From: Rhizodiscina lignyota
Lineage: Eukaryota
Direction: 5' to 3'
Length of the DNA: 64,000 bases
NCBI GenBank assembly: GCA_010015805.1
Contig: ML978121.1
Span: 496,001 to 560,000, forward strand
Shown here one piece after another: positions 1 through 64,000 of this stretch. The first letter of the stretch is position 1. Each line of letters opens with the position of its first letter. Both the position numbers and the translations under genes were made by a program. A model generated the notes under the pieces. The model searched no databases, had not been told where the DNA came from, and was given only the letters and a program-made list of their open reading frames with translations.

Positions 1-366
1 AAGAAAGGGAGCTTGTTGACAAGGAGAGCAAAGGGGGGCCATTAGAGTTTGTAAACAGCATGGCGGTGGGCGGAGTAATCGACATTAAGAGCTGAAATCA
101 CCTAGAGAGGTAAGCAATGAGAGACCAGAAGATTCGGAATTCGCTCACTGGGCCGAATGCTCCGATTGATGGACATTGCACCCTGTGTCATGGTCCTGAA
201 CGAATCGAAAACATCCAGCTCTTGAATCTGACTCCATATTCTGGGCTCGAAATTGGTGGTATTATAAGATTTCCACCTGATAGGTCCATCTCTTAGCTTA
301 TCAACACTTACACATGTCGCTTCGAACGCATAAAGGAAACTGGATGAAACTTCCAATGTACTACCC

Positions 367-1919
367 CTAATCGTCATCTTCGTCGTCGTCATCGTCTTTC
401 TTCTTCTCTTTCTGTTCACCTTTTCTTCTCCGCTCCTTCTTTAGGGCCCTCTTCACCTTATCATCAACTTCGTCTTTGCTCTCGTCCCATTCTACATCGT
501 ACTCTGTCAAGAATGTTAGTCTAGACGGCTCGAGACTAAGAGAAGCAAGTGTCCTTACCTTGAGCTACGGCTTTGATCTCTCTCCTTAGAGCGTTACCTT
601 CTTCAACCAGCGCCTCCCACCTCGCCAAATCGAAGCCTTTCTGATCGTACAGCTTACTCTGCCTCCGAGAGATTGTAAAGTTCATCGCACTCCTGTACGA
701 GACTTCCCGGTTGTGGTAAAGGAACCAAACATAACCCCCTATTAACGTCGACAATCCGACCAGGTACGTTACAGGCTCCATAACGTCCCATCCAAGGTCT
801 GTCTCGAACGTCAATCTGTATACCAGATACCACCAGCCGCAGAGTCCGACGAAGCCACCCATAGCTACTCTTTGCGCGCCCTTTCGTGCGAGCAGGTCGC
901 ACTCCCGCTTCAAGTCCGCCATCTGAGATATCTGCTCACTCTTTTTCCGTAGCCGCATGCGCAGATAGTACGTCCGGTCATTGAAGCTCGGTACACCAAC
1001 TCGAATATCGGTTGGCGCTCCTTCAATCTCCACCCCGAACTCCTGACCACGAGCCGCATCGCGGATAAAATCGCCTATTTCAGTGGACGAAGACCACCGC
1101 ACAAATTTGCGCTCCCCAGAATCGTCAGAATCGTCAGCTTCGTGGCCCAATCCGCTGTAAGATTCGACACCGCCTTCGCCCGGTCCGCCGCGCATGACCG
1201 CCGCCTCTTCCGATTGTGAGTTCAGCTTTCCTGTCCTGACGTGTTTCCCCTCAATGACTTCTGCATCTGCGTCCTCACGCAGATCGCTATCCTCATTCTG
1301 TTCGTCATTCTCGTCTTCTTCCGCCGTCGTTCGTTTCGGCTCCAGGCTGTCTTGCGTACTGTCTTCTGCGCGGAAGTAGACATGGGGTATACGTTCTTTA
1401 TCGCCATCTTGTATCATGGGTAATTCCGATTGTATGAGACGCTCGAGGTAGGATAGAGGCTGTTGTGGGTGGACGAGGAGGGCAAGAGGCTCGACATTTT
1501 TCCGGTCTTGGTTGTGATCGCGCGTTGTGAGTGGGAGGATGAGCTTCAGCATTCGTGAGGGTGTGGTGAGAAGTTTTCCTATATCTCGTCAGTTATGATG
1601 GGAAAAATAGTCTTACTCGAAGCACAGTACCCCTCGTCATTGCGCCAGCTGATCGTTCTCGAGCGACCGGTGGTGCCTCTGAGCCTGCTCTGTGCCATGG
1701 TGTCCTTATTTGTCTCTCCTTCCCTTCCTCCGCTATCCGTCTGTCATAATCCAACTTTTCCTCCTCCGAAACATCGTGATTAAGCTTCTCGGCAGGAGCT
1801 GCATAGGAGCTGTCGGACGCGTGAGGCTTAGACGAGGTAATAATAGTTCGAAAGATATGACCAGTGGCTGGTTTACTGGTAGATACTCGTGAGATTCCAA
1901 GGAGTATTTGCGACCTCAT
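367..1919 (-). CDS. MCU: Mitochondrial calcium uniporter (3 exons; introns 1579-1630, 504-558)
   Basis: Spliced product MRSQILL...AMTRG|KLLTTPSRMLKL...; two TM helices flank the WDVMEPVTY selectivity filter (DIME-type). Basic N-terminus resembles a mitochondrial presequence. Both GT-AG introns restore the frame; TAG at 367-369. Confidence 0.93.
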
Positions 1920-2773
1920 CGTGCCATGGAGCGAGAGTTTTGACGCGATTTAATAGGCAAAGACAGCAAGAACTGAAAGAAAAGTTCATGAAAGTTCATG
2001 AGACACGAGACATGATGCCGAGTGGGTATATGTCAGTCTATGGTGAGAGACGATCGGAGTGTGAGGCTCTATGAAAATTTTGATATCGGATATCTTGAAT
2101 GTGATGCTGAAGATCTTGGAATCGTGAAATTGACGCGCTACGTCATGTCGACGCTAGGGCACGCGAGCAGCTGTGACCCCTGAACCGCGGATCAGCGAGC
2201 GGGTCGGGCCCAACATCAGACGACGAAGATCAACTCTAACCACCAATATGGTAGCGAAGTCCAAACTTACCTTCAAAGTTTTCTTCCTATCCTTTTTCCC
2301 ATGTCCAAATACCGCCCAGGACTAAGAATGTCGAAGGACGGAGGAGTGGTGTCATGCGAAATCCTGCGCCAGCCGCCTCCAATTAGACGTGCAGTTCCTC
2401 GGCGAATGACTATCTCGTATTTGGCATGGCGGTGCGACCAGCATTTGCGGGAGTTTGCAACTAGCAACGATCTTCAATAACGCTGGGCATGGGGAGCAGC
2501 AAGGGTATCGAGTAGCACAAGGTTGAATTCAGCCTCGCTCGAGGCTTTGAGCCTTTACAGTTCGCGGGGCGGAATCGTTCTTGGAACGTACCACCAATAT
2601 GTGCGACTTTATGCCCTGAGTTCTCGCACAACTGTTTCCTCTTCTCTTCTTTTCTTGCAAATGCCTGCTTCTGAATCAACAACAGCGGTTTCCTTGCAAT
2701 CATAGCGCTGTAGTTCTCTCGATGAACGACCTCAGAAGAGTTGTTTCTGCCGCCATTGTGTTGAGGATTGAAG

Positions 2774-5409
2774 ATGGCAGAAACTTCCGGCGATGCGATT
2801 CACGTCTCAAATGGCATCCGTCCAGTAAGAGAATCAATCAGAGTCCATAAATGCTAGCAATTGACTCGCACATCAGGGGGTTTCCTCCGAAGAGCCGAAG
2901 CCAGCATCAATTCACTATGACGAGTTCGTTGAGCATCCCGAGCACCCTGAACGCGTTCTCATCGCCAATCCTCTCCGCAATTTACCAAAAGAAGAAGTGG
3001 AGCGTCGAGCCCGTGCCTTTCGTCGTACTCATGGCCTCCGCGGGGTCGTTGACAAGAAGCTCTTCGTCCGGGCTGCGCTAGCTGCCTCCAATCCAGATGG
3101 CCTTGCGGACATCAAAGGGCTCACGAAACTTGAGCGAATCTCCCTTGAGAAGGACCGCACTATGGGCTTTTGGGGGCAGATGAAGTCCTTGACCCGTGAA
3201 TTCATTCAAATCCTCACCACGTGCTGTATCGCAGCCATTGTACAAGGCTGGGATCAATCGTCTATCAATGGTGCCAATTTAGGTTGGCCGAAGGAGTTTG
3301 GCCTGAAGACGACACTCACGAATGCGAACGCAAGTAACCGAGACGTTTGGATCTTCGGCATCGTGAACGCAGCCAGCTACTTCTCTGCTGCCCTGATAGG
3401 CTCACAATTGAGTGATCCGCTCAATGAATACGCATTTGGCCGTCGAGGAGCGCTTTTCATCGCAGCATTATTCTCATTCTCCACAGTCATCGCGGCTGCC
3501 TATGTGCATAGCTGGGAGTTATTGCTGGCATGCCGAATTCTTCTGGGGATCGGTATAGGCGCTAAGGCATCAGTAGTATGTTGTCCTGTGGTGCAAACAC
3601 GAAACCCAGAGCCGTGCTAACTTTCTCCTCGTAATTTAGGTGGCTGTCTACATTGCCGAGACAGCCCCGTCAAAGCTCAGAGGTAGCTTGATCATCTCCT
3701 GGCAAATTTTCGTGGCGTGTGGCATTTTCCTGGGCGCAGCAGCAAATCTGGTCGTTTTCAACGATTGGCGCAAGCAGGTTGCGTCGCCATTCATCCCCGC
3801 GATACCTCTTATCATCCTTGTGCCCTTTTGTTATGAGAGCCCACGCTGGCTCTACAAGCACAACAGAGTGAAGGACGCATTGGACTCATTCCGACACCTG
3901 CGAAGGTCCGACATACTTGCATGCAGAGACTTGATACTCATGCATAATCAGCTTGAGGGAGAAATCAAGTATTTCATGCGTAAAGCTGATGCTGAGAGAC
4001 CCATGGACCGAACGCCAGAACCTGAAGATGCAAACGAAGATTCAGACGAGGAACACGATGACGAGGAAGTACCGGCCCCGGTAACAACACCAACGTGGGG
4101 TGACAGATTCAGAGAGCTGCGGAGTATTTATATGCCTAAACATCATAAGCCAGTCTCACAGTATCAACTTGAGATTCGGAAAGTAGGATACTTTCAGCGC
4201 CTTCGTCAGCTGTTCGTTCGTCCTCACATCAGGGCGACGACCGCGGCAGCATGTGTGATGGCTGGCCAGCAGCTTTGTGGCGTGAACATCCTAGCCTTCT
4301 TGTCCTCTACTGTCTTCTCAGATGCCATTGGAAATACCTCAGAGCTCAATCGCGACACGAACGACCAAGACGCAACTTCTCTGGCGGCAAGCAAGAAGGC
4401 TCTCTGGATGAGTTTCGGCTTCGGCATGTCCAACTTTGTCTTCACTTGGCTCGCTTGGGGAACCATTGATAAGAAAGGAAGGCGGTGGTTACTGAATTGG
4501 AGCTTTCCGAATATGGCATGGAATCTGCTGGCATTGGGCCTCTGTTTCCAGATCGATGAAAGCAGGAGGACTCTACGGGTGGGACTGATCGTTTTATTCA
4601 CCATCCTTTTTGCACTCGGTAAGCGAACATCCATCTGACATCGAGTAAGATGCACCAAGCCATACTAACAGCCAACAGCATATTCTCCAGGAGTTGGCCC
4701 CGTTCCTTTCACAGCGTCCGCCGAAATGTTTCCACTATTCATCCGCGAAGTGGGCATGTCCTTCGCCGTCTTTGTGAACCTTCTCGGTGCCGGTGTCATC
4801 GCTCTTGTTGTCCAGCCTCTCTCCAAGTCCATCGGCCACACTGGCATGCTGTGCTTCTTCATGGGGCTTGATCTCGTGGGCTGGGCACTGTGCTACCTCT
4901 TCTATCCCGAAACAGCAAGGATCAGTCTTGAGGAACTACGAGCAGTTTTCGATGTGCCTTTGGGCGACCAGGCGAGGTACAGGATTATGTATTTGCATTA
5001 CTTGTTCAACTACTACGTCCTCCGCAGGAAGAACGAGGAGCAGCCGGAGCCGATCCACATTTGGTACAAAGAATGGTCGCAATATCGACCAAGCAGGGAG
5101 GAAATCGTTGCAAAGAAAAGGAGACTGAAGGAAGAGCGGAGGAGGATGAGGGACGAGAAGAGACATGCTACGCAGACTCACGATGAGGTCGAAGTATCGA
5201 TTGACGATGAGGCGGAGGATGGAGAGAGATCCATAATGCAGCTGGAGCTCGAGAGAGAGAGGACGAGAAATGCGGAGCTGATGAGAAGGATCGAGGAGTT
5301 GGAACGCAGCGCAGGCAGAGGATCTAGTCGGTCGCAGGGAGATGATGGTAGGCATGTAGGAGCCAGCGCTTCTTCTACTGGATTTTTGCCCGGCATAGAA
5401 GGCAGTTGA
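2774..5409 (+). CDS. MFS sugar-porter family transporter with acidic central loop and charged coiled-coil C-tail (introns 2825-2876, 3576-3639, 4619-4678)
   Basis: Sugar-porter motifs QGWDQSSINGA, FGRRGALF, YIAETAP..RG, ESPRWL, QQLCGVNILAF, DKKGRR, GPVPF..SAEMFP, YPET. Spliced exons join in frame. Confidence 0.9.
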
Positions 5410-6510
5410 GAGCCAGCAAGAACTATTAGTTCATAGTTGTGAATATATAATCGCCTCATCATTTGGATATCAATATCAAAGGTCTTGGCATCTGTGCTGT
5501 GATTGGTCCTCGCCTCGACTTGCTTCCGCCCCGATGGGGAAAGTGTTTGCGTCGGAATTGCTTGAAATTCTGAAACTCACGTAAATTGCGTCGATATGGG
5601 CGAAATATGCTGTTTCTTGAGCAATTTGCGCATGTAAATCCCAAAATCAACACCTCTAACATTGTTTGGACGTCTGCCGTTAGTTTTTGATGTGTTGAGG
5701 CTTCAGTCGGCCGTAGGGTGACAGGTCATTGCCCCGCCCCCGCAGCGCCCAACCACACTCCACGTCTCCAGCCGGTGTCGCTGGGAAGGATCTCAACCCT
5801 GGGGCCCCAGGAAGGCTGAGCACTCGCAGATGCTCAATTGCAATGAGTAATGATCACCCAGCACTGCATCATCAGTGCTGAACCTCTCTCGAGTCATTGC
5901 TTTTCCATGCTCCCCTGCCTTAACGTGAATTCCCGCAAAATTTCCGCGTTCCTTTCCTAGTTACTCTTCTTCAATTTCATCCCGAGACTTGCCTCGAGGT
6001 CTCGTGCCTGGCTTCCCGGTGTCTGCCTTGCGCTTTGAGAACCTCGCGACTACGCTCGCCTCACTTCTTCTCCACGACTGAGCGAATCTGGAGCTGCCAT
6101 AGTCATATGCGGCCCCCCGGACCGCAAGGCTTGAGGCTGTGCGAACTCCTGTGAGAGGTCACGATACTGCGTCACGTCTGTGGCAATACGCGCTTATTCT
6201 GCAAAGTAGACGTAGCCTACGAGTGCCTAGACTCATTCGAGGACACGCTCCGTATTAGCTAAATGACTTCTACCGGGCCCATGGGTTGACAGTCGGCACG
6301 ATCCGATTAGTTCACAACTTCAATTTCTTCCGGCTGTTGTGCATCGTAGCGAGCGTTGTCAAAGACCGTTCACCGAAGTAGTACATCTAAATCGAAAGAG
6401 GAAGCTCTATTGGCACACCGGAATTCACGTCACACACATTTGTGCCCCAGACTTCAGGCCGATGCCTGGAATAACTCATCTTTCCTGTCCCTCACACTCA
6501 CGACACGATC

Positions 6511-8326
6511 ATGGAAGCCTTCCAAGTCGCTGGCGGCGCGCTCGCGTGCGTCGATCTCGCTCTGAAACTCTACAGGGAGATTGAACGATTCCGCATCCGC
6601 GTGTCACAGGCCGATGAAGTGGGCGAAGAAATGGCTGCAAAATATGGCCGCCTAACGAAGACTCTCGACGACATTCATAGCGCGCTGAAGTGCCGAAAGG
6701 AACAGCTGGGCAGTCGAATACCCGAGCAAGGTGAAGCGAGAATATGGATAAATATACACGATAGTCTGCGGGGCATGAAGTCGTCTCTGAAGAAGTTTAA
6801 GAGAGAGCTGGAGATTCTGGATAAGGGCAGAGATGTTACGGTCAGGAGGAAGTGGGTAGACAGGGCAATATGGCAGCTCAAACTGAACAAACGGCAACCC
6901 ATCTTCGAGAGGCTAAATGAGGCCGCCGGCACTCACGTAGATGAGCTCAGCTTATCTCTTCACTCGCTGGAGATGTAAGTTTGCCTTGGAGTTGGAGCAA
7001 ATACGATCTACGAGGCTAACTGAATATAGATTCATGCATACCGAAACGAGCAATGACGTGAAGATCCTGAAAGACTGTATACTGGGCATTGAAGAACACT
7101 TACGAAATGCATCCATCTCTCAGCGCAGTCCCGTCGTCGGCGAGTTTAGGACAGCGCGTTACCGCGGAACAAACAGAAGACAATTGCAAATATGCCTTCG
7201 CGCCGCACGCGCTATTGTCGACACACAGCCCATGAAGCAACCGCAGCAAAAGAACGACTCGAGGGTAGACAGCGTGATGCAAGAGCAAGATAACCAGAGC
7301 ATATGGGAGACGGATGCCGAGAGCATGTTCGAGCACCCGGCTTCGCCCACGAGGAGGGATACCTTACTTGTGCCTCCTGAAGTCAACCCGAACGAGTATG
7401 CGATCAGCGACACCGACGAGCCGTCTCCCCTTTTCGACGATGAAGATGAAGATGACTCTACAGAAGAAGATGGCGACGACTCCCTCTCGGATTCTTCCCT
7501 TTCGGACGATACCTTAGCCACGGACATTACTAACCCCACCCTCTCCACCGAGTCGCAATCCGACATCCATCCACGATTCTACACCGCACAAAACTCGCTT
7601 GAAACCACCACGTCTCGCGTGTCAAGTCGGACAGACTCTATCATCTCTCAAGCCTCTTCCATCTCCATCCACAACATCGACCCCAACATCGCAGGCCAAC
7701 TAGTCAAGGGAATCAAAGAACGGGACGCGAAATCAATCGAGCGCATCCTACGCGGCAGCATCAGCAGCCCAGAGCAGACGCAGCCGTCCATCAAAATCTC
7801 CAAACTACCTCCCCTGCACTTCGCCCTCAAAATCGATGCCGGCCCAGACGTGATCCGCGCCCTGGCCTACTCGGCCCTGATCGACGTCAACGCCCGCGAA
7901 CCAGACGAGCAATCAACCGCCCTGCACTACGTCGTCAAGTTCAACCGGGAGGTGTGCTGCTCGCACATCTTGTCCAGTCCGCGCGTCAACCTCGAAGCCG
8001 AGGACAGGTACCACCGCACCGCGCTCGGCTACGCCCTGAATCTCTCCAGCCACGCAGACGCCGACGTGTACATGGTGGCGAAGAAACTGCTTGAGGCGGG
8101 AGCGAAGATCCCGCCTGAGCTGCCACAGGGCATGAGCAGCTTGGTTGAGGGGCTGGTGAAGAAGCATCAGAAGTCAAGGCGCTTGAGCAGCGGGGCCGGG
8201 GCGGGCGTGAGCAGTACATCGCTTGGCAAGGTGAAGTCGAAGAGTTCGGACAGGAGAGATAGTGACGAGAGTAGCTTGAAGAGGAGGTGGACGCTGCTGC
8301 AGAGGAGTGCTAGTGCGAGGAGTTGA
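6511..8326 (+). CDS. HeLo-like/fungal NLR-type N-terminal helical domain plus C-terminal ankyrin repeats, no NTPase domain (intron 6975-7029)
   Basis: N-terminus MEAFQVAGGALACVDLALKLY followed by amphipathic helices. Ankyrin motifs PPLHFAL, DVNAREPDEQSTALHYVV, NLEAEDRYHRTALGYAL, LLEAGA. Intron GTAAGT..GCTAAC..TAG joins the two ORFs. Confidence 0.75.
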
Positions 8327-8608
8327 GGCTTTTTGCATTTCGGCTCTGTGAATGACACGGATATGATGCGATGATTTTCATGATGGATGATTGCGACTGC
8401 ATTCTGTAACATAGATACCCTGCCTGCCATCTGGATGGCATTGTCGCGCGTTCTTCTGGCTGTGCTTGATGATTGAAAAGCTTTGGTTTTAAAATCTACA
8501 TCGTATCGAGGCATTACGATCATCATACAATGACCAGAGTCTTTACTTCCCAAGCTATTCCATATAATTCGACGCCTCAATCGTCATCCAAGCAATCCAA
8601 CAGACTAT

Positions 8609-11600
8609 TCAAACAGTTCCCTCCCTTAGCCCTACAGCCTGCGGATCCTCCCGCGCCTCCTTCGCCAACGAGCTCGTCCTCGAGAACGAAAATGCCCCCT
8701 GTCGCAAGTTCAGAAGCCGCTTCTCCCTCCCCTCCTCCTGATCCGCAACGGCATCCATCTCGCCGTCCGCAAACCAGCCAAACGTCCTCTTGGCCGCCTT
8801 CCACAGCTCCATGCCTAGCAAATAAATCACCACCGCGCCGCACGACAGGCCCCACTCCCAGGTAATGGCCTTGTGCTTGAACACCTTCGTGTTCAGGCCC
8901 GGGATGTAGATGCACGGGAAGACGACCAGGCTGCCGAGCGTGATGCTCCAGAAGAGGAAGTGGTTCTCGTACAGGTCCTTCGCGACCGTGGCCAGCCCGA
9001 ACGGCTTCCGCGGGTCGAGATGGAGCAGGCTCCTCCGCAGGCTCTTGATCTCCCACGCCGTGACGAGGATCAGCCACGTCAGCTCGGCGAAGACGGCGGC
9101 GCGCGCGCGGAACACGACGTCGCACGTGTCGTGCTCGTTGTCGTCGTTGAAGCTCCTGTTGCAGTCGAAGCCGAGCGTGTCGACGCCCGGTCCGTAGATG
9201 ACGATGACGAAGGTGAGCAGGCAGAGGATGCCCATCAGCGCGCCGTAGACGAGCACATCTGCTATGACTTGCCACGTGAACACGCCCTTCTTGTGGTTGT
9301 GAGGAGGGCGTGTCATCACGTTGTATGCTGCCTTTTCGCGTCCGAGGCCGAAGGCGGGGAAGCCACTCGTCACCATGTTGATCCAGAGTATCTGGAGCGG
9401 CGAGAGCGGGAAGACGGAGAAGCCGGAGCGGTCTTGGAAGCCGAGCCCACAGATGAGGAGGACGACTTCGCCGACATTGGTAGCGAGGAGGTGCAGGACA
9501 AACTTCTGGATATTGTCAAACATGCGGCGGCCCTCTTCGATAGCGCTGATGATGCTTGCAAAGTTGTCGTCCGTGAGTACAATGTCCGACGCGCCCTTCG
9601 CAACGTCGGATCCTGCCAGGCCCATTGCAATGCCGACATCAGCCGCTTGCAGACTCGGTCCGTCGTTGACGCCGTCTCCAGTCATTGCTGCGAACTTGCC
9701 GCGGCGATGCAGTGCGCCAATCATGCGTGTCTTTGTGTGAGGTGCGCATCGAGCAATGACCAGAGGGAGCTCGGGCATCCGATCGATCTCTTCGTCGGTC
9801 ATAGCATCGAACTCAGCGGCGGTCTTGACGAGAGATTGGGCCAGGTGGTAAGGCAGAGCCGACATGTCGCGGGGGATAACGCCGACTTCTTTCGCGATGG
9901 CAGTAGCAGTGCCAGAGTGATCGCCAGTGAGCATGTGGACTTTAATTCCAGCTTCGGTGCATTGTTTAACGGCTCCCTTAGTCTCCAACCGTGGTGGATC
10001 ATACAGACCCGCCAATCCAAGCAGTGTCAGGTCCTTTTCAACATCCTCTCGCCGCAAGTCATCACCACTGCTAACCTTGACCGATAATGTGCGCTGTGCA
10101 ATAGCCAGCACACGTAGGCCTTGATCAGCAAATGAGTTCATGCGACTAAGGACTGATTCTTTGACTTGCTCAGTCATCTCTTGTCGTTGGCTGCCGTACC
10201 CGATGTCAACGCAGAGGTCCAAGATACGTTCGGCAGCGCCTTTGCTGAAGATGAGCTGCTCATGGAGCTCGTTGCTAGAGTAGATGACACTCATGCGCTT
10301 GACGTTGCTGTCGAAGGGGTACTCGGCGATCTGTTTCCAACCATTGCTTTCGAGCTTCTTCTTACCCTTGTCGAACCTCGTGGAGAAAACCTGCAATGCA
10401 ATTTCAGTAGGATCGCCCGTCGTCTGCCAGTTCTTCTCACTGTCGCTGTAGCGCACAGTGGCAATATTGCAGAGTGCAGAAGACTGGAGAAAAGCACTGA
10501 GCTCCGCAGTCATCTCAATAGGTGTTGTAGCCTCGTCCGAGCTCTCGTCAGGAAATTCCCGCGATGCAAATCGGGCTGCTGATCGGTGTGGCCGCTCATC
10601 AGGTTCAACGAATCTAATTGCTCGATCTTTCTCGATGGACTTCTGCTTCTCAGCATCGGCATCCGGTGCTTCAACTATCTCCTCGCTAAAGTGCACTGAA
10701 CCCTCCGTTGGATTCGACGCGTCGCTAGAGCCTTCTACCGTTAGTACGCCATACCCCGGAACCCATGCCTTCCTTGTCACCATTTGGCCCTGCGTGAGCG
10801 TTCCAGTTTTGTCAGAGCAGATGTTTGTGATTCCTCCGAGAGCCTCCAGCGCGCTCAGCTTTCGCGTCAAGACCTTACGGCGGCGCATTTGCGTCATTCC
10901 AGAGACGAAGGTGATGGTGAGCACGGCGATGAGAGATTCCGGAATCATAGCAATGCCAGTCGAAATAGCATAAATCGCTACTTCGTTGGTGACGTTGAAT
11001 CTATTGTTATTAGCGTATCCCAACGTAGTCAAAGGCCATCCTTTCGACTTACTTATTGGCTCCAAACACGATGATTGCAAGTAGAATAGCAAATCCAAAT
11101 AAAACGTAAGCAAGCTTTGAAAGCTTGATTTGCAGCGGGGTGCCTTCGGTCAGGCCAAGGAATTTTCCAACGACATCCCAAGTCCTCAAGAACGCGCCCT
11201 TGGCAGGCTGCAGAATGGGGTGCTTCTTGCTGGACATGGACCGATTAGGCTTCCTCGCAGCTTTGCCCGACATGGATTCCGCGATGCGTCCAATCTCCGT
11301 ATGCATGCCGGTGAAAACAACGATGCCTCTCCCACGGCCCTTGGTAACGGTAGAGGAAGAGTAGACCATATTGAGACGATCACCAATGCCGGTCTGGAGC
11401 TCATCGCAGCCAGAAAAATCCGCATCAGGCAACTTCGCCACCGGAATTGCCTCTCCTGTGAGAATTTTCTCGTCGCATTCGAGGTTCATAGCCTCGAACA
11501 GTCGAAGATCGGCAGGGACGGTGTCGCCAGTCTTGATAATTACAACGTCGCCAGGTACGACCTCCGCCGAAGGGACTGTGTCTGTATTGCCTCCGCGGAG

Positions 11601-12046
11601 AACATGAGCAGACGGAGAAGATAGCGCTCGTAGCGAATCCATTTTCTTCTCAGCATTGAACTCCTGATAGAATCCAATGGCAATATTGAGGAGGATAACT
11701 GCCGTAATAACCCCACCTTCGACATAGTCCGTAACGCCGTATGATAGCGCCATAGCGAAAATAAGAACCTACAAGTTGGTCAGTGATACTACTACTGCTT
11801 GTAAGGGCCCGGCCGTACCAAGATCATAGCATTGCTGACTTGTTTCAGCAGAACAGAATACCACTTGACCCCTCCCTCTCCCGCAAGCTTATTTTGGCCA
11901 TATTTGCTCTGGAGCTCCTTGACTCGAGCTGGTGAAAGGCCTGCTTCAGCGTCGGCTTGTAAATAGCGAGCGACGTCCTCAGATGACAACTGGAATGGGT
12001 GCCTTGGATAATCTGGACAGTTCGCTGCTGGGCCCTTGGGAGGCAT
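8609..12046 (-). CDS. ENA1: P-type IID Na+/K+ efflux ATPase (ENA type) (introns 11769-11818, 11001-11052)
   Basis: Motifs DEKILTGEA, IPESL, ICSDKTGTLT (phospho-Asp), GDPTEIAL, KGAAE, MLTGD, TGDGVND. C-terminus VIYGPG...FRARAAVF...VFKH is typical of fungal ENA pumps. Confidence 0.93.
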
Positions 12047-12089
12047 GCTAGAGGCACAAATGAAATTATGGTGGAGTAGAAAATAAGAT

Positions 12090-13336
12090 GCCAAGGACTG
12101 AGCAGAGTTTCTTGGTTGGAGGAACGAAGGACTTGTCTTCAATGAAATCGTGTGTCCTGTATAAACAATAGATTGGCCTACCAGACTACGTGCGAATGTC
12201 TCTTCATATACTCTCGCACAGCTGACAATACCTACTCAACGTTATCTCATTCTCCACAATATAGAGCCGCCAAGTTCTTAGATATGCAATGGACACTTCG
12301 TCATTCGCTTGGCAACCATTGTGATGCCCGTCATAGAGCAACGCCGTCAACGGGTTGGTGTACTGGAAGCTTAGCATCGTCTTCTGGAAAGCCTTGGCTG
12401 TTGGCACGACGGTCAAGACGGACCGAATGGGAGGAAGGAGGAAGGTAATTCGCCACGCGTTCCCGCTCCTCTCGCTCCTCTCCGCTCGCGGGACAAGACA
12501 CCAAGCCACTCCGAGCCTTGGCTGAGTGGCGTGGCGGCTCAATAGCCCTCGGCAAGTTCTAGGCACGGTGGAAAACGGCGGAATGCTTTGAAAGCGTGTT
12601 CCGGTTAGCCGATTGAGTCCGCAGCCGAGTGGGCGTGAAGCTCTTGCAGAAGTTGCAGATGGAAAGAGCAGTGAGCAGTCGACTCGCGTGCTGAACTGAT
12701 CAGACGGATGAAGGTGGCGGTTTCTGATCAACTCAGCGGTGGCGGTCCGGGGGATTCAGAGGTGAAACCACGGTATATCTTCGGCACTGTCTCGCCCTCA
12801 TCTAGAACCGAGAAGCACAGCCCATCGTTAAACGAGTCCAAGTCCAAGCCCAAGTCCAAGTCCAGGTCTGGACTAGCCGCCTAGGCATCCCTGTGGGATA
12901 CCGAGACCTGACCAAGATCCCTGCTACGGTGCGTTCCCTGGAAAAGGGAGGTTCTCAATCGAGCCGCATGAACAAAGAAAATCTCCTTTCCTCTGCATCG
13001 CCGGTCGGTACAACAGCGCATAAAACGAGCATGTACAACGCCTTTAATAAAAGGGTATATTAAGCTGCTTAAGCGCCAGGCATCTTTGGCCGTGAAAACC
13101 ACCCGCTCCCCAAAATATACCCACTAAGCGCCTGTTTGAAGATTCCCCGCTCCCGCAGGGTGGTTGGTGGCGTCTGTCATGCAAGCGCCACGGCGCTGGT
13201 TCGAAAACTGGCCGCCGTCGCGGCCACCCGCCCAGATGGGATGTGGAAGGAAGGGAAATTTAAAAAATCGCCGAGCTAAGTCTCAGATGCCGAAATGTCA
13301 CGAAGCGAGCATGGGGGAAAGTGAGACAAGAGGCTG
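12090..13336. promoter_or_regulatory. ENA upstream region with clustered PacC (GCCARG) and Crz1-like sites
   Basis: GCCARG on either strand at 12090, 12269, 12308, 12393, 12517 and 13075; GCGGCTCA (GNGGCKCA) at 12534; GAGGCTG at 13330. Confidence 0.5.
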
Positions 13337-13643
13337 CGTGAACAGGTTATTGATTGGGTATTAAGTTCATCTATGTGATCTCTAAGTCTCATCTCTTCCT
13401 GTTCTCAATATCCAGGGTGATGATAAGTTATTTCCCCGAAGAGCTCGTCAAGCCGCGAAAGCGGTGCCTGACCACAGTTATCCAAGAAGCGCCGTGCCAT
13501 GCCATGCCATGCAGGTAGTAATGCTCAGGTCGCAGTCTGAGTTCGCCGCTCAGCGGCCCTCTCGTCGACGCGTCATGCCCGTGTTGCACATATGCTTCGT
13601 AGTCCTCTTTCCACTCCTCAAGAACAAAAGAAAATCGTGGGTC

Positions 13644-14702
13644 TCAGTAGGCCTGGGTCCTCTGGCCGTGCCCAAGCATGCGAGAAAAGAAGCCGGCACC
13701 TGAAGTCTTGAGCTTCTTGCTCTTCTCGAACTGATCTGCCATTGGAGGCAGATGATGAACGCTCTTTTCCTTGAGCTGGGATTGCTCAATGTAGCGTGGG
13801 ACCATGACCTCTTCACTGACCACAGACGGACAGTAAGAGTCGTAGGGGTCAGCGTTGACGCTAGCTGGGGAGTTGATGCTAGTGACTGATGATGCATCGC
13901 TGTGCGCGGAGGCAGAAGAGTTGCTGCGGGTTGGAGGCGATAGCGACGGTGTACGAGAGGATGCCCGGGATGATGTTGCGTAGTGTTGCTGGATGATGTA
14001 GGATTGGCGCAGATCCGCAGCAGCACGTTGAGCTGCGAGCATCCGCGCTTGCTGAACCTCCCACTCGCGCTGTTGCTCGAGCTGGAGGCGTGCGTGCTCT
14101 TCTGCCTTGGCAGCCATCTTCATCCTAATGGGAGCGAGGAATGGTTCCAGGTGGAGGTACAGGTCTTCGGGCCGTATCGTCATGTCCCAGTCAAGAAGGA
14201 AGAGGAGCTGCTTCTCCATGAGATTCACCTCCGTGATGCTGAAGCCGAAGTTCTCGAAGCCACGGATTGCAGAGTAGCGTGCCCAGTGCTTGTTCTTTGG
14301 ACTCGAGTCATTGAGGTTCTTGGCCGCCAGGATGAGAGAAGCCAGGAAGATTCGGTGAACGGTACAGCGCATTCCCTTTGCCATTGGCGGCAATCGGGCT
14401 TTGAGTCGAGACAGGTAAACAAGGGAGGTCATGAGAGTTGGGACCTGGACATGTGACCGGTCAACCAACGAGGCGATGAACTCTTCCACCGATGGCAGTG
14501 AAGGATCCGTCGATGTTGCGCTAGTGTCCTCTGGAGATGCGGGCGGTGTCGGGAGTTGTTTTTGTGATTGTGTCTGATCACATCGAATAACCTGTGAAGC
14601 CTTCCTTGAGAGATACGAAATCATCTCACGTGAGACAGGGAGCTGCACGAAGTAGTCCAGGGCAGCCTCGTTCTGCTGTGCAGTGGGTACCGGATACGCC
14701 AT
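13644..14702 (-). CDS. Pho85-type cyclin (Pcl1/Pcl2, PclA-like), single exon
   Basis: Cyclin box [33 protein letters not shown]...[31 protein letters not shown]...[19 protein letters not shown] at 14702. Confidence 0.9.
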
Positions 14703-17700
14703 GGTCGCAGAAGTGGTTGCGTTGAAAGTGAGGAAAAGCTTTTTCGGAAGTAGAAATGTGCTTTGTAAACAAAAGCAATGTGTGGCGGCGTGTGTCAATA
14801 GATGTGATGCGGTGTTGCAAGGATCTATTTGATGTGTGTCGGCGGATATTGTCTAAGCAGGCAACAATATATGCAACAAGATGTCGACTGAAATGTAAGA
14901 CAATAAATGGCGTCGATAAATGGCGATGAAGATCAGCGAGGTGAATAAGATATTAAAGAATAGTTAATGATTGTTGGAAGGTGATGATACGGTGTGAGGC
15001 AGAATGCTGAGTTACAAGGTCGACTTGGTGGCAGCGACGGACAGGCAGGTATCCACGAGGCTGGAGGAATTAGGTATAAAAGTTGTCCGACCGGCGGAAG
15101 ATGGTGAAAAATTGGTGCAGTAGTGCAAAGAGCCTTGGACGAAGAGGGTATGTAGTGATCGAGGCGCCGCCCGCGAGTGTGGTCGTTGTAGGCAAGTGGA
15201 AGTGGTGGGAGGAGGACGCCGAAGGCTTAGCCAGGGCGGAGTGGTCGAGACTGCGGGGGGTAGAAGCGGATGGATGCAAGGCTGCAAATATGCAAAAGTG
15301 AATGAGCAGACCTCGAGCAAGGCGACGATGATGCTTAAGTATCAGCTCGATGCCACACCCCTTGAGCTCGCGGTAGGGATGCAAAAGAAGGGCAGCTCAG
15401 ACACTTGAGCGGTTCTTGAAGGGATAGAGATGCAGCGGCGGAGGGCGGGTTGATTGGCTGAGAGGCTTGCTGGATAGAGGCGCACCCTGGCACGCAGCGT
15501 TAACGAGGCCCTGCCAATGGCCGTGTGGTTGGCTGTCTCAGCGCCTCCCTAGCCCTGGGCGAAAGTGGGTGCAGAGCCACGGGAGCGTTGGCAGCCTGCG
15601 AAACTGTGCGGCGTGTTTCAAGATCTTCACGCTCTGCCGGCCTGTTCGATGAGATTTCTGCCGTTTGCGGGACGGCTGCCAGGGCCCAGGGTGAACTGCA
15701 GACGCTCTGGCGGCCAATGTGTGGTGTCGTTTGGAGCGGTGTCGTTTCGACCTTTCTCGCTCGTTTGAGGTGGATGCCTGTCGCTGCAAGGACGCTCTCC
15801 TCAGGCTCCGGTCGACGAAAATTCGGTCGCGGGCCAGGAGGCGTGCCGCGGATGCTGGGCGATTCGGCCTGCTTCGTGGGTCTGCTGGATTTGTGACACC
15901 TCTCTACGAAGGAGTCATGCTCTGCAGTATGCAGGTGCTGTGTAATGTGCGGGGGGCGAGTGGGCGATGGAGTTTTGTGACCTGGTAGCGGATGTGCTGG
16001 CAGGCGATGTCAGGTCTTCGCTCTTCGAAGAGTGTGAGAGAGTTGACGGGCGCCATTACGACGACGGCACGGCATCTTATGATGGTGGTGCAGCGCGAGG
16101 AAGTGGATGGCGTGGTCTTTGCCATCTTCTAGCCACGCCGCATTCTAGCTGACGACGATGGTGATGCACCAGCCTCCTTACCTGCTTTGCGCTCTATACA
16201 GGCCCAACCCCCGGAGATCCCGACAATCTTTACGATCTTTGCGACCAAAGTGGCTGGTGCTATTGCAATGCAATATTGAAAGGAACAGCGCGCCCCTGCG
16301 ATGCCATGTGAGCGGGATTGCTGCTGGCCGCCAGGTTTGCGGCGTGGAGGAAACCTGCTGCGGAGTGCGCAACGCCTTTCCCCATGCGGCGCGACGCTCA
16401 GCCACAGCCAGAAGTCTGCTGCAAATTCTTCCCAGTGGCCAACCACCTCCACCACCCTCTGCATTCTCAGCTACGAGACTCGAGAAGAATGTGCTAGACT
16501 CTCTTCCCCGGATGGCGATCCCGCTTTCATCTCTGCCCGAGAGTCTTTGCTCCCTCGCAGGCCCTTCGTCCAGCACGCGCAAGCCGATGAGGCGGTGCCA
16601 TTGGCCCACCCAGCAAATGTCTCAATTCCAGCTATCTGATGACCAGCACCCGTGGCCCACGACGCCAGTCAGCCAGGAGGTTAAGCTCATGCTGGCAGCA
16701 GCGCAATCTTCGCCCGACCCTCTCTTGCTGGTCGCTTGAATGCTCTTCCACTCTCCTCGCCAATCATGCGCTTCTGTCGCCGTCCGACTGATGCCGACAC
16801 GATCGCCTCATCAAGCGCTGCACCGCCTCATTGAAAGGGAGCTCTTCACCCGTCAAGTCAATCATTGCCTCAGCAGTGCTCAGCACGGAAATGTGTTTGC
16901 GGAGAAGCATTGTCGCAAGTATTTTGGTCATTAGCAAAGCTTTGTTCCGGTTTACACCCATACGCGCTCATGCAGCCGCCAGGACAACGACAAAGTCACC
17001 GGCGGCGATGCATCGTGCGCGCCCAACCGCCTATTCATTGTTACTTCGAAGCCTCAGGTCTAATAAAAAGCAATGATATTATTACAGTAGCACAAGCGAT
17101 GCGCCGAGCACGGCCGACTCTAATCTACCGGATGGTCTCACTCGCTTGCTTTGTTCTAGAGGTGCCACGACCGCCGGCAAAATGCACGACTGTTTCATTC
17201 GGGATGCCTATCAACGGCCTGCTCCAATTCCGGACGCTTCTCCACCAGCTACCCGTTTCGTAAACTTCTAGAAACTTTTGAGGCGCGGGCGTTTCTGCGG
17301 GCCTTTGCCAGCTCTGTGCCAGCGCTTAACGGAACGTGGGGGCCTGGCCACCTTATGCATGTCATTATCCTCCGATGATGTTTCAACTGTCCTTGATCGT
17401 CACTCGTCAGACGCTGAGGACTTTGTTCAAATTGCAGGTGAGCCCCTCCTCAATTAATGTTTTGCTTCCATTGTGTCGCTTTCCAGCATATGCTATTCTT
17501 GCAATACCCCCCAATAGACGCCAGCAAATCGCCATCGGACGGCAAACCACACTTCTGTTTTGGTTCCATCGACGATTGGATGAAGCAATCTGCTTGCGAC
17601 TTCGAATGCGGCCACCGGTCCCTGACCTATTACTTCATCTCTTGCTTACAATGTATGTCGTCGCCCGCTTTATCCAAGACAGAGGGACAAGGTTTACAAT

Positions 17701-17987
17701 GCTGTGAAGTCTTAGCAAATGTTTGTCTGCAAGCATCAAGGCACCAGCCTGAAGGCGTAGGAGATAAACATTGCGAGTAGTGAGAGTGAATTCCGCTCAA
17801 TGCCAATCCAGCTGACAGCAATCGCTTTACCCTCGTCGGACACAAACACTTTTTGACATGCACAAACTCGAGCACTTCACATCAACATTTCTTCATTTCC
17901 CTCACTGATATCAAGTGTAATTTCTTTCCTGTCTTCATTTGCGTATACTTCTTCTATGTTTTTGTTTTTTGATGTCGTACAGTTGTG

Positions 17988-18988
17988 TCATCGCTTTCTT
18001 GTTGCATAGCATTGAATGGTACCGCTGGGACCCCATTGCGGTGCATAAACTTCTGCGTCTTTCCCAGTGTTCTTGATTCCCTTATGCCAGCTCAGGTCTA
18101 GTGGTGTCAGTGCTATTGTTAAGAGTATCTGGAAGCTGCACTTACTAATCTCAAAGTAATGTTTGTTTGGCAACTCATATCGCACCCCATCAACACCGGG
18201 CACTGCAGCAAGGATAGAGCACGCCATTTTGTATGTGGTATCCTGTACGCTGGCACTGTCCTCGTCTGCAAATGTCTTCATCGTAATCCTGCGCGCCGAT
18301 TCCCACGCACTGTCGAAGTCTTTGTTGGCCTCGACCGCCTCAAAGGTTGGGAACGGTGCCCACTCCCACGTGCAATCCACTGATGTACTCAGCACTCGGT
18401 CCCACGTTTCTGGCAGGGTCGTATATTCGTCCTTGACATAGCCATGGAACTGTGATCCTGTGCTCTTGAGCACGAGCATCCCTTTGATGCCAGATGTGAT
18501 GGTGGTTGGACCATTCTCTTCGATGCGAGCTTCGACAGTGCGAGTCTCTTCTCCATCTCGGATGAACGAATGTGGATGCGGAACGCCATCGAAGACCATT
18601 CTCGTCCAGCGATGAACGGTTATCGAGACGGACGTCGCATGGATGTGAGGATATGTTGTGTTGAAGTGCTTCCCTATGAGTGCTGCAAAGTATTCGGGAG
18701 GGGTGACCGCATGCTCCTTGGCAAGGATGTAAACAGTATTCTTAATCGAGTCAGTCGCTACGATTGGTGTGTTGTCGGCATGTGTCCAGCTGCAGGCAAT
18801 ATCTCAGATTCAGCCGTTTCTTTCTTTCTATCGGGATTCTCATACGAGGCTTCAATTTCTCCTTCCAACATCACATTCAACGTCATTTCACACACGTCCT
18901 GTACGCCGGTTTCCGCATTCCGCATCACCTTGTACACTCGAACAGTGTGCTTGCCATAGCGGGCAAGCTCAAGATTGAACTGATCCAT
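17988..18988 (-). CDS. uaZ: Urate oxidase (uricase)-family protein, divergent, without C-terminal PTS1 (introns 18790-18845, 18098-18145)
   Basis: Spliced: ARYGKHTVRVYKV...LEGEIEASWTHADNTPIVATDSIKNT...VLKSTGSQFHGY..DEYTTLPETWDRVLST...SASVQ...LPNKHYF. Catalytic Lys, Thr, Arg, Gln, Asn and His equivalents are present. Protein ends YATRKR. Confidence 0.92.
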
Positions 18989-19433
18989 GATTGATTTTCC
19001 GGCCACGGTATTCTACGCTACCTTCCCATGCCTTCAACTTTGGACATGTCGCGCGTACTTAGCTTTGGCAAGCGCGTCGGAGTTCAGCGATGGTCGTGCT
19101 GAGTAGCCGCAATATGATCAGCTTCGAGATGGAATTTTAGTCACAAGGGCCGATTTCGGGTAGCAAGGCAGCCAGCTTCCGCACCCAAGTTGGACAACTC
19201 TTCCGAACACCGATTTCCACCGACTTGGCCACTGAACGCTCTTCCGATCCAGGCAGGCCGATTCTGATAGGGCCACACGGGAAATGCAAGGCACCCCTGC
19301 GTCCCCTCCGCACGCTGCCCTGCATTTCCTTATCTCTATCGCGACTCGTCAACAACGTCTATACAATATGGAACGCGCGATAGGAAGCAATCAACCGACT
19401 CTCTCTACAGCTTCACGAAGGATGCAAGGAACA

Positions 19434-19447
19434 TCGGAGGCCGCCGA
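19434..19447. promoter_or_regulatory. UaY/Ppr1-type Zn2Cys6 binding palindrome TCGG-N6-CCGA
   Basis: CA-TCGG-AGGCCG-CCGA-TG, an exact consensus with an extended palindrome, in the uricase/monooxygenase divergent promoter. A one-mismatch copy TCGG-AGTTCA-GCGA lies at 19077-19090. Confidence 0.6.
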
Positions 19448-19603
19448 TGGAGTTGTCGTGGCCTTCTTTGTTCCGAACTTTCTCGGCTCACACACGGGCA
19501 TTACCATTTCGAGATGACGACCGCCGACATTAAATGTTTCTGAGATGATACAGATGGCGAAGTTGATGTTCCCTGTGCCATCCTGGAAATTTTAGGAATT
19601 AAC

Positions 19604-21052
19604 ATGGCTGAAGAAAAGGTACGCGGAATTTTCTCACCTTTGCCTTTATGCTACACCTCAATTGCTCATTTACAATTGCACAGAAAACATACGACGTCAT
19701 TATTGTAGGCGCAGGTCCGGTCGGGCTCCTCGTTGCCCTGCGCCTAGGACAGCAAGGCATTCCAACGCTGGTGCTGGAAGCCCATCATGAGCTATTACCA
19801 ACGACGCGCGCGATGGTGTACATGCCAATGATCAACCGATGTCTCCACGAGCTGGGCCTGACGGAAACGATACAAAAGAACGCGTTCCTTAACCACGATG
19901 GTGTTGTCTGGCGCGACATAGAAGGCAACAAGCTCGCACAATTACCTCTGTCGCCGGAGGAGGGCGGCCAGTTTGGCGGGACGTACCAAATCGGCCAGGC
20001 GCGCATGAACCAATTGATCCTCACGGAGCTCATGAAGTGTGCCAGCGTAGACGTCAAGTTTGGCCTCCGCTGCGTGGGCATCGAAGACGACGCGTCCGCG
20101 GAGACCATCAAGGTCATGGCGCATCAATTGGGCCTTCCGGACGGCGACCTCTTCTTCGAAGGAAAGTACGTCCTTGGCGCCGACGGCAACGCAAGCGCCG
20201 TCCGCCGCATGATGTGCATCCCCTTCGACGGCTACACGTTCGCCGAGTTCAAGATGATCGGCATGGACATCCTGTTCGACTTTGGGAAGGAGTTCGACTG
20301 GACCCCGCTGAACTTCTTCGTCAACCCGGACGAGTGGGGCATAGTTGCGTTCACGGGGCAGCATGGAGGCGCGGCGCATGCCCCAGAGGACAAGCGGCCG
20401 CAGTGGAGAGTCGCGTTTGTGGAGCCGGTGGATCTCCCCACCGGGACCGAAGAATATATTAAGAGAGGGAGACTAAGGATTAAGAATTACCTGAAGGACA
20501 GGACAGACTACGAGATTGTGCGGGCGGAGAGCTATTGGCTGCATCAGAGGTGTGCGGCAAAGGCACGGAAAGGGAGGGTAATGCTCGCTGGGGACGCTCT
20601 ACATGTGAGTCCTCTCTATTGGGATCTATTCTGATATATATAAGCTAATGACGGGACAGTCCAACAACCCCATCGGCGGCCTCGGCCTCACCGGCGGCAT
20701 CCTCGACGCATTTGTCTACGGCAACGCGCTCACGCGCGTCCTGAAGCACGGCGAGCCGGACTCTGTCCTGACCGACTGCGCAACCTCAAGGCGAGACGCG
20801 TGGCTGAACGCGACGGCGAAGTTCGCGCTAGGCAACCTGCACAGGCTCGCAGACGCCGAGGGCGAGCAGGCGGAGGCGAGGAAGGAGTTCTTCGACAAGC
20901 TGAACAACGACCCGGGCTTCCCGAAGGCGTTCCGGAAGAACTTGGACAGCATGATGCCCGAGACGTTTGAGCTCAAGAGCGCGCCGATGCCGGAGAAGAT
21001 GATGCCGGAGACGTTTGAAATTCCGGTGAAGACGGTCGACGTGGCGGGTTAG
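19604..21052 (+). CDS. FAD-dependent monooxygenase (class A aromatic hydroxylase, FAD_binding_3 type) (introns 19619-19683, 20605-20659)
   Basis: DVIIVGAGPVGL (GxGxxG), YVLGADGNASAVRR (DG motif), GRVMLAGDALH|SNNPIGGLGLTGGILDA (GD motif). Confidence 0.9.
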
Positions 21053-21776
21053 TGTACTACATAGCATTGTCGGCGTCTAGTTTACTTCAGCGGAGGCCTG
21101 CTCTCTTCAGACCTGCCAGAATGAGATGCAATGAGCTCTTTCAATCAAGACCCTTTAACAATACGAAGAACTTTTGCCATGTCGAACTCATCCATCACTC
21201 GCTGACGAATCGGAATGCGTATGTAAGTACCTCTTTGGTGTCGGACGAGTCGATTAGAGGGTTAAGACAAATATCCCCTCAGCATTTTGATGATCTGGAC
21301 CATATTTGATCGGTGTTTCGCTGGGTCGAGGAGCTCTTGTGCAAGGATGGAGCACGGAAGCTGGGGTTGGAGAGAGTTGATGAGGACCCCTGAATGGACC
21401 ATCTCTAAATCAGGCAATGCCTTGATGACATAAAAGGTGCAGGATCCTTCAACGTTCGACATCGATCGTATTTGAAGCGAAAGGTCTACCAAGCCTGAAA
21501 CCAGAAGAAAGATGGAAGCTAAGCACGAGGATATGGATAGGTCCAATGCACATCTACACTACAAGATGACCGACTGTGTGCCTATTTAGAGGCACGAGCG
21601 CCCAGCGTTGAAGACAACAGAGAGACCTGCCAACGCCAACCAATGCGAATGACCTTCTGTCACCATTAGAGCCTGGATATTGTCAACTGAAGAAACCGCC
21701 CACTCGGCCGCTACGGCCAAGAGCGTACAGCAAGAGGTCGGATGTGTTTGTGTTCCGCAGTAGCATCAACACAACA

Positions 21777-22584
21777 TTAATAGTCGACTCCCGGAACCTC
21801 CAGCTTGCCCTCTCGCTCTTCGACATAATCAACCAAATCCTCTATTGTGCAGACTTTGATTCCCCATTTGCGCCCGAATTCGAGACAATCGTCTCTTCTC
21901 ATCATCCTGCCTCCGGAGAAAGCAGTCTTGCCTGAAATCGGCTCGCCGTCCATTATCATCTCACAAATCACTCCAGCCGGCTGTTTGCCTGCCAATCTAC
22001 ATAGCTCGACCGCCGCTTCTGTGTGGCCATAGCGGGCCCGTATGCCGCCTTCTCGCGCCTGTAGTGGTAATATGTGCCCTGGCCGTCTGAAACTGGAGGC
22101 AGTGGCAGTAGGAGATGCAAGCGTTCGAACTGTATGCGCTCTGTCTTGCGCGGATATTCCGGTTGAGACGTCTGGCCCCAGTGCGTCAATCGTGACTGTG
22201 TAGGCGGTGCGATTCGGGTCGGCGTTATTGACGACCATGGCAGGCAATTCGAGTAGGTCGGCACGCGATTTTGGGACGGGAGCGCAAATATAGCCCGAGG
22301 TATAACGTATCATGAAAGCCATCTTCTCGGTAGTGACATGCTCGGCGGCAATTATGAGATCGCCTTCATTCTCCCGATGTGCGCTGTCAAGGACGACGAC
22401 GAACTCTCCTCTAGCTGTCAATTAATCCCGTCAGCACAGACCCCTCACAGTCGATGGTATAGGACCTACAGAAAGCCTCGATTGTGTCTTCTATCGTGTC
22501 AAAGGACTCTTTCGCCAGTGTCTCGTGAGAGCCATTGACGCCATTGGCAGCGCCGTTCGTCACGGCGGCCACCCTCGAAACCAT
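21777..22584 (-). CDS. RIB3: 3,4-dihydroxy-2-butanone-4-phosphate synthase (intron 22415-22469)
   Basis: FDTIEDTIEAF|SRGEFVVVLDSAHRENEGDLI, TAYTVTID, TGISAQDRA, RRPGHILPL, RYGHTEAAVEL. Confidence 0.95.
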
Positions 22585-23995
22585 TGTGCGCTAAAGATGG
22601 AGCAAGACTGTTGTATCAAGGCCAGACGATGAAGGTTCTTAAAGACGCTTCTTTTCACGGAATTGAATCTGCGCCGTCAACCGGATGGCGCGCTCTCGGG
22701 CCTTCCGGGCGAATTCTTTTGTCAGCGATTATGAGAGCCACAGCGGAATTGGATTGCAGTGCGCTTAAGCGGTGGGCCTCCTTGGTGTTAAGTGACGTCG
22801 GTTCATATGGTAGCACAGTTAGAGAGCAGAAGTGATGGTTTGTGAGCAGTGGGGGAGGCATCTTCGCACGAGTGGAGTGGTGTCCTTTGATGATGTGTGA
22901 CTCCCGACGAGACCCTGGCGCCGAGATTCATCGACCGACTTCGATGAACGACCCCTCGGCCCATGTGGGATTAGTCACCCACCTTGTTCTTGAACTTCTT
23001 CGGAGCCGCTGCCCTCAGAAGCGCTCAATTGTCTGCGGAGTTGCGTCAAGCATCATGTACGCCTCGTACGAACCCGGGTGCCAGGGACAGACTCTAGGCC
23101 GTTCCCTTGCACTTGATCGACTCCAGGAATCGCCTTGCACTCTCCGCCATCGGAACTGGCCCCTGGCGAACTCCACATCAATTGCTCCCGATGCGTTCAA
23201 GTCATGCATACGAGTCTCTCATAGTGAGGGGCCTGGAGCGGAGAGAGTTAAACGATGTTCACGAATGCACGTCTAATCATCTTCGACCTTTGTCCCAACA
23301 CGTACCGAGGCAATAAGCTTGTGATATATCACCATTCACCTCCGAGGGGAACATAAGTGGAGTGTCTAATCTTTCTAAATTTCTCTATCGTGAGATCAAT
23401 AGTTGAGCTGCTGTAGAATCCTACCATCCTTATCTAGCCGACTTGAATTACTTTGATCCTTTTGCCATGTGTTCATCTTTACCCTCTGCTTCCATGTAGA
23501 CTGACAAAGTCGAAGTTTTGTGAACTTGTGTGCAAAGGCTATGTTCGATTAGAACCGGAATCCACTCATATAGCTTGCGCTGACTTGCGCAGATTTGAGA
23601 GTCTGGCCGCTAGAGCTTCATTGCTCGGGCCCACATCGTAGGAAGAGACACAATGCTTCAGCTTCCTCACTCAATTCGGAGGGGACCGTACCATAACCGG
23701 TAATACGACGATTCACCGGCTTCAGCTTCTTCGACTGGGAGCATCTAATATTTGGAGGTGCGTTATTTCTGCCAGTTCACTGTGTTCTAGCAAGATCATA
23801 CAGTATGGTGAAGCGCTATTTTAGCTACCTTCCTCTCATTTATCAAGGTAGCGTGCAGCTTGATGGAATCATCCGCCGCAGTCACTTCATCCTTGATCAA
23901 GTGAGTCGAAGCCTTTCGTATGAGATTTGTCGTGCGCGCCATTTCCAATATAAGAGTTAACTATATATATTCAACGAAAAGGGTTCAATTTAAGT

Positions 23996-26245
23996 TCAAC
24001 GGATCTCAAACGTCCGGTATTGGTGATATTTCCCCTTGGAGGCATTCTTGATGTCGAATGCTCCCCCCATCATCATGTTGTGAATGTAGCACTCCCCGAT
24101 GAATTGGTAGTGTCGCTTTCCAGTCTCCCCGTCTCCCAATTTCTTTCGCCGCAGCACCACTGGCACGCTACAACCTCCGAGGATGCAGATCAGATCGCCT
24201 TTTCGAGTTGCGACTGGCTTCGACGGCGCGAGGCCGAGGAGGTCATATCTTTTGGTCCTTGTAAGCTTGCGGCCCCAGATGACTGATTGCACGCGTTTGA
24301 TGTAGCTCTCCATGACAGAGCTGTTTACGCGCTCGATCACCTGCTCCGTAGCAAGGTCGCCGTGCTCAACCTTTTCCCGAAATGTTTGATGACAGGCAGT
24401 TTGGTAATAGACTTGAGGGTCGCGGCCCTGCTCATCCCTGTCTGCTACCATGGTGCGCCAAAATTCGTCTGCTGGAGCTTGCTTAAGGCTCTTCCACCCT
24501 CCAAAGGAGGTCCATTCGTCCGGAATAACACCAGCAACGGCGGCATCAAGTGTCTCCTTGACAGAGTCGAGGATGAATCCTTTGGCCGTCATGAATTGCC
24601 GATCCACGTCTCTGCTAAATGTCCACTCGCCAGGATAGCTTCCGGAAGCATTGTATATCTTCTTCCCCGGCATTCCAACTAATACGTCGGCGTGTTTCCG
24701 GTCCGAGTATCCATCCGAACGTACGCCGTATGCTGCTTGCTTGGAAGTGAGGATGAAACTTGGTAGATTTTTCTCTTCGTCCACAGGAGCCCACGGCCGG
24801 CATAACATGTCGAGCGACTTTGACTTCTTCGTTATAAAATCGAGGAAGTCAATGCAAGCCTCATAGAACGGTTTCTTGTAGTCGATGGGGAATTTCTCGA
24901 TGTGGAATTTCTGTGCCACACGGAGAGCTACCTCTCGGTCCTGTTTGGTCATTTTGTGGGCTTCTTGAGCCTCACCCGCCTGCATGGGGACGTCGTCGGG
25001 AAGATCTGCTTTGCTCTTTGAGAGTTCCAATTTGGCGCACGCTCCGGGTACATCGTTAGCCAGCGACAGGACTGCGTAGATGATATCGTGCGCCCTGGAA
25101 GCTTTAAAGGGCGTCATCCTGGATACGAGAGCCTCCAGGCTTGATCCCTTCTCGAGTTTCAAGCTACCATCTGCCTTGCGGGAGATGCGAACGAAATCTT
25201 TGACGGCGTTGACAAGCTTGCTGGCACTTAGGGAGGAGACCTCGCCGATATAATTCGGATGATTGCCGTACTTGTTCGCCTCTTTGAACTTCTGCCGAAC
25301 GCGAGGAGCCATCTGCTCGAATAATGCAACAGCATCTGCAAAATGGGGCCACGGTATCTCCGTTTCAATATCCCCACAATGAAGCGTAGCTTCTCGCGCC
25401 AACGCGATCTCTTGGACGACCCAACGTCTCGAAAACCACTCCCGAGTCATGAGATTGATGAAGGCGACCCATTGTTCACAGGTTGTTCCCATTTCCACGA
25501 CATGGTTGAAGTCCTTTAATAGTCTTATGACCTTGATCAAGGACATAGCCAGACAACCACTATCATCTTCTTTCTCCCTAGGTTCGCCCAACCATACACA
25601 GACCTTCGTCGCGTCGTTGTAAATCTTGGCCATTAGAGGAACTTGATGATTCCTCTCCATATGATCCTGCTGGTCAATACACACGGCGTCTACCCAGAAG
25701 TATCTTGGATCGTCCTGGTATCGGAGTTTCAATAATGCTGCCAGCAAGTTTGGAGTAACTCTGAGCGTATCGGAGCCCCCGTCTTTACGTCGTATGCGAA
25801 TCGTTGCACTACGCTTTCTGTCTCCCCAGACATACGAGAGAGCTTCGTAAGGTTGGTCGTTCGCGCGGACTACGAGGCTACAGTCGAGATCTGTGGGATC
25901 TGAGCCGGGATGGACGACGAGGAGTCTTATTGCACCAGGCGGTAATCGAGTGTATTGATATCGTTTCTTACTTTCTTTATCTTGGTGGTGGGACTTGGTC
26001 GGGGACGGTTCCGTGGCTGGTGTACTTGCTCCTGTACTGATCAACTTTTCGGGGATCGTATCGAGTCTGATGTTCGAGACTTTGCTCCGCTTGGAGGGCC
26101 TTTCTTCAGACGAACTGTCGTTTGACAGGACACCATGGCGAACCAATTCTTCTTGTTCTTTGACGCGTTTTCGCCTCCGTTCAATGGTGCTCGCAGCCAC
26201 AGGGCTAAAATGTCGGTCGGATCCAGATGGGGGAGGGCTGATCAT
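23996..26245 (-). CDS. HET-domain (HET-6-like) heterokaryon incompatibility protein; an additional upstream exon is possible
   Basis: YEALSYVWG, YFWVDAVCIDQQDHMERNHQVPLMAKIY..A.KVCVWLG, WFSRRWVVQEIALA. HET-6-like C-terminus GDLICILGGCSVPVVLR...FIGECYIHNMM. A pyrimidine tract plus CAG lies just before the ATG. Confidence 0.9.
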   Translation of the reverse strand: MISPPPSGSDRHFSPVAASTIERRRKRVKEQEELVRHGVLSNDSSSEERPSKRSKVSNIRLDTIPEKLISTGASTPATEPSPTKSHHQDKESKKRYQYTRLPPGAIRLLVVHPGSDPTDLDCSLVVRANDQPYEALSYVWGDRKRSATIRIRRKDGGSDTLRVTPNLLAALLKLRYQDDPRYFWVDAVCIDQQDHMERNHQVPLMAKIYNDATKVCVWLGEPREKEDDSGCLAMSLIKVIRLLKDFNHVVEMGTTCEQWVAFINLMTREWFSRRWVVQEIALAREATLHCGDIETEIPWPHFADAVALFEQMAPRVRQKFKEANKYGNHPNYIGEVSSLSASKLVNAVKDFVRISRKADGSLKLEKGSSLEALVSRMTPFKASRAHDIIYAVLSLANDVPGACAKLELSKSKADLPDDVPMQAGEAQEAHKMTKQDREVALRVAQKFHIEKFPIDYKKPFYEACIDFLDFITKKSKSLDMLCRPWAPVDEEKNLPSFILTSKQAAYGVRSDGYSDRKHADVLVGMPGKKIYNASGSYPGEWTFSRDVDRQFMTAKGFILDSVKETLDAAVAGVIPDEWTSFGGWKSLKQAPADEFWRTMVADRDEQGRDPQVYYQTACHQTFREKVEHGDLATEQVIERVNSSVMESYIKRVQSVIWGRKLTRTKRYDLLGLAPSKPVATRKGDLICILGGCSVPVVLRRKKLGDGETGKRHYQFIGECYIHNMMMGGAFDIKNASKGKYHQYRTFEIR

Positions 26246-28335
26246 ACTGAAAGAGATGAAGAGACAAAATAGAGGAATAATATGCGCTGCGAAGGAGAAG
26301 CAGGTACTGCCGCACGACAGCTGTCTTTAAGATAATCTGGACTGAATAGTTGGGTTTGGGTAGGAAAAGCTCATGGAAAATAAAGAATTTCGCCCATACA
26401 CAACGCTGCTAGCATATTTATGGAATCGATAAGAATGAGGCGACTATGCGATAGCCTGACACGGCAGCCTAAGGGGACATGAAAGAGGAGGCAACATAAA
26501 GATGATCAGTGGCGGATGAAATCGCATAGCGGGCGGAGCAAGTCCTGCGTACACCACCTATGAGCAGAGCCTCAATTCTTGAGCTGAACGACGCTTGCGC
26601 CCGTTGCCTTACCTATGGTCTCGTCCAATCTGTCGAATGGATGAGGGGTACCCTGCAACGGCCGAGACGTGGTGGAGGTGCATCATGCAATCTCAATGGA
26701 TATGTACGCCACATGGGGCGTCCTTCTTGTAACCAAACTTCGAGGCTACGCCGGACGGAATTAGGGACCTGATATGAGCGGCTTTGTCATTTCACCCGAA
26801 GATTGTCTCTTTCTGAATTGTTCAACGTTCCTTGGTGTCTAAATCGTGGCTGGCCACAAGGATGAGGCCGTCCCTACTTTCAAGAGTGTCCTTCAGCTGT
26901 GCATTATCCAGTTGAGCTTCACGACGCTCCTACAAGTGCTGTTCTCGTTACTTTGGATAATCGATACAGCTTGCTAAGGGAACGACATGGCTGTGCATCA
27001 TTCTCTCTGTGCCGGCCAATGCACAGCCGGAACAGCTCTCATTGAAAGAACGCGAATTCGTTTCGATTAGGACACGTGAACCAGAGTGGTAGACTCGTGA
27101 TGGGGTCGAAGTACAGGGCGTAAATGCGCAGGGGCATTGCGAGCTGCGTCAATCCGATGCAAACTGCCTTCTGAGCGGCAAAGGACGTCGACAGGATGCA
27201 GCAGGTCATTATTGTTGCACCCCTAAGGGCCTCATGTGCCTCGAATATTGATTTCGCTCTTCTCCTGCTGCTGGTAGCCTCGAGACACTTGTTCTGCGTA
27301 ACATTAGCAGTCGCAGCCTCGCATCGGGGTAACTGCATAAGACCTTGAACTCGCCCACCCTCTAGTTAGGCTGGATCCGCGATGGAATGGACGCGTTTTG
27401 ATCAGGCAAAGCCACCATCAATGGGGGCCAATGGCAGCCACACTCCTTCATGCGCCATTCATTGAGTGTGTGACCTTCTAGTCTTGGCAGCCTTGCTTGA
27501 CTGTCCATTTCCGTCAGCCTCACCACAGATTCAGTAGTAACTCCAAAGCAATGCTATAATCAGGATCGAACGAAGGTGTAGAGGCTGATGCCGCAGTTCA
27601 TGTCTTGCGTTCAGCTCAGATTGATGAGGATTCACTTCGTTTGATCTACGTCCGTAAGTTTCTTAAGAGCGATAAAGCCGTGCTGTTCTTATGTTCAGAG
27701 GGGATGTTTGGTATTCAAGTGACAGCAGCTGAGTACCATCTCCATCTTATCCCCATACATACCGGAGTATTTGATGGCACCGTGCTGCGGAAACACGTGC
27801 GGAAACGCGCTTTGGAGCTGGAGCTGCGAGTTCAGGAATGTCGCGCTCTTATTGCTTGTCTTGTCGTCGCTGGCTAGGTGAAACCGAATATCGACCGACT
27901 GCCGCGTTACACTTCCGAAATCTGCAAACGCCAACGTCTCCAGGGTCATCGTTTGCTATTTCTGGCAGTTGCCGACCATGCGAATCAAAGCGGCCGTCAA
28001 ACATGGCACAAGAGGAGAATCGGAGCGTTGGCGTGTATGGCGGTCTTTAAAGTCCGCTTGCAAGCGGTTAAACTCCGATATCTCGCATGACTCGCGTGGC
28101 CAGTGACGTTTTCGAACGGGAATGCTTGCAGGCGCACGTCGCGTAGCGCCGTCCGGGGAGCTCTGGCAGCTCGATTGCAATTAATTCTCAGAGCTCGCGA
28201 GCTTGTCAATTGACTGCCGCTGATTTTCTAAAGTACTATATAAGCGCGTTTCCCCGTCGAGAGTGCTCTCAAAGTTCAATTGACTTGCGAATTTCCTTAT
28301 CGGCAACCCGGCAAGCTCACAGACCAGACGCAAAG

Positions 28336-29713
28336 ATGTCGAACCTCAACATCGTCGAGAACCCACAGGTGGAATACAACAAGTAAGCTCCTTTTATATC
28401 CCTCAGAAACTGCGCCCTTTGGCAAGCAATTTATCGCCGGCAACTGTTTGCTGACATGTTCCTTAATCAGCCTGGGGAAGTCGGGTCTCAAAATCAGCAA
28501 GTTCATTGTGGGGTGTATGTCATACGGCACGCCCAAATGGCAAGGATGGGTCCTCGATGAGGAAAAGTCTCTCCCACTGTTGAAATATGCGTATGAGAAA
28601 GGAATCAACACTTGGGACACTGTAAGGATTTCAATTGAGCTTTCCTCCGTCTCATCTCTTCCAAGCACCTGGAGTTGGACTTCTAGTGGGAATTGAGTTT
28701 CCCTTGGAATTGAACCTTCAGTGGAATCAAACCGCTCTCCACTCACGACCTCTCATCAAAAGTTGAAACTAACTGATCCCCCTCCCCCTCCAGGCCGACG
28801 CCTACTCCCAAGGCCAATCCGAGATCATCGTGGGCAAAGCGCTCCGCCAATTCAACATCCCGCGCGAGTCGCTCGTCATCCTATCGAAGTGCTACTTCGG
28901 CGTGTCGCCGACGGGCGACCCGAGCATGTCGTTCGCGGTGGGCACGCAGAACTCGGGCTACATGCTGAACCGGGTGGGGCTGTCGCGCAAGCACATCATC
29001 GACGCCGTCGACCGCAGCGTGGAGCGGCTGGGCACGTACATCGACGTGCTGCAGATCCACCGGCTGGACCGCGACACGCCGAAGGAGGAGATCATGCGCG
29101 CGCTCAACGACGTGGTGGAGAGCGGCAAGGTGCGCTACCTCGGCGCCAGCTCCATGGCCGCGTGGGAGTTCCAGGAGCTGCAGTGGATCGCCAAGACGAA
29201 CGGGTGGCATCAGTTCGTGTCGATGCAGAACTATCACAACCTGCTGTACCGTGAGGAGGAGCGGGAGATGATTCCCTATTGCAAGGTCCGTATCCAGCTA
29301 AACGCAACCCTTTGAAACGGGGGCATGTCCACTAACTTCTCCCGCAGGCCACAGGCGTCGGCGTCATCCCCTGGTCCCCCGTCTCCCGAGGCGTCCTCTG
29401 CCGCCCATGGGACTCCCGCTCGTCGCTGCGCGAAGAGTCGGACGGCTTCCTGAAGAACAACATCCGGACTTCGGAGAACGAGGTGGACAAGGAGATCGTG
29501 GACCGGGTGGAGGAGATCGCGAAGAAGCGGGGTGTAAGCATGACGTGCGTCGCCATGGCGTGGAGTCTGAAGCAGGGCTACAACCCGATCATTGGCCTGA
29601 GCAGCGAGAAGAGGATCGACGAGGCGCTGGAGAGCGCCAAGTATGAGTTGAGCGACGAGGACGCGAAGTATCTGGAGGAGCCGTACCGGCCGAAGACGGT
29701 TAAGGGACATTAA
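28336..29713 (+). CDS. Aldo-keto reductase (aryl-alcohol dehydrogenase/YajO-like) (introns 28383-28470, 28622-28793, 29286-29347)
   Basis: LGKSGLKISK..VGCMSYG, GINTWDT|ADAYSQGQSE, GLSRKHI..AV..SVERLGTYIDVLQIHR, GKVRYLGASSM, QNYHNLLYREEEREMIP. TATATAA at about 28237. Confidence 0.93.
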
Positions 29714-30805
29714 GCGTGGCTGTTGACCAGTCCGAGGGATACCAGTGGCAGAAAAGCGGTTGCGCTCGTGAGAGAGACGAATCAAGGCGCAAGTAGATAT
29801 ACCAAGGCACCGAGGAATTGAAGAAAAGTTTGTATTCAGGGCTTAGAAAATCCCGTTGATAACTACACATTTGGGCTCGCCATCGCAAGACGTACTAAGC
29901 TCTTGACGGCTCCCCGGAGAAGAGAAGCATCAAAATCGTTCCAGGTCTTGGGCGAGGTAGAGAAAATAAGCCCCTTCCTGCCTTTGAGTCGTATCGTCCC
30001 ATGAAACTTCAAAAAAATACCACTGTAGACAATCGCTTTTCATCAGCATCGTCCATCGTCACGCGGCTCCACTGACACCTCAACTCCGCAATCATTCATT
30101 CCGCCATTGAGCCGTATCAACATACAACATTGCAGGGGCCATGATGCCGTCATCTACAGGAAGGTGAATTCCTGTATGTTTAGAGAGAGAGGGGGAGGGA
30201 GAGAGAGAGGGAGAAAAAGAAAAGCATCAAGACCATCATCACCGCTATGCCAAAAAATAGTTCAAATCAACATCAGCCGTAAGTCCGTACCTCAATTGTA
30301 AAACAAAGACAAAGGGAATTCGTCAATGTATCGATCGGTCATTGCAGGGCATGAACGCCATCGCACATCGTTGAAGGTCAAAGTGAGAAATCGGCAAAGT
30401 AGATGAGAAGACGCAGATAAACAAAGTGGTATCATCGTGTACCAGCCTTCACCGCAGGCTTCCAGAAGTGAAAGGGTCCACAAAGAGGAAATAAAAGTTC
30501 CACAGAAACACAATGTTCGAAGGAGAAAAGAGTGTGGGTGTATCCGTGAAGCTTTCGATGTGCAGCTGAAACTTTTTGAAAACCGCCTAGTTGCTTTTTC
30601 GTATACGAACGCCCGAAAAAGGAGATCTAGCAACACCTGTGCTCTACGCAGCGGCGACGCGGAAGGATCTTGTAGTTGCGAAACGGAGATAAGGGTCAAC
30701 AGCAGAGCGGTATCGTGCGCGTTTGTCAACTCTCGCCGTCACAGTGGCAGGCAATGGCTTTGGAGTTGAATCTGCTGCTGAATTCGAGCCTCGAGCCGTA
30801 GGTAG

Positions 30806-33326
30806 TCAACTCGCGCCGGCGCGGATCACGAGTTTACTGAGGAATTTGTTGCTCAGGCTGTCAAAGTCGTTGCGGTCGAACTTGGCCTCGGGGCGCTGCT
30901 TAAGGTATTGTTCTGTTGGGAGTCACAGTCAGAGGCAGTGTCCGTCTTGCGCACGGCAAAACAAAAATTGATTAGGAAAAAGAAGAGAATAACTCACCAT
31001 ATTTCGAAACATGTTGGCGAACCTCGGTCATGGCATCGCACACTGCAGGGTTGTGGTTCAGCATCTGTGCGTGCTTGCGGGTGTCCCATTCGGTGAAGCT
31101 GGGCAGCTTGGTGGAGATGGCCTGGAAGAGACCGACGATGACGCCAACAGGCGTGCTCTCCATGTCATTGCAGAACTTCTCGACCTTGGCCTCGTCTGGC
31201 ACGCGGTAGCGGCAGTCGAATTGCATGAGCTCCCAAACGGCAAGCAGCAAGCTTGCGAGCATGAAGATGGTAGGCCAGTGCCTGAGCTTCTCGCCAGAGT
31301 AGACGGAGGAGTAGAGCTGGGACAACTCCTCGAGGATGTCCTTCATGAGCTCACGCCACATCTCGGCAAGAGCCTTCTTGATCTCAAAGTTGATCATGAC
31401 TGGTGCGCACGTGGCGCCATACCAGCGAGAGTTGGGGTCATTGATGCGGCCAACTTGCATCTCGTCCTCAGTGAGGCCCTTGACAGTGGTAATGTGAAGA
31501 GTAAGCGTATACGCGAGGACGAGCTTAAGAGCTTTGCGGATGACGGGTGCATTAGTCTTGAGCCAGTAGCGGTACGCCGTCTTGAGCATCTCGGTGAGGA
31601 ACGGTGTGCCCTCAAAGTACTCGTCAACGTACTTCTCAAAGCCGTAGTCGATGTAGTTGTCGAGGTATTCGGAGAGGACAAGATTCGAGACGCCACCCAT
31701 GCCAGCAGATAGCTTGTTGGTGGAGACCTCGAAGGCGATAGGCTTGGGGTGCAGAGTCTCGATCCAGTCAACACCGAAGCACTTCTCATCGCGAACGTAG
31801 ACCTCGCGAGCCATGAGCGGGAATTCGAAGCCATATCCATGGCTAATCATCAGCCTCCTCTCGATCTGGCTGAAGCCCTTGATGTTGGCAATGCTGAAGC
31901 CCAAAGTCACGTGACGCTCGTAATCAGCAGTCCAGTCCTTGACGAAATATCCAATGTCCTTGATGTCAATACGGGTGCAAGGAACTTGCCAGAGGCGGTG
32001 ATGAGAAGGCTGGCAGCCACCACATGGATCGCCCTTATCGCAGGTCTTCTTGAGATACTTGCACCTCAAGCACGCACCGACCTTGCGGATCTCGTGGGCC
32101 TGCTGGCGCTGCTCTGGGCGGAGAGGGCCCTTCCGACGGCCAACGCGGCGCTCTGTGGGAGATTTATCGCCTTTGGCACCAGTGGCGTTCTTCTTCTTGC
32201 CAATGACCTTAGCAGAGACGCCAGTGGGGCTCTTGCGGCGTTTGGAGGAGGGAGAAGCGGCACCAGAGGAAGCTGGGGACGTGGATTGCGAAGTAGCGAC
32301 GACAACACCCTGTGATTGTGAGAAGGAAGTGTTGACCTGCGGATGCATTGCCATGTTGTGATATTCGTTGTTGCCATGCGTGCCATGTGTAACGTTCTGC
32401 TGTTTCGATTCACCGCTCGACTCGGGCTCTGGCGAGGTCATGGGGAAAATCTCATCGTACGAGCCGTATGAGTGTGCGGAGAGTGGGACTTCGGACTGAT
32501 CTGAGGATGACGAATCGGTGCGGATGTGAAGGGCTTGCGGAGATACGACGCCGGAGATGTTGTTCTGTGGGAGCTCGGTAAACTCAAAAGAACCGTGAGA
32601 CGAGGAGAGGTTGACAACCGTCCAACCGTTGTCGCTACGGCCGGGAGACGAGTACTCAGCCCACTGCTCACCGGGCGACTGGCTGGCGATGCTCGATGGA
32701 GCGATGCTTGTGGTAGCGGCTTCGGCGGAGGAGATTGGGAAGCCGTTGAATTGCTGCTCGAAGCTGTCCATGGCAAATGCCATGTTGTTCATCGCTGGCT
32801 GCTCCATGGCACTCGTCATGGGCTGGTAGTAGGTATTCGAGTCGAAGGCGAGGCTATTATTGAGTTGGGCTTGAGTCGTTGCGGTCATGAAGTCGTTGAT
32901 CGGCGAGGTCTGAAGCGGCGCCCCGAACGACCCGCCATACGAAGTCTGCATGTTGTTGTTCTGGAGAAAAGACTGCTGAGCGGTGGCCTGCATCTGGAAC
33001 TGCTGCCACTCGGCGTTGCTCGTGGCCATGTTCATTGCTTGCGCGTAGCCGAAGCCAATGTTCTGGAGGGCCGGAGCAGCAGAGGTCGCGATGGTGAGCG
33101 ATCGCTGAGCAGCAGCGGTGGTTGCATTCTCGTTCGAGCGCCTCGAGTCGCCGGGCATGTTGAGGTTGCTGGCGCCGGCGTGCTGATGGTGCTGGTTCGA
33201 CATGTCGAGCAGCGGCCAGGTGCTTGCTTGGAGGAAGGAGTAGCGGTGCTGCTGGTTGTCGTAGACCTGAGGCTCAAAGGCAGCAGAGAGCGGATCTGCT
33301 CCTTGAGATGGATCGAGAGGATCCAT
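30806..33326 (-). CDS. Zn2Cys6-like transcription factor with long Q/S/N-rich N-terminus (intron 30913-30997)
   Basis: RKVGACLRCKYLKKTCDKGDPCGGC...VPC six-Cys cluster preceded by basic NLS-like segments. Last exon EQYLKQRPEAKFDRNDFDSLSNKFLSKLVIRAGAS*. Confidence 0.85.
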
Positions 33327-35547
33327 TCTCGGTATATTCTGATCTTTTAGTGTAGACACTCAGACCAGCTGACAAAGTTGAGGTTAAGGCAGTGCAGTTG
33401 CAGCGCGACGGAGGTTGAGGCGAGGTCGAGAGCAGTATCACACCGCACCTTTGCCGAGTGCGATGGATGGAGGAGAAAAGCGAAGATCGGTGATGCGCTC
33501 GGGGCTGGCTGCTGCGGAGGCGAGAGGCAAGCAGGTTGATGGGAGATGCAGTAGCAGCAAGCAAGCAAGCACGCCGGGCCCCGTGTGAGAGCGCAGAGAG
33601 GAGTTGGGCGATGGTGAGGGCGAGGCAGGGCCCAGTGAGCGTTGCAGTTGAGGGCAAAGAGTCGGTGAGCGGTGAGCGAGTAAAGGTCACGATTCGCTTC
33701 CCGCTTATGCGCACGCTATCACGCAACGACCCGATGCAACGAGAGCGCGCCCGCCACCCAGCGCTGCTTGGGGATTATTAAAGAGGCGACAATGGCAGCC
33801 GAATTGCAGCGACGTCCGCCTGCGCTGCCGCTGCCACTCAATGCTGCTTTGCACGTCTCCACGAACTGCTCGACGCTGGCAGAGGCGTGCGGGCGTGGAG
33901 GGGCTGGCTCTGCGCCCGGTCCCCGCCAACAGCCAGCGCAAGTAGCGGTGGGCGATCGCGCCGAGTGAAGCGCCAGCAGAGGATCCCTTGGCCAAGGCAA
34001 GACGCCAGCGCCAATGAGACGCGCCCCCGGCGATCAGAGCGTGAGGTCCCTCAGATCTTTCGACCCTCACCGTGCGCCGGCGTGCTGCAGAGCATCCGCT
34101 GGCAGGAGATGCCCATTGCGGTGCGCCTCTCGGACGCGCCCGCGACGTTGAGCCCGCTTGGGAAGTGCTATTCCGATCCCTATATGCAACGCCCGCCTCG
34201 CAATCCGTTATACAGAGGCTGGCGCTGCGAAGTAGAGGCCAGCGACGTGTCGAGCGTCTGGATAGCCGCGCAGCCCATCACAGCACGCCCTGCCCTCTCC
34301 GCATGACATGAGCTGCCATCTGCTCGGTCGCGATGAGGTCGAGATCCGGCACGCGTGTAAGTCGTCAATTCACGATGGGACCCTTGCAAACGAGCGTCGA
34401 GGGCCGGCTCCACGGCTCCCGTCGTTATCTCTCCCAGACAGACCGCTTGAGGGCACACGAAATGCTCGTGTCAGTCTTCATGAGGCAATTGGGGAGTGGG
34501 CGCCAAGCGCAAGCCCGTCAGATTCCTCTCCAGTCCTCTGACCGCAACGTCGCACAGTGCATGGAGCGAGTGTGTGACCTCGATCCATGTACCTTGCCCG
34601 CTCTATATTGGACGCTGCCCGCTAATCATTGTTCGTGCCGCGACCCACGCAACGCTCGGAAACGGCGGCCTCGTCATCTGATTGCACCTGAAATTTGCAC
34701 CCCTGCGCGCTGCTGGACGCTTGACGCGCATCTTGCACGGGCGACACGTTCCTGGCCTCGCTCTCGCAGCGCCTCTTCCTCACTCCGCGCATTTGCCGAG
34801 TATTGGCCCGCTCACTATACACTTGAAAAGGCAGCGCCGTCCACCCGCTGGAGCTGGATTGATTGCTCCTTGCATGGAGGATGCTAATGCAATTCTGCAA
34901 CACCGCGCCTGGGCCTGGCGGCCGTCCCACTTCTATTTTCGCGCGGGGTTCCGTGCCACCCGTGCTCGTGGCCGAGACAAGCCGTACGTACTAGTCACGT
35001 GCGAGCGTGTCCACTATGCTTTGCAACGGAAGACGGCAAGGAGACTTGAATAAGATATGTACATATGCACTGTGCTTCTAAATGACATCTGGCTTCCATG
35101 ACAAAGAAAACAGGTGCTCGGTAGCAAAGGGCAGCAAGGAACTCCTGGGAAATGCTCGACTGGAAAACATGCAACACCGATTATGCCGGGGAATAAGGCC
35201 GCTTCGTCAACATGCTGGTGAAAAGGATTCGAAGACAGAAATTAGAAAAACAGCCTGGGAAATGCTGTCCCGTAAACGTGTCGTGACCGCCATGTAACAG
35301 AGCTATAGCCTCGCCTTCGCATAGGACATGAGCCAATTAGCCAATGCAAGCAATATTGACAGACGGAAAGGAAATCCTCCTTAACGTGACACTGGTCGTT
35401 GAAATTGATGCCGAGCCGTAATTCGTCACCGCTTAGTATGGGGTATCTAGGTATGCAGCCGTTTCGAGTCTTCACCGCACCGAATGTGAGCATTGCTCCC
35501 GCGCGCGTAGCATCCGCGCTAAACAAATAGCTGAACGCAGGCGAAGG

Positions 35548-38500
35548 TTATGGATGAGCGCCGTCGTCGTCGTCGTCAAGCTCCTCAATCTCGCGGCCGT
35601 TCTTGTCCACAACAGTGCGGACTCCTCGACGATCGCTAGGCTCGCCATCGCGGCTAGCACCAAAGTCGAGCACCTTTAAAAGCCAAGTTAGCAATCACTC
35701 CTGCAGCCGAATCAGGCGCAAAAATTACCTCGATGTAGGTCAGATTATTCCTTTGCACTGCTGCAACACATCTCCGCTCGTTGAACCTAACCTGCCAGAC
35801 GCCCGACAAATCGGTCAACAGATCCTTCACGCACTCGCCGTTCTTCACATTCCACATCTTCAGGGTGCGGTCACTGCCGCTGATAACCTTCTGGTCGTCG
35901 TGCTGGAAACAAGTGATGGCGCCAGTGTGAGCTGTCAGCGTTGCCTTGCACTGCCCATTCTCCGGATCCCAGATGCGAAGCGTGCTGTCAGCTGCAGCTG
36001 AGACTAGACGTTCGTGTGAGAGATCCAACAGGCCAACAAGAGAGGAATGCCCTTCCAGATTAAACAGACAGGTGCCGAACTCAAGCGACCAGACCTTGAC
36101 CATGTTGTCCATCGAGCCAGAAATGCAGCGGTTGCGCTCATGGTCGAGAACTACACTGTACACTTTCTGTGTATGCCCAGAAAGACGGTGCTGCATATCG
36201 CCCGTTGAGATCTTCCACACGCGGACTGTGGAGTCGTAGCTACCGCTCACAAGTGTGTCTCCATGCGCTGCAATAGCACGTACAGAGTGGTGGTGGCCGG
36301 TCAAAGCGCGTAGGAAGTAGGGATTGTCGTAATCATTCGAAGGTGGACCAGCTTGGAAGATTCCCTTGTCAGTGGGCTTGGGCAACTTCCATACCCTGAG
36401 ACTAGAGTCGCGAGAGCCAGTGATGATGAGAGGCTGTTTGGGCATCATCTTCGGTGTGCCATCTTCATAAGTGCCCACCTGAGAGGGCTTAAGAATGACG
36501 AGGCAGCGCACAGTCGATGTATGTCCTTGGAAGACTTGCAGACACTTGCCGGATTCGATGTCCCAAACCCTGACGGACCGGTCGGTTGAGCCAGAGACAA
36601 GCGTGTTGCCATCGTACTCCAATGCCCATACTCCGCCCTCATGGCCTTCGAGCGTTTTTCGTTTAGCACCTGTCTGCGTGTCATACACATTGATCTTAGT
36701 GTCATCGCTTCCCGTGAGGATCTTGTCGGTATCAAACTGCAGGCATGTAACCACGTGTCGCTGATGTGCACGGAACGCAATATGGCGAGGCTTCATGTCT
36801 TCCTGCATCCAGCTCTTGCGAATGGAAGAGTGTCTGCGGTACAGAGACTTGTAGAGATGGAGATTCCTCAGGCTCGGAAGACCGATATCGGGATTCGGAA
36901 TGGCAGCCAGTGCTGCATTGGCGTGCGCAATTGGACCATGAAATCCCTTCAAAGTGGTTGCCCACGTTGGAGTCTGCTGCTTGGCTGGCGTCGGGGCCTT
37001 GCGCTTCTGCCTCTTATTGCTTCCCAACTTGGCCGCAGCTTTGCGCTTTGGCCGACCAGAAGCAGATATTGTTACGTCGCTGTCAATGCTAGAGCTTGCT
37101 GTCGACTTGGGGGAATCTTCTTGCCTAGCTTTCACAGTAATAGAATCCGAGACGATCCTGTTCCGTAGATCTTCCTCCCCACTGTCAATGCCGTAAGGGA
37201 ATTGCCAACCCCACCCCTCCCTTATGGCTTGCTCCAACTCACCCTCTGGTAATTGAAGATCATCCTGATCCATGAGGTCCTTCCATGCGGTCTCGTCCGA
37301 ATCGAGGATCTGTCTCCACTTCTTCGAAACCTGTGCTGCTCGACACATACTCTTCGCATCCAAGTACTTTGCGATGTTGAGACTGAGCTCTAAGGGTAGC
37401 ATGTCAAGGAAATCACACTTGAGAGCAGGATTGACGACATCCGCAACAAAGCGGAGGGTTGGCTTGGTACAGCGTCGCATCATTTGGTACATGACGTATT
37501 TCTGCAGTTCTTGTGGCATCGCATCGAAAGAGTCAAGCATTGTCGGCATATCCATGAGGGTTGGGGTCGGGAGCTGCGGATTGGGGCTTCCATCTGGGAG
37601 CGGTCCCGGAAGCTCAAGCTGTTGTACTTCAGCGGAAGCTCTTCGCTTCAGAAGACTACTTGATGTCTTGCTGTTGAGCGTATCCTGCGAAATATCCAGG
37701 CTTGATACCTCATTCTCATCATCTTCTTGTTCCTGTGTAGCTAAAGCAAGGGCATTTGCGTTGGCGGCGGCTGTGATGGGAGAAAGGCTAGGGCTGGGAA
37801 GGCTAGCATCTTGTGCAGCTAGAGTATCGAGAGACTGAGGTCGTCGCATATGTTGGGAGTCTTGACTCAGTTCTTCGGATTCGAAAGGAAGGGCTCGTTC
37901 AAGATCGCCCTCCACGATGGGCGGGGTGGCGGAGACTCCAGCAACAGGAGCGGTGTTCGATGAAGTCGCTGCGTGCGTACTGCGGGCAGTTCTGGCTAAC
38001 GAAGATCGTGCATGAACCCTATGAAGCTCATCCAAGCTCGAAGATGAGGCATTCTTTGAATGAGACTTAAGGCTTGGCCTTCTTAAACGACCGGCAGAAG
38101 GAGGCATTTTGAACTGCCCCGACGTGCCAGCATCGGTGTCTGGAGTAGCTGGGCCACTATCATCAACAGTTTGAGACAGTCTCGAGCTATACTGCTGTTC
38201 GTTGGAGGGGAATCTCTCCATTGCCGACATGCGTTGCTTCTTGTTACGTCGCTGTAGGCTGGCAATTTCGGCAGCCTCCGCAAGCGAAGGTGGAGAGGGG
38301 GAGCGTCGTCTCCTGCCCAGTGCTGATGTAGATGGCAGCTTGTTCCTGGATACAGTGCCCTTGCGGCCCTGCATCTTTCTATCTGGAGAATCGTAAGTGA
38401 CTTCGCTATTGTAGACCGATCGTATTATGCCATCAGAGGCGTCAAGTTCGGAGCGGTATTGAGAGAACTAGAAGGAACAAATGTTGTTAGCGGGGTTATG

Positions 38501-39031
38501 AAGAGGTGCTTCTTCAATGTTTGTCTAAAGGGGCCGGGTTGGGACGCGGTGATTGTTCGGGTCAGTTGTGTGGTAAGTGACGCGTACCTGTTCGAGCGCG
38601 CCTTCAACGTCGTCAACCTCCTGGAAATGTGCTGGCCGGCCACCGATATCAAATTGCAAGTGTTTGAGGGCTTGAGGAGTTGGTGAGAAGGCGAGTGGGA
38701 ATTGTTTTGGGTCTCGGTTACGAAGGGGTCTGGGTGCTTTCATGAGGAGGGGGGGGAAAGATGTTGTCGTTGTCGTTGTTGTCGTTACAACTGTTGTTTG
38801 CGTGGCAGGAGCATACGACAGCTGCCCCAACGTTGTGTACGGATCGAGGGTCGACTCTGGTGCGGATGGGCTTAGGGATCGTTTACTGACAATCTCCTGG
38901 ACCTTGCTCACGACCTCCGATGCCATGCTTGCACCGTCTCGCGAGGAAGGTCGAGCGTTTTCCAACGGCTGCGGGGTCCGTCGTGCTTGAGTGGAGTGTT
39001 GTCTGGTCTGCCGTTTGAGGGGCAGGTCCAT
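35548..39031 (-). CDS. CDC4: F-box/WD40 SCF substrate receptor Cdc4 (introns 38468-38587, 35674-35728)
   Basis: D-domain and F-box (DFLDMLPLELSLNIAKYLD...AQVSKKWR), then WD40 repeats (HVVTCLQFD, GHEGGVWAL, GHTSTVRCL, GHHHSVRAI, GHTQKVYSV, GHSSLVGLL); final exon VLDFGA. Confidence 0.92.
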
Positions 39032-40485
39032 TTTGGCTCGCAGGCGCCGTTTCAACGCGAAAGGGACACGGGAAGGCGCGTGCAAGGCAACGTCGAGGCT
39101 GTCAAAGCCACCGGTATATTCGCCACACGCTCTGAGAAGGCTATCTGCAGCTGCATGCGTCGGTCGGGGGTAAGGGAGAGGTCGAGGGTCGGCAAGTGAA
39201 GCTTTTGGGTACTGTGTGCCACGGTCACGCTCCTCCCGAAGTCAGCGGCACATCTCCGCGACCAAGGCGGCTCAAGGGACAGCAAGAACAGAGACGACAC
39301 GCCCGCCCGCGAGACGCCAGAGGGGAGAGGTTAAGCAAAAAAGAGCACGAGGCACGAGGAGAGGAGAGTTATCAGTGCAGTGGGAGGCTGTAGAAGGAAA
39401 GGCGGGGTGGCCAGCAAGATGGTGGTGAAGGTTTCGAGTCGGCTAAGGAGAGGGCTCGGCGTGGACGCTGGCCGATGCCAATCACAGCGCGTGCTCGCTA
39501 TATTACACCACTCAGCATGCACACAATCGTGCCTTTTGCGTAAGAAGTCTTCTATCACAGCCCACTTTTTTGCTTTCTCACCCCGGCACGAACCACGACC
39601 CGTCTTTTGCTCATGCGAAGGCCCCAGGCTCTGCAGTCAGACTCAATTATGGAGGCTGGCATGCACTTCTATTTTCCCACCTCCCGACTCGCATGCCAGT
39701 GCCCAAAGATGCAATTAACAGCATCCGGATCCTCCCATTCATGTATTGCTTATAAACTTGACATCATGCACCGCAGGATTTGGAACGTTGAGCAGGCCCT
39801 TATTAGTGATTCCCGTTCGTGCGACTGGACCCGGGTGCATGCGTTGCCACTCACTGCAGAATTTGCTCGACGCTTGCCAAAGGGCATATGTTAAACCTCC
39901 AGGCACGGGATAGAGCGGCTTAGTACTATCTATGCTGTCGAGGATGCCGCCTTGTGTAGAGGAGACGTGCCTTTATCAAAAGCACTGTTTGAACGTCGTG
40001 GTACTGATTCCATTAGGCGGAGTCGTCGTAAGCCCTTGCTGCACTCATTCAATCAGCTACAAGTTCAAAGGGGGAACTCCTAACTCTCCTTCATTTCGAA
40101 GTCGTCTTTGATAAAAGATGGACGGCGTATTTCTTATCGTGTAGAAAGAGCCAGGCCGATTTGCGGCGTTTAAAAGAACACAACCGTAGAGGCGTTACTC
40201 CGGTCAATTCTACATATGAGATGTCGTTTAGAAGACCATCTAACCTTCTGAGGTGGCTCCAGTGCGAACATGAACACTGCACGAAGAATTCAAGCTTCTT
40301 CTGCTGTCACTGCATTTCGTCGCCGGAAAAAGTGGGGCTCATCTAGGCGACGAAGTTCGCCACCGTCCCATGTTCCTCATCTCCTCAGATCCCCATCCCA
40401 TTGATCATTTTCAGGCTTGTTTCCCTTCCATCATTCATTGCGCACTCTCGCGCACTCATCATCCGCGTGCTTGCGCGAGATCACG

Positions 40486-43249
40486 ATGCAAGCTACCAAA
40501 GTCCGTCCAAAGACAGCCACGACTGCAGCCACAGCAGCGTCGACCTCAAATGCTCAAGAGGTCACACTCCTTCAAAGTACTGAAGTTGTTCAGACCTTGC
40601 TCCACAGTTCGGTAAGCAGGAAGCTGTGCAAAAGTTAAGCGTTGGGGCTAATGGACCCACTCTCAATCACAGATAAGTTGTCTGAGTTACCTGAGGTGAG
40701 CCAGACTGCGACGCGACGACACGCGTTTTCCTTACTTTTCCACTAACCAGAAACAGAGACCTCTTTCCAGATAACTGCTTCGATGAGATTCACTATGGCA
40801 TGGTGCATCCAATCTCTTATCGCGACTTTGCGGAGGCCAAACATAATATGCGCACCGAGGACATCGAGAACGGGTCCCAGTCATCACATCAAAGTCGACG
40901 TGGAACTCGAACTCGACTTCAAATTTTGCGCCGTGGCAAACATGCGGGCGCAGAGCAGCTGCTAGACTGGCTTGAGGAGGGTGTTTTCGAGGCTTTGCAA
41001 AAGCAACGACTTCGTGCCTTGCAAATGAACATCTTCACCGACAAGTCACGTCCGACCAATGTTCTTGAATCATATACCTTTAGCTTCACATACGCTGAAG
41101 CTGCCTTAAGTGGGATGACCTTCAAATCGTCTCAAGGCGAAGCTGTGACGGTGAAGCATGTTAAGCACGCTCTGCATGATTTCATGCGACAGATGAGCGT
41201 CCTTTGCGGAACACTGCCAGTACTTCCAGGTAAGTTTAGAGAAGAGCACGGGAGATAGTACGCACGTCTCTGTCCGTTACTGATTGTAATCGATTAGACC
41301 GTCGCTTTCTCTCCCTGAACCTCTTCTACACGGATAATTGCCCATCCGATTACCAGCCACCTTTCTTCACCGAATCGACAGAGCATACTCTTAAATTCCC
41401 TGAAGGAGATGGCTGGCGCCTGCAGACAGTTACGCCTGGATCAATGAACTCAGGCCACCACGCTACATCGCTCATAATATCGTTCTTGAGCCAGGATAAT
41501 AAGGGACAGACACCAAGTGCTGGAGCGGAAAAGGATCAAATTCCTGCAGATCTCACTTACAGTCTGGAGAAGCTTGCCGCCTCCGATATCAACCGAGAAT
41601 TCAGTTCAAACCCTCACAGCAACGGTGTCCGACCCTCTGCAGCGCAAGAAGCAAACTATAGAGCAGCCACACCTGTCGACATTCCACCAGAGCAGCTGTT
41701 CACGGAGAGTACCCCCACACCAGGTGCAAAAGACACGGGTCGCCGAGGCATCAAGAAAGATGAGCAGTCAAAGTCTGCTAATGAGATTTCCGACTTCGAG
41801 GATGTTAGTGCATTCATCGACCGTGGGGAGGACTCGAACGAGGATGGTACCACTCTTCTCCCACCGCCTCCTGATGCCGCTCGTTCGACTGAAAATATCA
41901 TCGTTGAAAACTCTCAGGTGTCAACGCAGACGCGTCAAGATGTGCAGACCCAAAAGCAGCTTCGCGACATGTTGAATTCAGTGGGGAAAGACAATAGCCT
42001 CGAGGAAACTCAAGTTGTTGCAGCTGAGACCACGGAGAGCCAACATGACGTCTCACTGTTCGGTGCAATGACTCAGATCCGATTCTCACAGGCCAAGGTC
42101 GCCGAACTAGACGTTCTGAGGAAACGACTAACTATTGGCGATCAGCCGCTCGAAGGCATTTCGTCGTCAATCATGGACGTGGAGCAGGAGTATCCTGTGA
42201 AGTGCCAGTGCGGATTCAATGAGGACGATGGTGACATGGTGAATATAACCATTTCCGCTCCAATCCTGTATTGCTAAGGTGGACCAGATTTGCTGCGATT
42301 TCTGTAACAATTGGCAACATGCCTGCTGCTATGGCTATCTCAGCCCGAAAGATCCTCGAATCCCCGACACACATGCTTGTTATGAGTGCCTCTTGGGAAC
42401 AAAAGAGGGCGTACTTCTTAAAGAGCTGCAGGAACTCGCTCTGCTGCGTTGTGCAGCTTATGCCCTAAAGCATGACGGCGGCATGAACACTGCTCGCGAA
42501 TTCAAGGATATTCTTCGTAAGTGAAGACTCTCTGTAGATGGCATGATAGAGCTAACGTCGTCGAAGACTGTGATCTCCAGACGGCCAACGAGGTGCTCAA
42601 GCATTTCAAGCAGAAGGATTTCTTGAAAGAAACTCCAGGGAGTCGTTCTCGCGGCTTCGCTCAATCAGGAAAGCCGAAATGGACATTTGTGAGCAGTGGC
42701 TCGGACTATGAGCGGATGATGCGAGAATACTTCGATCCGAGCTTAAAGATTGCTCATCATGTAAGCATCATCAGATCCTAATATTGACCCAAGCCACTGA
42801 TATGTATCAAGCTCGCACTTGCCCAGCTGCCGACACAAGCTGGTCCTGTCTCAAAGCAGGTTCCAACAGAGCAAGCAGGTTCTCGTCTAGATTCGACTAG
42901 CAATGACATACAAGGCGACCCACTCCCACTCCCGCTATCACTACGCTCTCGCTCCCGTCAGCAGCAATCAATTGCGAATCCTCCTACATTGCCACCGCCA
43001 GCCGTGACTAGGCGATCCACTCACAGTACGATAACAACGACAAGGATGCCAAAAGGCAAGTCTGCACCGCTCGAGGTGTCCCAACCTACAACGCCGGGTA
43101 AAGCCGGCAAACGAGCAAGGAGCGATGAGCAGATTTCTGCAAGAACACCCAAAAACAGCAGAAAGAGGCTCAAAATGTCAAAGGTCGTCGGCGCTGTCGA
43201 TGTCTCGTATTTGTCTCCCAGCCAGGCGTCCACTCAGAATGAACTGTGA
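40486..43249 (+). CDS. HOP1: Meiotic HORMA-domain axis protein (HORMA + PHD-like Zn finger + winged helix) (introns 40612-40672, 40696-40756, 41230-41297, 42239-42287, 42517-42566, 42761-42811)
   Basis: Spliced ISCLSYLRDLFPDNCF, LLDWLEEGVFEAL, VLESYTFSFTY, LPVLP|DRRFLSLNLFYTDNCPSDYQPPFF (HORMA); CQCG..M|ICCDFCNNWQHACCYGY..HACYEC (PHD). All six introns keep the frame. Confidence 0.88.
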
Positions 43250-45995
43250 TCGCACAAGGAGTCTGTGGCGGTGACGCGGATGCCACAGTGCAGAAGTAAG
43301 AGGATTTGCTTTTAATCTAGCACGAAGGAAGACGATGAACGATAGATTGCATGTGTGCTCTTTGAAGGATCTAGCAGTTGCTTGCCCTGTATGGCTTTGT
43401 TCCACTTCACTTGTCTCATATGACACATACGTCCTTCTGAACTTGCTTTTAGCACGGCGAGATCCTGTACCACATTTTCTGTGGGCCCAACAGAAACCAT
43501 GTACGATAGCACTGGCTACTTTAGCCTTGAGCCTCGGTCGAAAGAAAGATGAAGTTGCATAGTTGTACATGGCGCTTCACTTTGAAGCTGAAAGGCTATG
43601 TATTATTATTCACCGAATCTCAACGTCCGGATCGTGCAACGAAAGAATTATGACACCTCGTGGTGGTGGAGCATAAGAAACTGATGCTGTACGACAAAGG
43701 CGCGACAAAGGCGCGATCGAAGCTGAACTCCATGACGCTGTGAGACGGAGCTGAAGATAGCGAGTGGAGAAGATGCAGGAGTCACAAGGATCATGCTAAA
43801 GCCCCGAATGGTAAGGTGTCTTCCCCGGAAGAGGATTTTGGGAAGTGCAGAAGAAGCAAAGAAGCCTTGCAGCGAGGCTTAACGTCTTTATAGGATTTTC
43901 TTCAAGCTCGACAAATAGCGATTCAGATACGCCTTGAGGAATGTGATTGGCCCAAAAAGCAAGGATCTTTGGAGGGGAAGAGGAAAAAGGATTTCCACCT
44001 CACGCGACTGGACTCTGGCAGACCCTGTTTCCACCATCGGGAGCTCGAGGAACTCGTCACTGCCGTCTTCAGGGGATTCAGATGTGTTCCTGGTCTGTGG
44101 AGATGATCTTGTGCCAGGTTCGTCGATCCTCCTCCTGCCAATCCGAACAAAGACGACAGTGGTCATTGCAAGACAAAACATGGATCACGGAAATTATATC
44201 CAAGACAGAATGTCCAAAAAGGGGTTCATCAGCACTCAATCTTCCGAGGCTTTATGGTTCCAAGGGCTCGAAATCGAGTTGCGCACTCACAATCGGCCCG
44301 TACTCCGCAATGTCGGTGAGTGGGCGAATATTTGGGCGTGCTATGATGTGTCGCTATCCCATTCGTATGGCCCAAATGCTATGCTACACAGTGTGCTCCG
44401 TCCAGTTCCCAATTGTGGTTGGTTTCGAAGTCAAACAGGGCTAACAAAGGAGGGTTGCCTAATTTGGGCTGTCCAAGGTACCGAAGTTGATCTCAAGTTT
44501 GATGTTCGCAGAGCCGACCACCAGGCGGTCATTGCTGCCCTGCAGCAGCAGGGCAGAGAGATGATGCGTTCTGCTCGCCGCCGTCTCCACAGTCAATGCA
44601 TCGCGCTTCTTGGCCTGAGCCGATGGTGACTGCGCACATATCATTCCGTGTTATTTGTTTCATGGGCAAGCTCTCACGGATTGGAGGTCGGTCGAGGCGT
44701 GCCAACATCGCAGACTGTGGCCGTCGAGCGCACCCTTCTCTTTGACCTACCGAATGCCGGGCCTGGGGTTCTTCGAAGCCTGCAGCTACGCAACCGGCCG
44801 CGATCTCTTCGTACAAGGGTGTCTTCCGGCGGATCAGCGAGAATGGAGGAGCAGAGGTGCTGCAGTAGCCTTTCAATTGACATGGACTGCTCGTCCTGCC
44901 TCCCTGATGCGGGCACCCAGAGCATTTTACACGCTCACCTTTCGTCTCAGCATTTTTCCGCGAGGTTGCACGGCAGGCAGGCAGGCGGTTTGAGCATGGC
45001 AAATGCGCCGTGAGCACGTCAAGCAAGCAATTGCTTGTGCGGCGCACCTGAACGTACCCGGCGCTGGGGATCGGCGGGCGGGAGATGGTCGAGATCAGCC
45101 GCGGCACCCTGGTGCATGGCTTTCGGCAGCCCCTGTCGCTGTGGCTTGCATGGCGGCGCGCGCGAATGAGATGGAACCCCTGAGCAACTGCAACGCTTGA
45201 GCGCAGAGCAAAGCCGACGACCTCCTCGTTGCGAAGCCTGTCATGCGCTGGCCGACCATTCCTCATCCATCCCACTCCGGGCAGCAGCAGAAACGTCTGT
45301 CTCTGTTCGCTGTAAAAGAGAGCGACACCATGCCGCCGAGTCCTCTTCCGATCTCATTGTCTCTCCTCCGCGTCCGTCTCTACTCGCTACCTGTATAGTG
45401 CCGCTACGTCTTGACTCGAGCCGACGCCATCCAACGGTCTCGAAATTGGTCCCATTTCACGGGACTGGGGATCAGCGAGATTGGTCCAGTTTCCTTAAAG
45501 TTCATGCACGCTCCTTTGAGAAAGGTGTGTGTCCCGAATCAGCTCCCCTCTTCTGTCAACCGTCCGGCTCTGTGCCGATTCGCATCTTCCTTCATGTGTA
45601 TGACGCGCTTATGAAGGTCGGAGCCGCGCGATCAATTTATTTCTCTTTTGCTGCTCCCCTGCGACGTCACCAAGCACTAACGGGGCTAACAGCGCCTAGA
45701 GATCTTGGTGGAACCGATAGCGCATATCTGAGCTGTCCCTCCTTCTCTCATTCCATCTCGTCGATATACGCCACTGCTGTGCAGTGGAGTCTTAAACTCG
45801 GATGACAGGAGATGGCGCGACCTCTCCTCGGCGCAATTGGTATGTCAAACGCACCTTTGACTCTAGAGCACCGTCCCAGTAGCTGACACCGACTCCCAAG
45901 GCTAATAGGATACCCGCACGTCTCATCGCGCCCCGCAACCCTCGAACCTATGCTATAAGGTTCTCCAGAGCCTGTCTCTCCGTCGGCCTTCCATT

Positions 45996-48900
45996 ATGGG
46001 CCGGACGTCGAAGTTCTCGTTCTCCTTGTCTGGGCGAAAAGGGTCAGCTGCGAAGGAACCGGAGGAGCATCATGACGTGCCACAATGGGTCCCTGCTGCT
46101 CCAAGCGCTAGCAATATGAACATGAGTAAAGTGGAACGACTTTTGGGAGCATCGAGTCTGCCAGTACGGTCGTCACCTTCATACAACTCCTCGGAGCGGG
46201 CATCTCTTAATACGAAACCGAGTTATATGACCCTCACCGTGTCCGAAGCAAGCGCCGACTATAGCGATCACGGGATGACCGCGTCTACAGCTCCCGCGCA
46301 ACATTACCGAGCTTCACGGGGATATCAGAGCCTGCGGCATCGGGCCTCGTCCAACTTGCTTGGCCTGTCTGGCGACCATGACGCTCCTGTCGCGTCTTCA
46401 GCAAGCATCGACACGAGAGATCTACGGGCAGAGCATTCATCATCAACACTGCGGTCATACTACGACGCACAGAAATCGCCGTTATTAGTATCGCAGCAGA
46501 CATCAGCCTCAGCCGTGCGAGACATGGCACTGAGGAAAGGCATGCACCAAGTAATACCATTGGATCACGACGCCAGGCAAGACGCCCGAAATATGGTACC
46601 AGAAAGTGCAGAAACAAGCAGAACAGCCTCCGTAGCAAGCACCGCAAAGCAAAAGAAACCAGGAAGACTCGACTTTTCCAGACTCTTTCCCAGACCCAGA
46701 ACATCTAGCCACAATCTCCATGGCAATAACGACGTTGTCAAGTCCCCGGACCAAATCTCAGTGGCATCAGAGCACTTTCCACCACCACCGCCGCCGCCAA
46801 TGTTGTCGCCGCAAGAACGACCTCCGTCTCGGAAGAGCAACAAATCATCAGCAGAACCGCCACAGTCTCGAAGGAACTCAAAGGCAACGACAGCAGACCG
46901 GCGACAATCCCGTAGGAGCTCCAAGGCTGCCTCGCTCCTTCTTATGAAAGCGAGACCGGAAAGTTCCATTCGGCACGCCAAAACCATGTCCACTGCAAGC
47001 AGTGTGCGCAGCCAACCGTATGAGAATCCAAAGAACAATGTGCACCGTCCACCTCCAGGGATCCAGAATTGGTTTGACGGATTACTGGAGGAAGAAGATG
47101 AGGATGATTTGGAAGGAGCCGACGAACGAGAAGTGGAGAAACAGCCATCGGCCCCACCGCAAACCTCCTTAGATGATCACGATTCCGATGAGTCGGAAGC
47201 AAGAGACACATTACCCGACTATGAGAAACCTCCGCCTCGTGATATCCAACCTAACTCCTTACTATCCCATCCTTCTCTACGCCTGATTTCGGAGATTCCT
47301 AAACCCAGTCCGGCCAGCGTGCAACAACCTCGCCCAACGACGCCGCGAAAAAGCTCAATGCATTCTTCAGGCCAGCGTAGCCGGGCAAACACATCTGAAG
47401 ACAACCAAACTACATCCGAGCAACGGTCAGTAGAGCAACGGTCAGTGGAACAACGGTCGGTCGAACAGAGGTCAATCGAACAGCGGTCAGTCGAACAACG
47501 TTCAGTCGAGCAGCGCTCACCACCAAGGCTGAAGGCGCAAGCGCCGCCACGTGCAATCTCTAATAAAGCTCATCGCCATTCTATGATGAGTCACACGACA
47601 GCTACAACAGTCACATCAGCTGGTAGCAAGAATAGCAAACTCGCAGACCTTGACCTCCACAACTCGAGCGCCCTTTCCTTGTCATCATCGGATGAAGAAG
47701 GAGACGGTGACTTGTCTCTCCCGGCAATACGCGATAGCATCAACATATCCGATTTGCCTACTGAGAACATACTCATCGGCAAGGCAAGGGCCTTTGAAGT
47801 TAAGCCAAAGAAACGACCCAACGAGCCAATCCGCGTACCGTCAACTCCTGTTGAAAGCAATTCCACCAATATCATTGCAGTTCGAGGATCAGATTCCGAG
47901 GAATCGATCGCTTCGGAACCGAAGTCTGCCGGTCCTCGAACTGAAAGGAACGAACAAGCTCTGCGTGAATTCAGTGCCACTCATACCGATGGAGCTCGTG
48001 AGACTCCACGTCCACACACCAGTGGCGCGCATATGCCTACTCGAAAGGATAGAACTGCCTCACCCTCGTCTGGGAGCCAGAAGCGTCGCTCACTGCGCAG
48101 CGAGGTCACGGAAGCAGCAAGCTTCGGTCATGGCCATAAACTGATGGCTGTCACTCCGGAAGAAGAGGCTCTGTTAGAAATGATGAGGACGAAGAGAGCA
48201 GCAATGGCGAAGCATAACTTCAAAGAAGGCTACAAGCTGGCAAAGAAACAGGAAGGAAAGAAAAAGGAGAAGGTTAGCAGGCCGCCAAGCTTGCACGCAG
48301 ATGCTGTGCTAGCGAACATGGCTCATGCGATCTTAAGCAGCGGCCCCAACAGTGCTGACCCACCGCAGGACGCGAAAGACGCGGACGCTGTTGTCACGGT
48401 GAACAGCACGTTTGGTGAGATTATAGATGCTTTTCCCACCCCTTCGCCGACGTCTAATCGCTTCTCGACGACGTATTTGCCGCGGACCGAAGAGCGCAGC
48501 GGCAGCCCTGGCCTATCTGTGGCATCTTCCTCGCGACGTGGACGCTCGAAGAGACACTCCAATTTGTCAACCATGAGCTCAAATGTCCAATCAATGTCTG
48601 GCACATCTGCAACATCATCATCCCCAATCCCTAACGCTGATTCATCCGAAGCAGAAAGCATCGCGTTACTTGAAGGATCGGTCTCGGAACACGTCTCCAA
48701 CGCGTCGACCGTAAAGAGGAAGCCTGGCTTCGACCGGCTCTCGCTCACGCCAATGGACATTTCGATTGGCTCCTTGGAAAGGGAAAGGTCTGGATCCGTG
48801 GCACAGCAATCTTCAACATCCAGTCCTGAAGATGAGAAGACGCAGGAGTCCCAGCGTCAATCCAGCGAAGAAATCATCATCGAGGCTACCGAAAGCGTTG

Positions 48901-49769
48901 TCGCGGAGAATGATACAGACGACTCTGAGGAGTTAAGACAAGAGCTAAACCTGCTTTCACCCCTGCTTCCAGATGAAGAGACACCGGTGCCCAGTAACGA
49001 CGAACACCTCAAAGTCGCGAAGACACGCAGACGTACCAGCATGAGAATTAATGTCGACCCCGAGCCTCCGTCAGCTGCTCCCGGTTCTCCGCTCCCATCA
49101 CCGCGACTTCCCCCGTCACCACGGAGGTCTCACACACCCAAGTCGAACAAGCGGCTGAGCACAGAGTATCGCCTCATCCCGAAGATCACTCCTTCCCCAG
49201 TCTCTCCCTCTTTCCCGCCCATGGCCACAAACCTGGAAGACAGCGACCCCACAACTTCACCCACACCCGTCCAAAACACCTCCCGCACAATGAGCGTTCC
49301 CACTCTCTTGCAATCATCCCTCAGTGACCAATCATCGGAGGGAAGCAGTGGGCGCCCACGCCTCGTTTCGGCCAACTCCGCCCCTGCCCCGGTCCTGGGT
49401 CGCACAACGCCCACCTCCACGCCGTCGGGGGCGTCCTCGTCCTCGTCGACGATCCAGCGGGTCAAGCCGCGTACGATCAACATCGCGAATGTGAAGAAAG
49501 CGTTCAGCGTGGCCCGCGATCCAAGTCCCATGTCAGCGCCGCTTCCCAGACGGAGCGGAAGCAGAGATAGGAGGGAGAAGAAGGCAAAGAGTCGTCAGAG
49601 CTTCCAGGGCATCGATCGGGAGCCTGCCATTGCGGGAGCGAAGATGGAGTCTGGCGAAGGGACGGATAGGTGCAGCGTGAGCGAGGATGTCCTGGCAGCG
49701 TGGGGAAGCCTGGGAGGATGGAGGGGCTTCGATACCGTGGGCGTTGCAGCAGGCAGCGATGGGAATTAG
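45996..49769 (+). CDS. Large single-exon Ser/Pro-rich, probably disordered protein (1257 aa) of unknown function
   Basis: Uninterrupted 3.8 kb ORF with a few ordered-looking islands: LRSYYDAQKSPLLVSQQTSASAVRDMALRKG, IQNWFDGL, LMAVTPEEEALLEMMR.KRAAM, SVSEDVLAAWGSLGG. Confidence 0.85.
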   Translation: MGRTSKFSFSLSGRKGSAAKEPEEHHDVPQWVPAAPSASNMNMSKVERLLGASSLPVRSSPSYNSSERASLNTKPSYMTLTVSEASADYSDHGMTASTAPAQHYRASRGYQSLRHRASSNLLGLSGDHDAPVASSASIDTRDLRAEHSSSTLRSYYDAQKSPLLVSQQTSASAVRDMALRKGMHQVIPLDHDARQDARNMVPESAETSRTASVASTAKQKKPGRLDFSRLFPRPRTSSHNLHGNNDVVKSPDQISVASEHFPPPPPPPMLSPQERPPSRKSNKSSAEPPQSRRNSKATTADRRQSRRSSKAASLLLMKARPESSIRHAKTMSTASSVRSQPYENPKNNVHRPPPGIQNWFDGLLEEEDEDDLEGADEREVEKQPSAPPQTSLDDHDSDESEARDTLPDYEKPPPRDIQPNSLLSHPSLRLISEIPKPSPASVQQPRPTTPRKSSMHSSGQRSRANTSEDNQTTSEQRSVEQRSVEQRSVEQRSIEQRSVEQRSVEQRSPPRLKAQAPPRAISNKAHRHSMMSHTTATTVTSAGSKNSKLADLDLHNSSALSLSSSDEEGDGDLSLPAIRDSINISDLPTENILIGKARAFEVKPKKRPNEPIRVPSTPVESNSTNIIAVRGSDSEESIASEPKSAGPRTERNEQALREFSATHTDGARETPRPHTSGAHMPTRKDRTASPSSGSQKRRSLRSEVTEAASFGHGHKLMAVTPEEEALLEMMRTKRAAMAKHNFKEGYKLAKKQEGKKKEKVSRPPSLHADAVLANMAHAILSSGPNSADPPQDAKDADAVVTVNSTFGEIIDAFPTPSPTSNRFSTTYLPRTEERSGSPGLSVASSSRRGRSKRHSNLSTMSSNVQSMSGTSATSSSPIPNADSSEAESIALLEGSVSEHVSNASTVKRKPGFDRLSLTPMDISIGSLERERSGSVAQQSSTSSPEDEKTQESQRQSSEEIIIEATESVVAENDTDDSEELRQELNLLSPLLPDEETPVPSNDEHLKVAKTRRRTSMRINVDPEPPSAAPGSPLPSPRLPPSPRRSHTPKSNKRLSTEYRLIPKITPSPVSPSFPPMATNLEDSDPTTSPTPVQNTSRTMSVPTLLQSSLSDQSSEGSSGRPRLVSANSAPAPVLGRTTPTSTPSGASSSSSTIQRVKPRTINIANVKKAFSVARDPSPMSAPLPRRSGSRDRREKKAKSRQSFQGIDREPAIAGAKMESGEGTDRCSVSEDVLAAWGSLGGWRGFDTVGVAAGSDGN
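47418..47522 (+). repeat. 7 x 15-bp coding tandem repeat (EQRS[V/I/P])
   Basis: gagcaacggtcagta / gagcaacggtcagtg / gaacaacggtcggtc / gaacagaggtcaatc / gaacagcggtcagtc / gaacaacgttcagtc / gagcagcgctcacca. Confidence 0.9.
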
Positions 49770-50396
49770 GAGGTAATACTTCGTACTGCGTCCGGCGTTC
49801 TCTGGAATTGTGGAAATGGTTCATTTGTTGAAAGGAGGCACCTTCTCTATGTGGGGGATTAAGGTCTATTTGCTTCATATACCAGGACATGTAGGATTCG
49901 GGATTTCGGGGGCTTTTGCGTATCATCTATCGACCACGACACATGCTCCATCTTCATTTTGTCGGAACTGGCAACGACGGTGGTGTGGATATTTTTTGGC
50001 GAAACGCGTAAAAAAAAGCTTCTTGACCGATACGAATATCTAGGGTCTTTTTCATTTTGTCAGCCGTTTCTGTATTACAGTGTATCAGTATACATTTTGT
50101 TCCATGGTACACTTGTTTATTACATAGACGAAATGTAGTTTCCACTTGCTTGAGTTACACTAACAACATCATCCAATACTTGGCGTTCAGCGCCGAATAT
50201 ATGCGCCGTCCTCTTATTATGTGTGTAGTTGAGCAGTCCTCCTCCGCGTCCCCTTGATGCCCCACGCATCCTATTACAGTAAGGCTTTCCCTTGGCGCTC
50301 CCCTTCCAACCTCCCTTTCGAGAGATTTGCATCGACTTGACCTTGCCATCGTCGCCGGGCTACGGCCAGTCCGTAGTAACAGGGTAAGACACTGCC

Positions 50397-51275
50397 ATGC
50401 CAAGAAAGGTATATTATACAATCTTTGGAGAGATGTACAGAGCTTCGCTAAGTCTACGTTGTCGCCTTCTGCAGGCCTCTACGACCGCTCCAGCCGTTCG
50501 GATTCGAGAGAACCAGCGGCGGGCTCGCGCTCGCCGGAAAGAGCTCATCGACGACCTGAAAATTAGAATCCGCAATTACGAAACGCAAGGCATCACGGCG
50601 ACCGCTCAAGTGCAGAAAGCTGCTCAGAAGGTCTTGCTAGAGAACAGAGGGCTTCGCGCTTTGTTGGCGGAAAAAGGTGTCCTGCCGGCAGAAATTGAGG
50701 CATTTCTCCACGGCTGCCATTATGATGCCTCTTTCACTGCCGCCTTACAAACGCCAGAACCGGTCGACATAGCTGATACACGGAGCCAGGCAGCATCGTC
50801 AGTGGACCTTCAGCAGTCAGCGGAGACGCATGCTTCAGATGCCACTAACCAGCTTGTCTCCGCAGCCTCGACTCCCGCTGCACCAATGGACATTGAGTGC
50901 AAAAGTGCGAGTGAGGCCGGCAAGGATGGCGAATTTACCGCATCTTCCCCCGACACGGAGTTACGGTGCGGTGAACAACCAGAGGAAGACTTGGAGCGTG
51001 GGAGTCCGTTGCCGAACTTCCTCGGGCCCGTCTCAGACTGCTACTGCCCAGACATAGAGTCGGTCGCTGGCCAAGCACAGAGCTCAGAGACGGAATGCAG
51101 CGTTGCGGCAAATATCCTCGCTGGTTTTCGGGGCCACGGAGACATTGAACAGGCACGGGCTGAACTTGGCTGTCCCGATACCGCCCAGTGTAGCATCACC
51201 AACGCAGCACTTCTCCACGCCTTAGACTCCGAGCACGCGAGTAATACACCCCATGCAATGCACATGTCACGGTGA
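50397..51275 (+). CDS. bZIP-type transcription factor with Cys-rich C-terminal domain (probable 66-nt in-frame intron 50409-50474)
   Basis: Basic region AVRIRENQRRARARRKELIDDLKIRIRNYE, then coiled coil VQKAAQKVLLENRGLRALL. C-terminal DCYCP...ETECSVAANIL...AELGCPDTAQCSITN. Confidence 0.82.
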   Translation: MPRKVYYTIFGEMYRASLSLRCRLLQASTTAPAVRIRENQRRARARRKELIDDLKIRIRNYETQGITATAQVQKAAQKVLLENRGLRALLAEKGVLPAEIEAFLHGCHYDASFTAALQTPEPVDIADTRSQAASSVDLQQSAETHASDATNQLVSAASTPAAPMDIECKSASEAGKDGEFTASSPDTELRCGEQPEEDLERGSPLPNFLGPVSDCYCPDIESVAGQAQSSETECSVAANILAGFRGHGDIEQARAELGCPDTAQCSITNAALLHALDSEHASNTPHAMHMSR

Positions 51276-51435
51276 CACGTTAGTATCATTCTGTTTTCAT
51301 TTTTCAGCTGCTGGACGAGTTGCTGGACGTCTCTATCTATCAATACACGTCTCAAGCTTCACACTTGGAACATCGACTATCTGTTGAAGCCTTTTCCATC
51401 GTCCAAAGGCGTTGCAGTGCACATGCATGTAAAGT

Positions 51436-51770
51436 TTACAGGATCGGGCTTGCTCCAGGCTGTTCCTCCATATTTACCTGTTTGGCCATTCTCTCCGTCG
51501 TCGGATCTCCGGGTCGCCATCAGGCTCTTGGATGGCCAACGACTGGCGCACGAATGCGGCATCCACAGCGATCTCGGCAACTGGCCGTACGGCAGATAGA
51601 TTGTTCAGATCTCCGTTCGATGAGGCAAGCCTGGTCATGGCCCTCTGTAGAGGTGTCCTGGCCGAGGCTGAAGAAAAGACGGTAGTAAACATTGCGTACG
51701 GATTTTGGGTTCGATAGAAGGGCCTGCGAGCTGGAAAATTGCTGTAGAGTGGACGGAAAGGGGCGGGCAT
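51436..51770 (-). pseudogene. arsH: arsH relic: N-terminal leader joined to a probable C-terminal tail, flavoprotein core missing
   Basis: NGDLNNLSAVRPVAEIAVDAAFVRQSLAIQEPDGDPEIRRR matches my recollection of the fungal ArsH N-terminus (NGDLNN...SLAI...DD.EVR.KYRPFLL). The frame stops about 6 codons later. It lies inside the arsenic cluster. Confidence 0.65.
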
Positions 51771-52049
51771 TGCATTTTCGCGGACATAGAAAAAAGTCGT
51801 GAATTATCAAGAGTTTGAGGTTGTAGCTGGCACGTGATGTAGAGAGATGTCACTGATACGATTTCATTGGTGGAGTATTCAAGAACATCCCTGGCACCTG
51901 GGACATATCTCGCTGACAAAGCTTGCAACGACATCTATGAGTTAGTAAAATAGTGGAGGATACAGAAGGTCAAGAACATTGCCTACCTTTTTCGCCGTCG
52001 ACACTGGAATCCCGATGGCTATATGAAGTTGCCAACATCTCCACCCATC

Positions 52050-53516
52050 ATGGCTCGGACTGGCAGCCCAGATCCTACCAACGACATCGAACTCGACGCC
52101 GCCACGCAAGGCGAACAAAACGCAGACGTCGCAGATGCATCACCTGATGGTGGGTATGGCTGGGTGGTGGTAGCCTCCTGCTTCACCCTAAACGGTTTCA
52201 CGTGGGGCGTAACAGCGGTGCGTGCTTACCAATTCAGAGACCATCACTCTGAAGCGCTTATGATGTATTTGGGTAGTCGTTTGGAGTGTACCTCTCTGAA
52301 TATCTCTCCTTAGGCGTGTTTCCCGAAGCAAGGCCCCTAGACTATGGATTTGTCGGAGGATTCAACTTCGCGTTTGCCATGTTCGTTGCGCCTCTGGCAA
52401 CCTACCTTACCCGAAAGTTCGGTAAACGCTCTGTCCTACTCTGTGGTAGTATTCTTCAATGCAGCGGCTACGTTGCAGCGTCGTTCGCAACAAAGAATTG
52501 GCATCTTTATTTTTCTCAGGGATTACTTGTGGGCTGCGGTATCGGCTTCATTATTATACCGAGCATGGCGATTCTCTCTCAGTGGTTCTCCCGGAGACGA
52601 AGTGTAGCCAATGGTATCAGTTCAGCTGGCTCGGGCGTAGGAGGCGTTATGTTCACATGGGGCACGGCATCCATGATACGATCTATGGGGCTGGCCTGGG
52701 CGCTGCGCACGACTGGACTAGTCACGCTGGCAGCAAACATCACCGCGACACTTTTCATACGAGACAGGAACCACCATATCAGACCGACTCAGCTTGCCTT
52801 TGACGTCACGCTCCTTCGTCGATACGAGGTCATCCTGCTTCTGCTATGGGCTTTTATCACCATGTTTGGATATATCACGTTGCTCTTCTCCCTCTCCGAC
52901 TTTGCCACTTCGATCCATCTTTCCCGCAGCCAGGCAACTGACATTGTTGGTTTCTTGAATCTCGGAACAGCCGTGGGTAGGCCAATCATCGGGATCCTTA
53001 GCGACCGCTTTTCGAGGACCAATACGGCAGCCGTACTTACCCTAGTCTGCGGCCTCATTTGTTTTGCATTGTGGCTGCCAGACACCTCTTTCGGTCTGAC
53101 AGTCTACTTTGCACTAACCTGCGGAGCCATCCTTGGAGTGTTCTGGATGGTTAGTGTGTCCAATTCCCTCTAATGCTTTATTGGCAAGCTATGACCCGTA
53201 TACGAAGCTAATTTTAATACACAGACTATCGGTCCTCTGTGTGTCGAAGTAGCGGGCCTAAAAAACCTCCCTTCCTTGCTGTCCCTCTCTTGGGTCACAA
53301 TCATAATCCCTACAGCCTGTAAGCTTGCCGATGAGGCGGTCTGCCAAGAGGCTAATTAGCACTGTAGCTTCAGAAGCGATTGCGCTGGTCCTACGCCGCC
53401 CGGGGGCGTCGAGGCCGTACCTATATCCGCAAATATTTGCTGGCCTTTCTTACACTATCGCAAGCCTGTTTATGCTTGAGTTATGGCGCGTTCAGCGTCG
53501 TAGACGTGTGCCGTGA
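52050..53516 (+). CDS. MFS transporter, monocarboxylate-porter (MCT/Mch-like) family (introns 52218-52276, 53150-53224, 53319-53367)
   Basis: PDGGYGWVVVASCFTLNGFTWGVTA|SFGVYL, QWFSRRRSVANGISSAGSGVGG, GRPIIGILSDRF; about 12 hydrophobic segments. Confidence 0.9.
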
Positions 53517-53678
53517 AGCTTTTGACGAAGGTAGAACACTATCACATATATCGCTAGCGGTGGCTGTAAAGCGATGCTTTCCAAAGCTCAATGGGACCAC
53601 TAAGTCGCGAGAACAGTTACAAGACCAAACTTTGACCCAGCTTAGATCGTGTGCACCAAGATGAAGATGCTTCCGCTA

Positions 53679-54256
53679 TCAGTTCTTGTGCCAGGCTTTT
53701 GGATCATACTCGTCTATCAACTTGGTGTATTCTGCACCACCATTTGCCCAGCCCGCAATGCCTTCGACCAGGACAAGACTGGCAATGTTGTGATCTCCCT
53801 TTTCTGTGAGGAGATCCTGGAACCAGCCAGCTGCGCGGTTCCCGCGGCCTCGGGAGGAACCTTCGGGAGACATTAGCGGGTCTGCAAGTCGCACTGTACA
53901 GGCAAACAAGTACTTACCACAGTACCAAATCACCCTCGGGATCTTTGCCGCCTTCACGATGGTGTAAAGCGTGGGCAGTGACGGATAGAGTGACTGCGCA
54001 GGCAGGTTCAGGGAGCCGTGTATTGTGCCGCCCTGGTGCAGATTGTTAGTGGAATTACGGCACAGATGCGAGAGCTTCAAACCACATGATCGTTTCTTCG
54101 CAAGTCCACGAGAAGGAAATCATGTCCTGGCGATGCACCAGAGTAAATCATGCGAAGGAAATCGGCGCATGAAAGAGCCGACACGTCCTGGGACTGCACG
54201 GCCGGATACCCATCGTACCAGCGTACCTCAGCTTTGGCTGCCACCTTGTCTTCCAT
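53679..54256 (-). CDS. ACR2: Cdc25/rhodanese-like arsenate reductase (Acr2/Ych1/Ibp1 family) (introns 54033-54082, 53861-53917)
   Basis: FLLVDLRRNDHV|GGTIHGSLNLPAQSLY...VIWYCG|SSRGRGNRAAGWF (CX5R active site)...LVEGIAGW. Divergent from ACR3. Confidence 0.85.
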
Positions 54257-54763
54257 GAATTGCTGATAATAATAAAAATGCAGAGGAAGCGTACGCTATT
54301 AAGGAGCATATTCGTTGTTCGTGGGCATTTCGCCGTGCCCTGATTAAATAAGTATCCATCTCGCTGCCCTTGCGAATGCGGTACTGTTTCCTCGCGTCTG
54401 ATTGGTTCTTTGCGGTGCGTCACAGATACCTTTTAATTGGTGCAAGGCAGCATTTGTTATTTGACTAGCTCCCAGTGCATGCAGTTGAATACTCCTGCAA
54501 GGCGCCTCTAGAAGCGGAAAGTTCCACGAAAAAGGGAGCGTCACCGATTGCTTCTGATTGGCTAGCGACTAGCTACACAGAAACCTATGCTCCATGTTCG
54601 CCTTGCCTTTTGGAATGTGATATAAGCCATGAAATATCGAGACAAAACGACATTCAACCACTACCCAAAGTCCATACTCCTAGATTACACAACGCCTCGT
54701 ACGCTGCGGCTGCTGCACATCTCTCACAATTCCTCAAACGCCATCTCGAGGAATCGACTAACC

Positions 54764-56055
54764 ATGGAATCCAACCACGAACCCATTACTGCGAAAGAAG
54801 TAGACGTAGAAAAGTGCACCAGTCCACCCGCATCCTCCGATGCTCATGTATCAGCCTTCAAAGGCCTCGGATGGCTCGACAGGCTCCTTGCGCTATGGAT
54901 CCTCCTAGCAATGATCATCGGCGTCCTGCTGGGCAACTTCGTCCCAAGTGTCGGACCAGCACTACAGCGGGGCACTTTCGTTGGTGTATCAGTACCTATA
55001 GGTGCGTCTCCATCTCGTCTTCCTCTCCAACCCATGGCTAACGGGCGTTACAGCAATTGGCTTGCTGGTAATGATGTACCCAATCCTCTGCAAAGTAAAG
55101 TTCGAGGCGTTGCATCTCGCATTCCGCCATCGCGCCCTGTGGATCCAGATCGGCTTCAGCATTGTCATAAACTGGTTGCTTGCTCCATTCGTCATGGTAA
55201 CTTCTGCCGCACACGTCGTCGACAATGTCCGGTCGCTGATTGATTTTCTCGTCACAGTTGGGCCTATCTTGGGCCTTTCTTCCCGACAAGTCGGGACTTC
55301 GTGATGGACTTATCTTGGTCGGTTTAGCGCGTTGTATTGCAATGGTAAAGAATGACCCGTTCCGCGGTACCACATTCACGGGCTAACACTTGCTCAAGGT
55401 TCTAATCTGGACGGGGCTCGCCGGCGGCGATACCGAGTACTGCGCGATTCTTGTGGCTGTCAATTCAATTCTGCAGATGGTTCTATACGCACCACTCGCC
55501 ATCCTGTTCATACAGGTAATCGGCAACTCTTCCACTGCCGTAAACGTCTCGTATTCCACCGTGGCAACCAGCGTAGCAGTGTTCTTGGGCATTCCGTTGG
55601 GCGCGGCCATCACCACACGGTTTGCTGTGCGCAAGCTGACAAGTCCGACGTGGTACGACCAGACGTTCCTGAAGTGGATTGCACCGTGGTCGCTGATCGG
55701 CCTGCTCTACACCATTCTTGTCCTCTTCGCTTCCAAAGGACACCAAGTTGTGCACCAGATCGTCTCCGTCGTCAGAGTTGCTGCGCCCCTGATTGTATAC
55801 TTCGTCATCATATTCTTCTTTACGCTCATCGTATGCCGTCGGCTCGGCTTTGGATACCGGCTTTCCAGCACCCAGAGCTTTACCGCTGCAAGCAACAACT
55901 TCGAACTAGCGATCGCCGTCGCCGTCGCAACATTTGGTCCCAACAGTGACCAGGCTTTAGCATCGACAGTCGGACCTCTTATCGAGGTTCCAGTCCTTCT
56001 CGCTTTAGTGTATCTTGTGCGGTGGATAGCAAACAGGTGGCAGTGGAAGGAATGA
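54764..56055 (+). CDS. ACR3: Arsenite efflux transporter Acr3 (introns 55002-55053, 55197-55257, 55345-55398)
   Basis: LDRLLALWILLAM, GLLVMMYPILCKV, NWLLAPFVM, GLARCIAMV (conserved Cys), AASNNFELAIAVA, GPLIEVPVL. Confidence 0.95.
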
Positions 56056-58933
56056 CTGAAGATGGGGCTGAAGACAGTATACAGCTCACGAGCTGAATGC
56101 AAAACAGCATGAAATAGTTATAACGTGTATAGCAAGAGCTGAGGCTGAGGGAGTTGGTCGACATGTCAGTGGTCGCGTCACGGTGCTGTTGAGGCTTCGT
56201 TCGTTGTAAGGTCAACGCTTGCCTCGCAAGTTGTACATTAGGGCATTACATTCAGAGGACCGGATGACATCGTCGAAGCACCAGTTATTTTAACTTAACT
56301 CAGTTACGTGGGAAGGAAAGGTGAGGCGCGAGGAGGTAAAAGGTTCCGGTATTCGAAGCTGTCACAGGTTAGCCGGAGTAAAGACGGAGACAAAGTTGAA
56401 CCAAACAGACGAGTCTACCAATAAGGCAGTATAGAGTGGGGTGTGGGTGGGATGTGGGATGCACCCAGTTGTGCTCGACTATGCAAGAGAAAAGACATGA
56501 TTGAGATTCAAATGACTGCAGACTGCCAGAAGAACAACGCACTCTCCCGAACAGTCTGGCACATTGTTCATGTCCTTTGGGTCCAGGTCGCTTTTCCACC
56601 AGAAACAGACAAGTATACAATGCCACAGAAATACGAGGAGCAGATACGCGAGGAAGAGTCTCCCATCTCACCTTGGAAATAATCCGAAATCGATTCTCCT
56701 GAATCTCACACAAGTTGTAAGTTCTCGGAATCATCGCTTACCTAGCTCGAAGATTACGATCTCCCCTTTTGGAGAATTTGAAAATCGAGTACGATATGTA
56801 TCATCGCTCTCAGGAGTGTTTACGTGCGAAATGTGGGACGTGTAGAGACAGCGAAGTTGGGTCATGGGAGCTAGTTAAAGCTATCGATGACACGAACCGT
56901 ACAGACTCCAGAGTACTCTGACAGGCCTCGGAGGCGGTTTGCCATTGGTTCGGTTAAGCATTCTGGGGGAGCTGGCATGTTGACGAATCCACTCATTAGA
57001 TGGTGAGTTAAATTTAGGTCATGAACGACGCTCGGTACCGCGTGCGGCAGCCTTTCCGAAAGACAAATCATGACGATCGCTGGGATAAGCCAGTAGGAAC
57101 TCCAGGAACGTAAAATTGTGAGGACTTCAAGAGGATCCACTGGGTGTTCTGACCGCTGCGCTGATTCTTCCCGAGAAATCCGCTCATAGTGCAAGATGGA
57201 TCATCAAGCACGGGCCGAAGAGTCTTGGAGTCTGACAGAGGGTAACCAACGGACCAAGAGAAACGGGATATATCTCTGTCCGAGCCAAGTATAAGGCTAT
57301 GGAGAAGAGTATAATTCAAGCTCAGGATGACGTGCCGAGATCGTGGTGTGGGGTCCAAGGTACTTCATTCCTGCTAAATCAGTCAAAATCTGTGTCTTGA
57401 ACTGGGATGTCGAGCCAAGGTGAAGCGCTGCATGCCAAGTTGAAATGAGGGCTACCCAAGAGTGACAGCTCACGAGAGATGCAAGACTCGAAAACAGACG
57501 TTTGGGGGATCCCTAAGTTTGAAAGAGGGGCTGCTCGTAAAGGAACTTGGCGAAATTATGATGACTATGTAATAATAATGTTCCTGGATTTCCGTTTCCA
57601 TTTGTCTTCATTTTAAACCCTTGCAAGGAACCGATGAAAATGACAGATTCCAATAGGGTAAATGCAAGGGGAATTGGCACAGTCAGAACCGTAATAAATG
57701 GCTGCACCTTATTTCCGCGCAGATCATGCTACCTCCTCTGATATGTGATTTCGTCAACTTCGAAGCTCGACGACACTGAGGATCCGTGCTGCGGCCCATC
57801 GCCAAGTTTGAAGGCTTTAGTAGCGCGATCTTGATTTCTAAAGTTGGGGTCGCAAACCCAGTTTAGTTCGACGGGATGGCGTCTGGGGAAGAAAGGCTGA
57901 ATACGGGTTGAAGACGAAAGGCGACATGGTCAGAGAACGTGCACCAAATCTCCTGGAAGTAGACTTGTGCATCTCCATCACATCTTGACTGCCTCGGAAG
58001 CCGACCGAATGAGCATATTGCTCGGACGAGACGGTAAGGACGAGAAAAGGTGTGCGGTCAGCGAGGGCGGAGTGGAAGCTGAAGAGTGGCGGAGCGCAGG
58101 CATGATTTCTTGGCGGGTCGGTCAGCGCGCTTCCACCTTCAGTGGGCTCACTTTCTCCCAGCCCTTTGCTGAACTGGGTCCAGATGCGCTCTGAACACAC
58201 TGCACGGCTGATCGCTGGCCAAGACATCATGCATACGATCCTAATATCGATGCGAACTGGGGAAAGCCTTCATACGCCTGGCACTGGTGAGAGATGGAGG
58301 GGAGACTTCACCTCACTGGCACTTCTCCATGTTGTCTACAAACGTTATACAACACAACAAGACTGGTTCTACGATCAGGATCAGACAGCGCTCGATTCTG
58401 TTCAAGCGTGATCTTCATCAGGATCCAGATTCAGTGTTCGTATCGTTCGAATCCTGCTTTGATGGTCTTCCTGGAGACTATTCTGGGCTTAGGGTGAAGA
58501 GGTGTCAGCAAGCGAGAGGCTCATCTTACGCTTGGTATTGGAACCTGAGCAGCTAATCTTGGAGATTCTCTTACACTTTTTTTCTTCGTTGTCTGCTTTT
58601 GCTCGTGGAGCCAAGCAATTTCTCTTCTCATCGCATAATTCTTTCCGCTCCTTGTCTTGTTGCCCTGTCTGTCATTTGCCAGATGCCATGCATCCCCAAC
58701 CGGTGAGGCCCTGCTCATCACCTTTTCCGCTTTTGGAACCAGAATCTTTGGCAGGCATACGGCCTTGCCAGCAGTGCATTGGATGTGGTACAAAAGGGCT
58801 TCGAGTTCCTCACCATGGACTGTTCTTCAGCACAGCAGCCTCAACTAACAATTGCTTAATATTTCATCAGTAATCTTTCCTTGTTTCCTTATTCCATTAT
58901 TCTCCTCATTAATCTTGCATTCAATCATTCAAG

Positions 58934-59520
58934 ATGTTCTCCTCCATCAAGCAAGTAGCGCTTCTTGCGCTTGGCCTCAGGTACGCCACAATATGCCCCT
59001 GTTAATCGCCACAAGAGATCGCTCAGCCGACTGACAAAATTGTAGCGCCGTGAGCATGGCAGCTCCCGCCGTTGAAGACCGCTCCAGGGGCTCCTCCATC
59101 AGCAACCCTGACAAGATCCTTTTCAACGTTACCTCTGTCGCCGAGGCCTCGAGCTCTGTCGAGGTCCCCATCGGCGGTAACGTCGTCCTCCAGGAGAATG
59201 TGACCGCCATCGCGGTCGCCTCCGTCATTGTCGAGCAAGTCGGCCGTGCGACCTGCACGATCAGCACCGCCGAGGCCGAGTCCGACGTCACTGACACCAT
59301 CCTCGTTGGCTGGGAGAAGGTCTTCTCCACCACCACGAGCGCCTCTTCCTTTGTCCAGAGCATCTCTTGCACGTACTGCGAGGGTGACCGTAGGGGACAC
59401 CGCGGTTCCCATGAGTGGAAGCCCAAGCACGACAGGCACGGCGAGAACTGGAGCGGCTGGTACAAGGGCTGGAGCAACGGCTGGGGCTCCCGCAAGGGTG
59501 GCAGCTGGGGCGGCTGGTAA
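58934..59520 (+). CDS. Small secreted protein (about 173 aa) with His/Trp/Gly-rich C-terminal tail (intron 58981-59045)
   Basis: Signal peptide MFSSIKQVALLALGLS|AVSMAAPA, a beta-rich core with 3 Cys, strong C-ending codon bias, and a canonical intron (GTACGC..CTGAC..TAG). Confidence 0.85.
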
Positions 59521-60525
59521 GCGGCTCCATCATGGCCTTCGGGCCATTCGGGTTGTTAGGATGGTGAGGACGAACGTCCTCGCCTTTCCTTCTCATTGCA
59601 TCCTTCTGTTCTTCCGGAGCTGGTTGGAAGTGTAGTGATCACCCATAGCCGCATCAATGCCCTGGATAGTGTTTTCGCTTCTTGGTACAGCCCTTTGGGC
59701 TCATAGCTTAGAGTTCACGGTGGTAGAGCACGGCCATTGCATCACATGGAGTTGGGTCTTCACGGTCTTTCCGGCCTTTCGTACTTGTTACCTTTTTACC
59801 ATAAAACTATAAAATCTAATTGACTATTTTACCCGGAGGGACTGACAGTGCACTAATATGAGATTAACAATGCCCGACTTCGAACAACAGATCATGATAC
59901 TAACCGAGGGTGCTACAAGTTGATTCGTCTCATTTTTTGCATCTTACCTAACAATCTCTTCACATCCTTATCATGTTCACCACGTGAGGTCGGAATTGGG
60001 CGTCTCGCCCAAAACTTCTATACGTAGAGAATCACCCATGCGGTCATACGGACCGTAAGCGGGCTTCTTTCTAGCTTTGGTACACACGCTACATGGGTCG
60101 AAATCCCTTCAGAGCCGCACCTAACCTATCACCATTTTGCGAACTTCCTCATGCAGCGTAGCACGCAACCCCGACTTGCCAAGTCGCGCGCAAATAAGCC
60201 GACTCCGCCAATGGCTCCGCTGTCCACTTCGTGGGACGCTCGTACTGCGGACGATCACCAGAGTTCAGGAGCACGTTGTTGCAGTGCCAAGACGCGACAA
60301 GACTCGCGATGAAACAAAGAGCAAGGATTTTGATAGAGGAGAAGCTCGGTGATCCGAACTCCGAAGGTGATATGGATGAATAGAGACACCGGGAGTGCAC
60401 TGGAAGAGGTTAACAGAGGGGACTTGTCGGCAATGGACGTGCATCTGCGAGAAGAAGATATGTACTCGGTGTTTCCTGGTGGATGAGGACGCACAGGAAA
60501 TCTTGCTTCCAAACTTTCGCCCAGC

Positions 60526-62437
60526 ATGGCGACCGGAGATCATGAGCTGCAAGTCGCTGAGTGAGTCCTGACAAGCTTTCTCTCCAATCCGACAAGCAAA
60601 TACTAATGACGCCTTCAGCCTTCATCAGAGGCTTAGCGTTGATGATGCAGTCGACCCAAATCGCCGCCATTCAGACGTCTTTGGCGGCGAGCTGCCCCCG
60701 CAGGAGAAAGAAGTCACTGTCGACCTGAAAGATGACAAGGAGACAGCTTCTGCCACTGCCGACGTTGCGGATGAAAAGGCCGCCCTCGAGACGCCCGACG
60801 GCGAAGAGCCAACGGAACACGAGAACAGGCACCTCCGCCATGTGTCTGAGAAGTTTCCGCTCGCCATTTTCTTGGTGGCTTTTATCGAGCTCTGTGAGCG
60901 CTTCACGTACTATGGCATCAGCGGCCTCTTCCAAAACTACGCTCAACGCCCTCTCGACGGCAGCGAAGGACGAGGAGCGCTGGGAATGGGCCACCAAGGC
61001 GCCACGGGCTTGACGACATTCTTCCAGTTCTGGTGCTATGTCACTCCAATCATCGGTGCTATCATCGCAGACCAGTATCTCGGGCGATATCTGACGATTC
61101 TTATATTCTGCGTCGTGTACATCGTTGGCCTCCTCATTCTCTTCTTGACTTCTCTCCCAGTCGCGCTGCAGCATGGCGCTGGTCTCGGCGGCTTCATCAC
61201 CGCCGTCATCGTCATCGGCTTGGGCACGGGCGGCATCAAGTCCAATGTCGCGCCTCTCATTGCAGACCAATACAAACGGCGCAATATGGCCGTCCACACG
61301 CTCGCAAAGACCGGCGAGCGCGTGATTCTAGACCCGAACCTAACGATCCAGCGCATTTACATGCTCTTCTACTTCTGCATCAACATCGGATGTCTGGCTC
61401 TGCTTGCGACCCCGTATATGGAGCGCCTCGTTGGCTTCTGGTCTGCCTACCTCCTCGGCTTCCTCATGTTCCTCTGCGGTCTTGCCGTCCTGGTTCTCGG
61501 CAAGAAACTCTACACCGTCACACCGCCGCAAGGCTCCGTCATCACAGACGCGTTCAGGGCGATGTGGATCATGATCCGCAACCGCAACAGCGACGCTCCA
61601 AAACCCTCGTTTACTGGCCAGCGCGTTGGTAACCCGAATATTCGCTGGGACGACAAGTTCATCGACGAACTGAAGCGTGCGTTGATTGCTTGCAGAGTGT
61701 TCGTGTTTTACCCGATATACTGGGTGTGCTATGGCCAATTTTCGGGGAACTTCGTCTCCCAAGGTACGTCGTTTCTTCCGTCCTGTCCATCTTCATGGCG
61801 TCTGTTATCCTCTTGAAGCTCATACCACTCCACAGCCGGCCAAATGCGCGGCCACGGCATCCCAAACGACCTAATGCAGAACTTCGACCCCATCGCCATC
61901 ATCGTGTTCGTCCCCCTCCTCGACCGCCTCATCTACCCTCTCCTCCTGCGCCTGCGCATCCGCTACCCGCCCATCAACCGCATCACTACGGGCTTCTGGG
62001 TCGCGGGGCTGGCGATGGCGTACGCGGCCATCGTGCAGCACATCATCTACACCAAGCCGCCGTGCTACTCCGCCCCCCTCTGCGACGCGTCCCTGGACGC
62101 GAGCGGCGTCGCGCAGGGCAACAACGTGCACATTGCCATCCAGGCGCCGGCATACATGCTGATCGGGATCAGCGAGGTGTTTGCGAGCGTGACGGGGCTG
62201 GAGTACGCGTACACGAAGGCGCCGCCGAGCATGAAGAGCTTCGTGCAGAGCATGTATCTGCTGACGAATGCGTTTGGGAGTGCGATTGGCGAGGCGTTGG
62301 TGCCGGTGTTGGTGGATCCGAAGGTGCTGTGGATGTATGTCGGGCTGGCATTTACGAGCTTTATTACTGGCTGCGTTGTGTGGTTGTTGTTCCATAAGTA
62401 CAACAAGACGGAGGAAGAACTTAATGCTCTGGGGTAG
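60526..62437 (+). CDS. PTR2: POT/PTR family di/tripeptide transporter (introns 60561-60618, 61764-61835)
   Basis: ELCERFTYYG (ExxERFxYYG), GAIIADQYLGRY, GLGTGGIKSNVAPLIADQY, FYFCINIG, GLEYAYTKAPPSMKS. Confidence 0.93.
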
Positions 62438-62821
62438 AAAAGGCGTTTGATGGACGCTGGCAAGAAGGAAACGAAATACTGGACATGACTACAATAGCAG
62501 AGAATATCAATTCTTCGGCATGACTTACCGTAACAGAGACGCATCTGGGTGTTAACTCATGTGTGCCAAAAGGCGATCCCTACGGTCGCTTTGGACAGTG
62601 GTGTCGGGAAACAGTCACGGTGTCAAAACTGGACAATTGGAACATGTGTTTTGGAGGTAGAAAACCTCAGCCCGTAGGCGTGATCATTTCATTGAATGAA
62701 GCGATAAGCATGATGCAAGCTATATGCAAGTCCGTCCCAGCCTCATCATGATCCCATCATAATTCCGTTGAGGCGCCAAAATGCAGTGTGAAGAGAAGAA
62801 GAAACCCGCCAGAAATCGCAT

Positions 62822-63854
<1,033 letters not shown>

Positions 63855-63985
63855 GGTGCTGGTGTATGTGTGTGAGGCTCTGAAGAGGTTTAAGTGTGGA
63901 TATGGTATGTGGGCTTTGAAGCTCAGAGTTTTGCGAGTGGAAGGTGAGTTGTAGGAAGGAGGGTGGGAGCAGGTAGTGCTGAGGA

Positions 63986-63992
63986 TTATATA
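63986..63992 (-). promoter_or_regulatory. TATA box upstream of polyubiquitin
   Basis: TATATAA on the minus strand about 130 nt upstream of the ATG, followed by a pyrimidine-rich leader. Confidence 0.5.
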
Positions 63993-64000
63993 CCGCTGGG

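Follow-up and report, generated by a model that had tools for sequence, protein, structure and literature searches.

The stretch of DNA analyzed here (hereafter the window; 64,000 nt, G000:C1:496001-560000 of the 33.4-Mb Rhizodiscina lignyota assembly) carries two intact genes arranged head-to-head, one of which, judged from its sequence, is a long-diverged second urate oxidase and no recent copy of the peroxisomal uricase, and the other of which encodes a flavoprotein monooxygenase that belongs with PnpA (p-nitrophenol 4-monooxygenase) and HspB (6-hydroxy-3-succinoylpyridine 3-monooxygenase) and not with HpxO (FAD-dependent urate hydroxylase) and TmuM (trimethyluric acid monooxygenase). The reading that we favor, to which we give about an even chance, is that a urate-inducible second uricase shares its promoter with an aromatic ipso-hydroxylase that is a bystander. 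Urate would activate a UaY-type factor, which would bind both CGG sites in the spacer between the genes and switch on the second uricase; in the absence of ammonium, AreA would also act, at the GATA sites, and the uricase would convert urate to 5-hydroxyisourate in the cytosol. The PnpA/HspB-type enzyme would depend on FAD, NAD(P)H and O2, and its substrate would be a substituted phenol or hydroxypyridine, hydroxylated at a carbon with a leaving group; sharing the spacer, the enzyme would at most be co-induced, as a neighbor and not as a urate or methylurate enzyme.

The initial annotation had described two genes diverging from a shared 615-nt spacer (18989-19603), and this arrangement was confirmed. 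The uricase gene (P0001; 298 aa) occupies positions 17988-18988 of the minus strand, with its ATG at 18988 and exons at 18988-18846, 18789-18146 and 18097-17988, and the monooxygenase gene (442 aa) occupies positions 19604-21052 of the plus strand, with its ATG at 19604 and exons at 19604-19618, 19684-20604 and 20660-21052. All four introns have GT..AG borders. Uricase intron 1 (18790-18845; 56 nt) matches an intron of the genome's canonical uricase gene in position, and intron 2 (18098-18145; 48 nt, in frame) is absent from the canonical copy and is kept as an insert in the unspliced models of several relatives; the monooxygenase introns lie at 19619-19683 and 20605-20659. Among the 30 window frames scanned, the neighbors on both sides are ordinary genes (mitochondrial calcium uniporter, sugar transporter, P-type ATPase and cyclin to the left; DHBP synthase and a HET gene to the right), and no benzoquinone reductase or ring-cleavage gene was recognized.

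The window uricase matched the Pfam Uricase family (E 4e-65) and A. flavus uricase over its full length (E 2e-113), and its score against TIGR03383 (347.9 bits) was above the equivalog cut-off of 168.4. A separate canonical uricase, the presence of which the initial annotation had raised as a point to check, is encoded on contig C8. The two proteins share 60% identity across the main exon; the C8 copy ends in ARL (a PTS1) and the window copy, which has no PTS1, ends in RKR. Of the two features taken to mark a canonical uaZ orthologue, Dothideomycete-type grouping and a PTS1, the C8 copy shows both and the window copy neither. Lack of a PTS1 is common in fungal uricases, as 31 of 118 relatives carry a strict PTS1-like terminal tripeptide (61 of 118 by a looser rule). 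Among the best 120 of 2350 matches, one close relative of the window uricase was found (P0002, 86% identical, on a short contig), and the other 118 were 56-65% identical and showed canonical motifs. P0002 was also the only further uricase of the window type in a region search (5 matches among 13 candidates) and among 50% representatives (best 150 of 2365 matches, 10 of which were looked up).

In a tree of 38 rows, from which distant and long rows were left out, the window uricase and P0002 form a pair with short tips on a long common stem (about 1.0 changes per column), and this pair falls outside the starred clade that contains the canonical copy. Grouping of the window uricase with the canonical copy was rejected (P = 0.004, AU test), subject to the usual caution concerning long branches. 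Transfer of the gene from Sordariomycetes was found to be unsupported, as the long branch attaches outside that clade without support and no donor could be named. The very narrow distribution of the window-type uricase and its lower codon bias (GC3 of 0.58 as compared to 0.85 in the canonical copy) could also mark a decaying duplicate in an arrangement without function; this explanation appears hardly credible, however, as the frames are open, the splice sites canonical and all catalytic residues kept, and P0002, 86% identical, has most of the unusual residues that fall within its coverage.

All 16 catalytic and pocket positions compared are identical to those of A. flavus uricase, including the Lys10-Thr57 dyad, His256, Asn254, the ligand-binding Asp58, Arg176, Val227, Gln228 and Phe159; the sixteenth of these positions we take to be Gly286. 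Because these residues are all retained, the window gene most likely still encodes a urate oxidase, and the simplest reading of the sequence is that of an active enzyme, perhaps retuned. The roles of 15 of the 16 residues are named in the available part of PMC7792999, according to which waters connect Lys10 with the ligand on its N9 side. Changes in the window uricase flank Lys10, and its second-shell changes fall at positions that are almost fixed in fungi (D11H, 0/93; N12T, 0/93; Y46W, 0/109; with further changes M231T, 1/118; S282W, 2/118; N285S and L287T, both 0/118) and that do vary among distant uricases. A long stem, short tips and changes at near-fixed positions together form the pattern of a changed function, which speaks against the reading that we favor. 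Compared to A. flavus UOX and A. nidulans UaZ (TIGR03383, PF01014), the window copy is alike in match length, pocket and UaY-type sites upstream, and differs in being second in its genome, in its long branch, in lacking a PTS1 and in its second-shell changes. Fungal XanA paralogues offer a parallel, being extra diverged copies of unknown specificity that, as far as the available text of PMC5611559 describes them, have lost substrate-binding residues; the window uricase is also an extra diverged copy, but it keeps the substrate-binding residues.

The regulatory sites reported in the initial annotation were all found at their positions in the spacer. The exact palindrome TCGG-N6-CCGA, which is the consensus site of A. 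nidulans UaY, lies at 19434-19447 (plus strand) and also fits the form CGGAG-N4-CCGA; it precedes the monooxygenase ATG by 157-170 nt and the uricase ATG by 446-459 nt. A variant with one mismatch, TCGGAG-N4-GCGA, lies at 19077-19090 (plus strand), 89-102 nt ahead of the uricase start codon, and has the form of the site located 281 nt upstream of the genome's xanthine dehydrogenase gene. Four HGATAR sites, possible targets of AreA, are found between these two sites at 19265, 19330, 19336 and 19378 (spanning 19265-19383). As neither exact sites (2 observed, 1.17 expected) nor one-mismatch copies (23 observed, 29 expected) were enriched across the 64-kb window, tests at the level of the spacer and of the regulon were used. 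Genome-wide, 432 exact sites occur in 33.4 Mb (about 0.8% per 615 nt), and when the spacer was shuffled 5000 times with its dinucleotides preserved, the exact motif appeared in 86 cases (1.7%); the chance of an exact site in the spacer, for a motif named in advance, is thus about 1-2%. At least four HGATAR sites were present in 231 of the 5000 shuffles, against a genome background of 2.1 per kb, and the GATA sites are thus borderline as compared to chance and constitute weak evidence. Two sites of the purine-promoter form (CGGAG-N4-CCGA plus TCGGAG-N4-GCGA) occurred in 2 of 5000 shuffles, a figure that is optimistic because the CGGAG refinement was picked after the spacer had been seen.

For the regulon, the regions 1 kb upstream of nine purine-pathway genes located in the genome (9 kb; a second transporter match, the start of which was not placed, was left out) were compared to 45 kb of control DNA upstream of 30 zinc-cluster domains. 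CGG-N6-CCG was present at five of the nine purine promoters (9 sites in 9 kb as compared to 10 in 45 kb of control DNA) and absent within 1 kb from the other four, i.e., those of hxA, OHCU decarboxylase and both ureidoglycolate-lyase matches. The refined form CGGAG-N4-CCGA was found four times in the purine promoters (twice at the canonical uricase, once each at the uapA-like and HIU-hydrolase genes) and not at all in the control promoters, with 259 occurrences genome-wide, and the xanthine dehydrogenase promoter carries TCGGAG-N4-GCGA. Both spacer copies start with CGGAG, as do the sites at the genome's uaZ, hxA, uapA and HIU-hydrolase genes. The refined motif also occurs in coding DNA, however (window positions 38268 and 49368). 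In a blind check of three stretches that contain it at a distance from known genes, it lay inside long open frames in two (C2:3041055/3041289 and C1:1711834/1713235), which gave no validation, and about 1.4 kb upstream of allantoinase in the third. The genome also encodes a PPR1-type Zn2Cys6 protein (G000:C5:725638; E 1.6e-8 to 1pyi; 90 of the 150 zinc-cluster matches were inspected), which we take to be UaY. CGG-N6-CCG sites with GATA sites nearby and a PPR1-type regulator gene are thus found here as in the UaY/AreA purine regulon of A. nidulans, a regulon in which we know of no flavin monooxygenase. UaY is a PPR1 relative that governs purine genes (PMC5746545, available text).

Overall, the spacer contains a CGG-N6-CCG site in the form that is overrepresented at the purine genes of this genome, a refinement that is partly post hoc, and it probably holds a functional UaY-type site at which binding is predicted; on this point the initial annotation appears well founded. 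A UaY-type site would be expected before a uricase in any case and does not by itself enlist the neighboring monooxygenase. One could alternatively suppose that the uricase has changed its substrate and joined the monooxygenase in acting on a non-purine aromatic compound or heterocycle, with the UaY-type site a leftover or a product of chance. The long stem and the unusual second-shell changes, the probability of a chance exact site, and the setting of L030, the closest bacterial locus among the matches listed, amid aromatic-breakdown genes of the dioxygenase and iron-alcohol-dehydrogenase families, would agree with this supposition. It is made improbable by the retention of every first-shell urate-binding residue and by the presence of two sites of purine-promoter form, rare as these are in shuffled spacers.

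The monooxygenase belongs to Pfam FAD_binding_3 and shows the GxGxxG, DG and GD motifs and the PHBH fold of group A flavoproteins. A sequence search ranked PnpA (E 8e-32) and HspB (5e-23) above HpxO (3e-5), and a profile of 44 sequences scored PnpA at 277.5 bits (E 1.7e-81), HspB at 224.2 bits (2.5e-65), the next match at 99 bits (2e-27) and HpxO at 44.5 bits. When a predicted model of exon 2 (pLDDT 91.8) was used in a fold search, PnpA and HspB filled ranks 1 to 5, with TM values over the modeled exon of 0.86 (PnpA, 6ain) and 0.82 (HspB, 7da9). The cut-offs of the NCBIfam models for HpxO (NF033623; 56.1 bits, cut-off 500) and MhpA (3-hydroxyphenylpropionate hydroxylase; 121 bits, cut-off 390) were not reached, and the comparison with MhpA suggested in the initial annotation thus gave no membership. 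The scores of PnpA and HspB far exceed that of HpxO and therefore place the enzyme with phenolic hydroxylases, an outcome that the initial annotation, which had pointed to HpxO and TmuM, had itself named as contrary to its proposal. Like PnpA and HspB, the window enzyme is of similar length, has no extra C-terminal domain and keeps the aligned WRV arginine; it differs in being fungal and only about 30% identical. PnpA denitrates p-nitrophenol and HspB turns succinoyl-hydroxypyridine into 2,5-dihydroxypyridine (PMC8401168, available text). We infer that the substrate of the window enzyme is likewise a substituted phenol or hydroxypyridine, as a class, since an identity of about 30% is too low to specify the substrate itself.

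In ascomycetes, the distribution of the family is patchy. The window subclade accounts for 9 of the 51 rows, with Trichoderma velutinum and Clohesyomyces among them, and near relatives are P0122, P0124, P0125, P0127, KAL7911028.1 (T. velutinum) and ORY10049.1 (Clohesyomyces). A scan of bacterial genomes with the single protein gave no match, and alignment-based scans gave, among the matches listed, mostly relatives with 23-34% identity. ESM Atlas returned generic FAD-binding clusters only.

The initial annotation had envisaged a urate or methylurate hydroxylase related to HpxO or TmuM, which would here stand beside a methylurate-adapted uricase. HpxO replaces uricase and is not its partner. 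The UaY-type sites in the spacer and the broad fold class, group A, which the window enzyme has in common with HpxO, would fit such an arrangement, and TmuM, described as HpxO-like in the available text of PMC4408171, acts on trimethylurate; it is by this description, not by sequence, that TmuM is set apart from the window enzyme. Against this, the window enzyme scores far below the HpxO cut-off and far lower against HpxO than against PnpA, and its purine context derives from its neighborhood only. As the uricase pocket is unchanged, nothing points to methylurates; the retained Gln228, Arg176, Val227, Thr57 and Asp58 would seem to leave no evident room for methyl groups and speak against N1-, N3- and N7-methyl urates. 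In addition, the bacterial caffeine cluster has, besides TmuM, its own dedicated hydrolase and decarboxylase (TmuH/TmuD; PMC4408171, available text), whereas this genome has single matches for HIU hydrolase and OHCU decarboxylase, with no second copy of either found. We thus regard this arrangement as very unlikely.

Conservation of the pair, which the initial annotation had suggested as a check, was not found, in what is a weak test based on one informative locus. Close relatives of the monooxygenase occurred at 2 of 80 metagenome loci among the matches listed, and one of these (L026) is too short to show neighbors. At the other (L025), the monooxygenase is 53% identical and falls in another subclade of the family; over the 10 kb upstream that are covered (with 0.3 kb downstream), it faces a glycine decarboxylase followed by an MFS transporter, no uricase is present, and no CGG-N6-CCG occurs within 1 kb. 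The pair thus recurred at 0 of 1 informative locus, seen on the upstream side. No uricase of the window type turned up in the named genomes that carry the window's monooxygenase subclade. Uricase, HIU hydrolase, OHCU decarboxylase, allantoinase, allantoicase and ureidoglycolate lyase had no match in 160 listed loci, and xanthine-dehydrogenase-like genes were present in 2 of these; the loci are mostly bacterial and of distant relatives, where fungal queries reach poorly. Overall, the evidence leans against conservation of the pair, and the literature searched, which covered few subscription papers, holds no report of a fungal uricase-monooxygenase pair.

That uricase and monooxygenase act in a joint purine pathway is nevertheless possible, though less likely than the bystander reading: under UaY control, a PnpA-type enzyme would ipso-hydroxylate a substituted purine or N-heterocycle (for example, a C8-nitro, C8-carboxy or C8-halo xanthine) to urate or a near analogue and so feed the retuned uricase. 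The exact site only 157 nt from the monooxygenase start, two genes that are rare yet intact, the denitrating and hydroxypyridine chemistry of PnpA and HspB, and uricase changes flanking a residue that is water-linked to the N9 side of the ligand are all consistent with such a module. A precedent exists in HxnX, a fungal group A monooxygenase that hydroxylates an N-heterocycle with concomitant decarboxylation, in a pathway under AreA control (PMC9304392 and PMC5746545, available text). On the other hand, the pair was not seen a second time, the listed loci, distant as most are, contain neither uricase nor the five downstream purine enzymes and hardly any xanthine-dehydrogenase-like genes, the monooxygenase subclade has a wider distribution than uricases of the window type, and codon GC3 differs between the genes (0.74-0.90 in the monooxygenase, 0.58 in the uricase). 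We also know of no purine substrate for the PnpA/HspB branch. If the module were real, fungal purine breakdown, which is regarded as a complete pathway, would gain a flavin step, and there would be a first substrate lead for the uncharacterized fungal PnpA-like family. A narrower and unlikely version, in which the PnpA-type enzyme strips a C8 nitro, carboxy or halo group from damaged or pterin-derived xanthine and feeds a cytosolic uricase, would represent a new entry route to purine catabolism in fungi and give this enzyme branch its first purine substrate.

The bystander reading, to return to it, is consistent with the occurrence of the monooxygenase in genomes from which no window-type uricase turned up, with the glycine decarboxylase and the missing CGG-N6-CCG at L025, with the top ranks of PnpA and HspB by sequence, profile and fold, and with single genomic matches for HIU hydrolase, OHCU decarboxylase and xanthine dehydrogenase; its regulatory half agrees with the 16 retained uricase positions, the purine-promoter form of the sites and the PPR1-type regulator gene. 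It has to contend with an exact site that is closer to the monooxygenase than to the uricase, with the head-to-head placement of two rare, patchy genes amid housekeeping genes, with the other subclade of the sole informative locus, and with a refined motif that was chosen post hoc and also occurs in coding DNA. If it holds, the window would contribute a natural uricase variant that is rare, has an intact active site and differs from canonical enzymes at about 40% of its sequence, and that could be modestly useful in engineering uricases. It would also provide a species-specific form of the UaY site (CGGAG-N4-CCGA) and raise the question of what a fungus gains by retaining one uricase in the peroxisome and another in the cytosol.

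Public proteins that match the window are labeled Rhizodiscina lignyota. One public sequencing run containing this stretch, which may be the assembly's own source, showed zero differences. The public gene model P0121 starts the monooxygenase at another in-frame ATG (19648) and lacks the conserved segment SNNPIGGLGL, from the beginning of exon 3.

The window uricase has W at position 282 (A. flavus numbering) in common with P0077, P0046 and P0402, uricases of a Niveomyces-type clade, and additionally shares T at position 231 with P0046 and P0402. In the tree these three uricases fall apart from the window uricase, and the shared residues may represent convergence. P0250 and P0391 form a separate fungal uricase clade, also on a long branch; its length in the first tree, in which the canonical exon was in the wrong frame, is about 1.1 changes per column. 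This clade is a further candidate for diverged uricases.

In P0121, the public model of the window monooxygenase (19604-21052), the start is placed at 19648 and the conserved segment opening exon 3 (SNNPIGGLGL) is missing; the DNA supports a predicted product of 442 aa. A monooxygenase paralogue with 33% identity occurs approx. 6.4 kb from the HIU-hydrolase gene in the R. lignyota assembly, G000 (G000:C11:524734-525660 and C11:532021; loci L120 and L121); unrelated genes separate the two, and their closeness is probably due to chance. Among the matches listed, the bacterial locus closest to the monooxygenase profile (L030:2734-11029) carries aminomethyltransferase-family, intradiol dioxygenase and iron-alcohol-dehydrogenase-family genes, a content similar to that of aromatic breakdown clusters.

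Elsewhere in the genome, allantoinase is preceded at a distance of about 1.4 kb by a CGGAG-N4-CCGA site (G000:C3:3175296-3175308; L297) whose inner bases are identical to those of its counterpart in front of the uapA-like gene. No CGGAG-type site was found in 6 kb around the PPR1/UaY-type Zn2Cys6 gene (G000:C5:725638; L250, L296), and no CGG-N6-CCG in the 1 kb upstream of a second, divergent ureidoglycolate lyase family match (G000:C19:404720-404911; L118).

Within the window, a DHBP synthase gene (riboflavin synthesis, RIB3-like; 21777-about 22600, minus strand) is convergent with the monooxygenase. Between the cyclin and uricase genes lies a 3.3 kb gap without a recognised gene (14702-17988); G skew is strong at 14-16 kb, and the gap contains a 193-aa frame (16158-16739). 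This frame has no Pfam match, nor do two long frames, of 1257 aa (45996-49769, plus strand) and 784 aa (30972-33326, minus strand).

What the first reader, a model, noticed from the sequence alone, without database searches (positions are those of the whole stretch)
50397..51275. Non-Yap bZIP factor with a Cys-rich C-terminal domain: candidate new arsenite sensor
Seen: the basic region RIRENQRRARARRKE differs from the Yap-type QNRAAQRAFRERK. The C-terminal roughly 80 aa carry five Cys (DCYC, ETEC, LGCPDTAQC). Known: yeast Yap8 senses As(III) by direct binding to three cysteines. Inference: this factor is an analogous, non-orthologous As(III)-sensing regulator of the adjacent cluster. The putative first intron (66 nt) is in frame and stop-free, so retention would add 22 aa before the basic region.
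Basis: partly seen in the sequence, partly recalled or inferred. Interest (0 to 1): 0.7.

Follow-up and report, generated by a model that had tools for sequence, protein, structure and literature searches.

The report
Fungal arsenic-cluster regulator and promoter element
This gene encodes an uncharacterised fungal transcription factor whose relatives repeatedly sit beside arsenic-resistance genes that share one fixed-spacing promoter motif, so it is a strong, directly testable candidate for how moulds switch on arsenic defence.

Summary
The gene is real: a spliced 270-aa bZIP beside an arsH fragment, an MFS gene, ACR2 and ACR3. It belongs to a large Pezizomycotina family without a Pfam model for its C-terminal domain. 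In 80 metagenome loci the family splits (99/99) into subfamily A, including this gene, with ars genes in 30 of 48 loci, and subfamily U, 0 of 32. New here: ars promoters share CSAAT-N12-GTGAC, a CCAAT box with a TGAC bZIP half-site at the position that abuts the CCAAT-binding complex (CBC), as for HapX. It occurs 38 times in A loci and never in U loci. The window has three copies, all in the two ars intergenic regions (0.11 expected; genome-wide it is at background). Best reading: a cluster-specific regulator acting beside CBC (about 0.6). Direct As(III) sensing is inferred only (about 0.4). The invariant Cys triad is shared with unlinked subfamily U, and the CxC pair is missing from 7 of 13 ars-linked groups. 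Homology to the Yap cysteine-rich domain is a lead, not shown. A bZIP in Starship arsenic clusters was already proposed as Yap8-like (PMC12256816); whether it is this family is unverified.

The parts
50397..50408 (+). bZIP exon 1 (MPRK)
   Evidence: Spliced product equals P0002
50409..50474 (+). 66-nt intron, GT..AG, in frame and stop-free
   Evidence: branch-point-like GCTAAG seen at 50447-50452
50475..51275 (+). bZIP exon 2 (266 codons plus stop)
50499..50714 (+). Basic region (Ile14 in place of the invariant bZIP Asn, Gln18, Ala21, Arg22) and conserved irregular coiled coil, residues 13-84
   Evidence: Alignment to CREB, GCN4 and 7AW7_D; column counts
51039..51047 (+). C193-x-C195 pair; found only in part of subfamily A
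   Evidence: 9 of 21 A groups, 0 of 10 U groups; 28 of 33 close homologs
51087..51227 (+). C-terminal beta-alpha-alpha-beta-alpha domain with invariant C212, C237, C243; no Pfam family
   Evidence: 173/173, 172/173, 172/173 in distant members; AlphaFold2 model pLDDT 72
51474..51770 (-). arsH 5' fragment (98 codons, stops before the FMN reductase domain); pseudogene
   Evidence: Matches ArsH N-termini in 13 loci, best E 1.7e-10; no full ArsH found in the genome with one query
51849..51870 (-). CCAAT-N12-GTGAC element in the arsH/MFS divergent promoter
   Evidence: top window score 23.1 with a matrix built without the window
52050..53516 (+). MFS transporter gene (exon model inferred), a recurrent cluster member
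   Evidence: MFS_1; homolog in 10 of 48 A loci, 0 of 32 U loci
53679..54256 (-). ACR2/ArsC-like arsenate reductase (rhodanese fold, 156 aa)
   Evidence: P0350, named arsenate reductase by its source; Rhodanese
54419..54440 (-). CCAAT-N12-GTGAC element, weaker copy, 163 bp from the ACR2 start
   Evidence: matrix score 9.2
54540..54561 (-). CCAAT-N12-GTGAC element in the ACR2/ACR3 divergent promoter, 203 bp from the ACR3 start
   Evidence: matrix score 19.2
54764..56055 (+). ACR3 arsenite efflux pump, 4 exons, 375 aa, intact
   Evidence: SBF family; in-silico splice gives one open frame

Best explanation
The protein is the dedicated transcriptional regulator of the adjacent arsenic-resistance genes, a member of an ars-cluster-linked subfamily of Pezizomycotina bZIPs. 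Shown: linkage to ars genes and a shared cis element. Inferred: the CCAAT-binding complex (HapB/C/E) occupies CSAAT; the bZIP dimer docks on the TGAC half-site 14 nt downstream, at the edge of the CBC footprint as HapX does, and activates ACR2, ACR3 and arsH. More weakly inferred (about 0.4): As(III) binds the C212/C237/C243 triad, helped by C193/C195 in some lineages, and switches the factor on, like Yap8 but in another bZIP lineage.
For: Linkage, distant members: ars genes in 30 of 48 subfamily-A loci (15 of 23 groups at 85% identity; 23 of 28 loci of 5 kb or more) against 0 of 32 U loci (0 of 13 groups; 0 of 15 of 5 kb or more), Fisher p 9e-5 on groups; A/U split 99/99. Linkage, close members: 13 of 16 contigs of 5 kb or more carrying a close ACR2 homolog have the same length as a contig carrying a close bZIP homolog, against 0 of 103 for distant ACR2; accessions are 2-3 apart in three named genomes. 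Element: CSAAT-N12-GTGAC 38 times in A loci, 0 in U, other spacings from 6 to 18 give 0-4. Leave-one-group-out matrix finds it in 30 of 30 ars-gene loci, 2 of 18 other A loci and 1 of 32 U loci. Window: 3 copies against 0.11 expected; genome-wide 38 copies, equal to the N11 control. HapX half-sites prefer the same +14 position (PMC7144946 passages). Yap8 likewise sits next to ACR3 and uses three Cys (PMC6545440 passages).
Against: No binding, expression or knockout data. The Cys triad is also in unlinked subfamily U (9 of 10 groups), and the CxC is absent from 7 of 13 ars-linked groups. The basic regions of A and U are nearly identical, so U or another bZIP could read the same half-site. The protein has only 12 residues before the basic region, so it has no room for HapX's CBC-binding segment. 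Ars clusters lacking this bZIP were not sampled, so the element could mark ars promoters in general. The motif was first found in promoters that overlap the test set. 5 of 28 A loci of 5 kb or more show no ars gene in the fetched DNA. The window's own arsH is a fragment, so this cluster may be decaying.
Confidence: 0.6

Rival explanations
1. It regulates the cluster through this element but does not sense arsenic itself. The Cys triad is a structural metal site or a redox switch inherited from the family ancestor, and the signal arrives indirectly (thiol oxidation, phosphorylation or protein stability).
For: The triad is invariant in 172-173 of 173 distant members and in 9 of 10 unlinked U groups; the CxC is dispensable in 7 of 13 ars-linked groups.
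Against: Three invariant Cys in a small domain match the three-thiol binding used by Yap8. The CxC occurs only in subfamily A (9 of 21 against 0 of 10).
Confidence: 0.35
2. The element is bound by another factor (HapX, the U paralog, Yap1 or an ATF/CREB bZIP), and the cluster bZIP is a modulator, a heterodimer partner or a hitch-hiker.
For: The geometry equals HapX's preferred half-site position. U has an almost identical basic region. Earlier finding e1-7523312 notes a fungal ars cluster with a C2H2 factor instead (unchecked).
Against: Positions 13-15 read GTG, not HapX's RWT (partly by selection). The element is at background genome-wide (38 against 38), which argues against a global regulon. 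The second, unlinked ACR3-like gene in the genome has no good site nearby. Linkage of a factor at 30-37% identity across many lineages implies selection for co-function.
Confidence: 0.2
3. It is a highly diverged Yap: the C-terminal domain is a remote PAP1 (Yap c-CRD) homolog, with C212 and C237 matching Yap1 C598 and C629 (numbering from PMC6545440; correspondence by eye).
For: ESM Atlas features rank PF08601 PAP1 clusters first in both calls (0.76-0.83, one source, under the 0.9 bar). The order of elements is the same in our model and in a true PAP1 domain model. The Yap-type Gln is kept.
Against: Profile comparisons with the genome's two PAP1 domains are at chance level. Our model does not list 1SSE among its top 50 rows, while the control PAP1 model finds 1SSE_B at Z 7.1.
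Confidence: 0.3

Closest known systems
Saccharomyces cerevisiae Yap8/Arr1
   Same: bZIP gene clustered with ACR2 and ACR3; divergent ACR2/ACR3 promoter; three key Cys; the invariant basic-region Asn is replaced by an aliphatic residue (Leu26 there, Ile14 here) (PMC6545440, PMC7261193 passages).
   Different: Basic region IRENQRRAR against LxxSQxxFR; no detectable PAP1 domain; the element is a CCAAT-coupled half-site, not the 13-bp TGATTAATAATCA palindrome; Pezizomycotina rather than a few yeasts.
HapX with the CCAAT-binding complex (Aspergillus)
   Same: Bipartite CSAAT-N12 geometry with a bZIP half-site at +14; a Cys-containing metal-responsive bZIP (PMC7144946 passages; Cys clusters of HapX recalled).
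   Different: GTGAC rather than RWT; half-site position fixed rather than variable; no NxxAQxxFR; no N-terminal CBC-binding segment; cluster-restricted targets rather than an iron regulon.
ENOG503PUQW bZIP of Starship arsenic clusters (O'Donnell 2025, PMC12256816)
   Same: A bZIP that is a frequent accessory gene of arsH/arsC/arsB clusters, proposed to act like Yap8.
   Different: Seen there only as an eggNOG label with a one-line suggestion; no sequence, domain or cis element in the passages and Table S3_3 read. Probably the same family, not verified.
Magnaporthe BIP1/BIP2 clades (PMC10833574)
   Same: Pezizomycotina-specific bZIPs missed by Pfam; BIP1 binds a TGAC-containing site.
   Different: No arsenic link reported in the passages read; relation to this family untested because the sequence supplement is unreadable.

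Membership tests
Yap/Pap1 subfamily | Basic-region signature NxxAQxxFR | tested here: not met
   Aligned stretch reads IRENQRRAR; only Q and R are kept (signature)
Yap/Pap1 subfamily | C-terminal PAP1 (c-CRD) domain, PF08601 | tested here: inconclusive
   No Pfam hit and PF08601 finds two other loci only; hhalign and HMM at chance; 1SSE not listed for our model but found by the control; ESM features point to PAP1 at 0.76-0.83
Yap8/Arr1 | Gene clustered with ACR2/ACR3 | tested here: met
   Window anatomy
Yap8/Arr1 | Y8RE TGATTAATAATCA in the ACR2/ACR3 promoter | tested here: not met
   Only TGATTAAAT at 54341; no TTAATAA core between 49700 and 57000
Yap8/Arr1 | Direct As(III) binding by three Cys | not testable with these tools
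   Three invariant Cys are present but shared with unlinked paralogs
HapX | N-terminal CBC-binding (Hap4-like) segment before a Yap-type basic region | tested here: not met
   Only 12 residues precede the basic region and the signature is absent; the Hap4-like consensus itself is recalled
HapX | Target site CSAAT-N12-RWT with a TKAN half-site | tested here: inconclusive
   CSAAT, N12 spacing and a TGAC half-site at +14 are met; RWT is not (GTG), partly by how sites were selected
bZIP superfamily | Basic region followed by a zipper | tested here: met
   Family profile hits CREB at E 0.002; 72 of 150 members match bZIP_1 at E<=1
ENOG503PUQW (Starship ars-cluster bZIP) | Orthologous-group membership | not testable with these tools
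   The supplement gives the label only
BIP1/BIP2 clades | Clade membership by bZIP sequence | not testable with these tools
   S1 Data is a FASTA file that cannot be read
Starship cargo | DUF3435 captain gene and element boundaries | tested here: inconclusive
   No DUF3435 among the long ORFs scanned (not all ORFs were scanned); flanks are ordinary genes; regions outside the window not examined

The most novel reading that the evidence does not exclude
Filamentous ascomycetes have their own arsenic-sensing system, unrelated to Yap8: a bZIP with a previously undescribed three-cysteine As(III)-binding domain that travels with ars clusters, including horizontally, and acts as a second HapX-like partner of the CCAAT-binding complex on a fixed CSAAT-N12-GTGAC element, without a Hap4-like segment.
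Probability: 0.35. Interest if true: 0.82.

Novelty: new variant of a known kind. Interest (0 to 1): 0.7.

Why it matters
Yap8 is confined to a few yeasts (PMC6545440), and the searches run here found no characterised arsenic regulator for filamentous fungi, although their ars clusters are widespread and mobile. This work supplies a defined protein subfamily, an unlinked sister subfamily as built-in control, five candidate cysteines and a 22-bp element, so the question becomes a set of direct experiments. If CBC cooperation holds, HapX is not the only fungal bZIP using this geometry. A compact As(III) sensor and its element would also be useful for biosensors and bioremediation.

Tried and rejected
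Metagenome scan with close homologs only: 173 pattern matches, none a relative. Foldseek against PDB: no match at E<=0.001. VIA wide: best Z 4.3, no clear fold, 1SSE not among the 50 rows shown; this does not show that the fold is new. Sequence tests for PAP1 homology: chance level. Y8RE, YRE, AP-1 and CRE palindromes: no convincing copy in the ACR2/ACR3 promoter; one TTAGTAA at 51942. Autoregulation: no element within 600 bp upstream of the window's bZIP. Expression and splicing: no RNA holder listed; the one run laid holds the region in one contig without differences and may be the source of this DNA. A complex prediction with HapC/HapE was not available, so CBC contact is untested. Earlier notes by sequence and by place: none. 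Literature: ten searches; none returned a characterised regulator or this element, and searches returned no paper. The library lacks most subscription papers, among them the Hephaestus paper (Urquhart 2022, known only through citing passages). Unseen supplements that may bear on novelty: Fig. S32 of PMC12256816 (legend only), BIP1 S1 Data, and the Botrytis preprint's tables. In one search two 'S' calls (L006, L020) are pattern slips; one search shows Cys there. Labels were wrong and were redone.

Full report
Observation. The spliced 270-aa product is identical to P0002, which its source names as a Rhizodiscina lignyota hypothetical bZIP protein. The cluster reads bZIP (+), arsH 5' fragment (-), MFS (+), ACR2-like reductase (-), ACR3 (+). 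The arsH piece matches ArsH N-termini in 13 loci but stops before the reductase domain, and one full-length query finds no ArsH in the genome. The one run laid holds the region in a single contig without differences; it may be the source DNA.

The protein family. A search of 50%-identity representatives gave 1115 hits at E<=0.001, of which the best 150 were listed. About 33 close homologs (mostly 57-81% identity) form one long-branch clade. Across 173 distant members C212, C237 and C243 are present in 173, 172 and 172. The C193-x-C195 pair is in 28 of 33 close and 54 of 174 distant sequences. The position of the invariant bZIP Asn holds Ile in 17 of 17 close homologs that cover it. Of the Yap signature NxxAQxxFR only Gln and Arg remain. 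Yap8 also replaces this Asn, with Leu26 (PMC7261193 passages); here the change is family-wide, so it is not an arsenic-specific trait.

The C-terminal domain. AlphaFold2 gives strand-helix-helix-strand-helix at pLDDT 72, the same order as a model of a true PAP1 domain from this genome. ESM Atlas features put PF08601 clusters first twice, at 0.76-0.83, under the tool's bar. Against this, profile tests are at chance, and the fold search lists 1SSE_B at Z 7.1 for the control but not among 50 rows for our model. Homology to the Yap cysteine-rich domain is therefore a lead only.

Linkage to arsenic genes. For close homologs no DNA could be fetched, so contig lengths served as fingerprints. 13 of 16 contigs of 5 kb or more with a close ACR2 homolog match a contig with a close bZIP homolog; 0 of 103 distant ACR2 contigs match; 13 of 41 bZIP contigs are matched, with only the best 120 of 181 ACR2 hits listed. 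Accessions lie 2-3 apart in Rhizodiscina, Elaphomyces and Aulographum. For distant homologs, a metagenome scan confirmed 274 relatives and kept the best 80. A tree splits them into subfamily A (48 loci, containing this gene's clade) and subfamily U (32 loci, containing the genome's paralog L002), support 99/99 on 35 rows. ACR3, ACR2, ArsH or an ArsM-like methyltransferase lies in 30 of 48 A loci and 0 of 32 U loci; by groups at 85% identity 15 of 23 against 0 of 13, p 9e-5; for loci of 10 kb or more 13 of 16 against 0 of 12. The same MFS family is in 10 A loci and no U locus. Groups are related by descent, so the p value overstates independence.

A shared promoter element. K-mer counts in 14 groups of ACR3, ACR2 and arsH upstream regions, the window included, ranked CAGTGACA and GCCAATCA separately near the top. 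In context they form CSAAT-N12-GTGAC. This spacing occurs 38 times in A loci (369 kb) and never in U loci (295 kb); spacings 6-11 and 13-18 give 0-4. The window has three copies, at 51849-51870, 54419-54440 and 54540-54561, against 0.11 expected from shuffles. The genome has 38 copies, the same as the N11 control, so the element is cluster-specific. A matrix from 20 non-window sites ranks two of the window's sites first (23.1 and 19.2; the next is an unrelated 9.8 and the third site scores 9.2). Leaving each group out in turn, 30 of 30 ars-gene loci, 2 of 18 other A loci and 1 of 32 U loci score 14 or more. With a relaxed pattern the site lies upstream of ACR2 in 7 of 7 groups, arsH in 8 of 8 and ACR3 in 5 of 8. 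The discovery and test sets overlap, but the fixed spacing was not selected for.

Mechanism. HapX binds with the CCAAT-binding complex to CSAAT-N12-RWT, with bZIP half-sites preferred 14 nt downstream, where the CBC footprint ends (PMC7144946 passages). Here a TGAC half-site sits at exactly that position but without RWT, and no second half-site is conserved. The genome encodes HapC- and HapE-like proteins (identified by eye). The simplest reading is that CBC and the cluster bZIP bind together and activate the ars genes (inferred, about 0.6). As(III) binding to the Cys triad as the switch follows the Yap8 precedent (PMC6545440 passages) but is weaker (about 0.4). The triad is also in 9 of 10 U groups, and the CxC pair, though exclusive to A (9 of 21 groups), is missing from 7 of 13 ars-linked groups. 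The near-identical basic regions of A and U and the lack of a Hap4-like segment are the main gaps. Ars clusters without this gene were not sampled, apart from the genome's second ACR3-like gene, which has no good site within 20 kb.

Mobility. The bZIP is 82% identical to the Elaphomyces (Eurotiomycetes) homolog but 58% to that of Aulographum, which is in the same order as Rhizodiscina; ACR2 gives 89% and 83%. This suggests horizontal spread of the cluster but was not tested with a species tree. No Starship captain was seen among the long ORFs scanned.

Prior work and novelty. O'Donnell et al. 2025 (PMC12256816; passages and Table S3_3 read) list a bZIP, ENOG503PUQW, as a frequent accessory gene of Starship arsenic clusters and suggest a Yap8-like role. 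It is probably this family, but no sequence was available. The Botrytis Ariane preprint (10.64898/2026.05.30.728154; passages) notes an MFS gene in its ars region and no bZIP. PMC8298002, PMC8618186 and PMC12112881 (passages) name no characterised regulator. PMC10833574 (passages and part of the supplements) describes BIP1, whose relation is untested. Ten searches found no report of the subfamily split, the Cys domain or the element; the library lacks most subscription papers. Verdict: works like Yap8 in role and like HapX in promoter geometry, and fails a defining feature of both. New variant of a known kind, interest 0.7.

Noticed in passing
window 51474-51770 (-): arsH survives only as a 98-codon 5' fragment whose promoter element is still the best-scoring copy, perhaps kept for the divergent MFS gene.
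   Followed up: partly
L002 (G000:C2:3122182-3122442): Unlinked paralog (subfamily U) with the same basic region and Cys triad; conserved across many fungi, function not found in the papers searched.
   Followed up: partly
L086 / L090 (G000:C4:436657-436812): Second, divergent ACR3-like gene with no family bZIP or good element nearby.
   Followed up: partly
L034:833-1318 and 6 other A loci: Recurrent small gene without a Pfam match between the bZIP and ACR3; may be one of the unnamed accessory ars genes.
   Followed up: no
L056:11608-12660: DDE transposase beside an ars cluster that has several copies of the element, including ATGAC variants.
   Followed up: no
L020:1607-1855, L077: Ars clusters that use the divergent ACR3 class (44-46% identity) together with a subfamily-A bZIP and the element.
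   Followed up: no
window 45909-49769 (+): 1286-codon low-complexity ORF with no Pfam match, holding a short tandem peptide repeat near 47350-47450.
   Followed up: no
window 62700-64000 (-): Polyubiquitin gene with introns; PTR2 peptide transporter at 60572-62437; HORMA-domain gene at 40695-42800.
   Followed up: no
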